From Dehalococcoidia bacterium (GTDB taxonomy: Bacteria; Chloroflexota; Dehalococcoidia; Lucifugimonadales; UBA3495): a stretch of DNA of 64,000 nucleotides. The notes beneath the pieces were generated by a model that saw only the letters and a program-made list of their open reading frames with translations, searched no databases and had not been told where the DNA came from. The position numbers were made by a program, and so were the translations under genes. Below are positions 1 to 64,000 of this stretch, piece after piece. Location of the stretch: positions 71,508 through 135,507 of the forward strand of contig OZ240220.1 in the NCBI GenBank assembly GCA_965197655.1, given 5' to 3'. How positions within the stretch are numbered: the stretch's first letter is position 1; the number at the start of each line of letters is the position of its first letter.

Positions 1-1044
1 TTTGACAAGAACCCCAACTACTTCAAGGGTGGTGGTGGAGTGCTGCCCTATGTGGATGAGGTGGTACTCTTTGGCATCCTGGATGAGACGGCCCAGCAGG
101 CCACCATGCTGGCCCACCAGACCGACTGGCACTGGGTGCGTAATTTCGGCCAGTATCGTGAGTACGTGGACCACGACCAGATAATGACCGTCATCCGGGC
201 GACCCGGGGCCACCACGAGATTTGGCTAAACAAACGCAAGGCCCCCTGGGACAACGTGAAGGTCCGCCAGGCCGTTTTCATGGGAATGGACCGGCAGGCC
301 GGCATCCAGGTGTTGCAGGACGGCTACGGCTCTGAAGGGTTCTTAATGGTCCCCGGCGGCGCCTGGGCCTTGACCCAGGAACAGGGCTGCGCCGTACCCG
401 GCTGGTGCACCCCCGAGGGCGGCCCCGCCGCCATGGAGGCGCAGCGGGCAGAAGCGATTCAGATTCTGAAGGAAGAAGGCTTCGATTTCGACAAGACCTA
501 CCTCTTTACCGTAGAGAGCGATGCCCAGGTAGCCGCCCGGGCCACCTTCGTTCAGGAGCAGTTGCGCTTGCTGGGCATCGAGACCGACTTCGACCAGGTA
601 GAGACCGTTGCGTACCGGCAACAGGAGGCCAGCGGAACCTGGGGTGACATCCTTCCCGGCAACGCCACCATGCCCACCGACGACCCGGCCTTGGGCATGG
701 GCGGATATTTCCGGTGCGATTCGACCGGTAATAACTGGACGCCGGGTTCGGACTGCGACCCGGAGATGGAAACCCTGCTGGACCAGGCCCTCAGCGAGGC
801 CGACCCGGTCAAGCGGAGGGAAATCTCGGACAAGATACAGTTGAAGGCCATGCGCGAGTACTGGAAGTTCCCCCTGTACTGGGAGCAGGAGGCCGTGTCC
901 TTCTGGCCTGAGGTCCGGGGCTACTTCCATCACCCGCAGCCGGCGGGCGCTCACACCCAATACGAGCAAATGTGGATTGACCCGGCCCACAAGGACGACA
1001 CGGGCAATGCCGGTCAGACCAGCGGTGTGCCAGGGGGCGTTTAG
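1..1044 (+). CDS. ABC transporter substrate-binding protein, family 5 (peptide/nickel type); 5' end outside window
   Basis: Frame 1 is open from base 1 (FDKNPNYFKGGGGVLPYVDEV...), so the track start at 40 is internal. NPNYF, PWDNVKVRQAVFMGMDRQ and the W/Y-rich C-terminal half are typical of DppA/OppA-like SBP_bac_5 proteins. Two DppBC-type permease genes follow. Confidence 0.8.
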   Translation, partial: FDKNPNYFKGGGGVLPYVDEVVLFGILDETAQQATMLAHQTDWHWVRNFGQYREYVDHDQIMTVIRATRGHHEIWLNKRKAPWDNVKVRQAVFMGMDRQAGIQVLQDGYGSEGFLMVPGGAWALTQEQGCAVPGWCTPEGGPAAMEAQRAEAIQILKEEGFDFDKTYLFTVESDAQVAARATFVQEQLRLLGIETDFDQVETVAYRQQEASGTWGDILPGNATMPTDDPALGMGGYFRCDSTGNNWTPGSDCDPEMETLLDQALSEADPVKRREISDKIQLKAMREYWKFPLYWEQEAVSFWPEVRGYFHHPQPAGAHTQYEQMWIDPAHKDDTGNAGQTSGVPGGV

Positions 1045-1082
1045 CCTCCCCAGGCATAGGGGTGTGGGTATGTGACATTACG

Positions 1083-1117
1083 CGTAGGCCATTTACCGCG
1101 CCGGTGGGTGGCCTACG
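1083..1117 (+). promoter_or_regulatory. intercistronic stem-loop between SBP and permease genes
   Basis: CGTAGGCCA (1083-1091) pairs with TGGCCTACG (1109-1117), with inner ACCG/CGGT pairing. It lies in an unusually long 285-nt spacer. It could be a partial terminator or an mRNA-stabilising hairpin. Confidence 0.3.
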
Positions 1118-1329
1118 TTGTATCCGGCGACTCCAGAAGCTAGGAAGAAGGCAGTCCGATTCTCCGGGAAAAGGGAAGCAGGAAGGCAAATCAAGGTTTC
1201 GGGCGCACCCAATACCCAATAATTGAAACCGGCCGAGAAAGTTCGGCGTATAATCAAACAACATTGGCCCGGGCTGGTCGCTATTCTTGATGGGATGATC
1301 GCGGGCAAACATCCGGGGAGGTGTAGTCA

Positions 1330-2292
1330 ATGAGGACTTATCTAGTCAAGCGTCTGCTTCTCTTTATTCCCACCGCCTTTGGCGTTTCCGTGTTCATCTT
1401 TGTGATGCTTCACTCCATCCCGGGTGACTACGCCACGGTCCTGTTCCTGGGAAACGAGGAGGACGTGGTTCAGGCGACACCGGAGCAAATCGAGGCGGTC
1501 CGGGAGAAGCTGGGCCTCAAAGGGTCCCTGCCCGAGCAATACGGCCGGTGGATTACCGACTTTTTCAAGGGCGACTTTGGAACCTCCTGGAACAACCGGA
1601 AACCGGTTTTGGACCGGATGGCCCCCCGGATTGTCCTGAGTATCGAGTTGGGCACCCTTGCGGTCATCCTGGCTTGTGTTACGGGCACAGTTTGCGGCGT
1701 CATCGCCGCGGTGCGTCAGGATACGTGGGTGGACTATGCCCTGCGGGGCTTCAGCATGGCCCTCCAGGCGATGCCCAGCTTCTGGCTGGCCCTGATGGTC
1801 ATAATGGGACTGGTTATAATTTTCGGCTGGAAACCATCGATCGAGTATCGCCATATCTGGGTTGACCCGATGCGCAACCTCTCCGTGCTGCTGCTGCCGG
1901 CCTTCCTGGTGGGGCTGCGCAGTTCGGCGGAGATTCTGCGGATGACCCGTTCCTCCGTTTTGGAGGTGCTGCGGGAGGACTTCGTGCGGACTGCCGAGGC
2001 CAAGGGTCTCAACCGTTCCCGGGTCCTAGGCCAGCATGTGCTGCGCAATGCCCTGCTTCCGGTAACCACGCTGGCCGGATTTGAGATTGTGTTCGCGATG
2101 AGCGGATCGGTAATCATCGAGTCGGTGTTCAACCTGCACGGCATCGGTAAGCTCTTCATTCAGGCCGTAGGCTCCCGCGATTACCCGGTAGTCCAGGCCA
2201 TCGTTATGTTCGTGGCCATGGTGGTGCTCCTAGCCAACTTGGCAGTGGACGTGCTCTACGCTTGGCTGGACCCCAGAATCCGCTACACGTAG
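1330..2292 (+). CDS. ABC transporter permease (DppB/OppB type)
   Basis: 320 aa and multi-pass hydrophobic. N-terminus MRTYLVKRLLLFIPTAFGVSVFIF and EAA-type loop VRTAEAKGLNRSRVLGQHVLRNALLP are characteristic of peptide-family permease subunit 1. GGAGG lies just upstream of the ATG. Confidence 0.9.
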   Translation: MRTYLVKRLLLFIPTAFGVSVFIFVMLHSIPGDYATVLFLGNEEDVVQATPEQIEAVREKLGLKGSLPEQYGRWITDFFKGDFGTSWNNRKPVLDRMAPRIVLSIELGTLAVILACVTGTVCGVIAAVRQDTWVDYALRGFSMALQAMPSFWLALMVIMGLVIIFGWKPSIEYRHIWVDPMRNLSVLLLPAFLVGLRSSAEILRMTRSSVLEVLREDFVRTAEAKGLNRSRVLGQHVLRNALLPVTTLAGFEIVFAMSGSVIIESVFNLHGIGKLFIQAVGSRDYPVVQAIVMFVAMVVLLANLAVDVLYAWLDPRIRYT

Positions 2293-2437
2293 ACACCTAA
2301 TCCCAAGCGCAACGGGGGTGGAGCGGGATACGCAGTGGCCGCTCGCTCCCCCCATTGAGAGCTTCGCTACCCTTCGAGTACAGGTATTTGGCAGCTTTCG
2401 GTCGTAGCATCCGGCATTATTGCCAGGGGGAAATGAA

Positions 2438-3358
2438 ATGGTTACTCCACGCGAGACTACCAGCGCTGAAACGATCCGAGAGAATTTGATTACCGCGGAG
2501 CCGCCCCGTCGGCCCGGTTTCTTCAAATACGCGGTCTATTACTTCCGGACCAAGTTTCTTGGTACTGTGGGCCTGTGCATCGTGGTGGTGATGATACTGA
2601 CGGCCTTCTTTGCCGACCTGATTGCCCCCTTCACCTACCAGGAACAGAACTATACGGCGGTACTGCACGCTCCCAGCTTCAGTTTCCTGTTCGGCACCGA
2701 CAACTTCGGACGGGACATCTTTTCCCGGGTGGTGCATGGCGCCAGGATATCCATGCTGGTGGGCTTTCTGGCGGTGACAGTGGGCACTGGTATCGGCGCG
2801 ATTATCGGCTTGGCCTCCGGTTTCTTTATGGGCCGGGTTGACGCCTTTGTGCAGCGGATTGTGGATATGTGGATGTCCTTCCCCGACTTGATTCTCGCGC
2901 TCACCATCGTGGCGGTGTTCGGAAATACGATGCCCAACGTAATTCTGGCGATTGCCATGACCATTTTGCCCCGGGGCGTCCGGGTAATCCGTTCCTCCAC
3001 CATAGCCATCCGGGAAATGGACTACACCCTGGCCGCCCGTTCGATCGGCGCCTCCGACTTACGGACGATGCTACGCCATATTATGCCTAATACGGTGGCG
3101 CCCTTCCTGATTATCATGTCCTCCATGTTCGGCACCGCCATCCTCACCGAGGCGGGGCTGAGCTATTTGGGATTGGGCATCTCCGAACCTACCCCGTCCT
3201 GGGGCAGGATGCTCACCGGCCAGGCGGCCCAATACGCGCCGTCGGCCCCCTGGATACTGGCCTTCCCGGGCTTTTTCATCACCATAACGGTGATGGGATT
3301 CGCCTTCTTTGGCGACGCTCTGCGAGACCTGTTTGACCCGAGGCAGCGGGGCCTTTAG
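2438..3358 (+). CDS. ABC transporter permease (DppC/OppC type)
   Basis: EAA-type loop YTLAARSIGASDLRTMLRHIMPNTVAPFL and a hydrophobic core. ATG 2438 is preferred over track TTG 2420 because AGGGGGA lies 6-12 nt upstream. Confidence 0.88.
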   Translation: MVTPRETTSAETIRENLITAEPPRRPGFFKYAVYYFRTKFLGTVGLCIVVVMILTAFFADLIAPFTYQEQNYTAVLHAPSFSFLFGTDNFGRDIFSRVVHGARISMLVGFLAVTVGTGIGAIIGLASGFFMGRVDAFVQRIVDMWMSFPDLILALTIVAVFGNTMPNVILAIAMTILPRGVRVIRSSTIAIREMDYTLAARSIGASDLRTMLRHIMPNTVAPFLIIMSSMFGTAILTEAGLSYLGLGISEPTPSWGRMLTGQAAQYAPSAPWILAFPGFFITITVMGFAFFGDALRDLFDPRQRGL

Positions 3359-3396
3359 GCAGCTTGTGGCAATTCCTTGCATAACTCCGGCTTTCA

Positions 3397-3437
3397 TTAG
3401 AATCTCCCCCAGCCTTGGGGGAGATTCTAATTTTTTC
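3397..3437 (+). terminator. rho-independent terminator after permease genes
   Basis: Perfect 14-bp stem TTAGAATCTCCCCC / GGGGGAGATTCTAA, 6-nt loop, then TTTTTTC. Confidence 0.85.
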
Positions 3438-3646
3438 GCAGTATCCATATTGGGAAACTGACCGGATAAGTATTCAATTCCGGCCCGGGGAGAGTTCACA
3501 AGTTGGAGGATACCTTCGCACAGCTATACAGTGTTGGTGGTGACTAACGGAAAGTCGGGCAGCGACCGGCGGTCGAGAGTAGCGTTGCCTGGTTGTATTC
3601 AATATAATCAACCGGCAATCAATCCTTTTCGTTTCGGGAGGTTTAG

Positions 3647-4606
3647 GTGCGCAGTATAGATATTCATGCCCATGTAACCCCACAGTCCTTTATCCAGGCA
3701 ATGCGGGAAGGCAAAGAATGGCACGGCCTGGAACCCCGCCCGCTGGATGTTATGCCTCAGTTGATGTGGACGCCGGAGCAGCGTATCCAGGATATGAACT
3801 CCCTGGGTGTGGATGTGCAGGTAGCTTCCACCGGCGCCCAGTTCTATTTCTGTGACCGGGACGCCCAGACCATCGCCGGAATGCACCGGGAGTGTAACGA
3901 TGAGGTGCACCAGATGACCCTGGACTACCCGGAGCGGTTCCGCGGCTTCGCCCAGATTCCGATGCAGGACGTAAACCTGGCAATCGCCGAACTGGACCGC
4001 TCGGTTAACCAACTGGGTATGCTGGGCGCGATGATTGACGATAAGGTCAATGGCAAGACCTTTGACGAACCGGAATTCCTGCCCCTTTGGAAGGCCGCCG
4101 AACAGATGGGCGCCGTTATCTTTATCCATCAGGGCGGCGGTACCCTGGTGCGGCCCCGCTCCAACAATTATCACCTTCCCAACTCGATAGGCAACCTGGT
4201 GGACCGGGCGGTTACTTTTGCCTCTTTCGTAATGGGTGGCGTGATGGACGCCTGCCCAGACCTGAAAATCTGCCTGGCCCACGGCGGCGGCTATGCCTGC
4301 TACGGCGTGGGCCGGATGGACCGCAGTTGGGACGTGGGACGGCTGCCCCAAATCCCGCAGCCGCCCAGCGCCTACCTGAGCCGGTTTTACTATGACTGCC
4401 TGACCCACAGCGAAACGGCCCTGCGGATGCTGATTGACATGGCCGGAATCGACAAGGTGGTGTTCGGCACCGACTGGCCCTTTGACATGGCGATAGACTG
4501 GCCGGTTTCCTGGGTGCTGAGCCTGGAAAGTCTGACCCAGGATGAGAAGGAAGCCATCCTTTGGAAGAACATGGAGAAGTTGTTGGGCGTTTCGAGCGAC
4601 AGCTAA
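3647..4606 (+). CDS. amidohydrolase_2 family metal-dependent decarboxylase/hydratase (ACMSD/LigW-like), paralogue 1
   Basis: 319 aa with GTG start after GGGAGG. N-terminal MRSIDIHAH (HxH metal site), FIHQGG, AHGGGY and C-terminal FGTDWPFD motifs of the PF04909-type fold. Confidence 0.88.
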   Translation: MRSIDIHAHVTPQSFIQAMREGKEWHGLEPRPLDVMPQLMWTPEQRIQDMNSLGVDVQVASTGAQFYFCDRDAQTIAGMHRECNDEVHQMTLDYPERFRGFAQIPMQDVNLAIAELDRSVNQLGMLGAMIDDKVNGKTFDEPEFLPLWKAAEQMGAVIFIHQGGGTLVRPRSNNYHLPNSIGNLVDRAVTFASFVMGGVMDACPDLKICLAHGGGYACYGVGRMDRSWDVGRLPQIPQPPSAYLSRFYYDCLTHSETALRMLIDMAGIDKVVFGTDWPFDMAIDWPVSWVLSLESLTQDEKEAILWKNMEKLLGVSSDS

Positions 4607-4699
4607 TTCCTGGCGTTGCCCTGAGTCCTATATCCAAGTCCTGTAGTAGCCGGCAATTGCCGGCACACCGAAATTGAACTACCCAATCCGGAGGTATAA

Positions 4700-5656
4700 G
4701 TGCGCAGCATAGACATACACGCTCATCTGACGCCCCAGTGTTTCATCCGGGCCATGGGGGAAGGCCGGGAGTGGCACGGTGTCAAGCCCGGGGAAATGCG
4801 CGTCGGCCCCCGCAACTCCTGGACGCCGGAGCAGCGTATCGACGATATGAACTCCCTGGGCGTGGATGTTCACGTGGTCTCCACCTTTAGCTTTTACTAC
4901 TACTACGACCGGGACGCCCAGGTCATTTCCGCCATGCACCGGGAGTGCAACGACGAAGTGAATCAGATGACCGTGGACTACCCCGACCGTTTCAAGGGCA
5001 TGGCGATTATTCCGATGCAGGATGTAAACCTGGCTATCGCCGAACTGGACCGGTGTGTCAACGGAATGGGCTTCGTCGGCGCCATGATTGACGACCACGT
5101 TAACGGCAATACCTACGACGACCCGGAGTTTTTGCCCTTGTGGAAGGCGGCGGAAGAGATGGGCGCGGTGATGCTGGTGCACCAGCAGGGCGGCCAAACC
5201 CTGGTGCGCGACCGTAACCACCGCTATCACCTGCACAACACCATCGGCAACCTGGTGGACCGGGCGGTTACTTTTGCCTCCTTCGTCTTTGGTGGCGTGA
5301 TGGACGCCTGCCCCGACCTGAAAGTCTGTCTGTGTCACGGCGGGGGCTACACCTGCTTCGGCGCCGGGCGGATGGACCGGGGCTGGCAGGTGCGCTCCGA
5401 GGCCCGGGTAAACATCAGCAAGCCGCCCAGCGCCTACCTGAACAAGTTCTACTATGATTGCCTGACCCACAGCGAACCGGCCCTGCGAATGCTGATTGAT
5501 ACCGTTGGCATAGACCAGGTGATTTTCGGCACCGACTGGCCGGCCGATATGGCGATTGACTGGCCCGTGTCCTGGATATTGGGCCTGGAAAGCCTGACTA
5601 TGGGGGAAAAGGAAGCTATCCTCTACAAGAATATGGAGCGGCTGCTGGGCATCTAA
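4700..5656 (+). CDS. amidohydrolase_2 family protein, paralogue 2
   Basis: 318 aa. MRSIDIHAH, VHQQGG, CHGGGY and FGTDWPAD motifs. GTG start after CGGAGG. Confidence 0.88.
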   Translation: MRSIDIHAHLTPQCFIRAMGEGREWHGVKPGEMRVGPRNSWTPEQRIDDMNSLGVDVHVVSTFSFYYYYDRDAQVISAMHRECNDEVNQMTVDYPDRFKGMAIIPMQDVNLAIAELDRCVNGMGFVGAMIDDHVNGNTYDDPEFLPLWKAAEEMGAVMLVHQQGGQTLVRDRNHRYHLHNTIGNLVDRAVTFASFVFGGVMDACPDLKVCLCHGGGYTCFGAGRMDRGWQVRSEARVNISKPPSAYLNKFYYDCLTHSEPALRMLIDTVGIDQVIFGTDWPADMAIDWPVSWILGLESLTMGEKEAILYKNMERLLGI

Positions 5657-5804
5657 TAGGACGATTGCAAAGTCCCTTCGTGGTGAGCCGTTCGACAAGC
5701 TCACGAGAGCCTTGTGGAACTATCTAAGGCTGTAACGGTGACCCCTCGACAAGCTCAGGTCGAACGGAGGAGTAAGTGGTTTGGCGACTTTGCAATTGTC
5801 TTGA
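5657..5804. mobile_element. MITE type 2 (TGCAAAGTC-terminus family), copy 1
   Basis: Imperfect terminal inverted repeats TAGGACGATTGCAAAGTC / GACTTTGCAATTGTCTTGA. It is flanked by GGCATCTA at 5648-5655 and 5805-5812. The interior matches the copies at 29681 and 62619 (GGTGAGC..TCGAA, CTCGACAAGCTCAGG). Confidence 0.75.
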
Positions 5805-5980
5805 GGCATCTAGGCAGGAACGACGGTTGCGCCGGCAACTTTCCCGGGTACTCTGCCAAAAGGGTTTGTATTTTGGAGGAATGGCCGCGGCGCCCCGGCT
5901 GAAAAATCCGGTGAGGCTACAACCGGTGGGGGAACAACCTGGATATATCTGCCGGCCGCAGCGGTATTTGGAGACTCAAA

Positions 5981-6712
5981 ATGACGGCCAAGCTCGCCTA
6001 CAATTACCTGTCCGAAATCGATTACGCAAGCCTGGAATACGATCCTGACGTACCGGAGCCGCTGCCTGACGCTATGTATCAGTCCCCCTTATTGGTAGAA
6101 CTACTTCACATATTGGCGGCGCGCTATGCCGGCAGCGGACGCAGCCCGGACAACTTTCTGGGCAGCAATACCATTCTCTGCTACGACCCGGCCAACCTAA
6201 ACCGGCGGGTGTCCCCCGACTGCTATATGGCTCTTGGGGTTGACGTGCGTGCAATCCGCCGCCGCAAGCTCTACCTGCCTTGGGAAGTAGGGAAGTCCCC
6301 GGACTTCGTACTTGAAGTAGGGTCGGAAAGCACCGGACGGGAGGACGTGGGCCGGAAACGGGAAATCTACGCCCTGCTGGGAGTGCCGGAGTATTGGCGA
6401 TTAGACATCACCGGCGGCGATTTCTACGGGGAGCCGCTGGTTGGGGAACAACTGGTTGACGGCCAGTACCAGAGGTTCCCCTTAACCACTGAACCCGACG
6501 GCATATTGAAGTCCTACAGTCCAACCCTGGACTTGTATATCTGCTGGCATGACGAGTGGTTCTACTTCTACGACCCGGCAAGCGGTAGTTACATCAGAAA
6601 CTGGGCGGAGGCGGAAGCGGCTTTGCGGGATGCGCACGAATCCCGGCAAAGAGCCGAAGCGAGAATACGTCAACTGGAAGAAGAACTGCGGCGGCGCCGT
6701 GAGGAGAACTGA
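5981..6712 (+). CDS. Uma2 (DUF820) family PD-(D/E)XK endonuclease
   Basis: 243 aa. SPDFVLEVGSEST...GRKREIYALLGVPEYWRLD is the signature core of the Uma2 family. The C-terminus is a coiled coil (EAEAALRDAHESRQRAEARIRQLEEELRRRR). Confidence 0.8.
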   Translation: MTAKLAYNYLSEIDYASLEYDPDVPEPLPDAMYQSPLLVELLHILAARYAGSGRSPDNFLGSNTILCYDPANLNRRVSPDCYMALGVDVRAIRRRKLYLPWEVGKSPDFVLEVGSESTGREDVGRKREIYALLGVPEYWRLDITGGDFYGEPLVGEQLVDGQYQRFPLTTEPDGILKSYSPTLDLYICWHDEWFYFYDPASGSYIRNWAEAEAALRDAHESRQRAEARIRQLEEELRRRREEN

Positions 6713-6838
6713 AGCATTTATTGCCGGCAACCCTGAAAAGATGACGCCGTGAGGTGGGGTTGTTATGGGGTTGTTCGAAAGTCTTTCTTGCCTGTGTGCC
6801 CCAAATTTCTGAATGTTGAAAATCAAGAAAGGATGCCA

Positions 6839-7784
6839 ATGCGAAGCATAGACATTCACGCTCATTCAACACCTCAATGTTTCCAACGGACGGTGCTGGC
6901 CGGCAATGACTGGCACGGTATGACCTCCGCCGACGGTGAATTGTTCAATCCTCGCAACGCCTGGACGCCGGAGCAGCGCATCGCCGACATGGACTCCTTG
7001 GGGGTGGACATCCAGGTGGTTTCCACCAATGCCGGGTTTTACCAGTACGACGAGGACCCGGCGGTTACGACGGCCATCGCCAGGGACTGCAACGACGAAA
7101 TCTACCAGATGACCCTGGACTATCCCGACCGACTGGCCGGCCTGGCCAATATACCGATGCAGGACGCCCACGCTGCCATCGCCGAACTGGACCGGGCGAT
7201 TAACCAACTTGGCTTCAAAGGGGCGATGATTGGTGACCAGGTGAACGGCAAGACCTTTGACGAACCGGAGTTCCTGCCCATCTGGCAAGCGGCGGAGCAG
7301 ATGGGCGCGCTAATTTTTATCCACCAGGGCGGCCAGACCATTGGCTCCGAGCGGCAGCCCCGTTATCACGTCCGCAACACTATCGGCAACCTGGCCGACC
7401 GGGTGGTCACCTTTGCCGCCTTTACCTTTGGCGGGGTGATGGACAAGTGCCCCGACCTGAAGGTCTGTCTGGCCCACGGCGGCGGCTACGCCTGTTTCGG
7501 CATTGGCCGGATGGACCGGGGCTGGCAGGTGCGTTCCGAGGCCCGGGTGAACATTAACCAACCGCCCAGCAACTACCTCGACAAGTTCTACTACGATTGC
7601 CTGACCCACAGCGAGCCGGCCTTGCGGATGCTCATAGACTCCGTGGGCATTGACCGGGTGGTGCTGGCCGGCCGATATGAAGATAGACTGGCCGGTGTCC
7701 TGGGTCATGGGCCTGGAAAGTCTGACCCTGGACGAAAAAGAAGCTATCCTCTGGAAGAACCTGGAGAATATGCTGGGGCTTTAA
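6839..7784 (+). pseudogene. amidohydrolase_2 paralogue 3, disrupted by an 11-bp deletion/frameshift
   Basis: Starts MRSIDIHAH at ATG 6839 (track start 6749 is upstream read-through). After codon 275 (ends 7663) the frame departs from the paralogues. From 7665 the +1 frame reads WPADMKIDWPVSWVMGLESLTLDEKEAILWKNLENMLGL with stop TAA 7782-7784. TTCGGCACCGA (FGTD), present in paralogues 1, 2 and 4, is missing. Confidence 0.8.
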
Positions 7785-7838
7785 CCCCCTGGCGCATTTA
7801 CCGATAATAGTAATTACCAATATAGGAGCAGTTAATAA

Positions 7839-8801
7839 ATGAGGTCTATTGACATCCACGCACACATCAGCCCCGAAGCCTACATTCGCGCGGTGGAAGC
7901 CGGCGAGGAGTGGTACGGCATAAGCGGCCTGTCCCACGAATTCCACCGGATGGTCCCCCGTACTATGTGGACGCCGGAACAGCGTCTTGACGACATGGAT
8001 TCCCTGGGCGTGGACGTTCACGTCCTTTCCACCAACGCCGTTTTTTACTGCTATGACCGGGACGCCGCCACCGTCGCCGCAATGGACCGGGAATGCAACG
8101 ACTATGTGTCCCAACTGACCAAAGACCACCCGGACCGCTTTGCCGGGCTGGCCAACCTGCCGATGCAGGACGTTGGCGCTGCCGCCGCCGAGTTGGAGCG
8201 GGCCATGACCCAGTTGGGGCTGAAAGGGGCGATGATTGACGACCAGGTCAACGGCAAGACCTACGACGACCCGGAGTTTTATCCGGTGTGGGAAGTGGCC
8301 GAGCAGACCGGCGCGGTCATCCTGATTCACCAGAGCCTGGAAACCGTGGTCAGCCCTCGGCTGAACCGCTACCACCTGCCTAATACCATCGGCAATTTGG
8401 CCGACCGGGCGATTACCTTTGCCTCCTTTGTTTTCGGCGGGGTGATGGACAAGTACCCCGACTTGCGGATTTGCCTGGCCCACGGCGGCGGCTATACCTG
8501 CTTCGGAGCCGGACGGATGGACCGGGGTTGGCAGGTACGCTCTGAGGCGCGGGTGAACATCAACCGCCCGCCGAGTTCCTACCTGAATCGTTTTTACTAT
8601 GACTGTCTGACCCACAGTGAGCCGGCTTTGCGAATGCTCATTGATTCAGTGGGCGTGGATAAGGTGCTGTTCGGCACCGACTGGCCCTTCGATATGGCGA
8701 TTGACTGGCCGGTGGCCTGGGTGCTGGGCCTGGAAAGCCTAACCCAAGAGGAGAAAGAAGCCATCCTGGGGAAGAACCTGGAGTCTCTGCTAGGTATCTA
8801 G
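7839..8801 (+). CDS. amidohydrolase_2 family protein, paralogue 4
   Basis: 320 aa. MRSIDIHAH, IHQS, AHGGGY and FGTDWPFD motifs. AGGAG lies 10 nt upstream of the ATG. Confidence 0.88.
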   Translation: MRSIDIHAHISPEAYIRAVEAGEEWYGISGLSHEFHRMVPRTMWTPEQRLDDMDSLGVDVHVLSTNAVFYCYDRDAATVAAMDRECNDYVSQLTKDHPDRFAGLANLPMQDVGAAAAELERAMTQLGLKGAMIDDQVNGKTYDDPEFYPVWEVAEQTGAVILIHQSLETVVSPRLNRYHLPNTIGNLADRAITFASFVFGGVMDKYPDLRICLAHGGGYTCFGAGRMDRGWQVRSEARVNINRPPSSYLNRFYYDCLTHSEPALRMLIDSVGVDKVLFGTDWPFDMAIDWPVAWVLGLESLTQEEKEAILGKNLESLLGI

Positions 8802-8833
8802 TAGGCAGGAAGGCCCGTCCCCCCGACCTGTAT

Positions 8834-8862
8834 CGTCATTCCGGCGAAAGCCGGAATCCAGG
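8834..8862. repeat. hairpin unit CGTCATTCCGGCGAAAGCCGGAATCCAGG (left arm of the GIY-YIG cassette)
   Basis: Internal hairpin ATTCCGGC-GAAA-GCCGGAAT. It is a near-perfect inverted copy of 9174-9202. Confidence 0.8.
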
Positions 8863-8873
8863 GGCTTCCGATT

Positions 8874-9134
8874 ATGAAACAACCTTGCGTTTACATTCTC
8901 GCCAATAAGCGAAACGGCACCCTTTACATAGGGGTAACCTCCAACCTTGTCCAGCGCGTCTGGCAGCATAAGAATGACTTTGTACCAGGATTCAGCCGGC
9001 GTTACGGTACGCACGCCCTAGTCTGGTATGAAAGCCATGAAAGGATGGAGAACGCTATTGTCCGGGAAAAACGGCTCAAGGACTGGCGCCGGGCCTGGAA
9101 ACTGGAGTTGATTGAGAAAGAAAACCCGCAGTGA
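8874..9134 (+). CDS. small GIY-YIG nuclease family protein (UPF0213/YhbQ-like)
   Basis: 86 aa. CVYILANKRNGTLYIGVTSNLVQRVWQHK plus REKRLKDW match the GIY-YIG motif blocks. Confidence 0.85.
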   Translation: MKQPCVYILANKRNGTLYIGVTSNLVQRVWQHKNDFVPGFSRRYGTHALVWYESHERMENAIVREKRLKDWRRAWKLELIEKENPQ

Positions 9135-9173
9135 CGCGACTTGTATCCGGAACTTGCTTAAGGAAACAGCCTT

Positions 9174-9202
9174 CTGGATTCCGGCTTCCGCCGGAATGAC
9201 GG
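9174..9202. repeat. hairpin unit CTGGATTCCGGCTTCCGCCGGAATGACGG (right arm of the GIY-YIG cassette)
   Basis: The reverse complement matches 8834-8862 at about 27 of 29 positions. Confidence 0.8.
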
Positions 9203-9278
9203 TAAAGAGGATTGTGTCTAATGTAATTGGCCTGGGATGACAATGAAAAGCCCTTGCTAACCAATATAGGAGATGAGA

Positions 9279-10274
9279 ATGCGCAGTATAGATATCCACG
9301 CCCATATTGCCCCGGCAGTGGCGGCTAACCTGTCCGAAGGGCAGGAGTGGCACGGTTTCACCCGTCAAGAGGCCGGCGGCCGCCAATTTCTGATCCGGGG
9401 TTCCAAGCGCCAATGGCTGCACCCCAAGTATTTGCTGACGCCGGAACAGCGCGTCGCTGAAATGGATTCCCTGGGGGTGGACGTTCATGTTCTTACCACT
9501 TGGGTCGGTATGTATAACTATGACCTGCCTGACGAGGTGGGCGCCGCTGCCTGCCGCGACTGCAACGACCATGTGGCAGAGCTAACCCGCAGCCATCCCC
9601 AGCGGTTTGCCGGCTTGGCTACCCTGCCGATGCAGGATGTCAACGCCGCCATCGCTGAGTTGGACCGGGCGATGAGCCAACTGGGCCTGAAGGGAGCGCA
9701 AATTAACGACCAGGTAAATGGCAAGACCCTGGACGCCCCGGATTTCCTTCCTTTTTGGCAGTCGGTAGAAGAGATGGGCGCTCTGATTTTCTTCCACCAG
9801 CAGGGGGACGACACGATAGTCGCGCCCCGGGATACCAAGGGCTACGCCATTGACAACTCTATCGGCAACCTGGCCGACCGGGCGGTGACTTTCGCCACCC
9901 TGGTATTCAGCGGGGTGCTGGACCGGTTCCCCGACTTGAAGGTGTGCTTGGCTCACGGCGGCGGGTTTGCCTGTTTCGGCGCCGGCCGGATGGACCGGGG
10001 CTGGCAAGTGCGCTCCGAGGCCCGCGCTCACGGCGCCGGGCTGCCGAGCAGCTACCTGAACAAGGTCTATTACGACTGCCTGACCCACAGCGAGGCGGTA
10101 CTGCGCTATATGATTGATTCCGCCGGCATAGACCGCATCTTTCTGGGCAGCGACTGGCCTTATGATATGGGCATCGACTCCCCGGTCGAATGGGTCAACA
10201 GCCTGGAGAGTTTAACCCAGGATGAAAAGGAAGCCATCCTGTGGAAGAACCTGGAGCGGGTGCTGGGCATTTAG
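9279..10274 (+). CDS. amidohydrolase_2 family protein, paralogue 5
   Basis: MRSIDIHAH, FHQQGD, AHGGGF and LGSDWPYD motifs. ATG 9279 is preferred because AGGAG (9268-9272) directly abuts the track ATG at 9273. It has the longest variable insertion after the HxH motif. Confidence 0.87.
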   Translation: MRSIDIHAHIAPAVAANLSEGQEWHGFTRQEAGGRQFLIRGSKRQWLHPKYLLTPEQRVAEMDSLGVDVHVLTTWVGMYNYDLPDEVGAAACRDCNDHVAELTRSHPQRFAGLATLPMQDVNAAIAELDRAMSQLGLKGAQINDQVNGKTLDAPDFLPFWQSVEEMGALIFFHQQGDDTIVAPRDTKGYAIDNSIGNLADRAVTFATLVFSGVLDRFPDLKVCLAHGGGFACFGAGRMDRGWQVRSEARAHGAGLPSSYLNKVYYDCLTHSEAVLRYMIDSAGIDRIFLGSDWPYDMGIDSPVEWVNSLESLTQDEKEAILWKNLERVLGI

Positions 10275-10275
10275 A

Positions 10276-10397
10276 CCTGGGGCTCGCCCCGCTGGTCCTG
10301 AGCCTGTCGAAGGACCCACCGCCGGATAAGGGAGCTCGGTTCGATTATCTCATTGTGAGCGGGTCCGGTTGTTGACCAGGACTGTGGGATTGCCCGG
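10276..10397. mobile_element. MITE type 2, inverted and left-truncated copy
   Basis: GCTGGTCCTGAGCCTGTCGAAGGAC and CATTGTGAGC are reverse complements of the type-2 interior. The right end CAGGACTGTGGGATTGCCCGG resembles the terminus. The left terminus is missing, directly after the paralogue-5 stop. Confidence 0.55.
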
Positions 10398-10414
10398 GGA
10401 AGCAGGCAAATAAT

Positions 10415-10443
10415 TTGGTGAACCCGTCAATTGCTGGTATTAT
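10415..10443 (+). promoter_or_regulatory. possible sigma70-type promoter for VOC-FAH genes
   Basis: TTGGTG, 17 nt, TATTAT, about 48 nt upstream of ATG 10491. Confidence 0.3.
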
Positions 10444-10490
10444 GGGCGTATCCAATCCAGACCGGAAAAAGCTGAAACAGGAGGAAGTCA

Positions 10491-10880
10491 ATGCTTGAAG
10501 ACCAGATTAGGCTCAAGAACATTAACCACATCACCTACAACGTGAAGGACAAGGACGCTGCGCTCCTTTGGTACGAAGATGTTTTGGGGCTGAAGCAGAT
10601 TCCCAAAATGGTCAACAGCGACCATCTCTACTGGCTGCAACTGCCCAGCGGCGCGATGGTTCACATAATCGAGAACGAGGGGGCCCCTTCCGCTCCGTCC
10701 CACCACACCGCCTTTGAGGTGGACGACATTGAGGCTTCCCGGGATTACTTTGTAGGCAAGGGAATCGAGACCACGGATATCCAGACCCGCAACGACGGAC
10801 AGCGAGCCTTCTACATTAACGACCCGGACGGCAACCGGATTGAGCTTTGCACCATTTCCGGGTTTGGCGTACTGGTCTAA
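10491..10880 (+). CDS. VOC (glyoxalase/extradiol dioxygenase fold) family protein
   Basis: 129 aa. NHITYNVKD, HHTAFEVDD and INDPDGNRIEL are typical of the VOC fold. Strong RBS AGGAGGAAG. Confidence 0.8.
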   Translation: MLEDQIRLKNINHITYNVKDKDAALLWYEDVLGLKQIPKMVNSDHLYWLQLPSGAMVHIIENEGAPSAPSHHTAFEVDDIEASRDYFVGKGIETTDIQTRNDGQRAFYINDPDGNRIELCTISGFGVLV

Positions 10881-10947
10881 AACTCTGGCCCAGCCCAGCC
10901 GGGCCGATCGGGTAGCTACGAAAGCAGCCCAATTTAGGAGAAGAATA

Positions 10948-11871
10948 ATGAAGCTGGTTTTCTTTGACGATTTCAAGCTGGGCGTAGTCAAGGGCGATGC
11001 GGTGGTGGACGTTTCCGCAGCCGTCAGCAGCGTCCCGCACACTTCGCCCCAGGACCTGATTAACCGGGTAATTGAGGGTTGGAGTGAGCATCAGGGTAAT
11101 ATCGAAGCCTTGGTCAACGCCGAAAGCGGCGTGGCCCTCAGTTCGGTCAAGCTCCGGCCGCCCCTGCCCAAGCCCTATTCCATCGTCTGCATGGCGGTCA
11201 ACTATATGGAGGACGGCACCCGAGCCGAGCCGGCCCCGATTAACGCCTTCCTCAAGTCGCCCCACTGCATCGTCGGCCCCGACGATACAGTAGCGCTGCC
11301 CGACATTCCCGCCACCATCTTTGAGTTCGAGGCGGAGATGGCCTTCGTAATCGGCAAGCGGGCGGAAAACGTCAAGCCGGAAGACGCCTATGACTATATT
11401 TTCGGCTACCTTAACTTCATCGACGGGTCGGCGCGCGGCGTGCTGCCTCCCGGCAACACCTTCTACCAGATGAAGTCCCGGGCCACCTTCGCCCCCATCG
11501 GCCCTTATGTGGTAACCGCCGATGAGTTTACTAACCCGCTGAATCGTCAAGTAAGGCTGTCGGTCAACGGCGAACTCAAGCAGAACTACAACACCAGCGA
11601 CATGGCCCACCAGATTCCCCGCATTATGGAATGGGTGACCTCCATCCACCCGCTGGAGCCGGGCGACATCGTAGCCGCCGGCACCAATCACCGGGGTCTC
11701 AGTTCCCTGATGGACGGCGACGTGCTTGACCTGGAAGTGGAGGGTCTGGGCAACCTCCACCTCAACTTCAAGGACGACCTGAAGCGCACCTGGTCCCGGG
11801 AAACCCGTCTTGACCGGATGGACCAGGGCTTGGAAGGAACCACCCCCCAGCTAACCGGCAAGTATTCCTAA
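10948..11871 (+). CDS. fumarylacetoacetate hydrolase (FAH) family protein
   Basis: ATG 10948 has AGGAG 8 nt upstream, whereas track start 10840 overlaps the VOC gene. FEFEAEMAFVIGKRA, DGSARG and LEPGDIVAAGTNHRG match the FAH-family C-terminal catalytic domain. Confidence 0.85.
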   Translation: MKLVFFDDFKLGVVKGDAVVDVSAAVSSVPHTSPQDLINRVIEGWSEHQGNIEALVNAESGVALSSVKLRPPLPKPYSIVCMAVNYMEDGTRAEPAPINAFLKSPHCIVGPDDTVALPDIPATIFEFEAEMAFVIGKRAENVKPEDAYDYIFGYLNFIDGSARGVLPPGNTFYQMKSRATFAPIGPYVVTADEFTNPLNRQVRLSVNGELKQNYNTSDMAHQIPRIMEWVTSIHPLEPGDIVAAGTNHRGLSSLMDGDVLDLEVEGLGNLHLNFKDDLKRTWSRETRLDRMDQGLEGTTPQLTGKYS

Positions 11872-11914
11872 AGCCGGGTTAACCTCCCGGTGTTTTCGAC
11901 GCCGATAGCAAACT

Positions 11915-11946
11915 GGCCTCCGGGTTACCCGGAGGCCCATTTCTTT
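11915..11946 (+). terminator. rho-independent terminator after the FAH gene
   Basis: GGCCTCCGGG / CCCGGAGGCC 10-bp stem, 3-nt loop, followed by CATTTCTTT. Confidence 0.6.
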
Positions 11947-11970
11947 AGCGGAAAGCGCAAGCAGTCGTTG

Positions 11971-11979
11971 TGATACAAT
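11971..11979 (+). promoter_or_regulatory. possible extended -10 promoter (TGaTACAAT)
   Basis: TG-A-TACAAT lies 29 nt upstream of ATG 12008. There is no clear -35. Confidence 0.3.
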
Positions 11980-12007
11980 GCAGGCCACCGCATAGGGGAG
12001 AAATTAT

Positions 12008-12343
12008 ATGGCTACGTCAGACGACATCGCCACTGCACCGGCGAAAAAACGGAAGCGGGTCAGCCGGGTGGAAAGGTCCCGCCAGATTTGGGATGAAGTT
12101 GAACAGGCGGTTAGGGCAGTCGCCGTCCGCCGGGGCTGGCCCCACGAAAGTTTTGAAGACCTGGACCAGGTAGTGCAGCGTCTGGATAAGGAAAGCCCAA
12201 GCCCTTACCGGCAGTATTGGCTTGGACTCCACGCTTGTATGGTATTTCTGGACAGCGCCAACTATGACTGTATGGAAATGTCTGAGGTGAAGTCGTGGCA
12301 GCCGATGGCGGAAGAATACATCAAGGAGCTTGAAGCCCTTTAG
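12008..12343 (+). CDS. hypothetical small helical protein, possibly PaREP1/HEPN-like
   Basis: 111 aa with a basic N-terminus (APAKKRKRVSRVERSR). It shares the pattern AV..RRGW.H.S...L and a later LH with the next ORF. No confident family assignment. Confidence 0.55.
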   Translation: MATSDDIATAPAKKRKRVSRVERSRQIWDEVEQAVRAVAVRRGWPHESFEDLDQVVQRLDKESPSPYRQYWLGLHACMVFLDSANYDCMEMSEVKSWQPMAEEYIKELEAL

Positions 12344-12370
12344 CTGGTTCCAAGTTAGTCAGGAACGCCT

Positions 12371-12730
12371 TTGACGCCGGAAGAGCATATACTCGAATCA
12401 CATGACTCATTGCTGACTGCTGAACGTCTGTACCGTGAAGGCCGGCCATTGCAGGGAGCGGAAATTATCTGGTGTTCAGTTAAGCACACCATCAATGCCA
12501 TTGGTATGCGGCGCGGTTGGCGATTTGGTACTTATGGACAGAAGGTGAGCGTCATAAGATCCTTGGAAATGGACGGGCATCAAGGTTTGCAGCAACTCCT
12601 TGCCTTTGCTCGGCGTCTGCATACGGACTCCGACCACGGGGTCTTGAATGTTGAGGAGATAGAGGAGTACCGGTCAGCATCTATTATTTTGATGGAGCGG
12701 CTGCTACGAATTGCGGCGGAACGTGAGTAG
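12371..12730 (+). CDS. hypothetical small helical protein, PaREP1/HEPN-like
   Basis: 119 aa with TTG start after AGGAAC. AERLYREGRPLQGAEIIWCSVKHTINAIGMRRGW...ARRLHTDSDHGVL..EEIE resembles, from memory, the PaREP1-type HEPN-superfamily layout. Visibly more AT-rich than its neighbours. Confidence 0.5.
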   Translation: MTPEEHILESHDSLLTAERLYREGRPLQGAEIIWCSVKHTINAIGMRRGWRFGTYGQKVSVIRSLEMDGHQGLQQLLAFARRLHTDSDHGVLNVEEIEEYRSASIILMERLLRIAAERE

Positions 12731-12760
12731 CGGAGGTTGCAGGGATTCGTTTGGGGAAAA

Positions 12761-12836
12761 TGGCGTCCCAGGCAGGATTCGAACCCGCGACCCGCTGCTT
12801 AGAAGGCAGCCGCTCTATCCACTGAGCTACTGGGAC
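12761..12836 (-). tRNA. tRNA-Arg: tRNA-Arg (anticodon UCU), CCA encoded
   Basis: The reverse complement GTCCCAGTAGCTCAGTGGATAGAGCGGCTGCCTTCTAAGCAGCGGGTCGCGGGTTCGAATCCTGCCTGGGACGCCA folds as a cloverleaf. It has a 7-bp acceptor stem, GCTC/GAGC D stem, GCTGC/GCAGC anticodon stem with loop CTTCTAA, a TTCGAAT T loop and a 3' CCA. Confidence 0.95.
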
Positions 12837-12897
12837 TGACTGTTGGCGCGTTTACGGGGTTGGTCGGATTGACAGCACAATATAATCTGGTTTACTA

Positions 12898-12926
12898 ATC
12901 TTACGTAGCCTGCAATTGGGTGTCAA
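12898..12926 (-). promoter_or_regulatory. likely promoter of tRNA-Arg
   Basis: The minus strand reads TTGACA (12926-12921), 17 nt, TAAGAT (12903-12898), about 55 nt upstream of the tRNA 5' end. Confidence 0.4.
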
Positions 12927-13016
12927 GACAAGCATGGATAGGATAAAATAGGAGCGTCCGGGGTTGCGGGCTTCAGCCAACCGCCGGTAATAATTGCTGA
13001 ATGGGGATAGTTCTCA

Positions 13017-13418
13017 ATGGTTCAAGATAGCCGCCCGGTAAGGGTGTTGGTAGCCAAGCCGGGTCTGGACGGCCACGACCGGGGAGCTAAAGTTATTGCT
13101 CGTGCCTTGCGCGACGCCGGAATGGAAGTAATCTACACCGGAATACGCCAGACGCCGCAAATGATTGTCCAGGCCGCCGTTCAAGAGGACGTGGAAGTTT
13201 TGGGCTTGAGCATCCTCTCCGGGGCGCACATGGAGTTGCTCCCGGAGATTATGAGCCTGCTGCGGGAACAGGATATGGACGATGTGATGGTGGTGCTGGG
13301 AGGCATAATCCCGGAAGAGGACCGGCAGCCTCTGGCCGAAATAGGGGTAAAAGCGGTCTTTGGCCCCGGCGCCGCCACTCAGGAGATTGTTGACTATATC
13401 CGCAACGGTTTGCGATGA
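13017..13418 (+). CDS. methylmalonyl-CoA mutase small subunit (cobalamin-binding domain)
   Basis: 133 aa. [33 protein letters not shown] contains the DxHxxG B12-ligand motif. It also has LSILSGAH and GGIIP. Confidence 0.9.
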
Positions 13419-13610
13419 CCGGCAAGCGGCCGGCAGCGCCGCGCCCGGTGAAAGGGTTCTCTTGCCGTGACGCCGGCGTGGTTCTAATTTCTTCATGCTG
13501 CCCGCCGGCTTCCCAACTTTTGCCGTAAGGAATGTCCTCGTGCGGGAATCTCCTTCCGCTAATCTGGCCGCAAACCCGGTTTTCTTGAGTTTTCTTGATC
13601 ATACCTACGC

Positions 13611-13641
13611 TTGACAGCAGCCTACATTATGCACTTATAAT
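13611..13641 (+). promoter_or_regulatory. possible promoter of the yceD-rpmF cluster
   Basis: TTGACA and TATAAT, but with a long 19-nt spacer. Confidence 0.25.
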
Positions 13642-13738
13642 CATTCCCAATTTAACGGCTGAGGGTTGCTTAATAATCCCTTGACCTTACTTCTGCGGAG
13701 AGACCGGTTTGTCCTCCGCTGGCGTTCTTTGAAAAGTG

Positions 13739-14260
13739 ATGCAATTTAATGTAGCGCAATTGTTGAAGGAACCTACCGGCTCCACCCGCAGTGTTGATTT
13801 GAGCCAGGAGCCGGAAGGCGGGAGACGGGTTGCCGAAGCCATTGGCGGCAGGTTGCAATTCCTGCGCACCCACCAGGGGCTGTTGGTTCGCGGCAATCTG
13901 GACTCAAAGGTAGTCTGGACTTGCAGCCGGTGCCTTAAAGAGTTCGTTGGCACGTCGGCGCTGGTGGTGGAGGAAGAGTTCTTTCCTCTGGTTGATGTCA
14001 ATACCGGGCAGCGTATCGAGTTGCCGGATGATGCCGACGAGGCGGTTATAGACGCTAATCACGTCTTGGATTTGACCGAGGTGCTGCGCCAGTATGTAAT
14101 TGCGGCGCAGCCGATTAAACCCCTCTGCCGGGTGGACTGTTCCGGGTTATGCCCGGAATGCGGGGTGGACCTTAATTCAGAAAAATGTACGTGCGGTGAA
14201 GATTTGCGGGACCCTCGCTGGGATACCCTGGCGGCTTTGCTGCACGAATCCGAAGTTTAA
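13739..14260 (+). CDS. yceD: YceD/DUF177 family protein
   Basis: Cys pairs CSRC and CPEC..CTC with an acidic C-terminus. It sits in the conserved position immediately upstream of rpmF. Confidence 0.8.
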   Translation: MQFNVAQLLKEPTGSTRSVDLSQEPEGGRRVAEAIGGRLQFLRTHQGLLVRGNLDSKVVWTCSRCLKEFVGTSALVVEEEFFPLVDVNTGQRIELPDDADEAVIDANHVLDLTEVLRQYVIAAQPIKPLCRVDCSGLCPECGVDLNSEKCTCGEDLRDPRWDTLAALLHESEV

Positions 14261-14273
14261 GGGGAATGTTGTA

Positions 14274-14456
14274 ATGGGCGCACTGCCAAAAAAGAAGGTA
14301 ACCCGAGCCAGGAGAGGTCGCCGGCTGACCTCCTATAAGCTGAAGCAGCTTCATCCCGCCTTGTGTCAAAGGTGTCGCACCGCTAAATTGCCCCACGCGG
14401 CCTGCCCCCAATGCGGTTATTACCGGGGAAGACAGGTAGTTGGGGTTGGAGTGTAA
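14274..14456 (+). CDS. rpmF: 50S ribosomal protein L32
   Basis: 60 aa. MGALPKKKVTRARRGRR... with CQRC...CPQCG zinc knuckle. This is an internal ATG of track ORF 14100-14456. Confidence 0.92.
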   Translation: MGALPKKKVTRARRGRRLTSYKLKQLHPALCQRCRTAKLPHAACPQCGYYRGRQVVGVGV

Positions 14457-14563
14457 TCCCTTTTGTTCAGGTTTCTGGCGTTGGGATAGCGGCGTCAAGC
14501 AGCGCCGCCCCGAAGGCAGCCAGCCGCCAGTATAAGCTAATTGCTTGAGACGGGCAATTTGGG

Positions 14564-15526
14564 TTGAGTGTGGAGGCGATTACGAATACGCAAAATAACA
14601 AAGGCTTTTCCTATGTCTTCCCGGGCCAGGGTTCGCAGAGCGTGGGTATGGGTCTGGAGCTTTTCCACACCTCTGCGGCAGCCAGGCAGGTATTTGAGGA
14701 AGCCGACGACAGTCTGGACTTTCCCCTTTCCAGGATAATCTTTGAGGGGCCTTCCCGAGAACTTCAGGACACCATGAATTCCCAGCCGGCTATTATGGTG
14801 GTCAGCATCGCCTGCTGGAAGGCTTGGGAAGAAATCTTGGGGGCCCAATCTCCCCGTCCGGTATCCGTTGCCGGCCACAGTTTGGGGGAATACACCTCGC
14901 TGGTGGTAGCCGGGGTTGTCAGCTTCCGGGATGGCATTAGACTGGTCCGGGAGCGGGGCCGGCTGATGCACGAGGCTGCCGAGGTTCAGCCCGGCGGAAT
15001 GGCGGCGATTATCGGTCTGGACGAGTTCGCTTTTGAGCATATCTGCGCTGAGACCGGGGTGGAATTAGCCAACGTGAACAGCGACGACCAGGTGGTCATC
15101 AGCGGCGACAAGATTGCTGTAGCCCGCGCGATGGATTTGGCTGCGGCCCGGGGCGCCAAGAAGACCGTTCCGTTGAAGGTGAGCGGCGCTTTTCATTCTT
15201 CCCTGATGAGCTATGCGCAGGAAGGGTTAGTAGAGGTTCTGACCGGCTTGGAGTTGCGCGATCCGGAAGTGCCGATAATTGCCAACTCCCTCGCCACGCC
15301 GGTAACCACGGCAGCCCAGGTGCGTAGTGAGTTAGTCAGCGGCCTTTGCCACTGCGTTCAATGGAAGCAGTCCGTTCGCTATATGGTGGACGCCGGGGCT
15401 TCCCACTTTATGGAATTCGGCCCGGCCCGGGTCCTGTCCAGTTTAATCAAGCGCATTGACCGGGATGTGGAGGCTTTTACCTTGTCTGACCCGGAGTCAA
15501 TACAGAAAGTCACTCAGGCAATTTAG
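14564..15526 (+). CDS. fabD: malonyl CoA-ACP transacylase
   Basis: FPGQGSQSVGMG and active-site GHSLGEYTSL, with a SGAFHS motif. Confidence 0.92.
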   Translation: MSVEAITNTQNNKGFSYVFPGQGSQSVGMGLELFHTSAAARQVFEEADDSLDFPLSRIIFEGPSRELQDTMNSQPAIMVVSIACWKAWEEILGAQSPRPVSVAGHSLGEYTSLVVAGVVSFRDGIRLVRERGRLMHEAAEVQPGGMAAIIGLDEFAFEHICAETGVELANVNSDDQVVISGDKIAVARAMDLAAARGAKKTVPLKVSGAFHSSLMSYAQEGLVEVLTGLELRDPEVPIIANSLATPVTTAAQVRSELVSGLCHCVQWKQSVRYMVDAGASHFMEFGPARVLSSLIKRIDRDVEAFTLSDPESIQKVTQAI

Positions 15527-15563
15527 AGATTAAGCGAAAACAGGATAGTAATACGCCGGCCCT

Positions 15564-16049
15564 TTGGTGATTATGCCCGAGGTATTGACCAACGACCCAA
15601 GACGGACAGCGCGGATGATGGCTCTCCAGGCCGGTTTCGCCGGGGATTTACGGGGGAGCTTTGAGGAGTCCGCCCTGGAATGGCTGGCCCAAGAAAATCC
15701 GTTGCGGCAGAAGGATAAAGCCGACATAATGGCCTTCTCCCAAACGCTGTTGTGCGGTGTTCAGGAAAAGCGGCAAGCCTTGGACGAGTTAATCCAGGTT
15801 TATGCTCCGGCTTGGCCGGTCCAGCACCTGTCGCCGGTTGACCGGAATATCCTGCGTATCGCTTTGTTCGAATTACTTCACTATACTAATACTCCCTCCA
15901 AAACTGCGATCAACGAGGCCGTGGAGTTGGCCAAAGTCTTCGGCAGCGAAAGCACCGCCCGGTTTGTCAATGGAGTGCTGGGGTCGGTGATGGCGGCCTT
16001 GTCCAGGGGAGAACTGAATCCGGATACACCTGTGTCGGAAGGGAGATGA
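15564..16049 (+). CDS. nusB: transcription antitermination factor NusB
   Basis: [28 protein letters not shown] and [26 protein letters not shown] are NusB hallmarks. The start could instead be ATG 15570. Confidence 0.88.
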
Positions 16050-16053
16050 CCTT

Positions 16054-16314
16054 TTGGCCACCGTTAATGAACGCGTAAAGTTAATTGTGATAGATAAACT
16101 GGGACTGGATGAAGGCCAAGTGGAGGAAAGTTCTTCCTTCATTGACGACCTGAATGCCGACTCCCTGGACTTGGTAGAGTTGATTATGGCCTTTGAAGAG
16201 GAGTTCTCCACCGACGGTAACCCGGTGGAAATTTCTGACGAAGACGCCTCAAACATCCGAACGGTCGAGGACGCTATAACCTACCTGACCGAGCACGGCG
16301 TTGCCAACGAGTAG
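16054..16314 (+). CDS. acpP: acyl carrier protein
   Basis: 86 aa with the [19 protein letters not shown] phosphopantetheine-attachment motif. TTG start. Confidence 0.9.
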
Positions 16315-16578
16315 CCCCGGCAGTTACGCCGTTTTCCCATACTGACGCCGGCAATAGCCGCCGCCAGTGTCGGGTTGCCCGGCTAAACGGGTTGGTGGTC
16401 CGGCTTGTGTCGGATGGCCTCCTTCCGGCTGGTTGTGCAGTTTCCCGATTGGCAAGTCTCAAGAAGTGCGGCCTTGCTCCGGTTATATCCAATGCCCGGC
16501 AAAATTGCTTTGGGGGGTTGGGCTTGACCGGCGGCGCTGCCGAATCGGTGAGATATGCCGGCAAGGTACGTGAGATAG

Positions 16579-17223
16579 ATGGATAGCCTGCAAGAAATAG
16601 CTCGTTTAGTCGCGCAATGTACCGACTGCGACCTACATCAGGGACGCAACAATGCCGTTCCCGGTGAGGGGGCTGCCGATGCCGAGTTGATGTTTATCGG
16701 TGAGGGGCCGGGTTCGCAGGAGGACTTGCAGGGTCGGCCCTTTGTCGGGCCGGCGGGCCGGTTTCTCGATGAGCTTTTGGCCTCCATTGGGCTGCGCCGG
16801 GAGCAGGTTTTCATTGCCAATATGGTCAAGTGCCGCCCGCCCCAGAATAGAGATCCTTTGCCGGGCGAAATAGGCGCCTGTAGCAAGTACCTTAACCGTC
16901 AGATTGAGCTGATTAACCCTACGCTAATCGTTACGCTGGGTCGGTTTTCGCTGACCCGTTTCTTTCCCGGTGAAAGCATCACTCGGGCCCGGGGCCGGCT
17001 CCGCGAAAGGGAGGGCCGGCGTATTTACCCGATTATGCACCCGGCGGCAGCCCTCTATCGGCAGGAAATGCGGAGTTCCATCATCGAGGACTTCAAGCTT
17101 ATTCCGGATATTCTGGAAGAGGCGCGGCGGCAGCCGGCTTCTTTACCGGGTTCTTTGCCGGGACTAGTAACGGAGCCGGCGGTGGAAGAGACTCCACGAC
17201 CGGAACAACTGAATCTTTTTTAG
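16579..17223 (+). CDS. uracil-DNA glycosylase, family 4
   Basis: CTDCDLHQGRNNAVPGEG, FIGEGPG, RPFVGPAGRFL and MHPAAALY are family-4 UDG motifs. Confidence 0.88.
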   Translation: MDSLQEIARLVAQCTDCDLHQGRNNAVPGEGAADAELMFIGEGPGSQEDLQGRPFVGPAGRFLDELLASIGLRREQVFIANMVKCRPPQNRDPLPGEIGACSKYLNRQIELINPTLIVTLGRFSLTRFFPGESITRARGRLREREGRRIYPIMHPAAALYRQEMRSSIIEDFKLIPDILEEARRQPASLPGSLPGLVTEPAVEETPRPEQLNLF

Positions 17224-17253
17224 AAATCTACCTTTTTAGGAATTGACTTTAAT

Positions 17254-18912
17254 TTGAACCAAAACTTGCGTGTTATACCACTGGGCGGCCTCGGCGAAAT
17301 CGGGAAAAACATGATGGCCCTGGAGTTCGGCGACGATATAATCGTCGTTGATTGCGGGGTTCAGTTTCCCTCCGAAGAAATGCTGGGTGTTGACCTGATT
17401 ATCCCCGATATTTCCTATTTGGTGGAGCGGTCCGACCGGGTTCGGGGCATCCTCATCACCCACGGCCACGAAGACCATATCGGCGCCCTGCCCTTCATTT
17501 TGCCTCGGCTGGATGTGCCGGTTTACGCTCCCCGACTGGCCCACGGCCTGATTTCGGTTAAGCTGCGGGAACACAGCGCCACTCGGGGCGCCGTGGTGGA
17601 GCCGATTGACCCGGATGTTGCTTACCAATTCGGCAGCAACTTTACGGCAAGTTGGTTCCGGGTCTGCCACAGCATCCCCGACGCAATGGGAATTGCTATC
17701 AAGACTCCTCTAGGCACGGTCATCCATACTGGCGATTTCAAGATTGACCACACCCCGGTAGATGGACATACCATAGACCTCAACACCCTGGCCCAGCACG
17801 GCAATGATGGTGTGCTGCTCCTGTGCTCCGACTCCACCTATGCGGAAATACCGGGCTATACTCCATCGGAGCAGATACTGAGCGATACCCTGGACCGGGC
17901 CGTTGGCGACGCCCCGGGCCGGGTGATGGTGGCTACCTTTGCCTCCCTCATCTCCCGCATTCAGCAGGTGATTGACGCCGCGGCGCGGCACAACCGCAAG
18001 GTTGGCATTGTGGGCCGCAGCATGGCGGACAACGTGAGTATGGCCGCCGAAATGGGCTACCTGACCCTGCCTCCGGGCATTCTCCTTACCCTTAACGAAA
18101 TTCGTGGCTTTCCCCCGGAGCAGGTCGTCTTGCTGACCACGGGCAGCCAGGGCGAACCAACTTCGGCATTGGTGCGCATCGCCAACCAGGACCACCGGGA
18201 TGTGTCGGTTATGGAGGGCGACACGGTGGTAATCTCGGCCACGCCGATTCCGGGCAATGAGCTATTGGTCAGCCGGACGATAGACAACCTGTTGCGGCAG
18301 GGGGCAAAGGTTTTATATGACCGGATTGCCACGGTGCACGTTCACGGCCACGCCAGCCAGGAAGAGCTGAAGATGATGCTCAGCTTGACCCGGCCGCGCT
18401 ACTTCGTCCCGGTGCATGGCGAGTACCGTCACCTGATGGCCCACGCTCGCCTGGCTTGGGATATGGGAGTGGCCGAAGCCGGCATTTTTGTGCTGGAGGA
18501 TGGCGACGTGCTGGAGTTGGCCGAGAGCGGCGGCAAGGTTGTAGAAACGGTCTCCGCCGGCCCCATCTTCATTGACGGGCCCAGCACCCGGGACCTCCAG
18601 AGCGAAGTGCTGCGGGAGCGGCGCGACCTGGCCAAGGATGGCGTGGTGGTGGTAGTGGTGTCTGCCGACCGGAAAACCGGCTGTCCCGCCCAACCGACCA
18701 AGGTGCTGGCGAGCGGCTTCATGGAAGCGTCGGAAACTGACGCCCTGTTCCCTCAACTGTCCGGCGCAGTTGACGCTCTGCTTACGGACCGGCCGGAACT
18801 TATTGATGACCCGGCCCGGATGAAGAATCTGGTCCGGGAAACCGTCCGGCGCTTCCTACAAACCGAAGCCCGCCGCCGACCTACTATTGTTCCGGTGTTG
18901 CTGGAAGTATAG
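17254..18912 (+). CDS. rnj: ribonuclease J
   Basis: 552 aa. Metallo-beta-lactamase motif THGHEDHIGALP, beta-CASP region and C-terminal domain. Confidence 0.92.
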   Translation: MNQNLRVIPLGGLGEIGKNMMALEFGDDIIVVDCGVQFPSEEMLGVDLIIPDISYLVERSDRVRGILITHGHEDHIGALPFILPRLDVPVYAPRLAHGLISVKLREHSATRGAVVEPIDPDVAYQFGSNFTASWFRVCHSIPDAMGIAIKTPLGTVIHTGDFKIDHTPVDGHTIDLNTLAQHGNDGVLLLCSDSTYAEIPGYTPSEQILSDTLDRAVGDAPGRVMVATFASLISRIQQVIDAAARHNRKVGIVGRSMADNVSMAAEMGYLTLPPGILLTLNEIRGFPPEQVVLLTTGSQGEPTSALVRIANQDHRDVSVMEGDTVVISATPIPGNELLVSRTIDNLLRQGAKVLYDRIATVHVHGHASQEELKMMLSLTRPRYFVPVHGEYRHLMAHARLAWDMGVAEAGIFVLEDGDVLELAESGGKVVETVSAGPIFIDGPSTRDLQSEVLRERRDLAKDGVVVVVVSADRKTGCPAQPTKVLASGFMEASETDALFPQLSGAVDALLTDRPELIDDPARMKNLVRETVRRFLQTEARRRPTIVPVLLEV

Positions 18913-19074
18913 TCGTCCGGTTGGGTTAGAGTGACTGGCTCTGACCCAACCGCAAATCTCTCCGGCAACCCCGGAACCACAGAAATCCTGCCCCTTTATT
19001 CCTTTAAGTTTTTCCACCGACTCCGCTACGATAGAAATGTCGTAGTAATTTCTTCTGTTTTCTTGGGAGTCAAT

Positions 19075-21276
19075 ATGGTGGAATCCGCACGACCCGTGCG
19101 CCGCGCCGCTTCTTCGTTGAATAACGCCGGGCTTCATTCCCGGGTATTCCTCTTGCTGGACCTGCTCATCATTTTGTCCGTCCTGGCGGCGGCAGTTGTG
19201 GTGTTCTGGCTTTACGAGGACTTCAGGGTTCGAGCTTACACTGCCCTGGGCTATGGTTGGGTTCCCGTTGCGCTCTGGGGACTGGCCGTCGTAGCCACCC
19301 TGCGTTACCGCCCCCGTTGGCTGTTCCGCCCCTGGAACTGGTGGCTAGCCGGGGCTGGCCTGGCGGCGCTGGCGGTAGGGACGCTGTCTTTCTTTGACGC
19401 CGGCTACGGTGCATTGGCTTTCGCCAGCTTGGGCGGTCATTGGGGCAGCGCAATGGTTGGAGAATCGCAAGTTTGGGGAATTGCACGCCTGCTGGCTATC
19501 GCGCTGATAATCCCGCTGCTACTCAGTCCCCGAAAAGCCGGACAGAGCTATGGGGTTGTCCTGTTTACTTTGGGCAAGGGCATTTGGTACGCCGCATATT
19601 ACCTGTGGCGTGGGACCAGGTATTTGGCCCGACTCATCGGTGGAGGTGTTAGAACCCTATGCAACGGCGAGACCCGGCCCCGTTGGATTACTGCCGTGCT
19701 GCATTTGCCGGGGCGCCTCTTTATGACCCTGACCGGCAAATTAAGCCGCCGGGCCGTGGTCGATGCCGATGCCGATGCCGATGCCGCACCGGAAAATACC
19801 CCGGCGAGTGAGGCGGCCCCGGCCCCGCCGACTGCTCCGGTAAATATGGCTCCGGTGGCGGTCAAAGGTTCCCAATGGGGTCTGCCGCCGGTGGACTTGC
19901 TGGCCCCGGTCGAAACGCATGAAGCCGACGACAAGCCGCTGAAGAAAATGGCGGAAAATATCGAGAGCGCCCTGGCCGACCACGGGGTAAGCGTGGAGGT
20001 TACCGATATTAAGTCCGGGCCGCGGATTGTCCGCTTTGGCTTGATGCCCGGGTGGGTGGAAAAAAATGCGCGGCAGAACAAGGATGACAGCCTGCACGCC
20101 AGGGAGCGCCGCCGGGTTCAGGTGGGCAGCATCATGGCCCGGGAGCGTGACCTGGCGTTGGCAATCAGCGCGCCCAGCCTCCGGTTCGAGCAGTCCTCCG
20201 GCGAGGCGCTTCTGGGACTGGAATTGCCGACCCCCATGCCCAGCAAGGTTACGATGCGGGAGGTTATGGACTCCCAGGGTTTCCGCAAGATAACCGGCAA
20301 GGGCGGGCTGCCTATCGCCTTGGGCGCCGACACTGGTGGGGAGCCGGTGGCGATGGACTTGTCCGCCCTGCCGCACATGATGATTGCCGGCTCCACCGGC
20401 AGCGGCAAAAGCGTCTGCATCAATTCCATTATCGCCTCCTTTCTGATGACCAAGCCGCCGGACCAGCTCAGGATGTTAATGGTGGACCCCAAGCAGGTGG
20501 AGTTGACGCCCTTCAACGGCATCCCGCACCTGGTAGTTCCGGTAATCAAGGACGTGGATGACGTAAGCCCGATGCTAAAGGGCCTGGTTAGGGAGATGAA
20601 CCGGCGCTATAAGGCGATGTCGGAAATCGGTGTCCGCAACATCGCAGGCTATAACGGCAAGTCCAAAGACCCGATGCCCTATCTGGTGTTGATAGTGGAT
20701 GAGTTGGCCGACCTGATGATGGTGGGCGGCCAGGAGGTGGAGCATTCCCTGATGCGGCTGGCGCAAATGGGCCGGGCTTCCGGCATCCACCTGGTACTGG
20801 CTACCCAGCGTCCCTCCAAGCAGGTGGTTACCGGCCTGCTCAAGGCCAACATTCCGGCGAAAGTATCCTTTGCCGTAGCAAATCAGGTGGATTCCCGGGT
20901 AGTCCTGGACTCGGTTGGCGCCGAAAAGCTGCTGGGCAAGGGAGATATGCTGCTGTTAAACAACGATAACCCCAGACCGCGCCGGGTGCAGGGGACGCTG
21001 GTGCTGGATGAGGAAATTGAGGAGTTGGTGGGCTTCTGGCTGGAACAGAAAGGCCCGCCCCTCCCCGTAATATCCCTGGAAGATGCGGAGGATGGCGAGG
21101 AAGATGATGATGAAGACGCAGTGGACGAAACGATGCTGGAAAAGGCCCGGGAACTGGCCCTGCGCAACCCGAGCCTGACTTCATCCCTGCTGGAACGTCG
21201 GCTCAAAATCGGGGGCAGCCGGGCCGCCCAAATCGTTGAAAGGCTGGAAGAGGAGGGACTGCTGATAACTCGCTAA
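19075..21276 (+). CDS. ftsK: DNA translocase FtsK/SpoIIIE
   Basis: N-terminal membrane helices, Walker A GSTGSGKS, Walker B LVLIVDELADLMM and a C-terminal gamma winged-helix (LLERRLKIGGSRAAQIVERLEEEG). ATG 19075 (GGGAG 5 nt upstream) is preferred to track GTG 18931. Confidence 0.9.
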   Translation: MVESARPVRRAASSLNNAGLHSRVFLLLDLLIILSVLAAAVVVFWLYEDFRVRAYTALGYGWVPVALWGLAVVATLRYRPRWLFRPWNWWLAGAGLAALAVGTLSFFDAGYGALAFASLGGHWGSAMVGESQVWGIARLLAIALIIPLLLSPRKAGQSYGVVLFTLGKGIWYAAYYLWRGTRYLARLIGGGVRTLCNGETRPRWITAVLHLPGRLFMTLTGKLSRRAVVDADADADAAPENTPASEAAPAPPTAPVNMAPVAVKGSQWGLPPVDLLAPVETHEADDKPLKKMAENIESALADHGVSVEVTDIKSGPRIVRFGLMPGWVEKNARQNKDDSLHARERRRVQVGSIMARERDLALAISAPSLRFEQSSGEALLGLELPTPMPSKVTMREVMDSQGFRKITGKGGLPIALGADTGGEPVAMDLSALPHMMIAGSTGSGKSVCINSIIASFLMTKPPDQLRMLMVDPKQVELTPFNGIPHLVVPVIKDVDDVSPMLKGLVREMNRRYKAMSEIGVRNIAGYNGKSKDPMPYLVLIVDELADLMMVGGQEVEHSLMRLAQMGRASGIHLVLATQRPSKQVVTGLLKANIPAKVSFAVANQVDSRVVLDSVGAEKLLGKGDMLLLNNDNPRPRRVQGTLVLDEEIEELVGFWLEQKGPPLPVISLEDAEDGEEDDDEDAVDETMLEKARELALRNPSLTSSLLERRLKIGGSRAAQIVERLEEEGLLITR

Positions 21277-21318
21277 CGCTGACGGGGGTATTTCCAAGGT
21301 GTGTTGGCTTAACCGCGA

Positions 21319-21346
21319 TGTAGGGACGGGTTTCAAACCTGCCCCC
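21319..21346. repeat. short hairpin repeat (GGGCGGGTTTCAAACCCGCCC family)
   Basis: GTAGGGACGGGTTTCAAACCTGCCCCCA. Related copies lie at 23453-23466/23657-23672, 24816-24843 and 56709-56732. Confidence 0.7.
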
Positions 21347-21362
21347 ACGTCAAGAACTGACT

Positions 21363-21392
21363 TGTAGGGTCAACCCTGGTGGTTGCCCTACG
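21363..21392. repeat. short hairpin repeat (TAGGGGCAACCnnnGTGGTTGCCC family)
   Basis: TGTAGGGTCAACCCTGGTGGTTGCCCTACG. Related copies lie at 25395-25426 and 29933-29960. Confidence 0.7.
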
Positions 21393-21434
21393 CATCCCGC
21401 AACCCTGTTCAGAATCGAAACCCCCTCTTGTCTC

Positions 21435-21570
21435 ACAGGGCTATCGCACTAGGATTGAAAGCTATCCGTCGTACCTCCGAAAGCAGGAACCTAAAATGTT
21501 GCGGGCAGAGATTCCTGCTTTCGCAGGAACGACGGGAAAGGGGAATCTGCCATCACGTGCGATAGCCCTG
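21435..21570. mobile_element. MITE type 1 (twin GGAAC-hairpin core), archetype copy
   Basis: TIRs CAGGGCTATCGCA / TGCGATAGCCCTG. The core is two inverted hairpin units (CGTCGTaCCTCCGAAAGCAGGAACC ... GATTCCTGCTTTCGCAGGAACGACG). It is flanked by TCTTGTCT at 21426-21433 and 21571-21578. Confidence 0.85.
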
Positions 21571-21669
21571 TCTTGTCTTAAAGACACGCCTGATTAGCGG
21601 CGCCCCTTTGTGTTATTATTGGTCTGTTGGGCGGCGCTGCCCGGCAGACCAACTCTTTTGCCCTGACGA

Positions 21670-22350
21670 TTGTTGCCATTGCTTATTGACCTGCATACCC
21701 ACAGTTATCCCAAATCCGATGACAGCTTTGCCGGCGTAGATGATTTTATAGACCGGGCCAAGGCTTTGGGATTGGACGGGATTTGCCTGACCGACCACGA
21801 CGAGTTCTGGCCCCGCGACTCCGTGCGGGACCTGTCGCTGCGCCATAACTTTCTGGTGCTGCCCGGCAGCGAAATCAACACCGATTCCGGCCACATTCTG
21901 GTTTTTGGCCTTGACAAGTACGTTTTTGGCCTGCACAAGCCGGCCTTTCTCCGCCGGTTGGTGGATTGTTGCGAAGGTGTAATGATCGCTGCTCACCCCT
22001 ACCGGCGGCGTTTCCTGGCCGACCCGGGGCGACAACCCCAGGCCAGGGCGGAAATGCTGGAGCGGGCGGTCTCCGATGATTTCTTCCCGCTTTGCGACGC
22101 TATCGAGGGGATTAACGGGCGCGGTCTGCCGGCGGAAAACGACTTTTCCCGGGACTTGGGAACGGCGGTTGGCCTGAAGTTCACCGGGGGCAGCGACGCC
22201 CACCGTCTGGAACAATTAGGCACCGTAGCCACCCGCTTTGAACGTCCCGTCCGGTGCTTGGCGGACCTTATTCAGGAAATCAAGGGTGGCCGGTTTCAGC
22301 CGGAGGTGCTGGCCGGAGGTTTGGAGCAGGTCGCTGGGCGGACCGAATGA
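21670..22350 (+). CDS. PHP-domain metal-dependent phosphoesterase
   Basis: IDLHTHSYPKSDDS, ICLTDHD and GGSDAHRLEQLG are PHP-domain motifs. TTG start. Confidence 0.8.
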   Translation: MLPLLIDLHTHSYPKSDDSFAGVDDFIDRAKALGLDGICLTDHDEFWPRDSVRDLSLRHNFLVLPGSEINTDSGHILVFGLDKYVFGLHKPAFLRRLVDCCEGVMIAAHPYRRRFLADPGRQPQARAEMLERAVSDDFFPLCDAIEGINGRGLPAENDFSRDLGTAVGLKFTGGSDAHRLEQLGTVATRFERPVRCLADLIQEIKGGRFQPEVLAGGLEQVAGRTE

Positions 22351-22432
22351 TCTCCGGGTTGGTCATGCTCAAATGACCGGATGCGTCCCGCAGGAAAGAC
22401 GCTAACCACTAAATTAGGGTAGGTAGAACAAA

Positions 22433-23404
22433 ATGGCCGAGGCGCTGAGAGTAGAAAACTTGCAGGTGGAGTTTGAGACCGTTGGCGGCCAGGTAAAGGC
22501 GCTGAACGGCGTCAGCTTTTCCCAGGAAGAAAATCAGGTCTTTTGCGTTGTCGGGGAAAGTGGCGCTGGCAAGAGCACCCTGGCCCTGGCGATTATGGGA
22601 CTGCTCCCGCCGTCGGCCCGGGTCTTGCAGGGCAGCATTTACTTTGGCGGCGTGGACCTGCTGCGGGCCAGCCCGGAGTATTTGCGCAGCATCCGCGGCA
22701 AGGAAATATCAATGGTGTTTCAGGACGCGCAAACTGCCCTGAACCCGGTCAAGACGGTAGGCTCCCAGCTTGAAGAGGTCATCCTGACCCACACCGACAA
22801 GTCGGCCCGAGAGGCAAACCGGATGGCCCAGGAAGTATTGCGAGAATTGGGGATGCCCGACCCGCGCCGTATTCTGGGCGAGTATCCCTTTAACCTCAGC
22901 GGCGGAATGTGCCAGCGGGTAATGCTGGCGATTGCCCTGGTGATGCAGCCGCGGCTGCTTATCGCCGACGAGGCTACTTCGGGCCTGGACGTTACCTTGC
23001 AAGCGGAAATCCTGGAGCGGCTGAAGCGTCTCTGCCGGGAGCTAAACTCGGCGATTCTGCTCATCACCCACGACCTGGGCATTGTGGCCCACATGGGCAA
23101 CCGGGTGGCGGTGATGTACGGCGGTTCCCTGGCCGAGACTGCGGACGTTATCCCACTGTTCCAGGAACCGCGTCACCCCTACACCTGGTCGCTCATCCAA
23201 TCCCTGCCCCGGCTGGATGACGTGGGCAAGCGGCTGCGTCCCCTGCGGGGCAGCCCGCCGGATATGCTCAATCTGCCGCAGGAGTGCGCCTTTCTGCCCC
23301 GCTGTCAGAAAGCCCTGAGCCGCTGCCGCCAAGAACCGCGTCCCGCCCTGACGGAGATTGACGCCGATCATTGGGTCGCCTGCTTTAACCCGATGGCGCC
23401 GTGA
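22433..23404 (+). CDS. ABC transporter ATP-binding protein (DppD/OppD type), orphan
   Basis: Walker A GESGAGKST, signature LSGGMCQRV, Walker B LLIADEATSGLD and the oligopeptide C-terminal extension (HPYTWSLIQSLP, C..C..C). No adjacent permease or SBP. Confidence 0.9.
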   Translation: MAEALRVENLQVEFETVGGQVKALNGVSFSQEENQVFCVVGESGAGKSTLALAIMGLLPPSARVLQGSIYFGGVDLLRASPEYLRSIRGKEISMVFQDAQTALNPVKTVGSQLEEVILTHTDKSAREANRMAQEVLRELGMPDPRRILGEYPFNLSGGMCQRVMLAIALVMQPRLLIADEATSGLDVTLQAEILERLKRLCRELNSAILLITHDLGIVAHMGNRVAVMYGGSLAETADVIPLFQEPRHPYTWSLIQSLPRLDDVGKRLRPLRGSPPDMLNLPQECAFLPRCQKALSRCRQEPRPALTEIDADHWVACFNPMAP

Positions 23405-23450
23405 CTCAGGGGTAGGTCTCTGTTGCCCGCCTCTTTGTCGCCCCGCTGCC

Positions 23451-23672
23451 TGGGCGGGTTTCAAAGCATCTGTTCCAACTAATTGGTCATTAGAAACTAA
23501 TGAATCGTCCTACAAGCGTCTTGCTCGTCGGGTGACCCTTATCCGTCGTTCCTGCGCAGGCAGGAACCTAAAACCTTGAGGCCAGAGGTTCCTGCCTGCG
23601 CAGGAACGACGGATAACCTGCTTCCCCATTGAGCAGTCAATTAGTTGGAACCAATGGTTTCAAACCCGCCCC
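23451..23672. repeat. composite palindromic element with a type-1 hairpin core and different, about 36-nt outer arms
   Basis: Outer arm TGGGCGGGTTTCAAAGCATCTGTTCCAACTAATTGG pairs with CAATTAGTTGGAACCAATGGTTTCAAACCCGCCCC. The core CCGTCGTTCCTGCGCAGGCAGGAACC...GGTTCCTGCCTGCGCAGGAACGACGG is at 23541-23612. Confidence 0.7.
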
Positions 23673-23701
23673 TATCGCGCAGCCTTTTCTATTCTCCGCC
23701 G

Positions 23702-24766
23702 CTATCCCCGGCCTGAACCCGCCAGGTCGGCCACCAGCAGTTCCAGGGCCAGGTCTTCCGAATCTACTTGTCCGGTCTTGATCGCCAGGTCGGTTTCCAA
23801 CAATCGCTGGTAGCGGCGGTTGATGTCGGGCCAGGAATTGCGGCGGGCCTGTTCCACCGCTCGCCGCACGGCAAAGGGAGGTACGCCCAGCTTGCCGGCC
23901 ATTTCCGGTTGGGGAATCCGCTGCTCCGACCAGTAGCGGGCCAGGGCGACCAGCCTTAACTGCCGTTCCACCATTCCGATGATGTAGGGCAGGGCGGCGC
24001 CGTCCTGGCGCAGCTTTTGCAGCAAACGCAGGGCCACGCCCGGCCGGCCGTCAATCATCGCGTCCACGGCGTTGAAGATGCTGGCTTCCCGCACCTGGGA
24101 GACCAACTCCTGTATATCCGCCTCTTCAATGCTCCGCCCGGTGGCGTAAAGGGACAGTTTTTCCAGTTCCCGGTCCAAGGTCCAGAGGTCGTTGCCCACC
24201 AGGTCGGTCAGGGTCTTGATGGCCGCCGGGCTGATGCCGGCGCCCTTTTGCTGGGCCAGTTCCTTGACGTAGCGGGCCAGCGCCTCGCCACCGGGGGCGG
24301 CCAAGTGCTGCACCTGGGCCACCGGCTTCAACTCCCGGAGCAGGGGGTTGGAATCGTTGAGGGCGTGGTCAACCAGGAACAGCCGGGTGGTGTCCGGCAT
24401 CAAGGGGATAGCGGCGGCCAAGCCGTCCCAGTCACCCTGGGCGCGGCTTGAGGCGGTGGAGCGGCTCGTCCGGCCCCGGCTGCCCCCACTACCCCTACTA
24501 CCCCGACCGGAGCGGCCATCCTGCGTCGCCAGCAGGCCCGTCACCACTACCAGGCGGCAGACATCCATAAAGGGCAGGGCATTGCAGACAGACAGCAATT
24601 CCGGGAGTATTACCTGGCTGCCGTTGAGTTGGTGGCGGTTGGCCTCCAGCAACGCGTCGGCCCCGGCCTCTCTTTCCAGCTTTTTCAGTTCTTCGGAGAC
24701 TAGAAAGCTGTCTCCATAGAGGACGTTAGTGGGCAAAGTTCCTCCGGGGCCAGGCGATTTTGTCAC
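23702..24766 (-). CDS. holA: DNA polymerase III subunit delta
   Basis: 354 aa. The N-terminal LYGDSFLVSEELKKLE and helical C-terminal domains are typical of HolA. It contains a low-complexity GRSGRGSRGSGGSRGR insert. Confidence 0.8.
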   Translation of the reverse strand: MTKSPGPGGTLPTNVLYGDSFLVSEELKKLEREAGADALLEANRHQLNGSQVILPELLSVCNALPFMDVCRLVVVTGLLATQDGRSGRGSRGSGGSRGRTSRSTASSRAQGDWDGLAAAIPLMPDTTRLFLVDHALNDSNPLLRELKPVAQVQHLAAPGGEALARYVKELAQQKGAGISPAAIKTLTDLVGNDLWTLDRELEKLSLYATGRSIEEADIQELVSQVREASIFNAVDAMIDGRPGVALRLLQKLRQDGAALPYIIGMVERQLRLVALARYWSEQRIPQPEMAGKLGVPPFAVRRAVEQARRNSWPDINRRYQRLLETDLAIKTGQVDSEDLALELLVADLAGSGRG

Positions 24767-24815
24767 TTAATACGTGGCCGGGAAAGTTACCGGGTTATCT
24801 TATCTGAACGAATTG

Positions 24816-24888
24816 GTAGGGGCGGGTTTGAAACCCGCCCTGGGTCAAAGGCGACGAGGTTCCTGCCTGCGCAGGAACGACGGGTAGC
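24816..24888. repeat. GGGCGGGTTTGAAACCCGCCC hairpin plus a solo type-1 hairpin unit
   Basis: GTAGGGGCGGGTTTGAAACCCGCCCTGG followed by GGTTCCTGCCTGCGCAGGAACGACGG. Confidence 0.7.
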
Positions 24889-24925
24889 TGATTTGGCCGA
24901 CGGTGGCCCGTGTCGGCTGCCGGAA

Positions 24926-25351
24926 TTATCCGTTAGGCCGTTCCACCAACTCGGTCAAAATGCCGAAGACCGAGCGGGGGTGAATGAAGGCGATGTCGCC
25001 GGACAGCCCTTCCCGGGGTTCCCGGTCAATCAATTGCAGACCCAGCCCGTCCACGATTTGCAGCTTGCCGGGCAGGTCGGTTACATAGAATGCCAGGTGG
25101 TGCATACCTTCGCCCCGCCGCTCGATAAAGCGGCCAATGGTGGTATCCGCCGCCGTTGGCTCCATTAGTTCCAACCGGGTCTGGCCCACCTGGACCAGCG
25201 CGCCCCGGATGCCCTGGTCGTCCAGTTGCCGCACCTCGGCCAGGGGCGCCCCGAACACTTCGTGAAAGAGCTTCAGGGCTGCGTCAATGTCCTTGACCGC
25301 AATCCCTACGTGGTCGATGTAATCAACGGTGCAAACCGGCGTGTCGCTCAA
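24926..25351 (-). CDS. mce: methylmalonyl-CoA epimerase (VOC fold)
   Basis: 141 aa. IDHVGIAVKDIDAALKLF, LELMEP and GEGMHHLAF match the methylmalonyl-CoA epimerase subfamily. It lies near the mutase large subunit. Confidence 0.82.
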   Translation of the reverse strand: MSDTPVCTVDYIDHVGIAVKDIDAALKLFHEVFGAPLAEVRQLDDQGIRGALVQVGQTRLELMEPTAADTTIGRFIERRGEGMHHLAFYVTDLPGKLQIVDGLGLQLIDREPREGLSGDIAFIHPRSVFGILTELVERPNG

Positions 25352-25394
25352 GGTTAAACCTCTGGATTCCGGGTTGTGAAGTGTTTTGGCCCTG

Positions 25395-25426
25395 GCAGGG
25401 CAACCACAAGGATTGCCCCTACAAGC
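25395..25426. repeat. short hairpin repeat (GGGCAACCACAAGGATTGCCC)
   Basis: Same family as 21363-21392 and 29933-29960. Confidence 0.65.
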
Positions 25427-25443
25427 GATGTCGGAGGCCTGGG

Positions 25444-26598
25444 TTAGACCGGGTACTGGGCCAGGGTCTGCCGGGCGATAAGCAGCCGCTGCACTTCCGA
25501 GGTGCCTTCGTAGATGGTGGTTACTCGGGCATCCCGGAACAGCCGCTCCACCGGCGCATCCTTAAAGTAGCCGTAGCCGCCGTGTACCTGCAAGGCTTGA
25601 GAGGTGACGTTAACGCACATTTCGGAGGCGATGAGTTTCGCCATTGAAGCCTCGTTGATGTAGGGCAGCCCCTCATCCTTCAGGGTGGCTGCCTGCATCG
25701 TGGTGGTGCGGGCGGCGTACACCGCCGTAGCCATGTCGGCCAACATAAACTGGACGGCCTGGTGCTGGGCAATGGGACGGCCAAAGGTTTCCCGCTGCTG
25801 GGCGTAGCGCACCGCCTCTTCCAGGGCGGCCTGGCCGATGCCCACGCACTGGGCGGCAATGATTATCCGGCTGGAGTCCAGGATTTCCATGGCGTAGCGG
25901 AAGCCCCGGCCCTCTTCCCCCAACAGGTTTTCGGCGGGCACCGGGGTGTCCTGGAACACTACCTCGTTGGTGCTGGAGCCACGTATCCCCATCTTGCCGT
26001 GCAACGGGGTGACCTGCATCCCCGGCGCCCCCTGGGGGACGACGAATGCGCTGATGCCCCGGTAACCCTGGGAACGGTCCTGGGTGGCGAACACCACCAT
26101 AGACTCGGCCACGTCGGCGTTGGTAATGAACATCTTGCTGCCGTTGAGGAAGTAGGCGCCGTCCCGCTGCACCGCCGAGGTTTGCAGGGCTGCCGCGTCG
26201 GAGCCGCCGCCGGGTTCGGTCAGCGCCCAGGCCGCCACGCCTTTGCCGGAGGCCAGGGAGGGTACAAACCGCTGTTTCTGCTCCTCGTTGCCGAAGCGGT
26301 AGATGGTGCTGGTGCCGAGGGAGAGGTGGGCAATGAGGCCGGTGCTGGCGGCCAAGTCGCCCCGGGCGACTTCCTCGGCGGCAATGGCTACCTGGCGATA
26401 GCCGCCGCCGCTGCCCCCGTACCGCGGGTCAATGCCGATGCCGGTCAGCCCCAGCCGGGCCATGCCCTCCCAGTTCTGCCAGTCAAACTCCTCCTTCTCG
26501 TCCACTTCCCGGGCGTGGGGCGCCAACTCTCGGTCGGCAAAATCCCGAACCAGGTTTTGCAGCATTCGTTCTTCTTCTTTGAGCATCGGGTCGGGCAT
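25444..26598 (-). CDS. acyl-CoA dehydrogenase
   Basis: 384 aa with the three-domain ACAD pattern, including ALTEPGGGSD, FITNA and the C-terminal QVHGGYGY...RDARVTTIYEGTSEVQ. Confidence 0.92.
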   Translation of the reverse strand: MPDPMLKEEERMLQNLVRDFADRELAPHAREVDEKEEFDWQNWEGMARLGLTGIGIDPRYGGSGGGYRQVAIAAEEVARGDLAASTGLIAHLSLGTSTIYRFGNEEQKQRFVPSLASGKGVAAWALTEPGGGSDAAALQTSAVQRDGAYFLNGSKMFITNADVAESMVVFATQDRSQGYRGISAFVVPQGAPGMQVTPLHGKMGIRGSSTNEVVFQDTPVPAENLLGEEGRGFRYAMEILDSSRIIIAAQCVGIGQAALEEAVRYAQQRETFGRPIAQHQAVQFMLADMATAVYAARTTTMQAATLKDEGLPYINEASMAKLIASEMCVNVTSQALQVHGGYGYFKDAPVERLFRDARVTTIYEGTSEVQRLLIARQTLAQYPV

Positions 26599-26645
26599 AG
26601 CGTTGCTCCTCCAGTAAGGTGTCAGGTGGGGGTTTATCCGCCGGG

Positions 26646-27467
26646 CTAACCGTCAGTATTGGGCCGGTTCCGTTCTTCCACCCGCCGGGCGTAGGCCAGC
26701 AAGAAATGAACGTCCTGCACCGTATCTTCATAATAGTTTCCCACCTCGGTCAGGCGGGGCTGGCTGCTTTCCCGGCGATAACGCTGGGCGCCGGAGTATT
26801 GGGTGTATATATCCGGGTCAACGGAGAATTGGTAATCCGCCAACTGCGGGTCGATGCGGCGCAGGGTTCCCAGCAGGCGGCCTATGTTGTGGGTGTCACG
26901 CTCCGGGGTCGCGCCGTGGGCGATGATTGCCGCTTTCATCGCTCTTTCCAGGGCTTGCTGGGCCATCTGGCCGGCCGCGCGGTCAATTGGGTTGTTTTCA
27001 AATATGGTATTAAAGCCGGCAAGGTAATCCTGGGCGGCTTCAACGTGTTCGTCGTATTCGGGCCAGTCGTAGCGTTTTGGGAAACCCTCCGGTTGGTTGG
27101 CGTACTGGCTGGTGAATTCCTCCGGGCTATCCGACATTACAACTCCGGTGAGCAGGGCCTGGGTGCTGATGCTGTTGATGTAGGGCCGCCGGGAGTCAAA
27201 GGAGGCCCGGCGCATATATTCCAGTTGGAAGGGCACATCCCGTTGGTAGATAGCCTTGACGGTGGCCTGGGCGAAGTCCGCTGCCGCCATCTCGGTGTCG
27301 CTGTCCGGGTAGTCCTCGCAGACCAACAGCAGGTCAATGTCGGAGTGTTTGTCGTCATAATCACCCCGGCCGCGGGAGCCGAAAAGTATGGTGGCTTGGG
27401 GGTGTTCCCGGTCGTGTACCGCTTGGGCGACGGCAACGGCGCGGGGGTCGGCTGTTGCGCGGGTCAT
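26646..27467 (-). CDS. fused minimal nucleotidyltransferase (MNT) - HEPN domain protein
   Basis: 273 aa. N-terminal ILFGSRGRGDYDDKHSDIDLLLV is the GSxxRG...DxD pol-beta NTase motif. C-terminal AQQALERAMKAAIIAHGATPERDTHNIGRLLGTL resembles the HEPN helix with the conserved H-[DN]-[IL]..L. Confidence 0.7.
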   Translation of the reverse strand: MTRATADPRAVAVAQAVHDREHPQATILFGSRGRGDYDDKHSDIDLLLVCEDYPDSDTEMAAADFAQATVKAIYQRDVPFQLEYMRRASFDSRRPYINSISTQALLTGVVMSDSPEEFTSQYANQPEGFPKRYDWPEYDEHVEAAQDYLAGFNTIFENNPIDRAAGQMAQQALERAMKAAIIAHGATPERDTHNIGRLLGTLRRIDPQLADYQFSVDPDIYTQYSGAQRYRRESSQPRLTEVGNYYEDTVQDVHFLLAYARRVEERNRPNTDG

Positions 27468-27582
27468 ATTGTCGCCTCCCGGTGGTTGAGGTTATATATA
27501 TTATAGGGGAAATGGCTGCCGAGCGTTACCCAAAATGCCGGAAGCAACTGTTCAGAGTTGATGAGCTGTCTCTGCACTTATA

Positions 27583-27709
27583 CCGTCATTCCGGCGAAAG
27601 AACGTCACCCCGTACTCCGATACGGGGCCGGAATCCAGAGCGCCTTGTCGTAGGGAGCGTTGACCGATCCAGAGCATTTCCTGGATTCCGGCCGGCGCCG
27701 GAATGACGG
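27583..27709. repeat. ORF-less inverted pair of the GIY-YIG-cassette hairpin units
   Basis: CCGTCATTCCGGCGAAAG[25-nt insert]CCGGAATCCAGAG ... about 45 nt ... CTGGATTCCGGCCGGCGCCGGAATGACGG. These are the same units as 8834-8862 and 9174-9202, but with no gene between them. Confidence 0.75.
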
Positions 27710-27768
27710 TTCAGGCCGGAATAACCCCCGATACTGCACTGTTACTGCCGGAATTGCAGCATTGCCGG

Positions 27769-29448
27769 TTAAAAAGCCAACTCTCCCTGCTGTTCGCCGA
27801 AGACCTGGCGGAAGACCTGGCAAATCTCGCCCAGGGTACAGTAGTTTTCGATACATTCCAGGGTGACCGGCACGGTGTTATCGGCGCTGCGGGCTACCTC
27901 TTCCAGCCGGGCCAGGGATCCCTTGACCTGGGCGTTATCCCGTGCCTGGCGGAGGTGTGCCAGCCGCTCCGCCTGTTGGCGGGCCACCGCCGGGTCAACC
28001 CGCAGCAGGTTGCCGATGGGCGGCGTGTCGCTGACGTAGCGGTTGACCCCCACCACGGTACGTTCTCCGGCGTCCACTTCCCGCTGGTGGCGGTAGGCCG
28101 ACTCGCCAATCTCCAACACTTGAAAGCCCTGCTCAATGGCGGCTACGGCGCCGCCCAGCCGGTCAATGCGGCCAATATACTCCAGGGCCGCCTGCTCCAG
28201 TTGGTCGGTCAGGCTTTCCACGTACCAGGAGCCGCCCAGGGGGTCAACCACGTCGGCCACGCCGCTTTCGTGGGCGATTATCTGCTGGGTGCGGAGGGAA
28301 AGCTGGGCCGATTCCTCAGTAGGGAGACCGAGGGCCTCGTCCCGGGAATTGACGTGCAGGGACTGGGTGCCGCCCAGGATGGCGGCCAGGGCCTGTACCG
28401 TGCTGCGAATCAGGTTGTTGTCCGGCTGTTGGGCGGTGAGGGTTACGCCGGCGGTTTGAGTATGGAAGCGCAGCATCATGGAACGAGGGTCTTGCGCCCC
28501 GAACCGTTCCTGCATAATCGTGGCCCACATCCGCCGGGCCGCCCGGTACTTGGCGACCTCTTCCAGCAGATTGTTCTGGGCAACGAAGAAAAAGGAGAGG
28601 CGCGGCGCGAAGTCGTCCACCGCCAACCCGGCGTCCACCGCGGCCTGCACGTAGGCGATGGCGTTGGCAAAGGTAAAGGCCAGTTCCTGGACAGCGGTGG
28701 CCCCGGCCTCCCGCATATGGTAGCCGCTGATGCTGATAGTGTTCCAGCGGGGGATATGCTCGGCGCAATACTTGAAAACGTCCACCACCAGCCGCATCGA
28801 GGGCCGGGGCGGGTAGGCGTAGGTGCCCCGGGCAATGTATTCCTTGAGGATGTCGTTCTGGAGGGTGCCGTTCAACTGGTCCGGCGCTACGCCCTGGCCT
28901 TTGGCGGCGGCAATGTAGAGGCATAGCAGCGCCGAGGCAGTGGCGTTGATGGTCATAGAAGTGCTGACCCGGTCCAGGGGGATGCCGTCGAACAGGGTTT
29001 CCATGTCTTCCAGGCTGCAAATGGGGACGCCCACCTTGCCCACCTCGCCCCGGGATTGCGGGGCGTCGGAATCGTAGCCAATTTGGGTGGGCAGGTCAAA
29101 GGCCACCGACAGGCCGGTTTGGCCCTGTTCCAGCAGGTAGCGGAAGCGGCGGTTGGTGTCGGCGGCAGTGGCGTAGCCGGAATACTGGCGCATAGTCCAG
29201 ATACGGCCCCGATACATATTGGGCTGCACGCCCCGGGTATAGGGGTACTCTCCCGGAAAGCCTATTTCCGGTCCATCAACCGAATCTGCCTGGGGCAGGG
29301 CCGCCGGTCCAACCGGCCCATACAGCGGGTCAATGGGAATGCCGCTGTCGGTCTGAAACTGCTCCCGCCGTTCCGGGAATCGCCGGATAACGGGTTCCAA
29401 GGTATTCTTTTGCCAGTCGTCCCGGTTGTCTGATGTGTTGCCGGGCAT
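27769..29448 (-). CDS. methylmalonyl-CoA mutase large subunit (catalytic domain only)
   Basis: 559 aa. [36 protein letters not shown] and [16 protein letters not shown] are hallmarks of the acyl-CoA mutase TIM-barrel domain. It has no B12 domain. Confidence 0.93.
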
Positions 29449-29535
29449 TTATTGTCTCCGGTGCTGTGTGGGTTACTGCGTTGGCTCCATTGTAACGTGA
29501 TTGGGGATAGCCCTCAAGCTGTTTGCCCTCACCCC

Positions 29536-29671
29536 CAGGGCAATCGCATCAAACGAAAGGACGGAGCACTGTCGTTCCTGCGGAGGCAGGAACCTCGGTT
29601 CTCAAGGTTTCAGGTTCCTGCCTCCGCAGGAACGACGGCTAGTGCCTCTTATGGTTCATGCGATAGCCCTG
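29536..29671. mobile_element. MITE type 1 copy
   Basis: TIRs CAGGGCAATCGCA / TGCGATAGCCCTG and a twin hairpin core. A perfect 9-bp CCTCACCCC lies on both sides (29527-29535 and 29672-29680). Confidence 0.88.
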
Positions 29672-29680
29672 CCTCACCCC

Positions 29681-29824
29681 TAGGGCTTGTGCAAAGTCCA
29701 CGGCAATAGCAAAATCCACTCATGGTGAGCTTGTCGAACCACGCTCTCCTATCCGGCGGTTTGTCCTTCGACTGGCTCAGGATGAGCGGATCGGCCAACT
29801 CGGGCGACTTTGCACCGGCCCGGC
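29681..29824. mobile_element. MITE type 2 copy
   Basis: Termini TAGGGCTTGTGCAAAGTC / GACTTTGCACCGGCCCGGC. The interior has CATGGTGAGCTTGTCGAACCA and CCTTCGACTGGCTCAGGATGAGCGG. A perfect 9-bp CCTCACCCC lies on both sides (29672-29680 and 29825-29833). Confidence 0.85.
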
Positions 29825-29901
29825 CCTCACCCCCGGCCCCTCTCCCCCAGGGAGAGGGGTGAAACTGCTCCCTCTCCTTGGGGAGAGGGCCGGGGTGAGG
29901 G
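29825..29901. repeat. GGGTGAGGG/GGAGAGGGG palindromic element, copy 1 (left arm interrupted by the two MITEs)
   Basis: CCTCACCCCCGGCCCCTCTCCCCCAGGGAGAGGGGTGAAACTGCTCCCTCTCCTTGGGGAGAGGGCCGGGGTGAGGGG. The start of the left arm is displaced to about 29525-29535. Confidence 0.8.
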
Positions 29902-30052
29902 GTCTGCCCTACGGCAATGACGGGTGGCGAACCAGGGCAGCCACAAGGGTTGCCCCTACGCCGGGAGGGACGTTATACTAGCGCAAACCCCTCCTTTGCA
30001 GGTCAGCCAGCCGTCGGCCTCTGGCCGGCGGTATTATCTTGTTAAGGGATAG

Positions 30053-31060
30053 ATGAGTAAGAAAGAAGTATTGGTGGTAGGTGGCGGCACCGGCAACCAC
30101 ACTACCCTCACCGGGCTACGGAACGAGGACTGCAACCTGGCCGCTGTCGTTGCAATGACCGACAGCGGGGGCAGTTCCGGGCGGCTGCGGGAGGAGTTGG
30201 GCCAACTGCCACCGGGGGACATCCGGCAGTGCTTGATGGCCTTGGCTGCGGAAAATACCCAGGGCAACCTGATGCGCCGCCTCTTTGATTACCGCTTCAG
30301 TTCCGGCAACGGCCTGAGCGGCCACAACTTTGGCAACCTGCTGCTGACCGCCCTCACCGAGGTCACCGGAAACACCATCACCGCCATTGAAGAGGCGTCC
30401 CAGATGTTGGGGATTAGAGGCAAGGTGCTGCCGGTTACTCTTACCCATTCTACCCTGGTGGCCCGGCTGGAAAACGGCGAGGAACTTTTCGGGGAATCGG
30501 TTATTGACCTGCGCCGGGACAACCTGGACGTGGGCATTGACTACATCCGGCTTGACCCCAAGGCATATGTTTACCCGCCGGTGCTGGAGGCGATTGAAAG
30601 GGCTGACGCTATCATACTGGGGCCGGGTGACATCTATACCAGTGTCCTGCCCAACCTGTTGGTGGAGGACGTGGCCGAGGCGATAAGCGCCTCCACTGCG
30701 GTCAAGATTCATATCTGTAACCTGATGACCAAGCCGGGGGAGTCGGATGGGTTCAAGGCTTCCACCTTCGTCAAGTTATTGATGGATTACCTGGGCACCG
30801 GCGACCCGTTGGACTACCTGATATTCAACGACAGCCCTTTTCCCCAGCGGTTGTTGTCCCGCTACGCCGCCGACCGGCAGTACCCGGTGGAACTGGACCT
30901 GGAAGAATGTTCCCAGGTGGCTAAGGAAATAGTGACCTGTCCGGTGCTGGCCTCCGGCGTCTATCTCCGTCACGACTCCAACGCCCTGGCCCGTGCCATA
31001 ATGGAGATAGTCAACCGTCCCATCCCCGGCGCGGAACCGGAATCGGCCAACGCCGGTTAA
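30053..31060 (+). CDS. YvcK/CofD-family (gluconeogenesis factor / 2-phospho-L-lactate transferase-like) protein
   Basis: VVGGGTGNHTTLTGL, AVVAMTDSGGSSGRLREELGQLPPGDIRQC and ILGPGDIYTSVLPNL are family motifs. Confidence 0.85.
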   Translation: MSKKEVLVVGGGTGNHTTLTGLRNEDCNLAAVVAMTDSGGSSGRLREELGQLPPGDIRQCLMALAAENTQGNLMRRLFDYRFSSGNGLSGHNFGNLLLTALTEVTGNTITAIEEASQMLGIRGKVLPVTLTHSTLVARLENGEELFGESVIDLRRDNLDVGIDYIRLDPKAYVYPPVLEAIERADAIILGPGDIYTSVLPNLLVEDVAEAISASTAVKIHICNLMTKPGESDGFKASTFVKLLMDYLGTGDPLDYLIFNDSPFPQRLLSRYAADRQYPVELDLEECSQVAKEIVTCPVLASGVYLRHDSNALARAIMEIVNRPIPGAEPESANAG

Positions 31061-31142
31061 GGTCTGTGGCTGTCGGGATACTCATTTAGAGTCTGACTCT
31101 GGGTGGCCCGGTAATTCCCCCTCGATTTTCCCCGGAGGCGAT

Positions 31143-33014
31143 GTGTGCGGCATTGTAGGATATGTGGGCAGCCAGCCGGCCTGGCCCATCGTTCTGGAGG
31201 GCTTGCAACGGCTGGAATACCGGGGCTATGACAGCGCCGGCATTGCGGTGCTGCAAACCCTCCAAAACGATGGGCCAGGCCGGCTGCATCTCCGCAAAAC
31301 GGTCGGCAAGGTTGAAGGGCTGACCAACGGCGCCCAGGCCGGTTTCCCCGAAGGCACGGTTGGCCTGGGGCATACCCGCTGGGCCACTCACGGCCCACCC
31401 TCCGATGCCAACGCTCATCCCCTGACCGAATGCGGCCAGCAAGTAGCCGTGGTGCATAACGGCATCGTGGAAAACTTCCTGGAACTGAAACACGGCCTCC
31501 GGGATAGAGGACATACTTTTTCCTCGGAGACGGATACCGAAGTCATCGCCCACTTGATCGAGGAAGGCATGGCCCAGGGACTCGGCTTTGCCGACGCCTT
31601 CCGGGGCATGGGCAAACTGTTGGAAGGGTCCCAGGCCGTTGCCGCTATTTACCAGGGCGAGCCGGATAAGCTATGCGCGCTGCGGCTGGGCCATGCCGGC
31701 GGAATCGTCATTGCCCACCGGGACGGCCAGGGCATAGTCGGCAGCGACTTGCCGGCGGCGCTGCCCATCCTGCGCCACCGGCCCGGACCGGTAGGCTTCC
31801 TGGAATCCGGGGAGATGGCGGAAGTTACCCGGGAGGGAGTGATATTTTCCGACCTGCAAGGCAAGACCCTCAACAAGCAACTCCGCAACGTATTACCGGA
31901 AGATGTGCTGGTGGACCGGGGCGGCTACCGCCACTTTATGCTCAAGGAGATAATGGAGCAGCCCCAAGCAGTGGCCGGCGCCCTGCGGGGACGGGTCAAC
32001 TTTGAGGCCGGCCGGGTGGAACTGCCCGATTTCCCCTTGACGGACCAGGAAATCAAGGACTTGCAGCGGGTGGTGCTGATTGGCTGCGGCACCAGCCTTA
32101 ACGCCGCCCAGGTAGGACGTCACTTTACGGAGCGGTTTGCCGGGTTGCCCGCCGAGGTAGAAAGCGCTTCCGAGTATCGCTATCGCGAGCCGATTCTGGA
32201 CCGGAATACTTTGGTAGTAGCCATCAGCCAGTCGGGGGAAACGGCGGACACCGTGGCGGCGATGCAGGAGGCGCAGCAGCGGGGGGCGCGCCTGCTGGCG
32301 ATTTGCAATGCCGAGGAAAGCCAGGCGGCGCGTCTGGCCGGTGGCGCCCTCTATATGGGTTCTGGCCTGGAAATTGGCGTTGCCAGCACCAAGACTTTTA
32401 CCGCCTCCCTGACACTGCTGCACTTATTGGCGATTTACCTGGGCCAGGCCCGCGGGCATTTGTCCCCGGAGGATACCCGGTTGCTGCTGACCGACCTGGC
32501 CCGGTGTCCCCGCCTGATTGGGGAAATGCTGGCCGACCTTTCCGAGTACCAACGGCTGGCCCGCAAGTTCAGCGACTATAATGGTTTTCTCTACTTGGGT
32601 CGGGGCATAAACGCGGCCATCGCCCAGGAGGGAGCGCTGAAGCTCAAGGAAATTAGCTATATCCACGCCGAGGGCTATCCCGCCGGCGAAATGAAACACG
32701 GCCCCATCGCCCTGATTGACCGGGAAATGGCGACCCTGGCCCTGGCCCCCCGGGACAGCCTGTATGACAAAATGGTGGGTAACATCTTGGAGGTCAAGGC
32801 CCGGGAGGGGGTAGTGCTAGGCGTACTTACCGAAGGCGATACCGAGCTTGCCGGCCAGGTGGATGAGGCGCTGTACCTGCCGCTGGCGCCGGAGCATCTA
32901 TCGCCCCTGCTGGCAACCATACCCTTGCAGTTGCTGGCCTACCATATAGCTCTGCTCCGGGGCTGCGACGTTGACCAGCCCCGCAACCTCGCCAAGTCGG
33001 TGACGGTGGAGTAG
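31143..33014 (+). CDS. glmS: glutamine--fructose-6-phosphate aminotransferase
   Basis: MCGIVGYVG N-terminal nucleophile, two SIS domains and C-terminal DQPRNLAKSVTVE. Confidence 0.96.
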   Translation: MCGIVGYVGSQPAWPIVLEGLQRLEYRGYDSAGIAVLQTLQNDGPGRLHLRKTVGKVEGLTNGAQAGFPEGTVGLGHTRWATHGPPSDANAHPLTECGQQVAVVHNGIVENFLELKHGLRDRGHTFSSETDTEVIAHLIEEGMAQGLGFADAFRGMGKLLEGSQAVAAIYQGEPDKLCALRLGHAGGIVIAHRDGQGIVGSDLPAALPILRHRPGPVGFLESGEMAEVTREGVIFSDLQGKTLNKQLRNVLPEDVLVDRGGYRHFMLKEIMEQPQAVAGALRGRVNFEAGRVELPDFPLTDQEIKDLQRVVLIGCGTSLNAAQVGRHFTERFAGLPAEVESASEYRYREPILDRNTLVVAISQSGETADTVAAMQEAQQRGARLLAICNAEESQAARLAGGALYMGSGLEIGVASTKTFTASLTLLHLLAIYLGQARGHLSPEDTRLLLTDLARCPRLIGEMLADLSEYQRLARKFSDYNGFLYLGRGINAAIAQEGALKLKEISYIHAEGYPAGEMKHGPIALIDREMATLALAPRDSLYDKMVGNILEVKAREGVVLGVLTEGDTELAGQVDEALYLPLAPEHLSPLLATIPLQLLAYHIALLRGCDVDQPRNLAKSVTVE

Positions 33015-33148
33015 CCGGGCTATCGCATTTGGATTGCGGGTTATCCGTCGTTCCTGCGAAAGCAGGAACCTGAAAGGTTGAGGACCGAGACTCCTGCTTT
33101 CACAGGAACGACGGTAAAGGCCCTTCACCGTCAAGTGGGACTGCTGAG
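33015..33148. mobile_element. MITE type 1 copy (right terminus degenerate)
   Basis: It starts CCGGGCTATCGCA directly after the glmS stop and has a twin hairpin core. It is flanked by GTGGAGTAG (33006-33014, which includes the glmS TAG) and GTGGAATAG (33149-33157). Confidence 0.75.
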
Positions 33149-33497
33149 GTGGAATAGGCTGCCCGGTTTCCAGATCCTCCGTAATTGTTACCGTTTCTTA
33201 ACATATATGCCACATAAATACCTCGACCCGGAAGGGTGGTGGGTGTAGAGTAGAGCAACATCCTCCAAGCGGCCGACGGTTAGACTGCTTGCCGGTATCC
33301 CGCCGAACAATTTCCCGCGTTCTTTCGCAGCAAATCGTCCGCTATGCGGCCCGATTTCCGACGCTGCGAAAAAGTGGTCAACAACCGTCTTGCAAATTAT
33401 TGCAGGCCGGACGGCGGCGGTGGAATAATGGCAGAGTTTCTTGGTCAATTTAATCAAGCTCCCCTCCGTCGGGCGCTGTTAGCAGGTAAATGCCTTA

Positions 33498-34865
33498 ATG
33501 TTATTGAGAATCACCCACCCGGAAATCACCCTTGACCACTATTCATCCCTTTTGACCGCGGACTTATTGGAAGACCTGACCCGGCTGGCCGCAGAGTTTC
33601 AGGGAATGCGCTTCGTCCACGCCAACAGCACCGCCATCGGGGGCGGTGTAGCGGAGATCCTCCAATCCCTGGTCCCGCTGATGAACTCGTTGGGCGTTGC
33701 CACTGAGCGTTTGGTGATAAGCCCGACTGAACCCAAGTTTTTTCAGGTAACCAAGCGGATTCACAACCTGCTCCAGGGGGCCGAGGGTTCCTTGTCCGCC
33801 GAGGAACTGGAGGTCTATTTCCGGTGCATTGGAGAGATTGCCGAGGACATTCAGGAGCGGAAACTGGAAGCCGATGTTTGGTTTCTCCATGACCCCCAGT
33901 TGTTGCCCTTAGCCTCTTTGTTGCCCCGGCAGGCCGAGGAACTCCGGTACTGGGTCTGCCACATCGACCTGACCGCGCCCAACCCCCAAGTGCTGGAGGT
34001 GTTGGCGCCCTTGACCGGACACTATGACGGGTTGGCCTTTTCCCTGCCCGATTTCGTGCCGGCCGAGTTGGACGGGGAAACGCCGGTTTTTATCACACCG
34101 CCGTCTATTGACCCCTTGACTACCAAGAATATGCCGATGAGCCGGGAAGAGGCGCTGGGAATAGTTGCGGCGATGGGTGTTGACCCGGAGCGGCCACTGA
34201 TTACCCAGGTATCCCGGTTTGACTACTGGAAAGACCCCTGGGGAGTGATTGACGCCTACCGTCAGGCCCGGCAGGAGGCGCCGGGGTTGCAGTTGGCCTT
34301 GCTGGGGCTGAGCCAGGCCGCCGATGACCCGGAGGCTCTGGACGTGCTGAACAGCATCACGGAATACGCCGCCGGCGACCCGGACATCCATTCCTACTTC
34401 TATCCCACCGACTTGCCCGACACGATTGACCGGATCGTTAATGCCTTCCAGACGGCATCGCTGGTGGTGATGCAAAAGTCCACGCGGGAGGGCTTTGGCC
34501 TGACCGTTTCCGAGGCGATGTGGAAGGGCCGGGCTGTCATCGGCGGCAACGTGGGCGGCATCCGGGTGCAAATTGAGGATGGCGTCAACGGCTACCTGGT
34601 GGACTCGCCGGCGGAATGCGGCCGGCGCATTGTGCAGTTGCTGCAAAGCCCAGAGTTGCGGGAAAGCATTGGCAAAGCCGCGCGGGAGCGGGTGCGCCGG
34701 GATTTCCTGCTGCCCCGGCTGGCCCTGGACTATCTGCAAGCGGCCCGGGCCGGCTTGCCGGAATTGCCGCGCTGTTACACCAACGGCGCTAACGGGTATC
34801 ATCCCACCGCCTTTGACGAACTGGAGCAGTTGCGGATTTCCGGTTCTGCGGTAATTCAAGCCTAA
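33498..34865 (+). CDS. GT4 glycosyltransferase, trehalose synthase (TreT)-like
   Basis: 455 aa. HANSTAIGGGVAEILQSLVPLMNSLG...FFQVTKRIHNLLQG resembles, from memory, the TreT-type N-terminus. The C-terminal half has the GT-B E..EGFGLTVSEAMWKG motif. Confidence 0.7.
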   Translation: MLLRITHPEITLDHYSSLLTADLLEDLTRLAAEFQGMRFVHANSTAIGGGVAEILQSLVPLMNSLGVATERLVISPTEPKFFQVTKRIHNLLQGAEGSLSAEELEVYFRCIGEIAEDIQERKLEADVWFLHDPQLLPLASLLPRQAEELRYWVCHIDLTAPNPQVLEVLAPLTGHYDGLAFSLPDFVPAELDGETPVFITPPSIDPLTTKNMPMSREEALGIVAAMGVDPERPLITQVSRFDYWKDPWGVIDAYRQARQEAPGLQLALLGLSQAADDPEALDVLNSITEYAAGDPDIHSYFYPTDLPDTIDRIVNAFQTASLVVMQKSTREGFGLTVSEAMWKGRAVIGGNVGGIRVQIEDGVNGYLVDSPAECGRRIVQLLQSPELRESIGKAARERVRRDFLLPRLALDYLQAARAGLPELPRCYTNGANGYHPTAFDELEQLRISGSAVIQA

Positions 34866-34896
34866 AACCCGGCGACAGTCGATCAGCCGGCGTATT

Positions 34897-34936
34897 AGCC
34901 ACCCCTTCATTGTTTTGAGGGGGTGGCTCCTTTTCG
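34897..34936 (+). terminator. rho-independent terminator after the GT4 gene
   Basis: AGCCACCCC / GGGGTGGCT stem followed by CCTTTTCG. Confidence 0.55.
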
Positions 34937-34951
34937 CGCTGGCTCGGAACC

Positions 34952-35086
34952 CAGGGCTATCTCATTTGGATTGCGGGCTATCCGTCGTTCCGGTGCAAGC
35001 AGGAACCTCTGTCAGCAACGTTTTGGGTTCCTGCCTCCGCCGGAATGACGGGAAAAGGGCCTTTAGAGTCAACTGCGATTGCCCTG
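34952..35086. mobile_element. MITE type 1 copy with hybrid hairpin units
   Basis: TIRs CAGGGCTATCTCA / TGCGATTGCCCTG. The core units mix the GGAAC type and the CCGGAATGACGG type. No flanking duplication is recognisable. Confidence 0.7.
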
Positions 35087-35253
35087 GCGCTGAGCTGAAA
35101 CCGATTGCCTAAAATTCGCCTTACCCCTATAATTCGCTACCGGCGTCCTACGCTGCCAGGGTGAATAATTAGCCAATTGCCCCGGCATCGGCCCGTTGCT
35201 ATACTCTCCGGCGATTAGGTTGTCCAGCTTAGCGAGGATTTTACGGTTCAGTT

Positions 35254-36183
35254 ATGCCCGATTTTCAGCCAATAGAGGTAATGGCGCCGGCCACCACGGC
35301 CAACCTGGGGCCGGGGTTCGACTGCCTGGGCATGGCCCTGGACTTGTGGAACCGGCTGGAGGTGCTGCCAGTCGAACCGGGCGCTGAAGGTGTACCCGCC
35401 GTAGAAGTTATCGGCGAGGGCGTTGGCGAGTTGGCAGCCGACTCCGGCAACCTGACTTACCGGGCGATGCAGTTCCTCTTTGACGAAGCCGCTCTGGAAA
35501 TGCCGCCGCTCCGGTTGCGCTGCCACAACACCATACCCTTGAGCCGGGGCCTGGGCAGCAGCGCCGCTGCCATTTCCGGGGGACTGGTCGCGGCTAATAC
35601 CTTGTGCGGCAATCCCTATTCGCCCAACGAACTGCTGGAAATGGCGGCGACCATCGAGGGTCACCCGGATAACGTGGCCGCCGCGGTTCTGGGCGGGTTG
35701 CAGTTGGTGGTTTCCGACGGGCCGCAGCTATACACGGCCCCGATACCGGCCCCTCCGGAGTTGCACACGGTGTTGTTCATACCGGAGACCCGCATCGCCA
35801 CCACTGACGCGCGGGCGGTGTTGCCCAAGCAGGTGAGCGTAGCCGACGCCGTGTTTAATATGGGCCGGGTGGCCCTGCTGGTAGCGGGTATGGGATTGAA
35901 CCGCACCCAATATTTTGAGGTGGCTACCCAGGACCGGCTGCACCAGCCCTACCGTCAGCCCCTCTTTCCGGCGGTTAAGGTGATATTTGCGGCAGCCCGG
36001 GCCGCCGGCGCGCTGGGTGTCTTTGTTTCGGGTAGCGGCTCTACTATTCTGGCCCTGACCGAGGGGCGGGAAATGACGGTGGCCTACGAGATGTTTGAGG
36101 CGGCGCGCCTAACCGGAGTTCCCGGCCGGCTGGAAATAACCAAGCCGACGGGCCGGGGCGCCCACGTAGTAAACAGCGGGTAG
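35254..36183 (+). CDS. thrB: homoserine kinase
   Basis: ATTANLGPGFDCLG and GHMP motif PLSRGLGSSAAA, next to lysC. Confidence 0.9.
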   Translation: MPDFQPIEVMAPATTANLGPGFDCLGMALDLWNRLEVLPVEPGAEGVPAVEVIGEGVGELAADSGNLTYRAMQFLFDEAALEMPPLRLRCHNTIPLSRGLGSSAAAISGGLVAANTLCGNPYSPNELLEMAATIEGHPDNVAAAVLGGLQLVVSDGPQLYTAPIPAPPELHTVLFIPETRIATTDARAVLPKQVSVADAVFNMGRVALLVAGMGLNRTQYFEVATQDRLHQPYRQPLFPAVKVIFAAARAAGALGVFVSGSGSTILALTEGREMTVAYEMFEAARLTGVPGRLEITKPTGRGAHVVNSG

Positions 36184-36187
36184 GTCA

Positions 36188-36268
36188 GCCCTCACCCCGG
36201 CCCTCTCCCCAAAGGAGAGGGAGCATTATCACCCCTCTCCCCCTGGGAGAGGGGCCGGGGGTGAGGGT
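36188..36268. repeat. GGGTGAGGG/GGAGAGGGG palindromic element, copy 2 (inverted orientation)
   Basis: GCCCTCACCCCGGCCCTCTCCCCAAAGGAGAGGGAGCATTATCACCCCTCTCCCCCTGGGAGAGGGGCCGGGGGTGAGGGT. Confidence 0.8.
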
Positions 36269-36299
36269 ATCCCAAGCAATTTGTAGAGGTAGCATTAGA

Positions 36300-37526
36300 T
36301 TGGCGCTGGTAGTGCATAAATACGGTGGCAGCTCGGTGGCGGACGCAGGGAAGATTCTGAACGTGGCCCGGCGCATCGGCGCAGTCAAGGACGGCGGCGC
36401 CGATATTGTTGCGGTGGCTTCGGCGATGGGCGATACCACCGATGACCTGATTGACCTGGCCCGCACCGTCTCCCCGGAGCCGGACCCCAGAGAACTGGAC
36501 CTGCTCCTTTCCACCGGGGAACTGGTATCCTGCACCTTGCTGACGATGGCGCTGCGTCATCTGGGCTATGACGCCATTACGCTGAGCGGCTTCCAGGCCG
36601 GTATTCACACCGACACAATGTACGGCAAAGCCCGTATCTACAGCATAGACCCGGCGCGGGTCAGGAGCGAACTGCTCGAGGGCAAAGTGGTCATCGTGGC
36701 CGGGTTCCAGGGGATAACCGACGACCTGGACATAACCACCCTGGGACGGGGCGGCTCCGACACTACTGCCGTAGCCTTGGCGGCGGCCCTGGAGGCCGAA
36801 CGCTGCGACATTTATACCGACGTGGACGGCATTTATACCGCCGACCCGCGGGTGGCTCCCAAGGCGCGTAAGCTGGCCGAAATCGGCTATGAGGAAATGC
36901 TGGAACTAGCCAGCTATGGCGCGAAAATGCACCCCCGGTCCATCGAACTGGGGGCGGCCTATCAGGTGCCGATTTACGTAGCATCCAGTTTCGGCGATGC
37001 GCCGGGAACTCTTATTCATCAGGTAGCGGAAATGAAGGGGATGGAAAACCGGGTCAAGGTAACCGGCATAGCCTACCAGTCCAACGTGGCGAAAATCACC
37101 GTACGGTCAGTACCGGACCGGCCCGGCGTGGCCGCCGCCCTGTTTGAGCCATTGGCCGGCGTGGGTGTCAGCGTTGATACCATTGTGCAGAACACTAGCG
37201 TGGAACGCTCCACCGACATCAGTTTCACCGTCACCCGCGCCGACTTGCCCCGGGCCCTGCGGGAAGTGGAAGCTGTTTTGGCAGAGTTGGGCGCGGCTGA
37301 GGTGGTCAGCGACTCGACCCTCGCTTCGGTTAGCGTGGTTGGTTCGGGGATGCAGAACACCCCCGGCTATGCCTCCCGTATGTTTCGGATTTTGGCCGAG
37401 GGGGGCATTAACATAGATATGATAACCACCTCAGAAATTCGGATTTCCTGTATTATCCGGGAAGAGCAGGTAGCCGACGCCGTCCGCTTGCTGCACCGGG
37501 GCTTCCAACTTGACGAGGGGGAATAA
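36300..37526 (+). CDS. lysC: aspartate kinase
   Basis: LALVVHKYGGSSV N-terminus, amino-acid kinase domain and two C-terminal ACT domains. TTG 36300 is preferred because track GTG 36261 lies inside the palindromic repeat. Confidence 0.9.
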   Translation: MALVVHKYGGSSVADAGKILNVARRIGAVKDGGADIVAVASAMGDTTDDLIDLARTVSPEPDPRELDLLLSTGELVSCTLLTMALRHLGYDAITLSGFQAGIHTDTMYGKARIYSIDPARVRSELLEGKVVIVAGFQGITDDLDITTLGRGGSDTTAVALAAALEAERCDIYTDVDGIYTADPRVAPKARKLAEIGYEEMLELASYGAKMHPRSIELGAAYQVPIYVASSFGDAPGTLIHQVAEMKGMENRVKVTGIAYQSNVAKITVRSVPDRPGVAAALFEPLAGVGVSVDTIVQNTSVERSTDISFTVTRADLPRALREVEAVLAELGAAEVVSDSTLASVSVVGSGMQNTPGYASRMFRILAEGGINIDMITTSEIRISCIIREEQVADAVRLLHRGFQLDEGE

Positions 37527-37546
37527 CCCCGCCCGCCCGTTAGTCC

Positions 37547-37680
37547 CAGGTCTATCGCATTTGGATTGCAGTCTATCCGTCGTTCCTGCGGAGGCAGGAA
37601 CCTAAAACCTTGAGAACAGAGGTTCCTGCCTTCGCAGGAACGACGCGACGAGGTCGTTTGCCCTCAAGTGCAATTGCCCG
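37547..37680. mobile_element. MITE type 1 copy
   Basis: CAGGTCTATCGCA ... TGCAATTGCCCG termini and a perfect twin hairpin core (CGTCGTTCCTGCGGAGGCAGGAACC / GGTTCCTGCCTTCGCAGGAACGACG). It begins 20 nt after the lysC stop. Confidence 0.75.
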
Positions 37681-37700
37681 CCGTTCCGCACGGAGGCTCC

Positions 37701-38432
37701 GTGACCCAGCCCTTTCTATCCGTCGTCATTCCGGCCTTCAACGAAGAAGCGCGTATCCTTTCCACTTTGGAGCAGGTTACGGCCTTTCTGAAAACCCGGA
37801 GCTATGCCTGGGAAATAGTGGTGGCCGATGACGGAAGCATTGACGCCACGGGGCAACTGGTATCCACCTTCGCCGCCGGCCAGCCGGAAATCCTGCTACT
37901 TTCCCTGGAGCACCGGGGCAAGGGCTGGGCGGTAAAACAGGGTATGCTGGCCGCCTCCGGCCAGTACCGCTTCCTCTGCGATGCCGACCTCTCCATGCCC
38001 ATTGAGCAAATAGAGCGGTTTCTCCCGCCCGGCGTTGATGGCGTGGATATTGTCGTGGGGTCAAGGGAAGTAGAGGGGTCCAGGCGCATCGGCGAGCCGG
38101 GCCACCGCCACCTGATGGGGCGGTTCTTTAACGGCCTGATTCAGGCTTTGGCCGTCCCTGGAATCCGGGATACCCAGTGCGGGTTCAAGTGCTTCCGGGG
38201 TGAGGCTGCGGAAAACCTGTTCCGGCGTCAAACGGTGGAGGGGTTCGCTTTTGACGTGGAGACGCTGTACCTGGGCCGCCGGCTGGGGCTGACGATCCGG
38301 GAGATAGGTATCGACTGGCATTACCGGGAGGGCAGCAAAGTACGGCCGTTCCGGGATTCCCTTGGCATGACTTGGGACGTTCTGAAAATCCGTTGCCGTT
38401 TGCGGAGTCAAGCCAAACCGGGCCAAAATTGA
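37701..38432 (+). CDS. GT2 glycosyltransferase (dolichyl/polyprenyl-phosphate glycosyltransferase-like)
   Basis: LSVVIPAFNEE, VADDGSID and LCDADL motifs. GTG 37701 is preferred because track GTG 37668 lies inside the MITE terminus. Confidence 0.82.
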   Translation: MTQPFLSVVIPAFNEEARILSTLEQVTAFLKTRSYAWEIVVADDGSIDATGQLVSTFAAGQPEILLLSLEHRGKGWAVKQGMLAASGQYRFLCDADLSMPIEQIERFLPPGVDGVDIVVGSREVEGSRRIGEPGHRHLMGRFFNGLIQALAVPGIRDTQCGFKCFRGEAAENLFRRQTVEGFAFDVETLYLGRRLGLTIREIGIDWHYREGSKVRPFRDSLGMTWDVLKIRCRLRSQAKPGQN

Positions 38433-38721
38433 AACATATCTGGGGGTTCGGCGTAATAGTTTGGTAATAAGCCCCGAGTATTCTTTACTCTCGTGGTGTG
38501 GCTTCGAATGCCGCTCTACCGCCGCTCTACTCACTGCCGAAAAGCAGGTCGAAAAGTCTGATTTTGGGAATTTTCTTAAATTATTGCCTAAAATGGACTT
38601 GACCGGAGGCTGGCTTATAGTGTAACAACTATGTATTAGTTTCGTTAATCAAGCAAAGCTGCACTGACCCTGAAGACGACCCATTTTTGTACTATTCTTA
38701 ATTTTCTGGAGATAAAACACA

Positions 38722-39504
38722 ATGGAAATGACCAGGACTGAAGACAAATCCAGGTTAAGGCGTGACTGGAGCAAGGAAGCTATCTCGCTGGCGTTGAAAG
38801 GGGAATGGCAGCGGGCCACCGAGGTTAATCAGGCCATTTTGTCCCTCTTCTCCGACGACGTGGATGCCATGAACCGGCTGGGTAAGGCCTTTATGGAGAT
38901 TAACGAATACGGCCGCGCCCGGGAGGTATTGAGCGAAGTGGTACTGAAGGCCCCCTACAACACCATCGCCAAAAAGAACTTGGCCCGTTTGGAGCAGTTG
39001 GAAAGTATCCCGGCCTCCGGCAAGCAAATCAGAAAAACGGGCAGCGTTCCCCGGCTGTTCATTGCCGAAAGCGGCAAGTCCGGCACTACGACGCTGCAAA
39101 AGCCGGCGTCGGCGAGCGTGGCAGCCAGCGTCGCCCCCGGCGAGCCGGCAAACCTGGTGGTGGAGAATAAGGTAATCCGGGTTTATGTGCGCGACGACGA
39201 GTATCTGGGTCAGGTGGAACCCAAGTTGGCCCGCCGCCTGATTCGGCTCATTGACGGCGGCAATCGCTACGAAGCCGCGGTTATGGGACTCAATGACTGG
39301 GGTATATCCCTGATTATCCGTGAGACCTATCGTCACCCCAGCCTGCACAATATCAGCTCCTTCCCCACCAGCAAGGGGGAGCACCGGGTTTACCTGGACA
39401 ATGACCTGCTCCGGTATCTGGAAGAGAATGAGCTGGATGATGACGAGGAAGAACCGATCATCTACCACGGGAATGGCGACGGCGATTCCGAGTGGGATGA
39501 ATAG
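38722..39504 (+). CDS. TPR-like N-terminal domain protein with uncharacterised C-terminal domain and acidic tail
   Basis: 260 aa. About 100 aa of TPR-like helices (AISLALKGEWQRATEVNQAIL..., NRLGKAFMEINEYGRAREVL). The C-terminal YLGQVEPKLARRLIRLIDGGNRYEAAV is reminiscent of HIRAN-type domains (weak). Tail is EENELDDDEEE. Confidence 0.6.
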   Translation: MEMTRTEDKSRLRRDWSKEAISLALKGEWQRATEVNQAILSLFSDDVDAMNRLGKAFMEINEYGRAREVLSEVVLKAPYNTIAKKNLARLEQLESIPASGKQIRKTGSVPRLFIAESGKSGTTTLQKPASASVAASVAPGEPANLVVENKVIRVYVRDDEYLGQVEPKLARRLIRLIDGGNRYEAAVMGLNDWGISLIIRETYRHPSLHNISSFPTSKGEHRVYLDNDLLRYLEENELDDDEEEPIIYHGNGDGDSEWDE

Positions 39505-39540
39505 GCGTTCTTTCCAGCCGTTGTCGGCAGCCAAAAGAGG

Positions 39541-39564
39541 GGCCGGGGAACTGCTTCCCCGGCC
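39541..39564. terminator. bidirectional terminator hairpin between convergent genes
   Basis: GGCCGGGGAA / TTCCCCGGCC stem with a 4-nt loop. T-rich runs lie on both strands (TTCTACTTT, and CCTCTTTTGG on the reverse). Confidence 0.5.
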
Positions 39565-39610
39565 TTCTACTTTCCCGATTCAAACTCGGGCCGGTCAGCC
39601 CGCACCTTGC

Positions 39611-40594
39611 CTAGTAGAGATGGCAGGATACCCGGTGTCCGGGAGCTACTTCCTTGTCCACCGGCACTTCCTCCGAGCACTTATCCATAGCAAAGGGACA
39701 GCGGGGATGGAACCGGCAGCCTGATGGAGGATTGATTGGCGAGGGAACCTCACCGGTCAACACTATCTCCTCCCGCACCAGGTCCGGGTGGGAGGGCAGG
39801 GCTGCCGAGAACAGGGCCTTGGTGTAGGGGTGGAGCGGGTTCTGGTATAGCTCTTCCGTTTCCGCATACTCCACGATTTGGCCCAGGTACATTACCGCGG
39901 TCTGGTGCGCCATGTAACGCACGGTAGCCAGGTTGTGGGCAATCAACAAGTAGCTTACGTTGTATTGGCCCTGCAAGTCCACCAGCAGGTTCATTATCTG
40001 GGCACGAATGGACACATCCAGAGCGGATACCGGTTCGTCCAGAACAATCATCTTGGGGAAGGAGGCCAGGGCGCTGGCCACGGCAATCCGCTGCCGCTGA
40101 CCGCCGCTGAACTCGTGGGGATAGTTGGTGGCCTGCTCGACGTGCAGCCCCACCTGGCTCATTACCTCGGCAACCCGCTCCTCTTTCTCCTGCTGGTTCA
40201 CCTGACGGTTTACCACCAGCGGCTCGGCGATGATGTCCCGCACCCGCATCCGGGGGCTGAGGGACGACCAGGGGTCTTGGAACACTGCCTGGACCGTGGT
40301 GCGGTAGTCTTGCAACTCCGAACCGCGGAAGTTCTGAATATCCTTGCCTTCCAGCAGTATCTCGCCTTCCGTGGGGCGTTCCAGCCGGAGCATTAGCTTG
40401 CTGGTAGTAGTCTTGCCGCAGCCGGACTCTCCCACCAAGCCCAGGGTTTCCCCTTGTCCAATCGAGAAACTGATTCCGTCCACGGCTTGGACGTACCCGA
40501 TGGTCTTCATCAGGATAAGCCCTTTGGTGACCGGAAAGTATTTCTTCAGATTACTTACCTGAATCAGGGTTTCATGTTCCGCCATTTCTACCAT
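39611..40594 (-). CDS. ABC transporter ATP-binding protein (OppF/DppF type)
   Basis: Walker [29 protein letters not shown] and [13 protein letters not shown] 40594 overlaps the upstream stop (ATGGTAG). Track start 40708 lies inside the upstream gene. Confidence 0.9.
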
Positions 40595-41595
40595 GATTCG
40601 TCCAACCTCCAACAGTCGGCAGTATGGCCTTCTTTGATGGTGAAAGAGACCGGGTATTCGGAGATGCAGCGGTCGCGGGCATATTCGCACCGGTCGGCAA
40701 ACCGGCACCCTTCGGGGAGATTAGACAGCAACGGCGGCTGCCCTTCAATCGAATACAGCCGATCGGTTCGCTCTTCCAGCTTGGGCACCGAGTCAATCAA
40801 AGCCCTGGTGTAGGGGTGAGAGGGGCTGTTGAAGATGTCCCGTACCGGTCCATTCTCCACGATCCGACCGGCGTACATCACCGCCACCCGGTCGCACATC
40901 CGGGCGACTACGCCGAAATCGTGGGTGATGAAAATGATAGCCAAGCCGGTCTCGGCCTGAATTTCCTTCAGGAGTCTCAAGTATTGCAACTGGATGGTCA
41001 CGTCGAGGGCGGTAGTTGGCTCATCGGCGATAATGACGCCCGGTTCGCAGGACAGCGCAATGGCGCCTACCACGCGCTGTTTCATTCCGCCGCTCATCTG
41101 GTGCGGGAAATCATCCAGCCGCCGTTCCGGGGCCGCAACGTTAACATTCCGTAGCGCTTCAACCGCCCGAGTAAGCATATTTTTGCGCCCCTCCCGCCGG
41201 GCCATTCCCAAGGCTTCCATCAACTGGTTGCCGATGGTAAATACCGGGTTAAGGGAGGTTTGGGGGTCTTGCAGAATCATGGAGATTTGCCGTCCCCGTA
41301 TCTGGCGCATCTCCTCATCGCTCTTTTGCAGTAAGTCGTCGCCGTTCAGCCGGATTTCGCCGCCTACGATACGGCCGGCCGGCGGCGGCACCAAGCGCAA
41401 CAGAGAAAGAGCGGTCATAGTCTTGCCGCAGCCGGATTCTCCCACAATTCCCAGGGTTTCGCCTTGCCGCAGGTAGAAGCTAACGCCGTCCACCGCTTTG
41501 ACGGTTGAATCGCGATTGAAGAAATAAGTTTGGAGGTCATCAACTTCCAGAATGACTTTGCTGGTGTCAACACTCATAGCAATAATTTCCTTCAA
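40588..41595 (-). CDS. ABC transporter ATP-binding protein (OppD/DppD type)
   Basis: [30 protein letters not shown] and HPYTRALIDSVP. Confidence 0.9.
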   Translation of the reverse strand: MKEIIAMSVDTSKVILEVDDLQTYFFNRDSTVKAVDGVSFYLRQGETLGIVGESGCGKTMTALSLLRLVPPPAGRIVGGEIRLNGDDLLQKSDEEMRQIRGRQISMILQDPQTSLNPVFTIGNQLMEALGMARREGRKNMLTRAVEALRNVNVAAPERRLDDFPHQMSGGMKQRVVGAIALSCEPGVIIADEPTTALDVTIQLQYLRLLKEIQAETGLAIIFITHDFGVVARMCDRVAVMYAGRIVENGPVRDIFNSPSHPYTRALIDSVPKLEERTDRLYSIEGQPPLLSNLPEGCRFADRCEYARDRCISEYPVSFTIKEGHTADCWRLDESW

Positions 41596-41779
41596 GTGGG
41601 GTATGGATGACCTTTTTCTCTACCGGCGCTTTAATACGCCGGCGCCGTTTCGGACGGACCGTTTCGGATGGATGGGAGAGAGCAGAATTGGGCTGGGCGG
41701 GGAAACTGCTCCGATTCGCTCCGAGACTGGCTGAAACCGATGCTCTGCAATAAGAACACCCAAGTTTCAGGTAGAAAGG

Positions 41780-41809
41780 AATATATACTAATGCGCTTTC
41801 TAATGTCAA
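41780..41809 (-). promoter_or_regulatory. likely promoter of the oppDF-like genes
   Basis: The minus strand reads TTGACA (41809-41804), 18 nt, TATATT (41785-41780), about 180 nt upstream of the start codon. Confidence 0.4.
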
Positions 41810-41837
41810 CCGGGCGAATGTGAGTCAATGTGAGTTA

Positions 41838-42157
41838 CAGGGCAAACTCCCTATTCACGTCGTTCCTGCGCAGGCAGGAACCTAAGGATACTCTGAATAA
41901 GTCATTGAACGCTAGCGCCTTCACCCGTCGTTCCTGCGAAAGCAGGAACCTCTGTACGTAACGTTTTAGGTTCCTGCCTGCGCAGGAACGACGGATAAGT
42001 GTAAACATCACGAGTCACGGACTTATTCAGAGGTTTCCTAAAACCCTGCAAACAGAGGTTCCTGCCTGCGCGGGAACGACGGATGGCTTGCAAACCAATT
42101 GGGTTCCTGCCTGCGCAGGAACGACGGATGGCCGGCAAACCAAATGCGATAGCCCTG
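41838..42157. mobile_element. 320-bp composite/nested cluster of type-1 MITE modules
   Basis: Outer termini are CAGGGCAA... and ...TGCGATAGCCCTG. Six hairpin units lie inside in mixed orientation (one inverted pair plus four solo units). Flanks are TGTGAGTTA (41829-41837) and AATGAGTTA (42158-42166), a 7/9 match. Confidence 0.7.
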
Positions 42158-42214
42158 AATGAGTTAAGTCCACCAGTGAGATTGTCTTCCGACCCCTTGC
42201 CCGCTCAGTTCTTG

Positions 42215-43822
42215 TTACGCCCGGCGCGCTCCTCGGGAACGGGCATCCAAGTCCATTGCGATTCTGGAACGGAAGGGGCGCACCCGGTTTTGGGCGGCGG
42301 TCACTCCCAAAGGCACAACGAACATGGCGCTTTTACCGGCGGCGTGCGGCGAGAAAAAGTCAGTCACCTCGTCGTCGTAGAAGGTCAGCCCGCTCGCTCC
42401 CAGACCCAGGGAATGGGCACTGAGGTACAGTTTCCCGCCGACAATGCCCGCTTCCAGTTGGGCCGCCCGGTAGCCCCGGTTACCGTAACATTGGAGGATT
42501 TGCGCCAGGTCGGCCATGAAGAACACTACTGCTGAAGCGTCGGCGGGCAAGGCCTGCTCAAAGCCGAGGTGTCCGGCCTCTTCCCGAAACGCTCCTTCCT
42601 TGAGTTGCGCCAGGCCCTTGTCTTTCGGAGAAAAGTAATAAGCGCCGGGGGCCAGGCCATCTACGGCGTTGGCGATGATGTAGAGGCTCAGGAGGCTGTC
42701 GCCGGAACCTCTTACCGAACCGTCCAGAAAATCGGACGGTACGCCCCGGGTGGAACAGTCCAAAATGGCGCCCAGGCTGGTGAAGGGAATTGGCGTCCGC
42801 TCGAACCGCCGGGTGGAGCCCCGTTCCTTAATGGTTTGGCCCAAAGAGTTGGAGGTCAAAAGGCCATCGCCGGCTCCCGGAAGCGGGTAAAAACCGCCGG
42901 GGATTGCCGGAACCGGGGAATTAAGCCCACCCCGACAGCCGGCAATTTCAGCAACGTCGGTCAGGAGAGTAGAGTCGTGGGTCTGACGTATTTCCGGGTA
43001 GTCAATCTCACCCGGCGCCGTAATTACCGAGGTTCCTCCCACTGGTTCCAACTGCCCGACGCCGGGGGCCGGGGAGACCGGCGCAGCATCCGAACCTACG
43101 GGGACAAGACAGGTGGCGGCTTCCTCCACGCCATCTATGCCGACTAGCTCGTTGACTCCTGAATCGAGGAAGGCATTCACCACTTGGGCGGGCAGCCCGG
43201 CAGCCGAGGCAGTGGCCAGCAGATTGGCGATTATGGTGCCGTTGTCCCAGAAGCAGTAGCGATAGCCGCGAGTCCGGTATTTCCAGGAACTACGCCAGAA
43301 AACGGTGGTAAAAATAATGGTAAAGGGGGACGCTGCAACTTGCGGATGCGCTCCGGCGGCGGCGGCCAACGCCGACCGGTAATCTCCCTCGCGCAGTTGG
43401 GTCAGGCTGAAGCGGTCCGGTGAGAAGTGATAGACCCCCGCCGCCAAACCGGGAATGTCCCGGCAGGCCAGGTAGGTTTCCACCGGGTACAACCCGCCGG
43501 CGGAGGCCGCGGCCCGGAAATGGACTTCCCCCGCCGTGCGAAATACCCCGGTCCTGATTACCCCGGCGGAAAAGTAAAGCAGTTGGGCCAGGGTGGACAG
43601 GCTTGGTTCCGGCCCGCCGGAGGGCTCAAAAGCGGATGGCGCAAAGGCGCTGACCGCCTCCAGAGTAGGGGTTGCCGGCAAGGCAAAGTCGGTAGGAAGG
43701 GGCAGCGTAGGCAGCCCGGAGTAGCTCTTGTAAAGGGGAGGCTTGTTAGCCAGGTTGATATAGGCCAACTTGGTGGATTCATGATAGGCCAGGGCTGCCG
43801 TGGTGTCGCGATTTTGCATCAA
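42215..43822 (-). CDS. SagB/ThcOx-type dehydrogenase, tandem nitroreductase-fold domains
   Basis: 535 aa. The N-terminal AYHESTKL motif of SagB-type dehydrogenase domains is followed by two nitroreductase-like halves. GGGAGGAG RBS lies 31 nt after the SBP stop. Confidence 0.75.
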   Translation of the reverse strand: MMQNRDTTAALAYHESTKLAYINLANKPPLYKSYSGLPTLPLPTDFALPATPTLEAVSAFAPSAFEPSGGPEPSLSTLAQLLYFSAGVIRTGVFRTAGEVHFRAAASAGGLYPVETYLACRDIPGLAAGVYHFSPDRFSLTQLREGDYRSALAAAAGAHPQVAASPFTIIFTTVFWRSSWKYRTRGYRYCFWDNGTIIANLLATASAAGLPAQVVNAFLDSGVNELVGIDGVEEAATCLVPVGSDAAPVSPAPGVGQLEPVGGTSVITAPGEIDYPEIRQTHDSTLLTDVAEIAGCRGGLNSPVPAIPGGFYPLPGAGDGLLTSNSLGQTIKERGSTRRFERTPIPFTSLGAILDCSTRGVPSDFLDGSVRGSGDSLLSLYIIANAVDGLAPGAYYFSPKDKGLAQLKEGAFREEAGHLGFEQALPADASAVVFFMADLAQILQCYGNRGYRAAQLEAGIVGGKLYLSAHSLGLGASGLTFYDDEVTDFFSPHAAGKSAMFVVPLGVTAAQNRVRPFRSRIAMDLDARSRGARRA

Positions 43823-43853
43823 GTCTCCTCCCGTATGGGGTCAGGGTAACCGG

Positions 43854-45683
43854 CTACTCGGAAAAGTAAACATAACGCAGCTTGGGTAATACCAGGGGAG
43901 TCAGCAAGTAGCCCTTGACGTTCGGTTTAATCAGGGCATAACCCTCGCCCCGGTTCCAGGTGGGTACCCACGGCGCATCCGCCAGAATCATTTCTTCAAT
44001 CCGGTTGTAAAGTTGAAACCGGGTTGCCTGGTCCGGTTCCACCCGGGCCTGTTCCAGCAGAGCGTCCACCTGCGGGTTGGAATAGTTGATGTGGTTGTTC
44101 TCGCTCTTGCTGTGAAACAGGATGTCCAGAAAGTTCTGCGGGTCGGGGTAATCGGCAATCCAACCGAATTCGTACATCTGGAAACGCTTTTGGTGCAAGT
44201 CTTGAATAAAGGTTGCATACTCGGTCTGCTGTATTTCTACGCGTACCCCCATATTCGCCCATTCCTGCAGCAACACTTCCAAGTGGAGGGGCAAGGCGGC
44301 GCCGAATCCGCTGGGTATGGAGAGGGTAATCAACGGCAAACTGTCCAGGCTGTCCCCGTAGCTGGACTCCGCAAGCAATTGCCTGGCTCTTTCCGGGTCG
44401 AACTCATAGCCGGCCAAATCAGGATTATATGACGGAAAACCGGGCGGGATGATGCTCTTGGCCGGGTTGACCAGGCCTTCGTACACAGTGGCGGCAATGG
44501 TCTGGCGGTCAAAGGCCAGGTTCAGGGCTTGGCGTACCTTGGGGTCGTCCAGAGGCGGTTCGTTGACGTTCATCCCGATGTAGAAAACGCTGAAATCCGG
44601 CAGCGAGCGGTGCAGTTCCAAATTCAAGGTACTGGCCGGGTCCTTAACCCGCTCCAAGTCGGCCAGGCCAACGCCGGTAACGTGTATCTCATCGTTCTCG
44701 TACATTATCATCCGGTTCCCACCGCTGAGGATGAACTCTACCTCATCCAGGTAAGGCGGCCCCAGGTGATACCCTTCATTGCGGGTCAACCGGATAATCT
44801 CGCCCAGCTCATACTCGGCCAAGTGGAAAGGGCCGGTGCCATTGGGCCGGTCGGTCCAGGTTCCCGCAGCGTTTACCACGTTGTCCCGGTCGAGAACAAA
44901 GCCGGTGGGGTAAGTCAGCTTGGCAAGAAAGTAGGACTTGGGAGCGTCAATGGTTAACGCCAGGGTATGGTCGTCAATTGCCTTTACGCCCGCAATGGAC
45001 TGGGCAATACCCTCCAGCCTGGCCGCCACTCCAACGATGTCGCCCAGGTATTGCTGGGCTACCGGAGCTTGGGTTGCCGGGTCGCTGGCCCGCTCCAGGG
45101 ACCAGCGCACATCCGCGGCGGTGACCGGCTTGCCGTCGTGGAACCGGGCGTCCCGCCGCAGGTGGAAGATATAGGTTCTTCCGTCCGGGCTTACCTCCCA
45201 ACTCTCGGCCAGGTCAGGGACGATGTTTAAGTCCGGGTCAATGGTCACCAGCCCGCCGAAAACTTCTACGATGATGCCCCCCGATCCCGCGTCGGTAGTC
45301 AGGTGGGGGTCCAGCGTGGGCGGGTCGGAATATAACCGGACTAACCGCCCGCCCCGCTTTATGGATGGGTCACGCAGGGCAGGCGCTGCTGCTACTTCCG
45401 CTGCTGCCGCTCTCGCTACTGTCGTCGGCGCTACGGTGGGTACAGCGCCGCCCGGACTATTGGGTGTTGGGGCCAGAGCAGCATTTTCTAACGAGGTGAC
45501 CGGGGGGAGAGTTGGTATCGGCGTGGCCGGAGTTGGCGCTGAACCGGCTGATTCTTGGGAAGCTGTGCGGGCTGTGGGCCGAGGAGAATCTGCCGGCTCG
45601 GCCGGCGCTGCGTCGGGAGAGGTGGAGCAGGCGATCAGAAACATTGCCCCCAGGACCAGGAATATCAGCCGGCGGATGCCCAT
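43854..45683 (-). CDS. ABC transporter substrate-binding lipoprotein, family 5 (peptide type)
   Basis: MGIRRLIFLVLGAMFLIAC lipobox, a Pro/Thr/Ala-rich linker, then the SBP_bac_5 body. ATG 45683 (AAGAGG upstream) is preferred to track 45725, which overlaps folB. Confidence 0.88.
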   Translation of the reverse strand: MGIRRLIFLVLGAMFLIACSTSPDAAPAEPADSPRPTARTASQESAGSAPTPATPIPTLPPVTSLENAALAPTPNSPGGAVPTVAPTTVARAAAAEVAAAPALRDPSIKRGGRLVRLYSDPPTLDPHLTTDAGSGGIIVEVFGGLVTIDPDLNIVPDLAESWEVSPDGRTYIFHLRRDARFHDGKPVTAADVRWSLERASDPATQAPVAQQYLGDIVGVAARLEGIAQSIAGVKAIDDHTLALTIDAPKSYFLAKLTYPTGFVLDRDNVVNAAGTWTDRPNGTGPFHLAEYELGEIIRLTRNEGYHLGPPYLDEVEFILSGGNRMIMYENDEIHVTGVGLADLERVKDPASTLNLELHRSLPDFSVFYIGMNVNEPPLDDPKVRQALNLAFDRQTIAATVYEGLVNPAKSIIPPGFPSYNPDLAGYEFDPERARQLLAESSYGDSLDSLPLITLSIPSGFGAALPLHLEVLLQEWANMGVRVEIQQTEYATFIQDLHQKRFQMYEFGWIADYPDPQNFLDILFHSKSENNHINYSNPQVDALLEQARVEPDQATRFQLYNRIEEMILADAPWVPTWNRGEGYALIKPNVKGYLLTPLVLPKLRYVYFSE

Positions 45684-45721
45684 ACTATGACCTCTTAATT
45701 TTCTTGAGCCGGCCAATCCGC

Positions 45722-46114
45722 TCATAGTGAGCTGGTCGAACCACTGCGGTAGATTTCTACGGCGGCGTACCCGATGACCGAACCCTTGACCGGCGGGTTG
45801 GGCTTTTTGACTGTAACCTGCACCCCGGACAGGGGCAGTTCCGCCAGCAGCCGGTCGGCGATGGTTTGGGCCAGGGACTCCAGTAGGTTGCGGGAGTCGC
45901 CCTCTACAACTGACTTGGCTATCCGGTACATCAGGGTGTAACTGACCGTATCCTCCAGCCGGTCGGACGCGCCGGGCCGGGCCAGGTCCACGTCGGCGGC
46001 CAAGTCAACGACATAGGACTGCCCCAGGGCTTTTTCCTCCGGGTTGACCCCGTGATACCCGTAGAACTGCATTCCCTTCAGGATTATTTGGTCTGAGGAC
46101 AAATTCCGCTCCAT
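45722..46114 (-). CDS. folB: dihydroneopterin aldolase
   Basis: 130 aa. IILKGMQFYGYHGVNPEEKALGQSYVVDL and VQVTVKKPNPP are typical FolB motifs. Confidence 0.88.
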   Translation of the reverse strand: MERNLSSDQIILKGMQFYGYHGVNPEEKALGQSYVVDLAADVDLARPGASDRLEDTVSYTLMYRIAKSVVEGDSRNLLESLAQTIADRLLAELPLSGVQVTVKKPNPPVKGSVIGYAAVEIYRSGSTSSL

Positions 46115-46117
46115 AGG

Positions 46118-46234
46118 AACACAAGCTATCCGTCGTTCCTGCGAAGGCAGGAACCTCTGTCCGCAACGTTTTAAGTTCTTGCTTGCGCAGGAACGACGGG
46201 AAAAGGGAGTCTGTTGTCACGTGCAATTGCTTTG
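46118..46234. mobile_element. MITE type 1 copy, left end truncated/diverged
   Basis: Twin hairpin core (CGTCGTTCCTGCGAAGGCAGGAACC / AGTTCTTGCTTGCGCAGGAACGACG) and right terminus TGCAATTGCTTTG. It fills the whole citE-like/folB spacer. Confidence 0.65.
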
Positions 46235-46240
46235 TAGTTA

Positions 46241-47119
46241 TCACCCGCCGGCGCTGTTGATAGCCTCGGCCAGAGCCAGCAGGTTTTGAGCGCGCTTGAC
46301 CACCGGAACGTCCACCATCTTGCCGTCCAGGTTCAGGGAGCCGCGACCGGCGGCTTCGGCTTCGTTCCACGCTTCCATCACCCGGCGAGCGTAGGCTACA
46401 TCCTCGGGCAGGGGGCTGAACAGTTCGTTAATCGGGTCAATCTGCGCCGGGTGGATAGCAAACTTTCCGGTATAGCCCAGTTGTCGGGCCACCCCGGCAT
46501 CCTGCCGCAGTCCCTCGGGGTTGCGAAAGGCCACGTAGGGGCTGTCCAGTGCGGCGACACCGGCGGCCCGGGCAGCAATGGCAATGGTGGCGCGGGGGTG
46601 GTAAACCTCGGCCCCGTCATCGGTGCGTTGGATACCCATGTCGTTGGTGTAGTCCTCGGCGCCAAAGGCGATGGCGACGATGCGGGGCAAGGCGGCGGCC
46701 ATTTCGTTGACATTGACCACGGCCCGCGCGCTTTCAATCCAGGGAATCAGCTTGATCTGACCGGGTTGTAAGCCGGCGGATGCTTCCAGGGGGGCGATGA
46801 TCCGGTTAATCTCCCGCAGGTCCCATACCGACTCGGTCTTGCCCACGCTGACGCCGTAAAGGTCGGGGGAGATGACGGCGGTCAATTCGTCCCGGGTCAG
46901 CCCGGTATCCAGGGAGTTAGCCCGAACCATTACCCGCTTGCCGGCTTGGCGCAGGGTGGGAACCCATTGGCGGGCCAGGTGTCGGGCGGCGACCTTTTCC
47001 GCCGGCGGCACCGAGTCTTCCAGGTCCACCATAATAATGTCGGCGTTAAAGCCCAGCGCCCGTTCCAGCATATTGGCCCGGTTGCCGGGGACGAAGATAA
47101 GGGTGCGCAGCAGTTCCAA
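46241..47119 (-). CDS. HpcH/HpaI aldolase / citrate lyase beta (CitE)-like acyl-CoA lyase
   Basis: LRTLIFVPGNRANMLERA, IIMVDLEDSV and FGAEDY motifs. TTG 47119, 7 nt after AGGAGG, gives 292 aa. The track start 47227 adds a non-homologous, Cys-rich leader. Confidence 0.82.
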   Translation of the reverse strand: MELLRTLIFVPGNRANMLERALGFNADIIMVDLEDSVPPAEKVAARHLARQWVPTLRQAGKRVMVRANSLDTGLTRDELTAVISPDLYGVSVGKTESVWDLREINRIIAPLEASAGLQPGQIKLIPWIESARAVVNVNEMAAALPRIVAIAFGAEDYTNDMGIQRTDDGAEVYHPRATIAIAARAAGVAALDSPYVAFRNPEGLRQDAGVARQLGYTGKFAIHPAQIDPINELFSPLPEDVAYARRVMEAWNEAEAAGRGSLNLDGKMVDVPVVKRAQNLLALAEAINSAGG

Positions 47120-47180
47120 GGGGGTTCCTCCTCTGGCTTGGGAGTTGGGTAATGGCCGTTTGCACTCGGCATTGATGCGG

Positions 47181-47540
47181 TTACAGCAGGAATGGCGGGT
47201 GGACCACGTCATCGGGCACCGGTTCAATTTGCCGGCTTACCGGGTTGACTCTAAACCTCATATTCTCCAGCGCCTCGTAGCCGATAAGGGGGGTGGAGGC
47301 AGGCACCATAATCCCGCCAAACCACTGTCCCATCAGCTCGCCGTCAAAGTGATAGGTGTCTAACTCTACCACGCCAGTGGCGCTTATCATTCGGAGCTTT
47401 CCCAGGGCCGGGCGCAAGCCCAGCGCTTCGATTTCCTCCAGGGGCAAAGCTACATGAGTAGCCCCGGTGTCAACGAGAAAAGTATATTCGCGGGTTTCGA
47501 TTTCCCCTATGATTTTGGCTTGAACGTCGGTTCTTCCCAT
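47181..47540 (-). CDS. retropepsin-like (clan AA) aspartic protease
   Basis: 119 aa. FLVDTGATHVALP contains the D-T-G-A active-site motif, and the size fits a single retropepsin lobe. Confidence 0.75.
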   Translation of the reverse strand: MGRTDVQAKIIGEIETREYTFLVDTGATHVALPLEEIEALGLRPALGKLRMISATGVVELDTYHFDGELMGQWFGGIMVPASTPLIGYEALENMRFRVNPVSRQIEPVPDDVVHPPFLL

Positions 47541-47620
47541 GTCAGTTACACTTCCCTAACTAGAGCTTGCCCGTTGACCATAGCTTGCGTGTTGCCCGAT
47601 CTCAACTGATGACTAACCCC

Positions 47621-50401
47621 CTACTCCATATCCCCCCAGGTTTCCCCCCACTTGGCGTCCACCTTCAGGGTTACGTCCAGGTCCATTGCCGCGGGCATTT
47701 CGTCGAAGACCAGGGCTTGCAGGTCGTCCATTTCCTCTCTAGGCACCTCAAAGACCAGTTCGTCGTGGACCTGGAGCAGCATCCGCGCCCGCAGGTTTTC
47801 CCGGTTCAGCCGGTCGTGCACCCGAAGCATCGCCAGCTTCATAATGTCTGCGGCGGTGCCCTGGATGGGCATATTTATTGCCATCCGCTCGGCGGCGTTG
47901 CGGACGTTGAAGTTGGAGGCGTTGATGTCCGGCATATAGCGTCGGCGTCCGCAGAGGGTTTCCACGTACTGGGTCTGCCGGGTCTGGGCCTTGACTTCAT
48001 CCAGGTAGCCGGCGATGCCCGGATATTTGTTGAAGTAGGTTTCGATGAACCGCGCGCCGTCCTCCCGGGAGAAATCGGTCTGCTGGGAAATGCCGTGGGC
48101 CGACAGCCCGTAAATCACCCCGAAGTTCAGCACCTTGGCGATACGCCGCTGGTCTGAGGTAACCTCGTTGATTGGCACTTCGTTCATCAGGGAGGCGGTG
48201 GAGGCGTGAATGTCCTCACCCCGGCGGAAGGCTTCCAGCAATGCCGGGTCCTGGGACATATGGGCCAGCACCCGCAGCTCAATCTGGGAATAATCGGCGG
48301 AAAAGAGAACCCAGTCCGGCGCGTCCTCGGCGATAAAGGCTTTCCGTACCTGCCGGCCCAACTCGGTGCGGATGGGGATGTTTTGCAGGTTGGGGTCGCT
48401 GCTGGACATCCGCCCGGTGGCCGAGCCTACCTGGTTATAGCTGGTATGAATCCGCCCGGTACGGGGGTTAATCATCTCCGGCAGAGCGTCCACGTAGGTG
48501 GACTTGAGCTTGGTAATCTGCCGGTATTCCAGGATTTTGTCCACTACCGGGTGGAAGCCCTTCAGTCCCTCCAGAGAGTTGGCGTCGGTGGAGTAGCCGG
48601 TCTTGGTGCGCTTGGTCTTGGGCAGCCCCAACTCGTTGAACAGCAGGTCGCTAAGCTGCTGCGGCGAGTTGATGTTGACCGTGTGGCCGATGGATTCGTA
48701 AAGCTCTATCTCCGACTGCTGCATCTGCTGGTTCAAGTCGCGAGCCATCTCGTGCAGCAGGCCAACGTCCAGCTTGATGCCTTTCCGCTGCATATCCACC
48801 AGCACCGGGGTCAGGGGCATTTCCATTTCGGTCATCAGGTCGTTCAAGCCCTGCCGCTCGATAGGACCCCGCAGTTGTACCTGGAGGCGGCTGGTCATAT
48901 CGGCGTCGGCAGCCGCGTAGGGCGTGGCGTCCTCAATAGCTACCTGGTCGAAACTTTTCTGCTTGGCCCCCCGGCCGATGAGGTCGGTTATGGGAGTCAT
49001 CTCCACGCCCAGCACGTCCAGGGACAGATTCTTCAGCCCCAGGTTGTTCTTGCTCAGCAGGTGCGCGGCAACCATAGTGTCGAAGTTTACGTTCTGGGGG
49101 TTGATGCCGTAGTTGGACAGCATCATCAGGTCAAAGTTGGCGTTGTGGGCGCACTTGGCAAGCTCCGGGTCTTCCATCAGGGCTTTGATCTTAGCCAGCG
49201 CCGGCTCCAGGGGGAGTTGGTCGCCTTCACGGTGTCCGACGGGAACGTACCAAGCCTTGCCTGGCTCGGTGGCAAAGCTCAGGCCCACCAGGTCGGCCCG
49301 CATGGGGTCAATGTGGGTGGTCTCGGTGTCGAAGGAGAAGCTGCCCGCCTCCCGCAGGTCGGCCAGCATACTTTCCAATTGTTCCTCGGTTTGCACCGTC
49401 ACATAGTCGGTAGAGGGGGCATTGCCGGCGGCCGGCAGACCCGGAGGGCTGGTTCCGCCGTCGGTCTCCCAAGTTGGCGCGGGTAGCCGGGGAATGACGG
49501 TGTAGAACTCCAAACTGGTAAGTAGATTCACTACTTCCTGCCGGTCGAACCGCCCGTAGCGCGCGGCGTCCAACTCCAGTTCTACCGGGGCTTCCCGGGA
49601 TATGGTGGTCAGGAGGCGGTTCTCAAAGGCCAGTTCCTTGTTCTCGGCCAGGGACTGGCGCACGCTGGGGGGCTTTACTTCGTCCAAGTGTTCGTAGATA
49701 CCCTCCAGGTCGTGGTAGTCGTTGAGCAGACCCATAGCCCGCTTTTCCCCGATACGCGGGACGCCGGGGATATTGTCCGAGGAGTCGCCCAGCAGGGACT
49801 TGAAATCGGGTTGCTGGGCTGCGGTCAGGCCGGAATACCGCTCGGCCAGTTCCTTTTCGTCATATACTTTCCGGTCCTGGATGCTGTAGGACAGGTCAAC
49901 TCGCACCCGGGGGGAAATCAGTTGAAAAGTGTCCCGGTCGCCGGTCAGGATTACGGCGTCAATGCCCTGTTCCTCCGCCTGCCGGCACAGAGTTCCAATC
50001 ACGTCGTCCGCCTCAAACCCGTCAATCTCGTAGATGGGGACGCCGAAAGCCTGCATCAACTCCTTGACCCGTTGGAACTGGTGGCGCAGTTCCGGCGGAC
50101 TCGGTTCCCGCTGGGCCTTGTAAGCCTCAAAGCGTTCGTGCCGGAAGGTGGGCGTCGGCGTATCGAAGGCGATGGCGTAGTGGGTGGGCCGCCAGTCTTG
50201 CAGCGCCCGCAGAAAGACGTTGGCAAAGCCGTAAACGCCGGTAACGTCCTCTCCGGTGCTGGAAACGGTAAGGTGCCGCTGGGTGGAAATAGCCCGGAAG
50301 GAACGGTGCACCATTGCGTGGCCGTCCATTATCATCAGCAGGGGCTGGTCCCCGGCGGTATTGAACAGAGGCATTGCGGCGGTTCCCTGAGCCTTGGCCA
50401 T
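47621..50401 (-). CDS. polA: DNA polymerase I
   Basis: 926 aa. 5'-nuclease domain, central exonuclease-like domain, and pol motifs A (DYSQIELRVLAH), B (RRIAKVLNFGVIYG) and C (QVHDELVFE). Confidence 0.96.
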   Translation of the reverse strand: MAKAQGTAAMPLFNTAGDQPLLMIMDGHAMVHRSFRAISTQRHLTVSSTGEDVTGVYGFANVFLRALQDWRPTHYAIAFDTPTPTFRHERFEAYKAQREPSPPELRHQFQRVKELMQAFGVPIYEIDGFEADDVIGTLCRQAEEQGIDAVILTGDRDTFQLISPRVRVDLSYSIQDRKVYDEKELAERYSGLTAAQQPDFKSLLGDSSDNIPGVPRIGEKRAMGLLNDYHDLEGIYEHLDEVKPPSVRQSLAENKELAFENRLLTTISREAPVELELDAARYGRFDRQEVVNLLTSLEFYTVIPRLPAPTWETDGGTSPPGLPAAGNAPSTDYVTVQTEEQLESMLADLREAGSFSFDTETTHIDPMRADLVGLSFATEPGKAWYVPVGHREGDQLPLEPALAKIKALMEDPELAKCAHNANFDLMMLSNYGINPQNVNFDTMVAAHLLSKNNLGLKNLSLDVLGVEMTPITDLIGRGAKQKSFDQVAIEDATPYAAADADMTSRLQVQLRGPIERQGLNDLMTEMEMPLTPVLVDMQRKGIKLDVGLLHEMARDLNQQMQQSEIELYESIGHTVNINSPQQLSDLLFNELGLPKTKRTKTGYSTDANSLEGLKGFHPVVDKILEYRQITKLKSTYVDALPEMINPRTGRIHTSYNQVGSATGRMSSSDPNLQNIPIRTELGRQVRKAFIAEDAPDWVLFSADYSQIELRVLAHMSQDPALLEAFRRGEDIHASTASLMNEVPINEVTSDQRRIAKVLNFGVIYGLSAHGISQQTDFSREDGARFIETYFNKYPGIAGYLDEVKAQTRQTQYVETLCGRRRYMPDINASNFNVRNAAERMAINMPIQGTAADIMKLAMLRVHDRLNRENLRARMLLQVHDELVFEVPREEMDDLQALVFDEMPAAMDLDVTLKVDAKWGETWGDME

Positions 50402-50570
50402 AGCGGCACCTCAAAAGTCTGCGTTTGGTTACCGAAATCTGGGCGGTGGCGGACAGATTAGCTGACTGTATTATACAACAGGCGGTTTTGGGTACAACGC
50501 GGAATGGCCCCCAACTTCAGAGGACTTGGTAGGGCGGTTGAGGATACGAGCGGCCGTCTCCCGGATTACA

Positions 50571-50650
50571 CCCCTCATCCCGGCTCTCTGCCCAAAGGAG
50601 AGGGAGCAGTTTCACCCCTCGCCCACCGGGCGAGGTATCGGGGGTGAGGG
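50571..50650. repeat. GGGTGAGGG/GGAGAGGGG palindromic element, copy 3 (diverged)
   Basis: CCCCTCATCCCGGCTCTCTGCCCAAAGGAGAGGGAGCAGTTTCACCCCTCGCCCACCGGGCGAGGTATCGGGGGTGAGGGG. Confidence 0.75.
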
Positions 50651-50773
50651 GATTGCGCCAGAACAGGTCGGAACCCGGTACAGCAGCGCCCGCTTCCGTG
50701 CTACAATAGGCGGCACAATTATCGTGCCACCGGCGCAAGCCGGGTTGCAGATTTACCAGGGGGCAGCCGGTTT

Positions 50774-51148
50774 ATGCCCATTTACGAATATCGCTGCGAG
50801 GATTGCCAGCACCTCAACTCGGTGCTGGTCTATAGTTGGTCAAAGGATACGGACCGAGCTTGCGCCCGCTGTAACGGTTCTAACCTCAACCGCCTGGTCT
50901 CCCGCTTCTCCGTGCGCCGTTCCTGGGGGGCCAGCCTGAACTGGGCGCCCAGCGGCGAAACCCTGACCGACGTTAACGAGGATGACCCGGCCAGCCTGGA
51001 CCGGTTTATGGGCCGGGTCAAGCAGGAAATGGGCGGTCAGGTGACCTCGGACTTTGAGGAGATGCGGCGGGAATTGCATACCGGGCCGCGTTCTTTTGAC
51101 GTTCCCGATTCATCCGGCGGTGACAACAGCTCCGGCGAATCCGGTTAG
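50774..51148 (+). CDS. FmdB-family zinc-ribbon protein
   Basis: MPIYEYRCEDC...CARC (the CxxC_CxxC_SSSS type N-terminus), then an acidic/Gly-Ser tail. Confidence 0.8.
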   Translation: MPIYEYRCEDCQHLNSVLVYSWSKDTDRACARCNGSNLNRLVSRFSVRRSWGASLNWAPSGETLTDVNEDDPASLDRFMGRVKQEMGGQVTSDFEEMRRELHTGPRSFDVPDSSGGDNSSGESG

Positions 51149-51264
51149 CTCCCTGAAACTCCCGCGGCCAGAAGAACCGGCCGGGGCCGGGATTTTCAGA
51201 GGTTTCCTGGCATTCCTCCATACCCTTATACATTATTACAACACGGGGCTGAAAGGGGGTTGCT

Positions 51265-51540
51265 ATGTCATTAAAGGACTACCGGCCTGGGGAGATAACC
51301 GCCCGGGGAGAAGCAATCTACCGGGAAAAGATAAAGAAGCTGGTGGAGCAGACGGAAAAGGGCAAATTCGTAGTCATAGACGTTGAAAGCGGCGACTACG
51401 AGATAGACCCGGAGGACCCTATTGCTACCCGGCGGTTGCTGGATCGAAGGCCGGCGGCGGCTATTTATGGGCTGAGAGTCGGTTATAGCGCAGCCTACAG
51501 CCACGTTGGCGGGTTTGCCTTTCCGGGACGCAGTGATTAG
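51265..51540 (+). CDS. small hypothetical protein, partner of the retropepsin-like protease
   Basis: 91 aa. GKFVVIDVESGDYEIDPEDPIATRRLLDRRPAAAIYGLRVGY. Its stop overlaps the next start by 8 nt (GTGATTAG). Confidence 0.65.
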   Translation: MSLKDYRPGEITARGEAIYREKIKKLVEQTEKGKFVVIDVESGDYEIDPEDPIATRRLLDRRPAAAIYGLRVGYSAAYSHVGGFAFPGRSD

Positions 51541-51907
51541 AGGACGGGTAGGTCGGTTACAACGGCCATTGATCGAAATCGACGTAATGGGGGAAGACAA
51601 CCGGCGGCAATCTATCGAGGCTGTTCTGGACACAGGGTTTTCGGGTTATCTGACCCTACCTTGGGACTCTATCCGTGGGTTGGGGTTACAGTCCGCAGGC
51701 CAACGAGCCTTTGAACTAGCGAACGGTGAACAGTTTGAGTTCAACACCTATCTGGCAATGGTCTCATGGCATGAGCGCTTACGCTTGGTGACAGTCCTGG
51801 AATCGGATAGTGTCCCCCTTCTTGGCGCCTTCTTGCTTTGGGGCAACCGAGTCACCCTGGATATGCTGGATGATGGCGACGTAGCCATAGATGAGCTTTT
51901 TCCCTGA
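51533..51907 (+). CDS. retropepsin-like (clan AA) aspartic protease
   Basis: VLDTGFSGYLTLP (the D-T-G motif). GTG 51533 gives VIRGRVGRLQRPLIEIDV..., whereas track ATG 51506 lies inside the upstream gene. Confidence 0.72.
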   Translation: MIRGRVGRLQRPLIEIDVMGEDNRRQSIEAVLDTGFSGYLTLPWDSIRGLGLQSAGQRAFELANGEQFEFNTYLAMVSWHERLRLVTVLESDSVPLLGAFLLWGNRVTLDMLDDGDVAIDELFP

Positions 51908-52061
51908 CCAACAGCAAGGCAGGCAATAGGTTGGTTGGCAACATTTTTGAGAATGTGCAACAGGATTAGCATAGCGAGCGGCGCCAAGTTGCGCTTGGTG
52001 AAATCGTTGATTTCCATGATGCTATTTGAGAGTGTGATTACGGGTTTGGAGAGTACGGCCC

Positions 52062-52403
52062 ATGCCCATTTATGAATACCGCTGCGGGAGCTGCGACCGG
52101 GTGTCCTCATTTTTCACCCGGTCAATCAACTCCGCGCTGACTCCGGTCTGTTCCCACTGCCAAAGCAGCGATATGCAGCGGCGAATGTCGTCCTTTGCGC
52201 TGGGTAAGACCACCCAATCGGTCCACGAACAGTATCCCGCCGCCGGGGGAAGCCCGGCGCTGGACTACTACAGCGACCCCCGTAACATTGGTAGAAATGT
52301 CGAAGAGAGCTTTCAACGGCACGGGGTGGAGCTGCCGCAATCGGTGCGGAACAACATCGCCGCCGCCCGGGAAGGCTCCCTACCCAAGGAGCTTGATCTA
52401 TGA
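52062..52403 (+). CDS. FmdB-family zinc-ribbon protein (second paralogue)
   Basis: MPIYEYRCGSC...CSHC. The first 27 nt are nearly identical to those at 50774. Confidence 0.8.
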   Translation: MPIYEYRCGSCDRVSSFFTRSINSALTPVCSHCQSSDMQRRMSSFALGKTTQSVHEQYPAAGGSPALDYYSDPRNIGRNVEESFQRHGVELPQSVRNNIAAAREGSLPKELDL

Positions 52404-53407
52404 TCGAATACCAAGGGACTGAATACCAAGGGATGGAACCCCAAGACTGGCTCGATTTCCTTTATGCCCCCCTGGTTGGCTGTGTGGAGGCCCTGAATGC
52501 CGGTTGCCCGGAACTGCCCGACGCCGGCCCGGCGCTGGGCCGGCTGAGCGAACTGGCTGCATCTCTGTCTCCCGGCACGCCGGTCGCTCCGGAAATGGCT
52601 TCGGCTCTCCTTACGATTCCGCAGGCGCTGGACCTGGCAGCAACGGCGCTTAACTCGGTTAACACCCTGGTTAGCCTGGATGACCTGAATACAGCGAGCG
52701 CCGCCGCCCTGACCGGAGTTTTATCCGACTTGTCAGCTCAGCTAGGCGCAGAGATGCGGTGGGAGCAATCCGACCAAGTTCGGGGGCTGTACGTGATTAT
52801 CGACCCGGAGGTAACCGGGGGGCGGGAGCCGCTGGAAATTGCCCAGGCTGCGGTCCGGGGCGGCGCTAAAATGCTTCAACTGCGGGATAAGCTGCGGGAC
52901 AAGGGGGAGATTCTGCCCCTGGCCCGGGACTTGCAGCAGCTTTGCGCCGCCAACAACGTCCTGCTAATCATTAACGACCACGTGGACTTGGCTGCTGCGG
53001 TGGGTTCCGGCGGCGTCCATGTCGGGCAGACCGACTTGCCGGTGGCCCAGGCCAGGCAGGTGCTGGCCCCCGGCCAGGTGTTGGGTCGCTCCAACCGGGA
53101 AATAGAATTGCTGATTGAGTCCCAGGAAATGGGTGCCGACCACGTGGCCTTTGGCGCCATTTACCAGTCCACCACCAAGTCCGGCGGGCGCGGCCCCCAA
53201 GGCCCGGAACGGTTGCGGGATGCTCGCGCCGTGACTAAAGTGCCCCTGGTAGCCATCGGCGGGATTAACGCTGAAAACGTGGCGCCGGTCATTGAGGCTG
53301 GGGCCGATGCCGTTTGCGTAACTGCCGCAGTGGGGTTGGCCCCCGAACCGGAGGCCGCGGCTAGTCGCCTGGTTGAGGCCATCAGGCAAGCCGGAGGCAA
53401 GATTTAA
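52400..53407 (+). CDS. thiE: thiamine-phosphate synthase with an unassigned N-terminal extension of about 120 aa
   Basis: The C-terminal 210 aa (GLYVIIDPE..., MLQLRDK, INDHVDLA, VHVGQTDLP, AIGGIN) is ThiE. The ATG overlaps the fmdB stop (ATGA). Internal start MRWEQSD is the alternative. Confidence 0.8.
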   Translation: MIEYQGTEYQGMEPQDWLDFLYAPLVGCVEALNAGCPELPDAGPALGRLSELAASLSPGTPVAPEMASALLTIPQALDLAATALNSVNTLVSLDDLNTASAAALTGVLSDLSAQLGAEMRWEQSDQVRGLYVIIDPEVTGGREPLEIAQAAVRGGAKMLQLRDKLRDKGEILPLARDLQQLCAANNVLLIINDHVDLAAAVGSGGVHVGQTDLPVAQARQVLAPGQVLGRSNREIELLIESQEMGADHVAFGAIYQSTTKSGGRGPQGPERLRDARAVTKVPLVAIGGINAENVAPVIEAGADAVCVTAAVGLAPEPEAAASRLVEAIRQAGGKI

Positions 53408-54054
53408 TGCCATCCCGTTACAGTCAGGATTTAACGAACATCGCCGCCGAGGCTACCGAGCAGCTTACCCTGCGCCACCGGGCGCGGGAGCAAGCCCTGG
53501 CTATTTCCCGGGAAGTTATCCGCTTTTCCGCCAACGCCATCCGCGCCGTGCATCGCGGGGAGTTTGAGGAAGCCCGGCGCTTAATCCAACAGGCCGGGCA
53601 GCGTCTTGAGGAGACCGGGCCAATACGCCAGGAAAACCCGGAGTTCTACTTCGCCGGTTTCCTGTCCGATGCCCGCAAGGAATATACCGAAGCCAATATC
53701 ACCCTGGCGGTCATTTCCCGGGGCGATATTCCGTCTCCCGGCGACTTGGGAGTTGACCCGCCAGCCTACCTGAACGGCATGGCCGAGGTAATCGGGGAAC
53801 TGCGCCGTTACATCCTGGACGCCCTGCGTCGGGACTCTGTTGAGCATTGCGAAGAGTTTATGGATGTTATGGACGAAATCTATGGCATCCTGGTTACCAT
53901 AGATTTCCCGGAAGCGGTGACCGGCGGTTTGCGCCGCAGCACCGACGCCATGCGCGGGGTTCTGGAACGCACCCGGGGCGACCTGACCATCTCCCTGCAA
54001 CAGCGGCGGCTGGAAATCCGCCTGGCCGAAATGGAAGGCGGGCAGCCGGGGTAG
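53407..54054 (+). CDS. translin-family (COG2178-like) protein
   Basis: 215 aa and all-helical. PAYLNGMAEVIGELRRYILDALR resembles the YL.G..D..GEL.R translin-family motif (from memory). The start overlaps the thiE stop (TAATG). Confidence 0.55.
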   Translation: MPSRYSQDLTNIAAEATEQLTLRHRAREQALAISREVIRFSANAIRAVHRGEFEEARRLIQQAGQRLEETGPIRQENPEFYFAGFLSDARKEYTEANITLAVISRGDIPSPGDLGVDPPAYLNGMAEVIGELRRYILDALRRDSVEHCEEFMDVMDEIYGILVTIDFPEAVTGGLRRSTDAMRGVLERTRGDLTISLQQRRLEIRLAEMEGGQPG

Positions 54055-54097
54055 GCCGAAAGAGTTTCTGAAATACGCCAAGTCGAATCTGATTGGC

Positions 54098-54230
54098 TAG
54101 GGATATAGCAAAAATCTGAATACACTTTTGCCGTCGTTCCTGCGAAGGCAGGAACCTCTGTTCTTGAGGATTCAGGTTCCTGCCTTCGCAGGAACGACGA
54201 ACAGCTTATAGTCCAAAAGCGATTATTCTG
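54098..54230. mobile_element. MITE type 1 copy (degenerate termini)
   Basis: TAGGGATATAGCA ... GCGATTATTCTG termini and a perfect twin hairpin core. No flanking duplication is recognisable. Confidence 0.65.
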
Positions 54231-54249
54231 CCGCAGGAGAAGCCTAACC

Positions 54250-55071
54250 TTGCCACAAGTCCACATCTCCTTTCTGGGCACCGGAGCGGGGAACTGCATC
54301 CACCGCGCCCACACTGCCATAGTCCTGGACTGTGCCGACGGTACCCGGTTGCTGTTGGACGCCGGTTCCGGCAACTCCGCGCTCCGTCACGGTGCGGAGT
54401 TGGGTTTCCTGGCCGAGGACTTTGAGCACGTCCTGTTGTCCCACCGCCACGGCGACCACATGGGCGGCCTGCCCCACATCCAGGGCCGGCGCACCCAGGT
54501 TGCCCCCGATGCCTCCCCATTGGTAGTCCACAGCCTTGAGCCTACGTTAGATGGGTTGCAGCGTCTCTTTCGGGCGGTCAGCATTACCCATCAGGTTGAC
54601 CAGGACAGCGTTACCACGACGGACGGCAACCGGGTGGTGGCTTGGAACCCGGTTGAGACCGGGCAGTGGGTTGCATTAGGGAGAGATACTCGGGCCGTTG
54701 CCTTTGCGGTAAACCACATCGGCGGCGCGGTAGGCTGGCGGGTGGAAACCGGCGGAATCACCGTGGTCTTTTCCGGCGATACCCGCTACAGCGAAAACCT
54801 GATTGAAGCCTCCCAAGGCGCCGACCTGCTGATTCACGAAGCCCTGAGCACTGAGGACGACAAGGAAGGAACCGACCGGCGGGGCCATTCCACCGCCGCC
54901 GAGGCCGCCCGCGCCGCTAGCCTGGCCGGCGCCGGCCAGTTAGTAATCACCCACATTGACACCCCCTTCCACCGGGATACCCAACCTTTGATTGACGAGG
55001 CCCGCGCCGAGTTTGGCGGCCCCATCGGTGTGGCCGAAGACCTTTTCCAAATTACTGTCAGCAGGCCGTAG
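54250..55071 (+). CDS. MBL-fold metallo-hydrolase (RNase Z/BN-like)
   Basis: LLDAGSG, LLSHRHGDHMGGL and HSTAAEAA motifs. TTG start. Confidence 0.82.
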   Translation: MPQVHISFLGTGAGNCIHRAHTAIVLDCADGTRLLLDAGSGNSALRHGAELGFLAEDFEHVLLSHRHGDHMGGLPHIQGRRTQVAPDASPLVVHSLEPTLDGLQRLFRAVSITHQVDQDSVTTTDGNRVVAWNPVETGQWVALGRDTRAVAFAVNHIGGAVGWRVETGGITVVFSGDTRYSENLIEASQGADLLIHEALSTEDDKEGTDRRGHSTAAEAARAASLAGAGQLVITHIDTPFHRDTQPLIDEARAEFGGPIGVAEDLFQITVSRP

Positions 55072-55150
55072 CGCAATACCGCTCAAATGTTCTATAGTAT
55101 TGGCTGCTTCCCAACCTTGCTCAAAATTTCCGGGAACGCAAGGAGTTGTG

Positions 55151-56674
55151 ATGTTAGCCAAGAGCCAGACTTGCGCCGTAGTCGGCCTGGATGGGTACAT
55201 AGTTCAGGTGGAGGTGGACATATCGCCGGGCCTGCCTGCCTTCAACATCGTCGGCCTGCCGGATACGGCGGTGCAGGAGGCCCGCGAGCGGGTGCGGGCT
55301 GCCCTCCGCAACAGCGGTTGCGAGTTCCCCATGCGGCGAATCACGGTCAATCTGGCCCCGGCGGACTTGAAAAAAGCCGGGCCAGCCTACGACCTTCCCA
55401 TCGCCGTTGGCATACTGCTCAGTTCCGGGCAGATTGACCTGCCGGCGGAGCATTCCCTGTTCCTCGGTGAGCTTTCCCTGGACGGCGGCCTACGCCATAC
55501 CAACGGAGTCCTGCCGATGGTGTCGGTGGCCCGGGACCAGGGATTTGAGGCAGTGTACGTTCCTACCGCCGACTCTGCCGAGGCCGCCCTGATTGACGGC
55601 ATCCAGGTTTACGCCACTCCCACCCTGGCCGCTCTGGTGAGCCACCTGCTGGGAGAGTCCCGCATTCTTCCCAAAGAGTTCACCGGCATCTTGCCCGAGG
55701 GAGACGCCCATGCCGCCAACGGCAACAACCTGGCCCATATCAAAGGACAGGAACACGCCAAGCGCGCCCTGGAGGTTGCTGCCGCCGGTTTTCATAACAT
55801 CCTGTTCAACGGCCCGCCGGGGAGCGGCAAGACGATGCTGGCCCGCGCCCTGCCCACGATTTTGCCCCGGATGACCCCGGAAGAGGCGCTGGATGCCACC
55901 AAGATTTACAGCATCAGCGGCGCCCTGCCCTCCGATTGTCCTTTGGTTTCCCAGCGCCCTTTTCGCGCCCCCCACTACAGCATTTCCAACGCCGGGCTGG
56001 TCGGCGGCGGCAGAAACCTGCGGCCCGGTGAGATTACCATGAGCCACCGGGGAGTGCTGTTTTTGGACGAACTGCCGGAGTTTGACCGAGTCGCCCTGGA
56101 GTCCCTGCGCCAACCCCTGGAAGACAAGGTGGTGACCATCAGCCGGGTCACCGGTTCCGTCACCTACCCGGCCAGCTTTATGCTGGTAGCGGCCCAAAAC
56201 CCCTGCCCTTGCGGTTATTATTCTCACCCGCGCAAGGAATGTACTTGTAGCTCATCCGCCGTGTCCCGCTACCAGAAACGGATAAGCGGCCCGCTGATGG
56301 ACCGCATCGATATTTTCGTGGAAGTGCCGCCGGTGGAGTACGACAAGTTGGTGAACGAGGAACTGGCGGAAGACTCGTCGGAAATCCGGCAAAGGGTGGA
56401 GCAGGCGCGGTCACTTCAGGCCGAGCGGTTTGACCACGGCGGTGTAAGTTTTAACTCTGAAATGCGAGCGGCGGAAATCTGGAAGGTTTGCAGCCTGGAC
56501 AGCGGGGCCAAAAGCCTGCTCCAGTCAGCCACCACCCAGCTAAACCTGTCGGCCCGGGCCTTTCACCGCATCATAAAAGTGTCCCGCACCATCGCCGACC
56601 TGGACGACTCCGAGGAGATAGGCGTCGGTCACCTGGCCGAGGCCCTGCAATACCGCTCGCGGGGGTTGAACTGA
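55151..56674 (+). CDS. comM: YifB/ComM Mg-chelatase-like AAA+ ATPase
   Basis: ATG 55151 follows AGGAG. Lon-like N-domain, Walker A GPPGSGKTM, VLFLDELPEF and a C-terminal ChlI-type domain. Track start 54992 overlaps the MBL gene. Confidence 0.92.
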   Translation: MLAKSQTCAVVGLDGYIVQVEVDISPGLPAFNIVGLPDTAVQEARERVRAALRNSGCEFPMRRITVNLAPADLKKAGPAYDLPIAVGILLSSGQIDLPAEHSLFLGELSLDGGLRHTNGVLPMVSVARDQGFEAVYVPTADSAEAALIDGIQVYATPTLAALVSHLLGESRILPKEFTGILPEGDAHAANGNNLAHIKGQEHAKRALEVAAAGFHNILFNGPPGSGKTMLARALPTILPRMTPEEALDATKIYSISGALPSDCPLVSQRPFRAPHYSISNAGLVGGGRNLRPGEITMSHRGVLFLDELPEFDRVALESLRQPLEDKVVTISRVTGSVTYPASFMLVAAQNPCPCGYYSHPRKECTCSSSAVSRYQKRISGPLMDRIDIFVEVPPVEYDKLVNEELAEDSSEIRQRVEQARSLQAERFDHGGVSFNSEMRAAEIWKVCSLDSGAKSLLQSATTQLNLSARAFHRIIKVSRTIADLDDSEEIGVGHLAEALQYRSRGLN

Positions 56675-56732
56675 GGGCAATCTCCAAGTGCGTTGGTATA
56701 GCCGTACTGTAGCGGCGGGTTTCAAACCCACC

Positions 56733-56866
56733 CCAGGGCTATCGCGTTTGGATTGCAGGCTAGCCGTCGTTCCTGCGCAGGCAGGAACCTAAAACCTTGA
56801 GAACAGAGGTTCCTGCCTGCGCAGGAACGACGGAAATATGACCGTGCGTCTAATGCAATGACTCTG
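56733..56866. mobile_element. MITE type 1 copy
   Basis: Starts CCAGGGCTATCGCG with a perfect twin hairpin core and a degenerate right terminus. A perfect 9-bp AAACCCACC lies on both sides (56724-56732 and 56867-56875). Confidence 0.85.
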
Positions 56867-56993
56867 AAACCCACCTCCGCAAACCTGGCCTTGTTGATGC
56901 GGGGGGACACCTATACCTGCCGGAACGGCGAATTAGGCGGCAGACCAATTCAGGTAGGGTTCACACCGGGACTGTATCAGCCTCTTATGCCAG

Positions 56994-58274
56994 CTAACCA
57001 GCGATAATGGTCTGGAAGGTGTCAAAATACTCGGGAAAAGTCTTGGACACGCAGCCAGGGTCCATAATGGTTATCTCGGCGCCGCCCAGGGAGGCCAGGG
57101 AAAAGCTCATCGCCATCCGGTGGTCGTTGTAGGTGTCAATGGCAGCCGGCTGTATCCGCTCCGGCGGGGTAATTTCCAGGTAGTCCGGCCCCTCGACCAC
57201 CTCGCCGCCTACTTTGCGCAGTTCGGCGGCCATCGCGGCCAGGCGGTCGGTTTCCTTGACCCGCCAGTTGCCGATGTTGCGGATGACCGTCTTGCCCTGG
57301 GCAAAGAGAGCGGTTACGGCCACGGTCATTGCCGCGTCGGGAATGTGATTCAAGTCCAGGTCCAACCCATGCAGTTCTCCTTTGGACACCTCGATATAGT
57401 CCGGGCCACGGCGCACCACCGCGCCCATCCTTTCCAGCACGTCGGCGTGCCGGATGTCGCCCTGGATGCTGTCGGCCCCGACGCCGTTCACCCGTACCGT
57501 CCCGCCCCGGATTGCCGCCGCTGACAGGAAGTAGGTTGCGGAGGAAGCATCGCCTTCTACCAGGACATTGCCCGGGGATGCATAGACCTGGCCTCCGGGC
57601 ACCCGGAATTGGCGGTAGTCGTCGTTTTCCACAGTAACGCCAAACCGCCGCATTACGTCAATGGTCATATCGATATAGGGCTTGGATACCAGGTCGCCCT
57701 CAATGTCAATCAGCAGTTCCCCCTGGGCTAAGGGGGACGCCAGCAGCAGGGATGTCAGGTATTGGCTGGATACGTTGCCTTTGATCGATACCCGGCCGCC
57801 CTGCAACCCGGCGGCGTCTATTTTCAGCGGCGGGTAACCCTCGGCCTCCATATACGCTATGCTGGCCCCCAGTTGTCGCAAGGCCTCAACCAAATGGGCG
57901 ATGGGCCGTTCCAGCATCCGCGGCTCGCCGGTAAGCGTAAATGAACCCTTGCCCAAGCAGAGGGCGGCGCATAGGGGACGGATGGCGGTGCCGGCATTGC
58001 CCAGGTACAACTCCGCTTCCCGGACGGCGAAAGGCCCGCCGTTGCTCTCTACCAGGCATTTCGTTCCGGCGTCGTAAAATTGCAGGGAAATGCCTAGGGT
58101 TTGCAGCGCAGCGGTCATGTGCCGGGTGTCGTCGCTGTCCAGCAGGTTGCGCACTTCCGTTGCGCCCCGGGCCAGGGAGGACAGCAGCAGCAGCCGGTTG
58201 GACAGGCTCTTGGAACCGGGCAGTTGGACCACTCCCTCCACTATGGGAGTCGGCTTTAAGGTTAATGACTGCAT
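56994..58274 (-). CDS. aroA: 3-phosphoshikimate 1-carboxyvinyltransferase (EPSP synthase)
   Basis: 426 aa. [25 protein letters not shown] and the two-domain EPSPS pattern. Confidence 0.94.
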
Positions 58275-58401
58275 AAATTGCCTCGGACTATTCGGGTGAT
58301 TTGTGCGGGGACGCTGTAGGGCAAAATTGTCGTGTCCAATTGTAGCAATAAAAGACGGCCCCGGCGAATGATGAACTCAGCCCGGCCTCGGGGCCTTTTA
58401 G

Positions 58402-58536
58402 GTAACTGTTCAGTGTCGAAGTGTCCGTCGTTCCTGCGCAGGCAGGAACCTCGAATTGCAGGTAGCGAGGTTCCTGCCTGCGCAGGAACGACGGGCTTTC
58501 TTACCCTGGGGAATCGCCTCAACTCTGAACTGTTAC
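58402..58536. mobile_element. MITE type 1 core with alternative termini
   Basis: Termini GTAACTGTTCAG / CTGAACTGTTAC around a perfect twin hairpin core. A perfect 8-bp CCTTTTAG lies on both sides (58394-58401 and 58537-58544). Confidence 0.8.
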
Positions 58537-58582
58537 CCTTTTAGTTGTCATCCGCTCCCCCATACAATTTTAATCCCCTACT

Positions 58583-58700
58583 GTCATTCTGAGCGGAGCG
58601 AAGAATCCCAAATCCTTCAGCCGGAACCATTCCCGGCGCCGGACAAACGGGCGGCAAATAAGGACGCTGGGTTCTTCGTCGCTAAGCTTCCCAGAACGAC
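58583..58700. repeat. long imperfect palindrome of the GTCATTCTGAGCGnAGCGAAGAATC type
   Basis: GTCATTCTGAGCGGAGCGAAGAATCCC ... GGGTTCTTCGTCGCTAAGCTTCCCAGAACGAC. Single copy in this window. Confidence 0.55.
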
Positions 58701-58740
58701 AGCTAAAGGGCCAGAACCATAGACTGCGCTTGAGCGCATT

Positions 58741-58769
58741 TTGACATGGTTCCGTTTACAATGTAGCAT
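58741..58769 (+). promoter_or_regulatory. possible promoter of the PEPCK-like gene
   Basis: TTGACA, 17 nt, TAGCAT, about 75 nt upstream of GTG 58845. Confidence 0.35.
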
Positions 58770-58844
58770 ATCAGACACTGGCATAGGGGATACAGCCTCA
58801 GGTAACCGGCATGAATGGCCGAGTACGAAAAAGAGGAACAGTAA

Positions 58845-61172
58845 GTGGCAGACGAACAAACAGAAAACCAAGCGGGACCGGGGTTCAAGTCTCCCCTGAC
58901 CCCGCCGGCAACTAACCCGGACTTTGCCCAGGCTTTGGATGAATTGGTGACGTTGGCCCGTCAAGGGCACCGTCCGGACTGCGAAAACTTTAACCCTTCC
59001 AACGAATGGCTGGTCAGCAATATGCCGGTCTTTCAGGACTTGCCGGAGGCAGACCGGGCCAAAGTGCTGGAGGAGGCTAACCAGGTTGCCCGGACGGCGG
59101 AGGAAGCCAATGCCGCCGGGCGGGCCGCTACCAAGGCGTGGCCGGGCGTGGCGGTCCGGCTGGACAGCGGCGGTATGGGATTCTTCAGCCAGTTGGGTGT
59201 GGTGCGCCGCCCCGACCTGACCCAGTATTACGTTGACGGCTTCACCCCCAACCGGGACAGCCTTTCTTTCAGCGAGGATAACCAGACCCTCTTTGCCCAG
59301 GTATTCAACTGCATCGTTGGCAAGCTACGGGAATATCTGGAGTCCGGACAGACCGTCATTCAAACCGACCGGCAAATCTGTGATGCCCCGGGCCGCTCCT
59401 TCCACGCGCGGCAGCTTCTCTTTGGCGCCGACTATCTCCAATTGCCCTATATGTGGCGTCAGTTGACCTTTGACCTGCCGGAGAGTGAGCGTACCGGCAC
59501 ACCGGACATTTTGGAAGTTTCCATCCCCCACTGGTTTGACGACCTGGGGATGCCGGAAGACCTGAAAGCCCGTATTAAAGAGTTGGGCATTAACCAGTTG
59601 GTCTTCAAGGCGCCCACCAAGGGCCTGTCCCTGCATTTGGGCTTCGACTATGTTGGCGAACACAAGATGGGCCCCCTGTCTATTGCGATGCACCAGGTAA
59701 AGCAAAACAATGGCATCGCGATTCAGGCCGCCTTGAGCCTGGCCCGGATAAAGACCGTGAGCGGGGCAAAATCCAACACCGCGCTGATTACCGTAGGCCC
59801 GTCGCTGCACGGCAAGAGCACTCTGACCATTATGATTGAGCTGGCTAACAGCCAATTGGCCGGGCTGCTGGGCCTGGAAACCGACCCCGTAGAAGGGGTC
59901 TATCCGATGAACGACGATATTGTTTTGCTCCAGCCCTTGCGGGAGCCGATTGTGTCCAACCGGGGTGGCAACCGCTACACCATTTCCCACAGCATTGACG
60001 GCACGGAGAACAATTTCTACGCCATGCCCTTTGGCTTGAACGAAGCGGAAGACCCGATAACCTTTGACGCGGTACGGGGTTCGGCAGACGCGCCCAACCC
60101 GCAGGAAACCCTGGAGAACGTGCCGGTGCATCTGCCGCCCGGTGATGGAGACGGGGCCGGCGATGCGGCCCCCAACTTCCTGGAAAATCCGGTGCGCAAT
60201 ATGCGAGTAACCCTGTCCCGGCAGCGGCTGCTGTCCCGCAAGGGCGTGGGCGGGTTGATTGAATCTATTACCGAAGGCCGGCTGTCCGACTCGGTGCACG
60301 TGCCGATGGAGTTTACCGACCGGGTATTCTGGCAGGAGGTAATGCGGCAGAACACAGTTATTCCGCCCCTGCGCCGGCTGAGCCTGGAGCAATACATCCG
60401 GGTGCTGATGTACGGCGAAGCGGTGCAGATGGGGGCCGCCATCGGCGCCATTGGCCGCCCCTACGTGGAATACTTCTCCGACCCCTTCATCATTGGATTG
60501 GAAGATGAAAACGCCAACCTGATGTACCACATCCTCCAGCAACTGTCCTGGGGCGGTTTGCCCCAGGAGTATTATGTGTTCAACACCGGGGGCATCGGCG
60601 CCGATTCCAACGAACAAGCCAGCGGTCAACACTACAAGAAAATACCCCGGGAACTGACCTTGATGCTTCAGGAGGCTTTGCTGCGGGACGCCGTTAAGTT
60701 CGAATACGACGGCATTCTCCGCTCCGAGGTGGGTGTCGCCGTCGTCAACGAGCGGGGCGAGGAAGTGGTGGACCTTCGCAAAGAATGGCTGCCCCGGGAG
60801 GTTTACGGCGAAGAGGATTATACCGTCCGGGTGCTGGAATTGCGCCGCCGCCGTTACTATGGCCGGGACGCACAGGACAAGGCCGGCATACTGCGCTATA
60901 CTAAAGTCAACAGCGCGCTGATTGACTTGGCCGATATTCCGCCGCCGGAGAATGAGCGAGAGCTGACCTGGCTCCTCTCCTTTTTCTGGCACGTTGACCA
61001 AGCCTATAATTCGGTGGAAGATTTCGTCAGTCGGATTGACCAGGGCCAACCGCCGTTAACGCACCTGTTGCGGGCCTTGCGGGAGAAATACCAGGCCGGC
61101 TTGGCCCGCGGCTTGGCAATCCCCGCCGCTACCCAAGCGGTTCTGACCACCTTGGGCTTGCCGGCGGAGTAA
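58845..61172 (+). CDS. large divergent PEPCK(ATP)-fold P-loop protein, function unknown
   Basis: 775 aa with several motifs in PckA order. P-loop GPSLHGKST (59796-59822), MNDD (59907-59918, cf. IGDDEH), GTENNFYAMPFG (cf. NFEGGCYAK), ETLENVPV (cf. LENV), NMRVTL (cf. NTRVSY), PPLRRLSLEQ (cf. PPVSRLT..Q), FNTGGIG (60579-60599, cf. VNTGW), and KKIPRELTLMLQEALL (cf. KRISIKDTRAIIDAIL). Confidence 0.65.
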   Translation: MADEQTENQAGPGFKSPLTPPATNPDFAQALDELVTLARQGHRPDCENFNPSNEWLVSNMPVFQDLPEADRAKVLEEANQVARTAEEANAAGRAATKAWPGVAVRLDSGGMGFFSQLGVVRRPDLTQYYVDGFTPNRDSLSFSEDNQTLFAQVFNCIVGKLREYLESGQTVIQTDRQICDAPGRSFHARQLLFGADYLQLPYMWRQLTFDLPESERTGTPDILEVSIPHWFDDLGMPEDLKARIKELGINQLVFKAPTKGLSLHLGFDYVGEHKMGPLSIAMHQVKQNNGIAIQAALSLARIKTVSGAKSNTALITVGPSLHGKSTLTIMIELANSQLAGLLGLETDPVEGVYPMNDDIVLLQPLREPIVSNRGGNRYTISHSIDGTENNFYAMPFGLNEAEDPITFDAVRGSADAPNPQETLENVPVHLPPGDGDGAGDAAPNFLENPVRNMRVTLSRQRLLSRKGVGGLIESITEGRLSDSVHVPMEFTDRVFWQEVMRQNTVIPPLRRLSLEQYIRVLMYGEAVQMGAAIGAIGRPYVEYFSDPFIIGLEDENANLMYHILQQLSWGGLPQEYYVFNTGGIGADSNEQASGQHYKKIPRELTLMLQEALLRDAVKFEYDGILRSEVGVAVVNERGEEVVDLRKEWLPREVYGEEDYTVRVLELRRRRYYGRDAQDKAGILRYTKVNSALIDLADIPPPENERELTWLLSFFWHVDQAYNSVEDFVSRIDQGQPPLTHLLRALREKYQAGLARGLAIPAATQAVLTTLGLPAE

Positions 61173-61294
61173 CCGGACGGCGGCCGGGCATTCCGGCGGT
61201 CCGGTCGTCCTTTCCTAATGGTGGAGCGCCCATCAATTATTCTTGGTAGTTCATAAAGTTCAACTTGCCAGGTTGGTGGCCCCGGATTTATGAT

Positions 61295-61831
61295 ATGAGT
61301 ATGGAACAGAGTGACATAAAATACCCCTTGGGGCGTCTTTCCCGTATTGAGGCGGAAACCTTTGGCGAGCCGGGCCGCCGGACCTTCCGGTTGCTGCTGG
61401 AGTCGGGCGCTGCCCGCTCTTTAGTGTGGCTGGAAAAGGAACAGCTTTTCCAGTTGGGCGCCGGCCTCAAGGAAGCAGTCCAGCGTCAAACCGATTCGGA
61501 GCGGGAACGGGGCAGTTCGCCGGAGGCGCCGGCCTGGAGCGGAGGAGAAACCACGATTGAGTTCAAGGCCCGCGTCCTTTCCGGGCGGCACGACCAGGAT
61601 ACCAATTCCTTCTACTTGCAGGCGCAGGCCGGCGAAGAGGAGGAATCGACAGAGGAACCGGCATCGGTGAGCTTCTGGATTACCGTTGACCAGGCGGCAG
61701 CCCTGGCCGAGGAAAGTCTGCGCATCTGCGCCGCCGGGCGTCCTCCCTGTTTCCTCTGCGGCCAGCCGATTAACCCGGAAGGCCACGTCTGCCCCCGGGC
61801 CAACGGCCACGCAGTTTTCGAAAGCGGCTAG
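61295..61831 (+). CDS. DUF3090 family protein
   Basis: AETFGEPGRRTFRLLLESG...LEKEQL and the C-terminal AAGRPPCFLCGQPINPEGHVCPRANGH are the family signatures as I recall them. ATG 61295 or 61301 is preferred to track TTG 61265. Confidence 0.8.
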   Translation: MSMEQSDIKYPLGRLSRIEAETFGEPGRRTFRLLLESGAARSLVWLEKEQLFQLGAGLKEAVQRQTDSERERGSSPEAPAWSGGETTIEFKARVLSGRHDQDTNSFYLQAQAGEEEESTEEPASVSFWITVDQAAALAEESLRICAAGRPPCFLCGQPINPEGHVCPRANGHAVFESG

Positions 61832-61885
61832 GTACGCCTTCCCAACAGTAATCAGGGTTGTACAACGGTTGTAAAGGATACTCTG

Positions 61886-62590
61886 GTGGGACTAGAACAA
61901 ACCGGCCTCGACCTTCTCACTAATGGCGAATTCCTCTCTTGCGAACTCACTCCCATGGGCTCCAACTATACTTTCTTGGCCTCATTGCAACTGGGCGACC
62001 GGGAGTGCCAGGCCATCTACAAGCCCCGGGATGGCGAGGTTCCCTTGTGGGATTTTCCCCGGGGGACGTTATACAAGCGGGAGTATGGGGCCTATCTGTT
62101 GAGCCAGGTCCTGGGCTGGAACTTTATCCCGCTGACCATTGTCCGGGACGGGCCTTACGGCATTGGCTCGGTGCAGCAGTATGTTGACCACGACCCGCGC
62201 CTGAATTACTACACCCTGAGCGACGCCGACGCCGAAGAACTGCGGATGATTGCCTGCTTTGATATGGTGGCGAATAATACCGACCGCAAGGCCAACCATG
62301 TGTTGGTGGACGGCGATGGCAAGCTGTGGGGAATAGACCAGGGCTTGACCTTCCACTCCGACACTAAAATCCGCACTGTAATTTGGGACTTTGGCGGCGA
62401 ACCGATTCCTGACCGCTATCTGGACTCGCTGACCAAGCTGGCCCGTCAACTGCGCCGCCCGTCCGGGCTGCTCAAGGAACTGCTGGAACTGCTGCTCCCG
62501 GAAGAGGCGGAAGCCCTCGACAAGCGAATTGAATGGGTCCTGAGCGAGCGGGCCTATCCCGGTCTGCCGGGCCGTCGCCGTCGCCACTGA
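61886..62590 (+). CDS. SCO1664-family protein (PI3/4-kinase-like fold)
   Basis: GSNYTFLA...AIYKPRDGEVPLWDFPRGTLYKREYGAYLLSQVLGWNFIPLTIVRDGPYG. Catalytic-loop-like NNTDRKANHVL (about 62273-62305) and IDQG (62332-62343). GTG start. Confidence 0.8.
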   Translation: MGLEQTGLDLLTNGEFLSCELTPMGSNYTFLASLQLGDRECQAIYKPRDGEVPLWDFPRGTLYKREYGAYLLSQVLGWNFIPLTIVRDGPYGIGSVQQYVDHDPRLNYYTLSDADAEELRMIACFDMVANNTDRKANHVLVDGDGKLWGIDQGLTFHSDTKIRTVIWDFGGEPIPDRYLDSLTKLARQLRRPSGLLKELLELLLPEEAEALDKRIEWVLSERAYPGLPGRRRRH

Positions 62591-62618
62591 TTCCATTTCA
62601 CCAAGCCCGTTTGCCTTG

Positions 62619-62761
62619 CAGGGCTATCACAAAGTCCCTGCCAACTACAAAGCCCGCTCATGGTGAGCTTGTCGAATCATACTCCCTTACCAGGTGGCGC
62701 ATCCTTCGACAGGCTCAGGACGAGCGGGCAGAACACTCCCACTACTTTGTGCGAAGCCCTG
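62619..62761. mobile_element. MITE type 2 copy
   Basis: Termini CAGGGCTATCACAAAGTC / ACTTTGTGCGAAGCCCTG. The interior has CATGGTGAGCTTGTCGAATCA and CCTTCGACAGGCTCAGGACGAGCGG. Flanks are GTTTGCCTTG and GTTTGCCCCG (8/10 match). Confidence 0.8.
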
Positions 62762-62796
62762 GTTTGCCCCGGGAACACTCCGGTTTCCCCAGCCTC

Positions 62797-63465
62797 TTAT
62801 ACCTCCGGCCCCTCCGCCAGCAAGGACAGGTCAAAATCTTCCAGGGTTTCCAGGATGGTGTGGGCCTGACTTACGTCCAGGTTGCGGGTGTATTCGGTAC
62901 GCACCGCGATGGTGTAGGCGCCGGAGCCTACCGCCGCTGCAATCCCGATGGGCGAATCCTCGATGGCGATACACTGTTCCGGCGGCAGGCCCAGCCCGGC
63001 GGCGGCTTTGAGGTAAATGTCCGGTTCGGGCTTGCCTCGGGTCACGTCGTCCCCGCCCAGCACCAGGTCAAAGGCCCCCACCAGCCCAATTGCTTCCAGC
63101 TTCAAGTCCACCCACTGGTGCAGTGATGATGAGGCCACCGCCTTGGGCAGCCCGCGCTGAGAACAGATTTCCAGCAGGGCGCGGACGCCCGGCTGGGGCG
63201 CCAGTTCTTCCATCATCACCTGACGGACAATCTCGTCGTAGCGGCTGGTGTATATTGAGGCGGACAGGGGCAAGGCACGGTTAGCTTTGAGATACCGCCA
63301 GGTTTCGCCTATGGTCGTCCCGATGAGGAACCCTTCATTTTCCTTTTCGGAGACCAGCGGCACGCCCTCCTGTTCCAGCAGCCGGTTGATTGCGCCGAGG
63401 AAGAGGGGTTCGCTGTCCACCAGAACTCCGTCCATGTCGAAAATTATTGCCCGATAGCCGGTCAT
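62797..63465 (-). CDS. HAD-IA family hydrolase (beta-phosphoglucomutase/phosphatase-like)
   Basis: AIIFDMDGVLVDSE (DxDG motif I), ASSS (motif II) and KPEPDIYL...AIEDSPIGIAAAV (motifs III/IV). ATG 63465 is more likely than 63477. Confidence 0.85.
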   Translation of the reverse strand: MTGYRAIIFDMDGVLVDSEPLFLGAINRLLEQEGVPLVSEKENEGFLIGTTIGETWRYLKANRALPLSASIYTSRYDEIVRQVMMEELAPQPGVRALLEICSQRGLPKAVASSSLHQWVDLKLEAIGLVGAFDLVLGGDDVTRGKPEPDIYLKAAAGLGLPPEQCIAIEDSPIGIAAAVGSGAYTIAVRTEYTRNLDVSQAHTILETLEDFDLSLLAEGPEV

Positions 63466-63586
63466 ATTGATTAACACTCCTGGTTGAGGTTGATAAGTCG
63501 TTTATGCGTCGGGGCAGCCGTATGACGTTACGTCTGCGGCGCCAAGCAGCTGCCCGCATTATAAGGCTTTGGCGGGATAGACGCAG

Positions 63587-63668
63587 GCCCTCACCCCCGG
63601 CCCCTCTCCCACAGGGAGAGGGGTGAAACTGCTCCCTCTCCTTTGGGGAGAGGGCCGGGGTGAGGGGT
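63587..63668. repeat. GGGTGAGGG/GGAGAGGGG palindromic element, copy 4
   Basis: GCCCTCACCCCCGGCCCCTCTCCCACAGGGAGAGGGGTGAAACTGCTCCCTCTCCTTTGGGGAGAGGGCCGGGGTGAGGGG, nearly identical to copy 1. Confidence 0.8.
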
Positions 63669-63697
63669 TGCCCTGGATGAAATTCAAGGCCGGGAAT

Positions 63698-64000
63698 CTA
63701 AGGCAATGGAGGGAAACGGCCTTCCTCTTCCCGTACCAGGAAGCAGGACGACGCCTTGAACACCGCCCACAAGTTCATTCCGGGGCTGATGCCCATTTCA
63801 TTCAGGGAAGCGCCGGTTATGTGACATTTCAGGTCGGCGCCGGCGCAAGTTAGGGTAACTTCGTACCCCGGCGGGCGCAGTTCCACCCCGGCAACCACGC
63901 CGTACAGCCGATTGCGGGCCGAGGAACCGTGCGGCTCAGCGTCGGCCAGGATGATGTCGGAAGCCCGGATGCCCACGGTAACGGCGTCTCCCGTGTCCGG
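63698..64000 (-). CDS. TOBE (molybdate-binding Mop-like) domain, probably the C-terminus of a ModC-type ABC ATPase; 5' end outside window
   Basis: IRASDIILADAEPHGSSARNRLYGVVAGVE...LKCHITGASLNEMGISPGMNLWAVFKASS matches the TOBE-domain pattern. The frame stays open to the window edge. Confidence 0.6.
   Translation of the reverse strand, partial: PDTGDAVTVGIRASDIILADAEPHGSSARNRLYGVVAGVELRPPGYEVTLTCAGADLKCHITGASLNEMGISPGMNLWAVFKASSCFLVREEEGRFPPLP

Follow-up and report, generated by a model that had tools for sequence, protein, structure and literature searches.

Twin CGTC-tagged hairpins as apparent cargo of several DDE-transposase MITE families in a Dehalococcoidia genome

Results

The type-1 element and its copies in the window

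The window, i.e., the whole stretch of 64 kb that was analysed, corresponds to C1:71508-135507 of a single-contig Dehalococcoidia MAG (G000; 4,135,141 bp, 59.5% G+C). It contains many dispersed copies of a non-coding MITE of 133-136 bp, the type-1 element. The copy at 21436-21570 has a length of 135 bp and perfect 13-nt TIRs (CAGGGCTATCGCA/TGCGATAGCCCTG). In its centre a 68-nt core is found, which consists of CGTCGTTCCTGC-N4-GCAGGAACC, 18 nt and then the reverse complement. A previous sequence-only reading had described 13-nt TIRs around two inverted hairpins, and this architecture was borne out, with a spacer of 18 nt between the hairpins of this copy. The TIR CAGGGCTATCGCA, with up to two mismatches, is present 13 times in the window compared to 1.6 expected occurrences, and the twin-hairpin core is present 11 times. 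The features and their positions are listed in Table 1.

Most of the copies that had been listed in the sequence-only reading indeed belong to type 1, but the elements at 58402-58536 and 23451-23672 turned out to be members of two other families, C and D, which are described below. The identity of glmS and the location of its stop codon inside a duplication were confirmed. The window had been described as devoid of a transposase gene, and no ISAs1 transposase was found within it.

Table 1. Positions of the elements and associated features in the window.
Feature	Position in the window	Strand	Remarks
Hairpin-ssnA-hairpin locus	8834-9201	+	CGTCATTCCGGCGAAAGCCGGAATCCAG 8834-8861; GIY-YIG ORF 8874-9134; inverted hairpin 9174-9201
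Left target-site duplication copy TCTTGTCTCA	21426-21435	.	9/10 identical to 21571-21580
Type-1 MITE, 135 bp	21436-21570	.	TIRs 21436-21448 and 21558-21570; core 21467-21534
Right target-site duplication copy TCTTGTCTTA	21571-21580	.	
Family D element, same core	23451-23672	.	Ends CTGTTCCAACTAAT; inside GGGCGGGTTTCAAACCCGCCC hairpin
Type-1 MITE	29536-29671	.	9-bp duplication CCTCACCCC, 9/9; in tandem with type-2 MITE 29681-29824
Type-1 MITE abutting the glmS stop codon	33015-33148	.	Duplication 8/9; right TIR decayed
Type-1 MITE	34952-35086	.	One mismatch per TIR; no recognisable duplication
Type-1 MITE, present/absent among near-identical natural strains	37547-37680	.	No clean duplication
Composite: type-1 ends around an IS5-type (family B) element and additional hairpins	41838-42157	.	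Core at genome position 113433 has family-B arms
5′-truncated type-1 copy	46118-46234	.	Left TIR missing
Old type-1 copy	54098-54230	.	TIRs decayed (3 and 5 mismatches); core intact; no clean duplication
Type-1 MITE within GGCGGGTTTCAAACCC hairpin repeat	56734-56866	.	Duplication AAACCCACCC/T, 9/10
Family C MITE, same core	58402-58536 (genome 129909-130043)	.	IS66-type ends GTAACTGTTCAG; 8-bp duplication CCTTTTAG

Genome-wide copies, target-site duplications and mobility

A profile search of the whole genome with the core yielded 532 loci, and 422 of them were full twin hairpins. About 233 of the 422 cores were bounded by CAGGGCWATCGCA inverted repeats, 179 of them on both sides and 54 on one side. 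The end motif (up to two mismatches) was found 365 + 379 times in the genome, compared to 34 + 33 times in a reversed-genome control. The distances of paired ends peaked at 130-139 bp, and lesser classes were observed at 150-159 and 205-209 bp.

The sequence-only reading had made its interpretation dependent on a flank identity better than chance, and genome-wide the flank matches were far above chance. The 10-bp flanks of the 179 two-ended type-1 cores matched perfectly in 27 cases, at 9/10 positions in 30 and at 8/10 in 26, while 0.0, 0.0 and 0.2 cases were expected. Taken together, 83 of the 179 copies matched at 8/10 or more positions (0.2 expected), and 10 more had a perfect 9-mer. Very similar results were obtained with 188 end-paired elements of 90-400 bp, the flanks of which matched at 10/10 positions in 39, at 9/10 in 37 and at 8/10 in 26 cases; the control with shuffled flank pairing gave 0.0, 0.0 and 0.2. 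These counts revealed that the type-1 duplication has a length of 10 bp, and of 9 bp in a minority of copies. The duplications of the sequence-only reading were thus real, but their length of 8-9 bp had to be revised. At the 21.4-kb copy, the proposed 8-bp repeat TCTTGTCT is really the 10-bp pair TCTTGTCTCA/TCTTGTCTTA (9/10), because a "CA" had been omitted. A recognisable duplication is absent from about 40% of the copies.

Past insertions are evident from a paralogous empty site and a strain polymorphism. A palindromic repeat at 29527-29833 contains a type-1 and a type-2 element side by side, with three copies of CCTCACCCC between and around them. Removal of both elements together with two of the three CCTCACCCC copies restores the intact palindromic repeat, as it is present at 63586-63674. 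At 37.5 kb, metagenome contigs of the runs X5 and X18, which stem from different studies and have flanks with at least 99% identity, skip exactly 145 bp at 37531-37679; run X1, which is closest to the assembly, carries the element, and its sequences enter it from both sides. The skipped segment is located between 7-nt direct repeats and its left flank is devoid of a clean 10-bp duplication. Therefore, this polymorphism might not mark an empty site but a secondary deletion that took place later, or the event itself may have been imprecise. From 41 to 61 kb the metagenome contigs break at repeats, and none showed a further strain polymorphism. The search for empty orthologous sites was successful in part: the spacer of the 21.4-kb copy is syntenic, shorter and element-free in four of four congeners, but the unoccupied site cannot be defined with base precision, the flanks being only 75-81% identical.

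The partner transposon

A full-length IS with the same TIRs, as looked for on the basis of the sequence-only reading, was found at genome positions 3187940-3189155. It has a length of 1216 bp, its ends share 16 nt with the type-1 elements (CAGGGCTATCGCATGA), and it is flanked by a 9-bp duplication (GGCCTAAGA). Its ORF encodes DDE_Tnp_1_assoc (PF13808, 4.5e-28) and DDE_Tnp_1 (PF01609), the domain architecture of the ISAs1 family, but it is split across three frames, and this copy is a pseudogene. The old, diverged type-1 copies fit a dead transposase. Elsewhere in the genome only one fragment and one decayed, distant ISAs1 copy are present. As no intact ISAs1 transposase was found in the G000 genome, current mobility of the type-1 element is unproven.

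Intact copies were found in G007, which belongs to a different genus of the same family. It contains at least three copies of the IS with open frames of 387 aa, which are 83-84% identical to the G000 ORF. One intact copy of 1212 bp has CAGGGCTATCGCA/CAGGGCTATCGCG as its ends and is flanked by a 10-bp duplication without mismatch (GGCATTGGGG); its ORF comprises 374 aa, when counted from the first start codon. The ends CAGGGCTATCGCA(TGA) are thus shared by the 1216-bp IS of G000 and the intact 1212-bp copies of G007. Members of the ISAs1 family have a length of about 1.2-1.5 kb, ends with CAGGG and duplications of 8-10 bp. The DDE domains, the lengths of 1212-1216 bp and the duplications of 9 and 10 bp agree with this family.

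Pairs of TIRs at distances of 1.2-2.7 kb were considered as candidates for more IS copies, but in these cases neighbouring MITEs on either side of ordinary genes had been paired by chance. Over-representation of the end motif extends to many relatives (525 occurrences in G000, 218 in G003 and 154 in G021, with 1-9 in the controls), and therefore ISAs1-type MITEs with various interiors are widespread in the family. Type-1 copies are 92.5% identical to their nearest neighbour in the median and 98.5% at most. Because the copies have diverged and the sole full-length partner IS is a frameshifted pseudogene, the type-1 family is probably no longer active in this genome, or barely so.

Identity of the hairpin

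The hairpin unit comprises 25 nt, CGTC-GTTCCTGC-loop-GCAGGAAC-C, and is arranged in head-to-head dimers. CGTC-tagged REPs have been defined by Di Nocera et al. (2013), who found them in five phyla, Chloroflexi not among them, and stated that they "apparently lack a dedicated transposase" (PMC3733652). Their family CGTC-1, which is identical to dRS3 in Neisseria, has 8-bp stems, 4-nt loops and CCA tails and occurs mostly as head-to-head dimers (PMC3733652). The CGTC tag, the 8-bp stem, the 4-nt loop, a CCA-like tail and the head-to-head dimers were all found here. The tail is CCT/CCA in the GTTCCTGC type of the hairpin and CCAG in a paralogous ATTCCGGC type. Judged by its sequence, the twin-hairpin core is a head-to-head dimer of CGTC-tagged REPs or Ssn-related motifs and thus of REP class. 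The latter designation goes back to Chenal et al. (2025), who renamed the oriented motif NTS, with the consensus CGTCATTCCCGCGMAVGCGGGAATCYRG, and generalised it to Ssn-related motifs (PMC11893778).

A generalised motif, CGTCRTTCCNGC-N4-GCNGGAAYC, was present in 32 of 121 sampled Dehalococcoidia genomes, and the control gave 0 everywhere. At the variable stem position all four base pairs occur, and the two bases are mostly complementary. The hairpin was also used to search a plasmid collection, in which two Neisseria gonorrhoeae chromosomes are entered as plasmids. Neisseria NTS repeats matched best, with 91% identity over 33-35 nt and at 17-20 places per record; one of these places reads CGTCATTCCCGCGAAAGCGGGAATCCAG, spacer, inverted copy. 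CRISPR-like arrays of the hairpin were searched for and none were found. Targeting by IS110-type elements, as for dRS3 in Neisseria, was considered and rejected: G000 has two IS110 and G002 has none, and no hairpins lie near them.

ssnA-like genes

The gene ssnA has been described as a 94-aa single-domain GIY-YIG gene, which is often flanked by the motif; its product cleaves single-stranded DNA site-specifically in the vicinity of the motif, which in Neisseria serves as the recognition element of SsnA (PMC11893778). In the window, an 86-aa GIY-YIG protein (Pfam GIY-YIG, 3.1e-16) is encoded at 8874-9134, and ATTCCGGC hairpins flank the ORF on both sides. It is 63% identical to the single homologue of N. 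gonorrhoeae, which in the second gonorrhoeae record is located about 115 bp from an NTS-type match. The ORF ends at a premature TGA, and its relatives run nine codons further. A second homologue at genome positions 4062728-4062982 is 60% identical, has an in-frame TAA at about codon 27 and sits between two complete GTTCCTGC twin cores. As both ssnA-like genes carry premature stops, a present-day interaction of nuclease and hairpin in this strain seems doubtful on the basis of the gene sequences.

G002 and G075 also have loci with a hairpin on either side of ssnA, and the G002 homologue, which is 85% identical, has an open frame. Of the congeneric genomes, G000 and G002 contain hairpins as well as ssnA, and both are missing from G001, G003 and G004. 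Among 53 Dehalococcoidia genomes, ssnA homologues co-occurred with the hairpins (21/28 versus 8/25, odds ratio 6.4, Fisher p = 0.002). Exceptions are G089 and G154, which are rich in hairpins and in which no ssnA homologue was found.

One core in unrelated MITE families

Arm clustering and end motifs were used to sort the 422 cores, which resulted in A/A 179, A/- 54, B/B 69, C/C 26, D/D 24, mixed 23 and none 29. At least one side bore a recognisable TIR in 393 of the 422 cores (93%), and the length of the duplication tracks the type of TIR. Family A, i.e., the type-1 element of 133-136 bp, has the ends CAGGGCWATCGCA, a duplication of 10 bp (some 9) and the ISAs1-family pseudogene of 1216 bp as its IS. 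Family B elements have a length of 152 bp and the ends GGATACTCTGAATAAGTC. Their 4-bp duplication is identical in 45 of 69 cases and reads CTAA, TTAG, CTAG or TTAA (YTAR), and the matching IS is a 1.2-kb IS5-family element with DUF772 and DDE_Tnp_1, which is bounded by CTAG. Family C elements of 135 bp have the ends GTAAC(T/A)GTTCAG and an 8-bp duplication, which is perfect in 17 of 26 cases and matches at 7/8 positions in another 7. They correspond to a 1435-bp IS66-family element with zf-IS66 and a truncated DDE_Tnp_IS66. Both the IS5- and the IS66-family ISs with matching ends are present in the G000 genome. Family D (about 190 bp, ends CTGTTCCAACTAAT) is always located in a GGGCGGGTTTCAAACCCGCCC hairpin; no duplication was demonstrated for its members and no matching IS was found. 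Families B and C are young, with nearest-neighbour identities of 98-99%. The 29 unassigned cores mostly have decayed arms, and no clear case of a solo core was found among them.

The combination of ends and core is not restricted to this genome. G002, the sole congener with the hairpin, has 149 units, and ten of ten sampled cores lie in family-B (IS5-type) elements; the hairpin is missing from G001, G003 and G004. CGTC hairpins are also present within an ISAs1-type element of G075. A second, paralogous hairpin, CGTCATTCCGGC-N4-GCCGGAATCCAG, is represented by 148 units, which include 52 head-to-head dimers of 95-99 nt. These dimers are wrapped by IS66-type ends (13 cases; 8-bp duplications) or by ISAs1-type ends (12 cases; 10-bp duplications), and ISAs1-type ends also enclose an unrelated interior in the type-2 elements. 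Thus ends and cargo are modular, since the same ends hold different cargos and the same cargo has different ends. The palindrome is the only part that the MITE families have in common, and its boundaries are sharp. The spacers of every MITE family form a lineage of their own, which points to a single capture at the origin of each family and to later amplification driven by the MITE.

Folding, conservation and placement of the core

The whole element folds as one long hairpin, with -76.9 kcal/mol and z = -9.7 as RNA and with z = -7.4 as single-stranded DNA. Conservation within one old subfamily amounts to 95-99% for the stems, compared to 45-75% for the arms. In the young families, 90-99% conservation of the arms contrasts with variable 4-nt loops and a variable 18-nt spacer. 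Relative to the arms, which are asymmetric, the spacer was found either way round. In family C the flips of the spacer leave the loops in place, and in family B the entire core is inverted in one haplotype. Flips and reshuffling of loops and spacer were observed within copies that are otherwise 99% identical. These inversions look like the result of recurrent inversion or of template switching across the inverted repeat. From the stem conservation we infer a constraint on the hairpin, most plausibly the recognition by a cognate SsnA-like nuclease or some other function of the hairpin when extruded. The conserved stems could also result from gene conversion of the palindrome or from its self-templated repair, instead of recognition by a protein.

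According to rough gene calls, 378 of the 422 cores are intergenic. Tandem, divergent and convergent spacers contained 188, 106 and 84 of them, while roughly 200, 102 and 75 would be expected from spacer length. In this genome-wide comparison of spacer classes no enrichment at 3′-ends was detected. The proximity to stop codons, which the sequence-only reading had emphasized, is therefore not a special feature, as spacer types are occupied in proportion to their length throughout the genome. No Rfam family matches the element, and only sub-threshold matches to long-hairpin miRNA models were obtained.

Discussion

The results are very probably best explained by an ISAs1-mobilised MITE, the core of which is a CGTC/NTS hairpin dimer that has spread as the cargo of several DDE-transposase MITEs. 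At the TIRs (CAGGGCWATCGCA..., 13-16 nt), an ISAs1-family DDE transposase that is supplied in trans would bind and cut, and fill-in of staggered target cuts would lead to the duplication of 10 bp, or sometimes 9 bp. This chemistry is adopted from the IS family, while the identity of the TIRs, the duplications and the polymorphism were observed. The hairpin dimer between the TIRs is a cargo that is unrelated to the IS. The same dimer and its paralogous ATTCCGGC version are carried by MITEs with ISAs1-, IS5-, IS66-type and fourth-type ends. Because the dimers occur in different MITE families, which have the duplication lengths of their own IS families, the hairpins in this lineage seem to multiply mainly by hitch-hiking in DDE-driven MITEs.

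The sequence-only reading had opposed transposition to a REP-style recombination. The duplications, the TIRs of an IS, the empty site and the polymorphism support a MITE, but the contrast to REPs is only half right, since the core itself belongs to the REP class. One alternative is a REPIN, i.e., a twin hairpin that is mobilised by a RAYT, an IS200/IS605-like tyrosine transposase, without TIRs and duplications, so that the outer CAGGGC repeats would be incidental. Two inverted REP-like hairpins with a short spacer and one long fold are the architecture of a REPIN, as outlined in PMC3116915 and PMC3337134. However, a Y1_Tnp domain (PF01797) was found neither in G000 nor in nine of twelve hairpin-rich Dehalococcoidia, the tag is CGTC instead of GTAG, 393 of 422 cores have a recognisable TIR on at least one side, the length of the duplication depends on the TIR type, and no convincing solo cores were found. 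This reading is largely refuted and extremely unlikely. The lack of solo dimers also argues against a second mode of spread, in which the dimer would itself be the mobile unit, a deletion derivative of a hairpin-ssnA-hairpin locus that is moved by the GIY-YIG protein and was inserted independently into existing MITEs, so that MITE transposition would account for only part of the spread. Such loci are present in G000, G002 and G075, the ATTCCGGC dimer resembles them minus the gene, and the MITE families have nothing but the sharply bounded palindrome in common. An IS-like architecture has also been remarked on in the Ssn paper (PMC11893778). In contrast, the separate spacer lineage of each MITE family indicates one founding capture each, and we consider independent insertions of the dimer to be rather improbable. 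To our knowledge, DNA integration is not a known activity of single-domain GIY-YIG nucleases, which also counts against such insertions.

Selection by the host has to be weighed as well. The elements might be kept as RNA hairpins downstream of genes, where they would act as terminators or stabilise 3′-ends. The very stable fold (-76.9 kcal/mol, z = -9.7) and the intergenic location of 378 of the 422 cores would fit this role, and REPs and MITEs act in this way in other bacteria (PMC3733652). However, the distribution over the spacer classes (188/106/84) is close to that expected from spacer length (roughly 200/102/75), divergent promoter regions are not avoided, a U-tract does not follow the hairpin, and Rfam contains no match. 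The lack of enrichment at 3′-ends rules against a function as terminator, and an RNA-based role on the whole has a low probability.

The hairpin dimer need not be a passive cargo of the DDE-driven MITEs. It is tempting to speculate, albeit with more doubt than confidence, that it promotes the success of a MITE where the host has an SsnA-type nuclease. The hairpin, extruded on single-stranded DNA, might then be nicked, and this could lead to copying, recombination or retention of the element. If this were true, DDE transposase, MITE and GIY-YIG nuclease would form a three-party system. It would explain why unrelated MITEs recruited two paralogous dimer types (GTTCCTGC with ISAs1, IS5 and IS66; ATTCCGGC with ISAs1 and IS66; plus the fourth end type), why stems are conserved amid decaying arms, why loops and spacers flip, and why CGTC/NTS repeats number in the hundreds across many phyla although they lack their own transposase. 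The hairpin may help the MITE, it may be of service to the host, or palindrome repair may simply have preserved it.

It has been left open in the Ssn paper how copies of the motif accumulate, and MITEs are not mentioned in it (PMC11893778). MITEs that match three DDE transposase families in ends and duplication lengths offer a concrete and testable route for the build-up of hundreds of CGTC/NTS copies. In addition, the results extend the range of CGTC repeats and ssnA to the Chloroflexota (Dehalococcoidia), and they offer natural substrates for testing the action of Ssn nucleases on transposon hairpins.

Several known systems are related to the elements described here. The IS-derived MITEs of bacteria include Correia/NEMIS, RUP and Nezha. 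The type-1 element resembles IS-derived MITEs in being small and non-coding, in having TIRs identical to those of an IS and a duplication of the length typical for the IS family, and in having hundreds of intergenic copies with nested as well as polymorphic insertions. In contrast to them, it shares only the 13-16-nt ends with the IS, its interior is a REP-class dimer instead of an IS remnant, and this interior recurs with the ends of other IS families. With REPIN-RAYT systems it shares the inverted doublet of REP hairpins with a spacer, which form one long hairpin, and a cognate gene that is flanked by its own repeat variant; a tyrosine transposase is missing, however, the tag is CGTC instead of GTAG, and the copies have TIRs and target duplications.

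The likeness to the CGTC-1 repeats, the dRS3/NIME units of Neisseria, includes the CGTC 5′ tag, the 8-bp stem, the 4-nt loop, a short CC(A) tail, the predominance of head-to-head dimers and the lack of a RAYT, and the Neisseria unit has the same layout of hairpin, spacer and inverted hairpin. The differences are that 93% of the cores lie inside TIR-bounded elements with duplications, that the main stem variant is GTTCCTGC instead of ATTCCCGC, and that CGTC-1 has been reported from five phyla without Chloroflexota (PMC3733652). The motif fits the NTS consensus CGTCATTCCCGCGMAVGCGGGAATCYRG save for compensatory changes in the stem, the 86-aa ORF with 63% identity to the Neisseria homologue has the motif on both sides, and motif-rich genomes tend to have the gene; unlike in the NTS/SsnA system, both gene copies have premature stops, and a role in transformation cannot be inferred for this uncultured organism. 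A search of literature text retrieved no description of an ISAs1-derived MITE in Dehalococcoidia and no paper that joined MITEs with Dehalococcoidia, papers on ISAs1 together with MITEs being judged by title. Taken together, the type-1 element as a MITE alone is ordinary, but hairpin dimers that travel as the cargo of several DDE-transposase MITEs appear to be new.

Variation of the Hairpin Cores and Their Ends

Copies of families B and C, which carry the twin-hairpin core between IS5-type and IS66-type ends, respectively, were compared genome-wide. One such copy lies at window 58402-58536. Among copies with 99% identical arms, the 18-nt spacer was found in both orientations, and the tetraloops GAAA, GCAG, GCCG and GGAA were reshuffled. 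These spacer flips and loop exchanges suggest that inversions or template switches across the inverted hairpins are frequent. The type-1 ends were also found with another interior. Type-2 elements have the related ends CAGGGC/TAGGGC, while their interior differs, being the palindrome GTGAGCTTGTCGAA...TTCGACAGGCTCAG; here the same ends enclose a different cargo.

Features in the window and in the genome
Feature	Position
ssnA-like GIY-YIG gene with inverted CGTCATTCCGGC hairpins on both sides	window 8834-9201
Second ssnA-like gene, in-frame TAA (L086)	genome C1:4062450-4063300
Small hairpin repeat GGGCGGGTTTCAAACCCGCCC	window 21286-21345, 24782-24841, 56675-56734; also flanking 23451-23672
85-nt nested palindrome family, CCCTCACCCC-GGCCCCTCTCCC...GGGAGAGGGGCCGGGGTGAGGG	window 29821-29910, 36186-36275, 50569-50653, 63585-63674
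Type-2 elements	window 29681-29824, 62619-62765, 5657-5804

Insertion Targets and a Strain Polymorphism

The small hairpin repeat, also present in the congener G003, appears to be the preferred or sole insertion context of family D elements (fourth-type ends), and one type-1 copy was inserted in it as well. Two MITE insertions shared one copy of the 85-nt nested palindrome as target. At window 37531-37682, 145 bp were missing between 7-nt direct repeats in a strain-level deletion or empty allele. Because the left flank (CCGTTAGTCC) and the right flank (CCGTTCCGCA) agreed at just 6 of 10 positions, this allele is no textbook empty site.

ssnA-Like Genes and CGTC Hairpins

Five paralogous units of about 1 kb each, 63-82% identical (repeat families D1-D3, D6 and D8), lie in tandem at window 3754-10274, apparently a series of amidohydrolase-like genes, and MITE and ssnA insertions separate some of them.

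The ssnA-like product encoded in the window has 86 aa, with a TGA at the point where relatives run nine codons further. The second ssnA-like gene has one complete 68-nt twin-hairpin core of the GTTCCTGC type on each side, both in direct orientation, in contrast to the CGTCATTCCGGC hairpins around the window gene, and therefore each paralogue has its own hairpin variant.

In C1 of G089, a relative of the same class, nearly all CGTC hairpin units among the first matches listed were on the minus strand as far as about 470 kb, and those starting at about 530 kb were all on the plus strand, a polarity that could follow the replication arms. Tandem CGTC hairpin arrays with a period of 142-145 bp, found in two other genomes (G143:C1:3329969-3331298 and G124:C1:68-659), recall the NIME arrays of Neisseria. 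The ssnA-like gene of the window, here in a Dehalococcoidia genome, has the same arrangement as the 'NTS-ssnA-NTS' layout of Neisseria.
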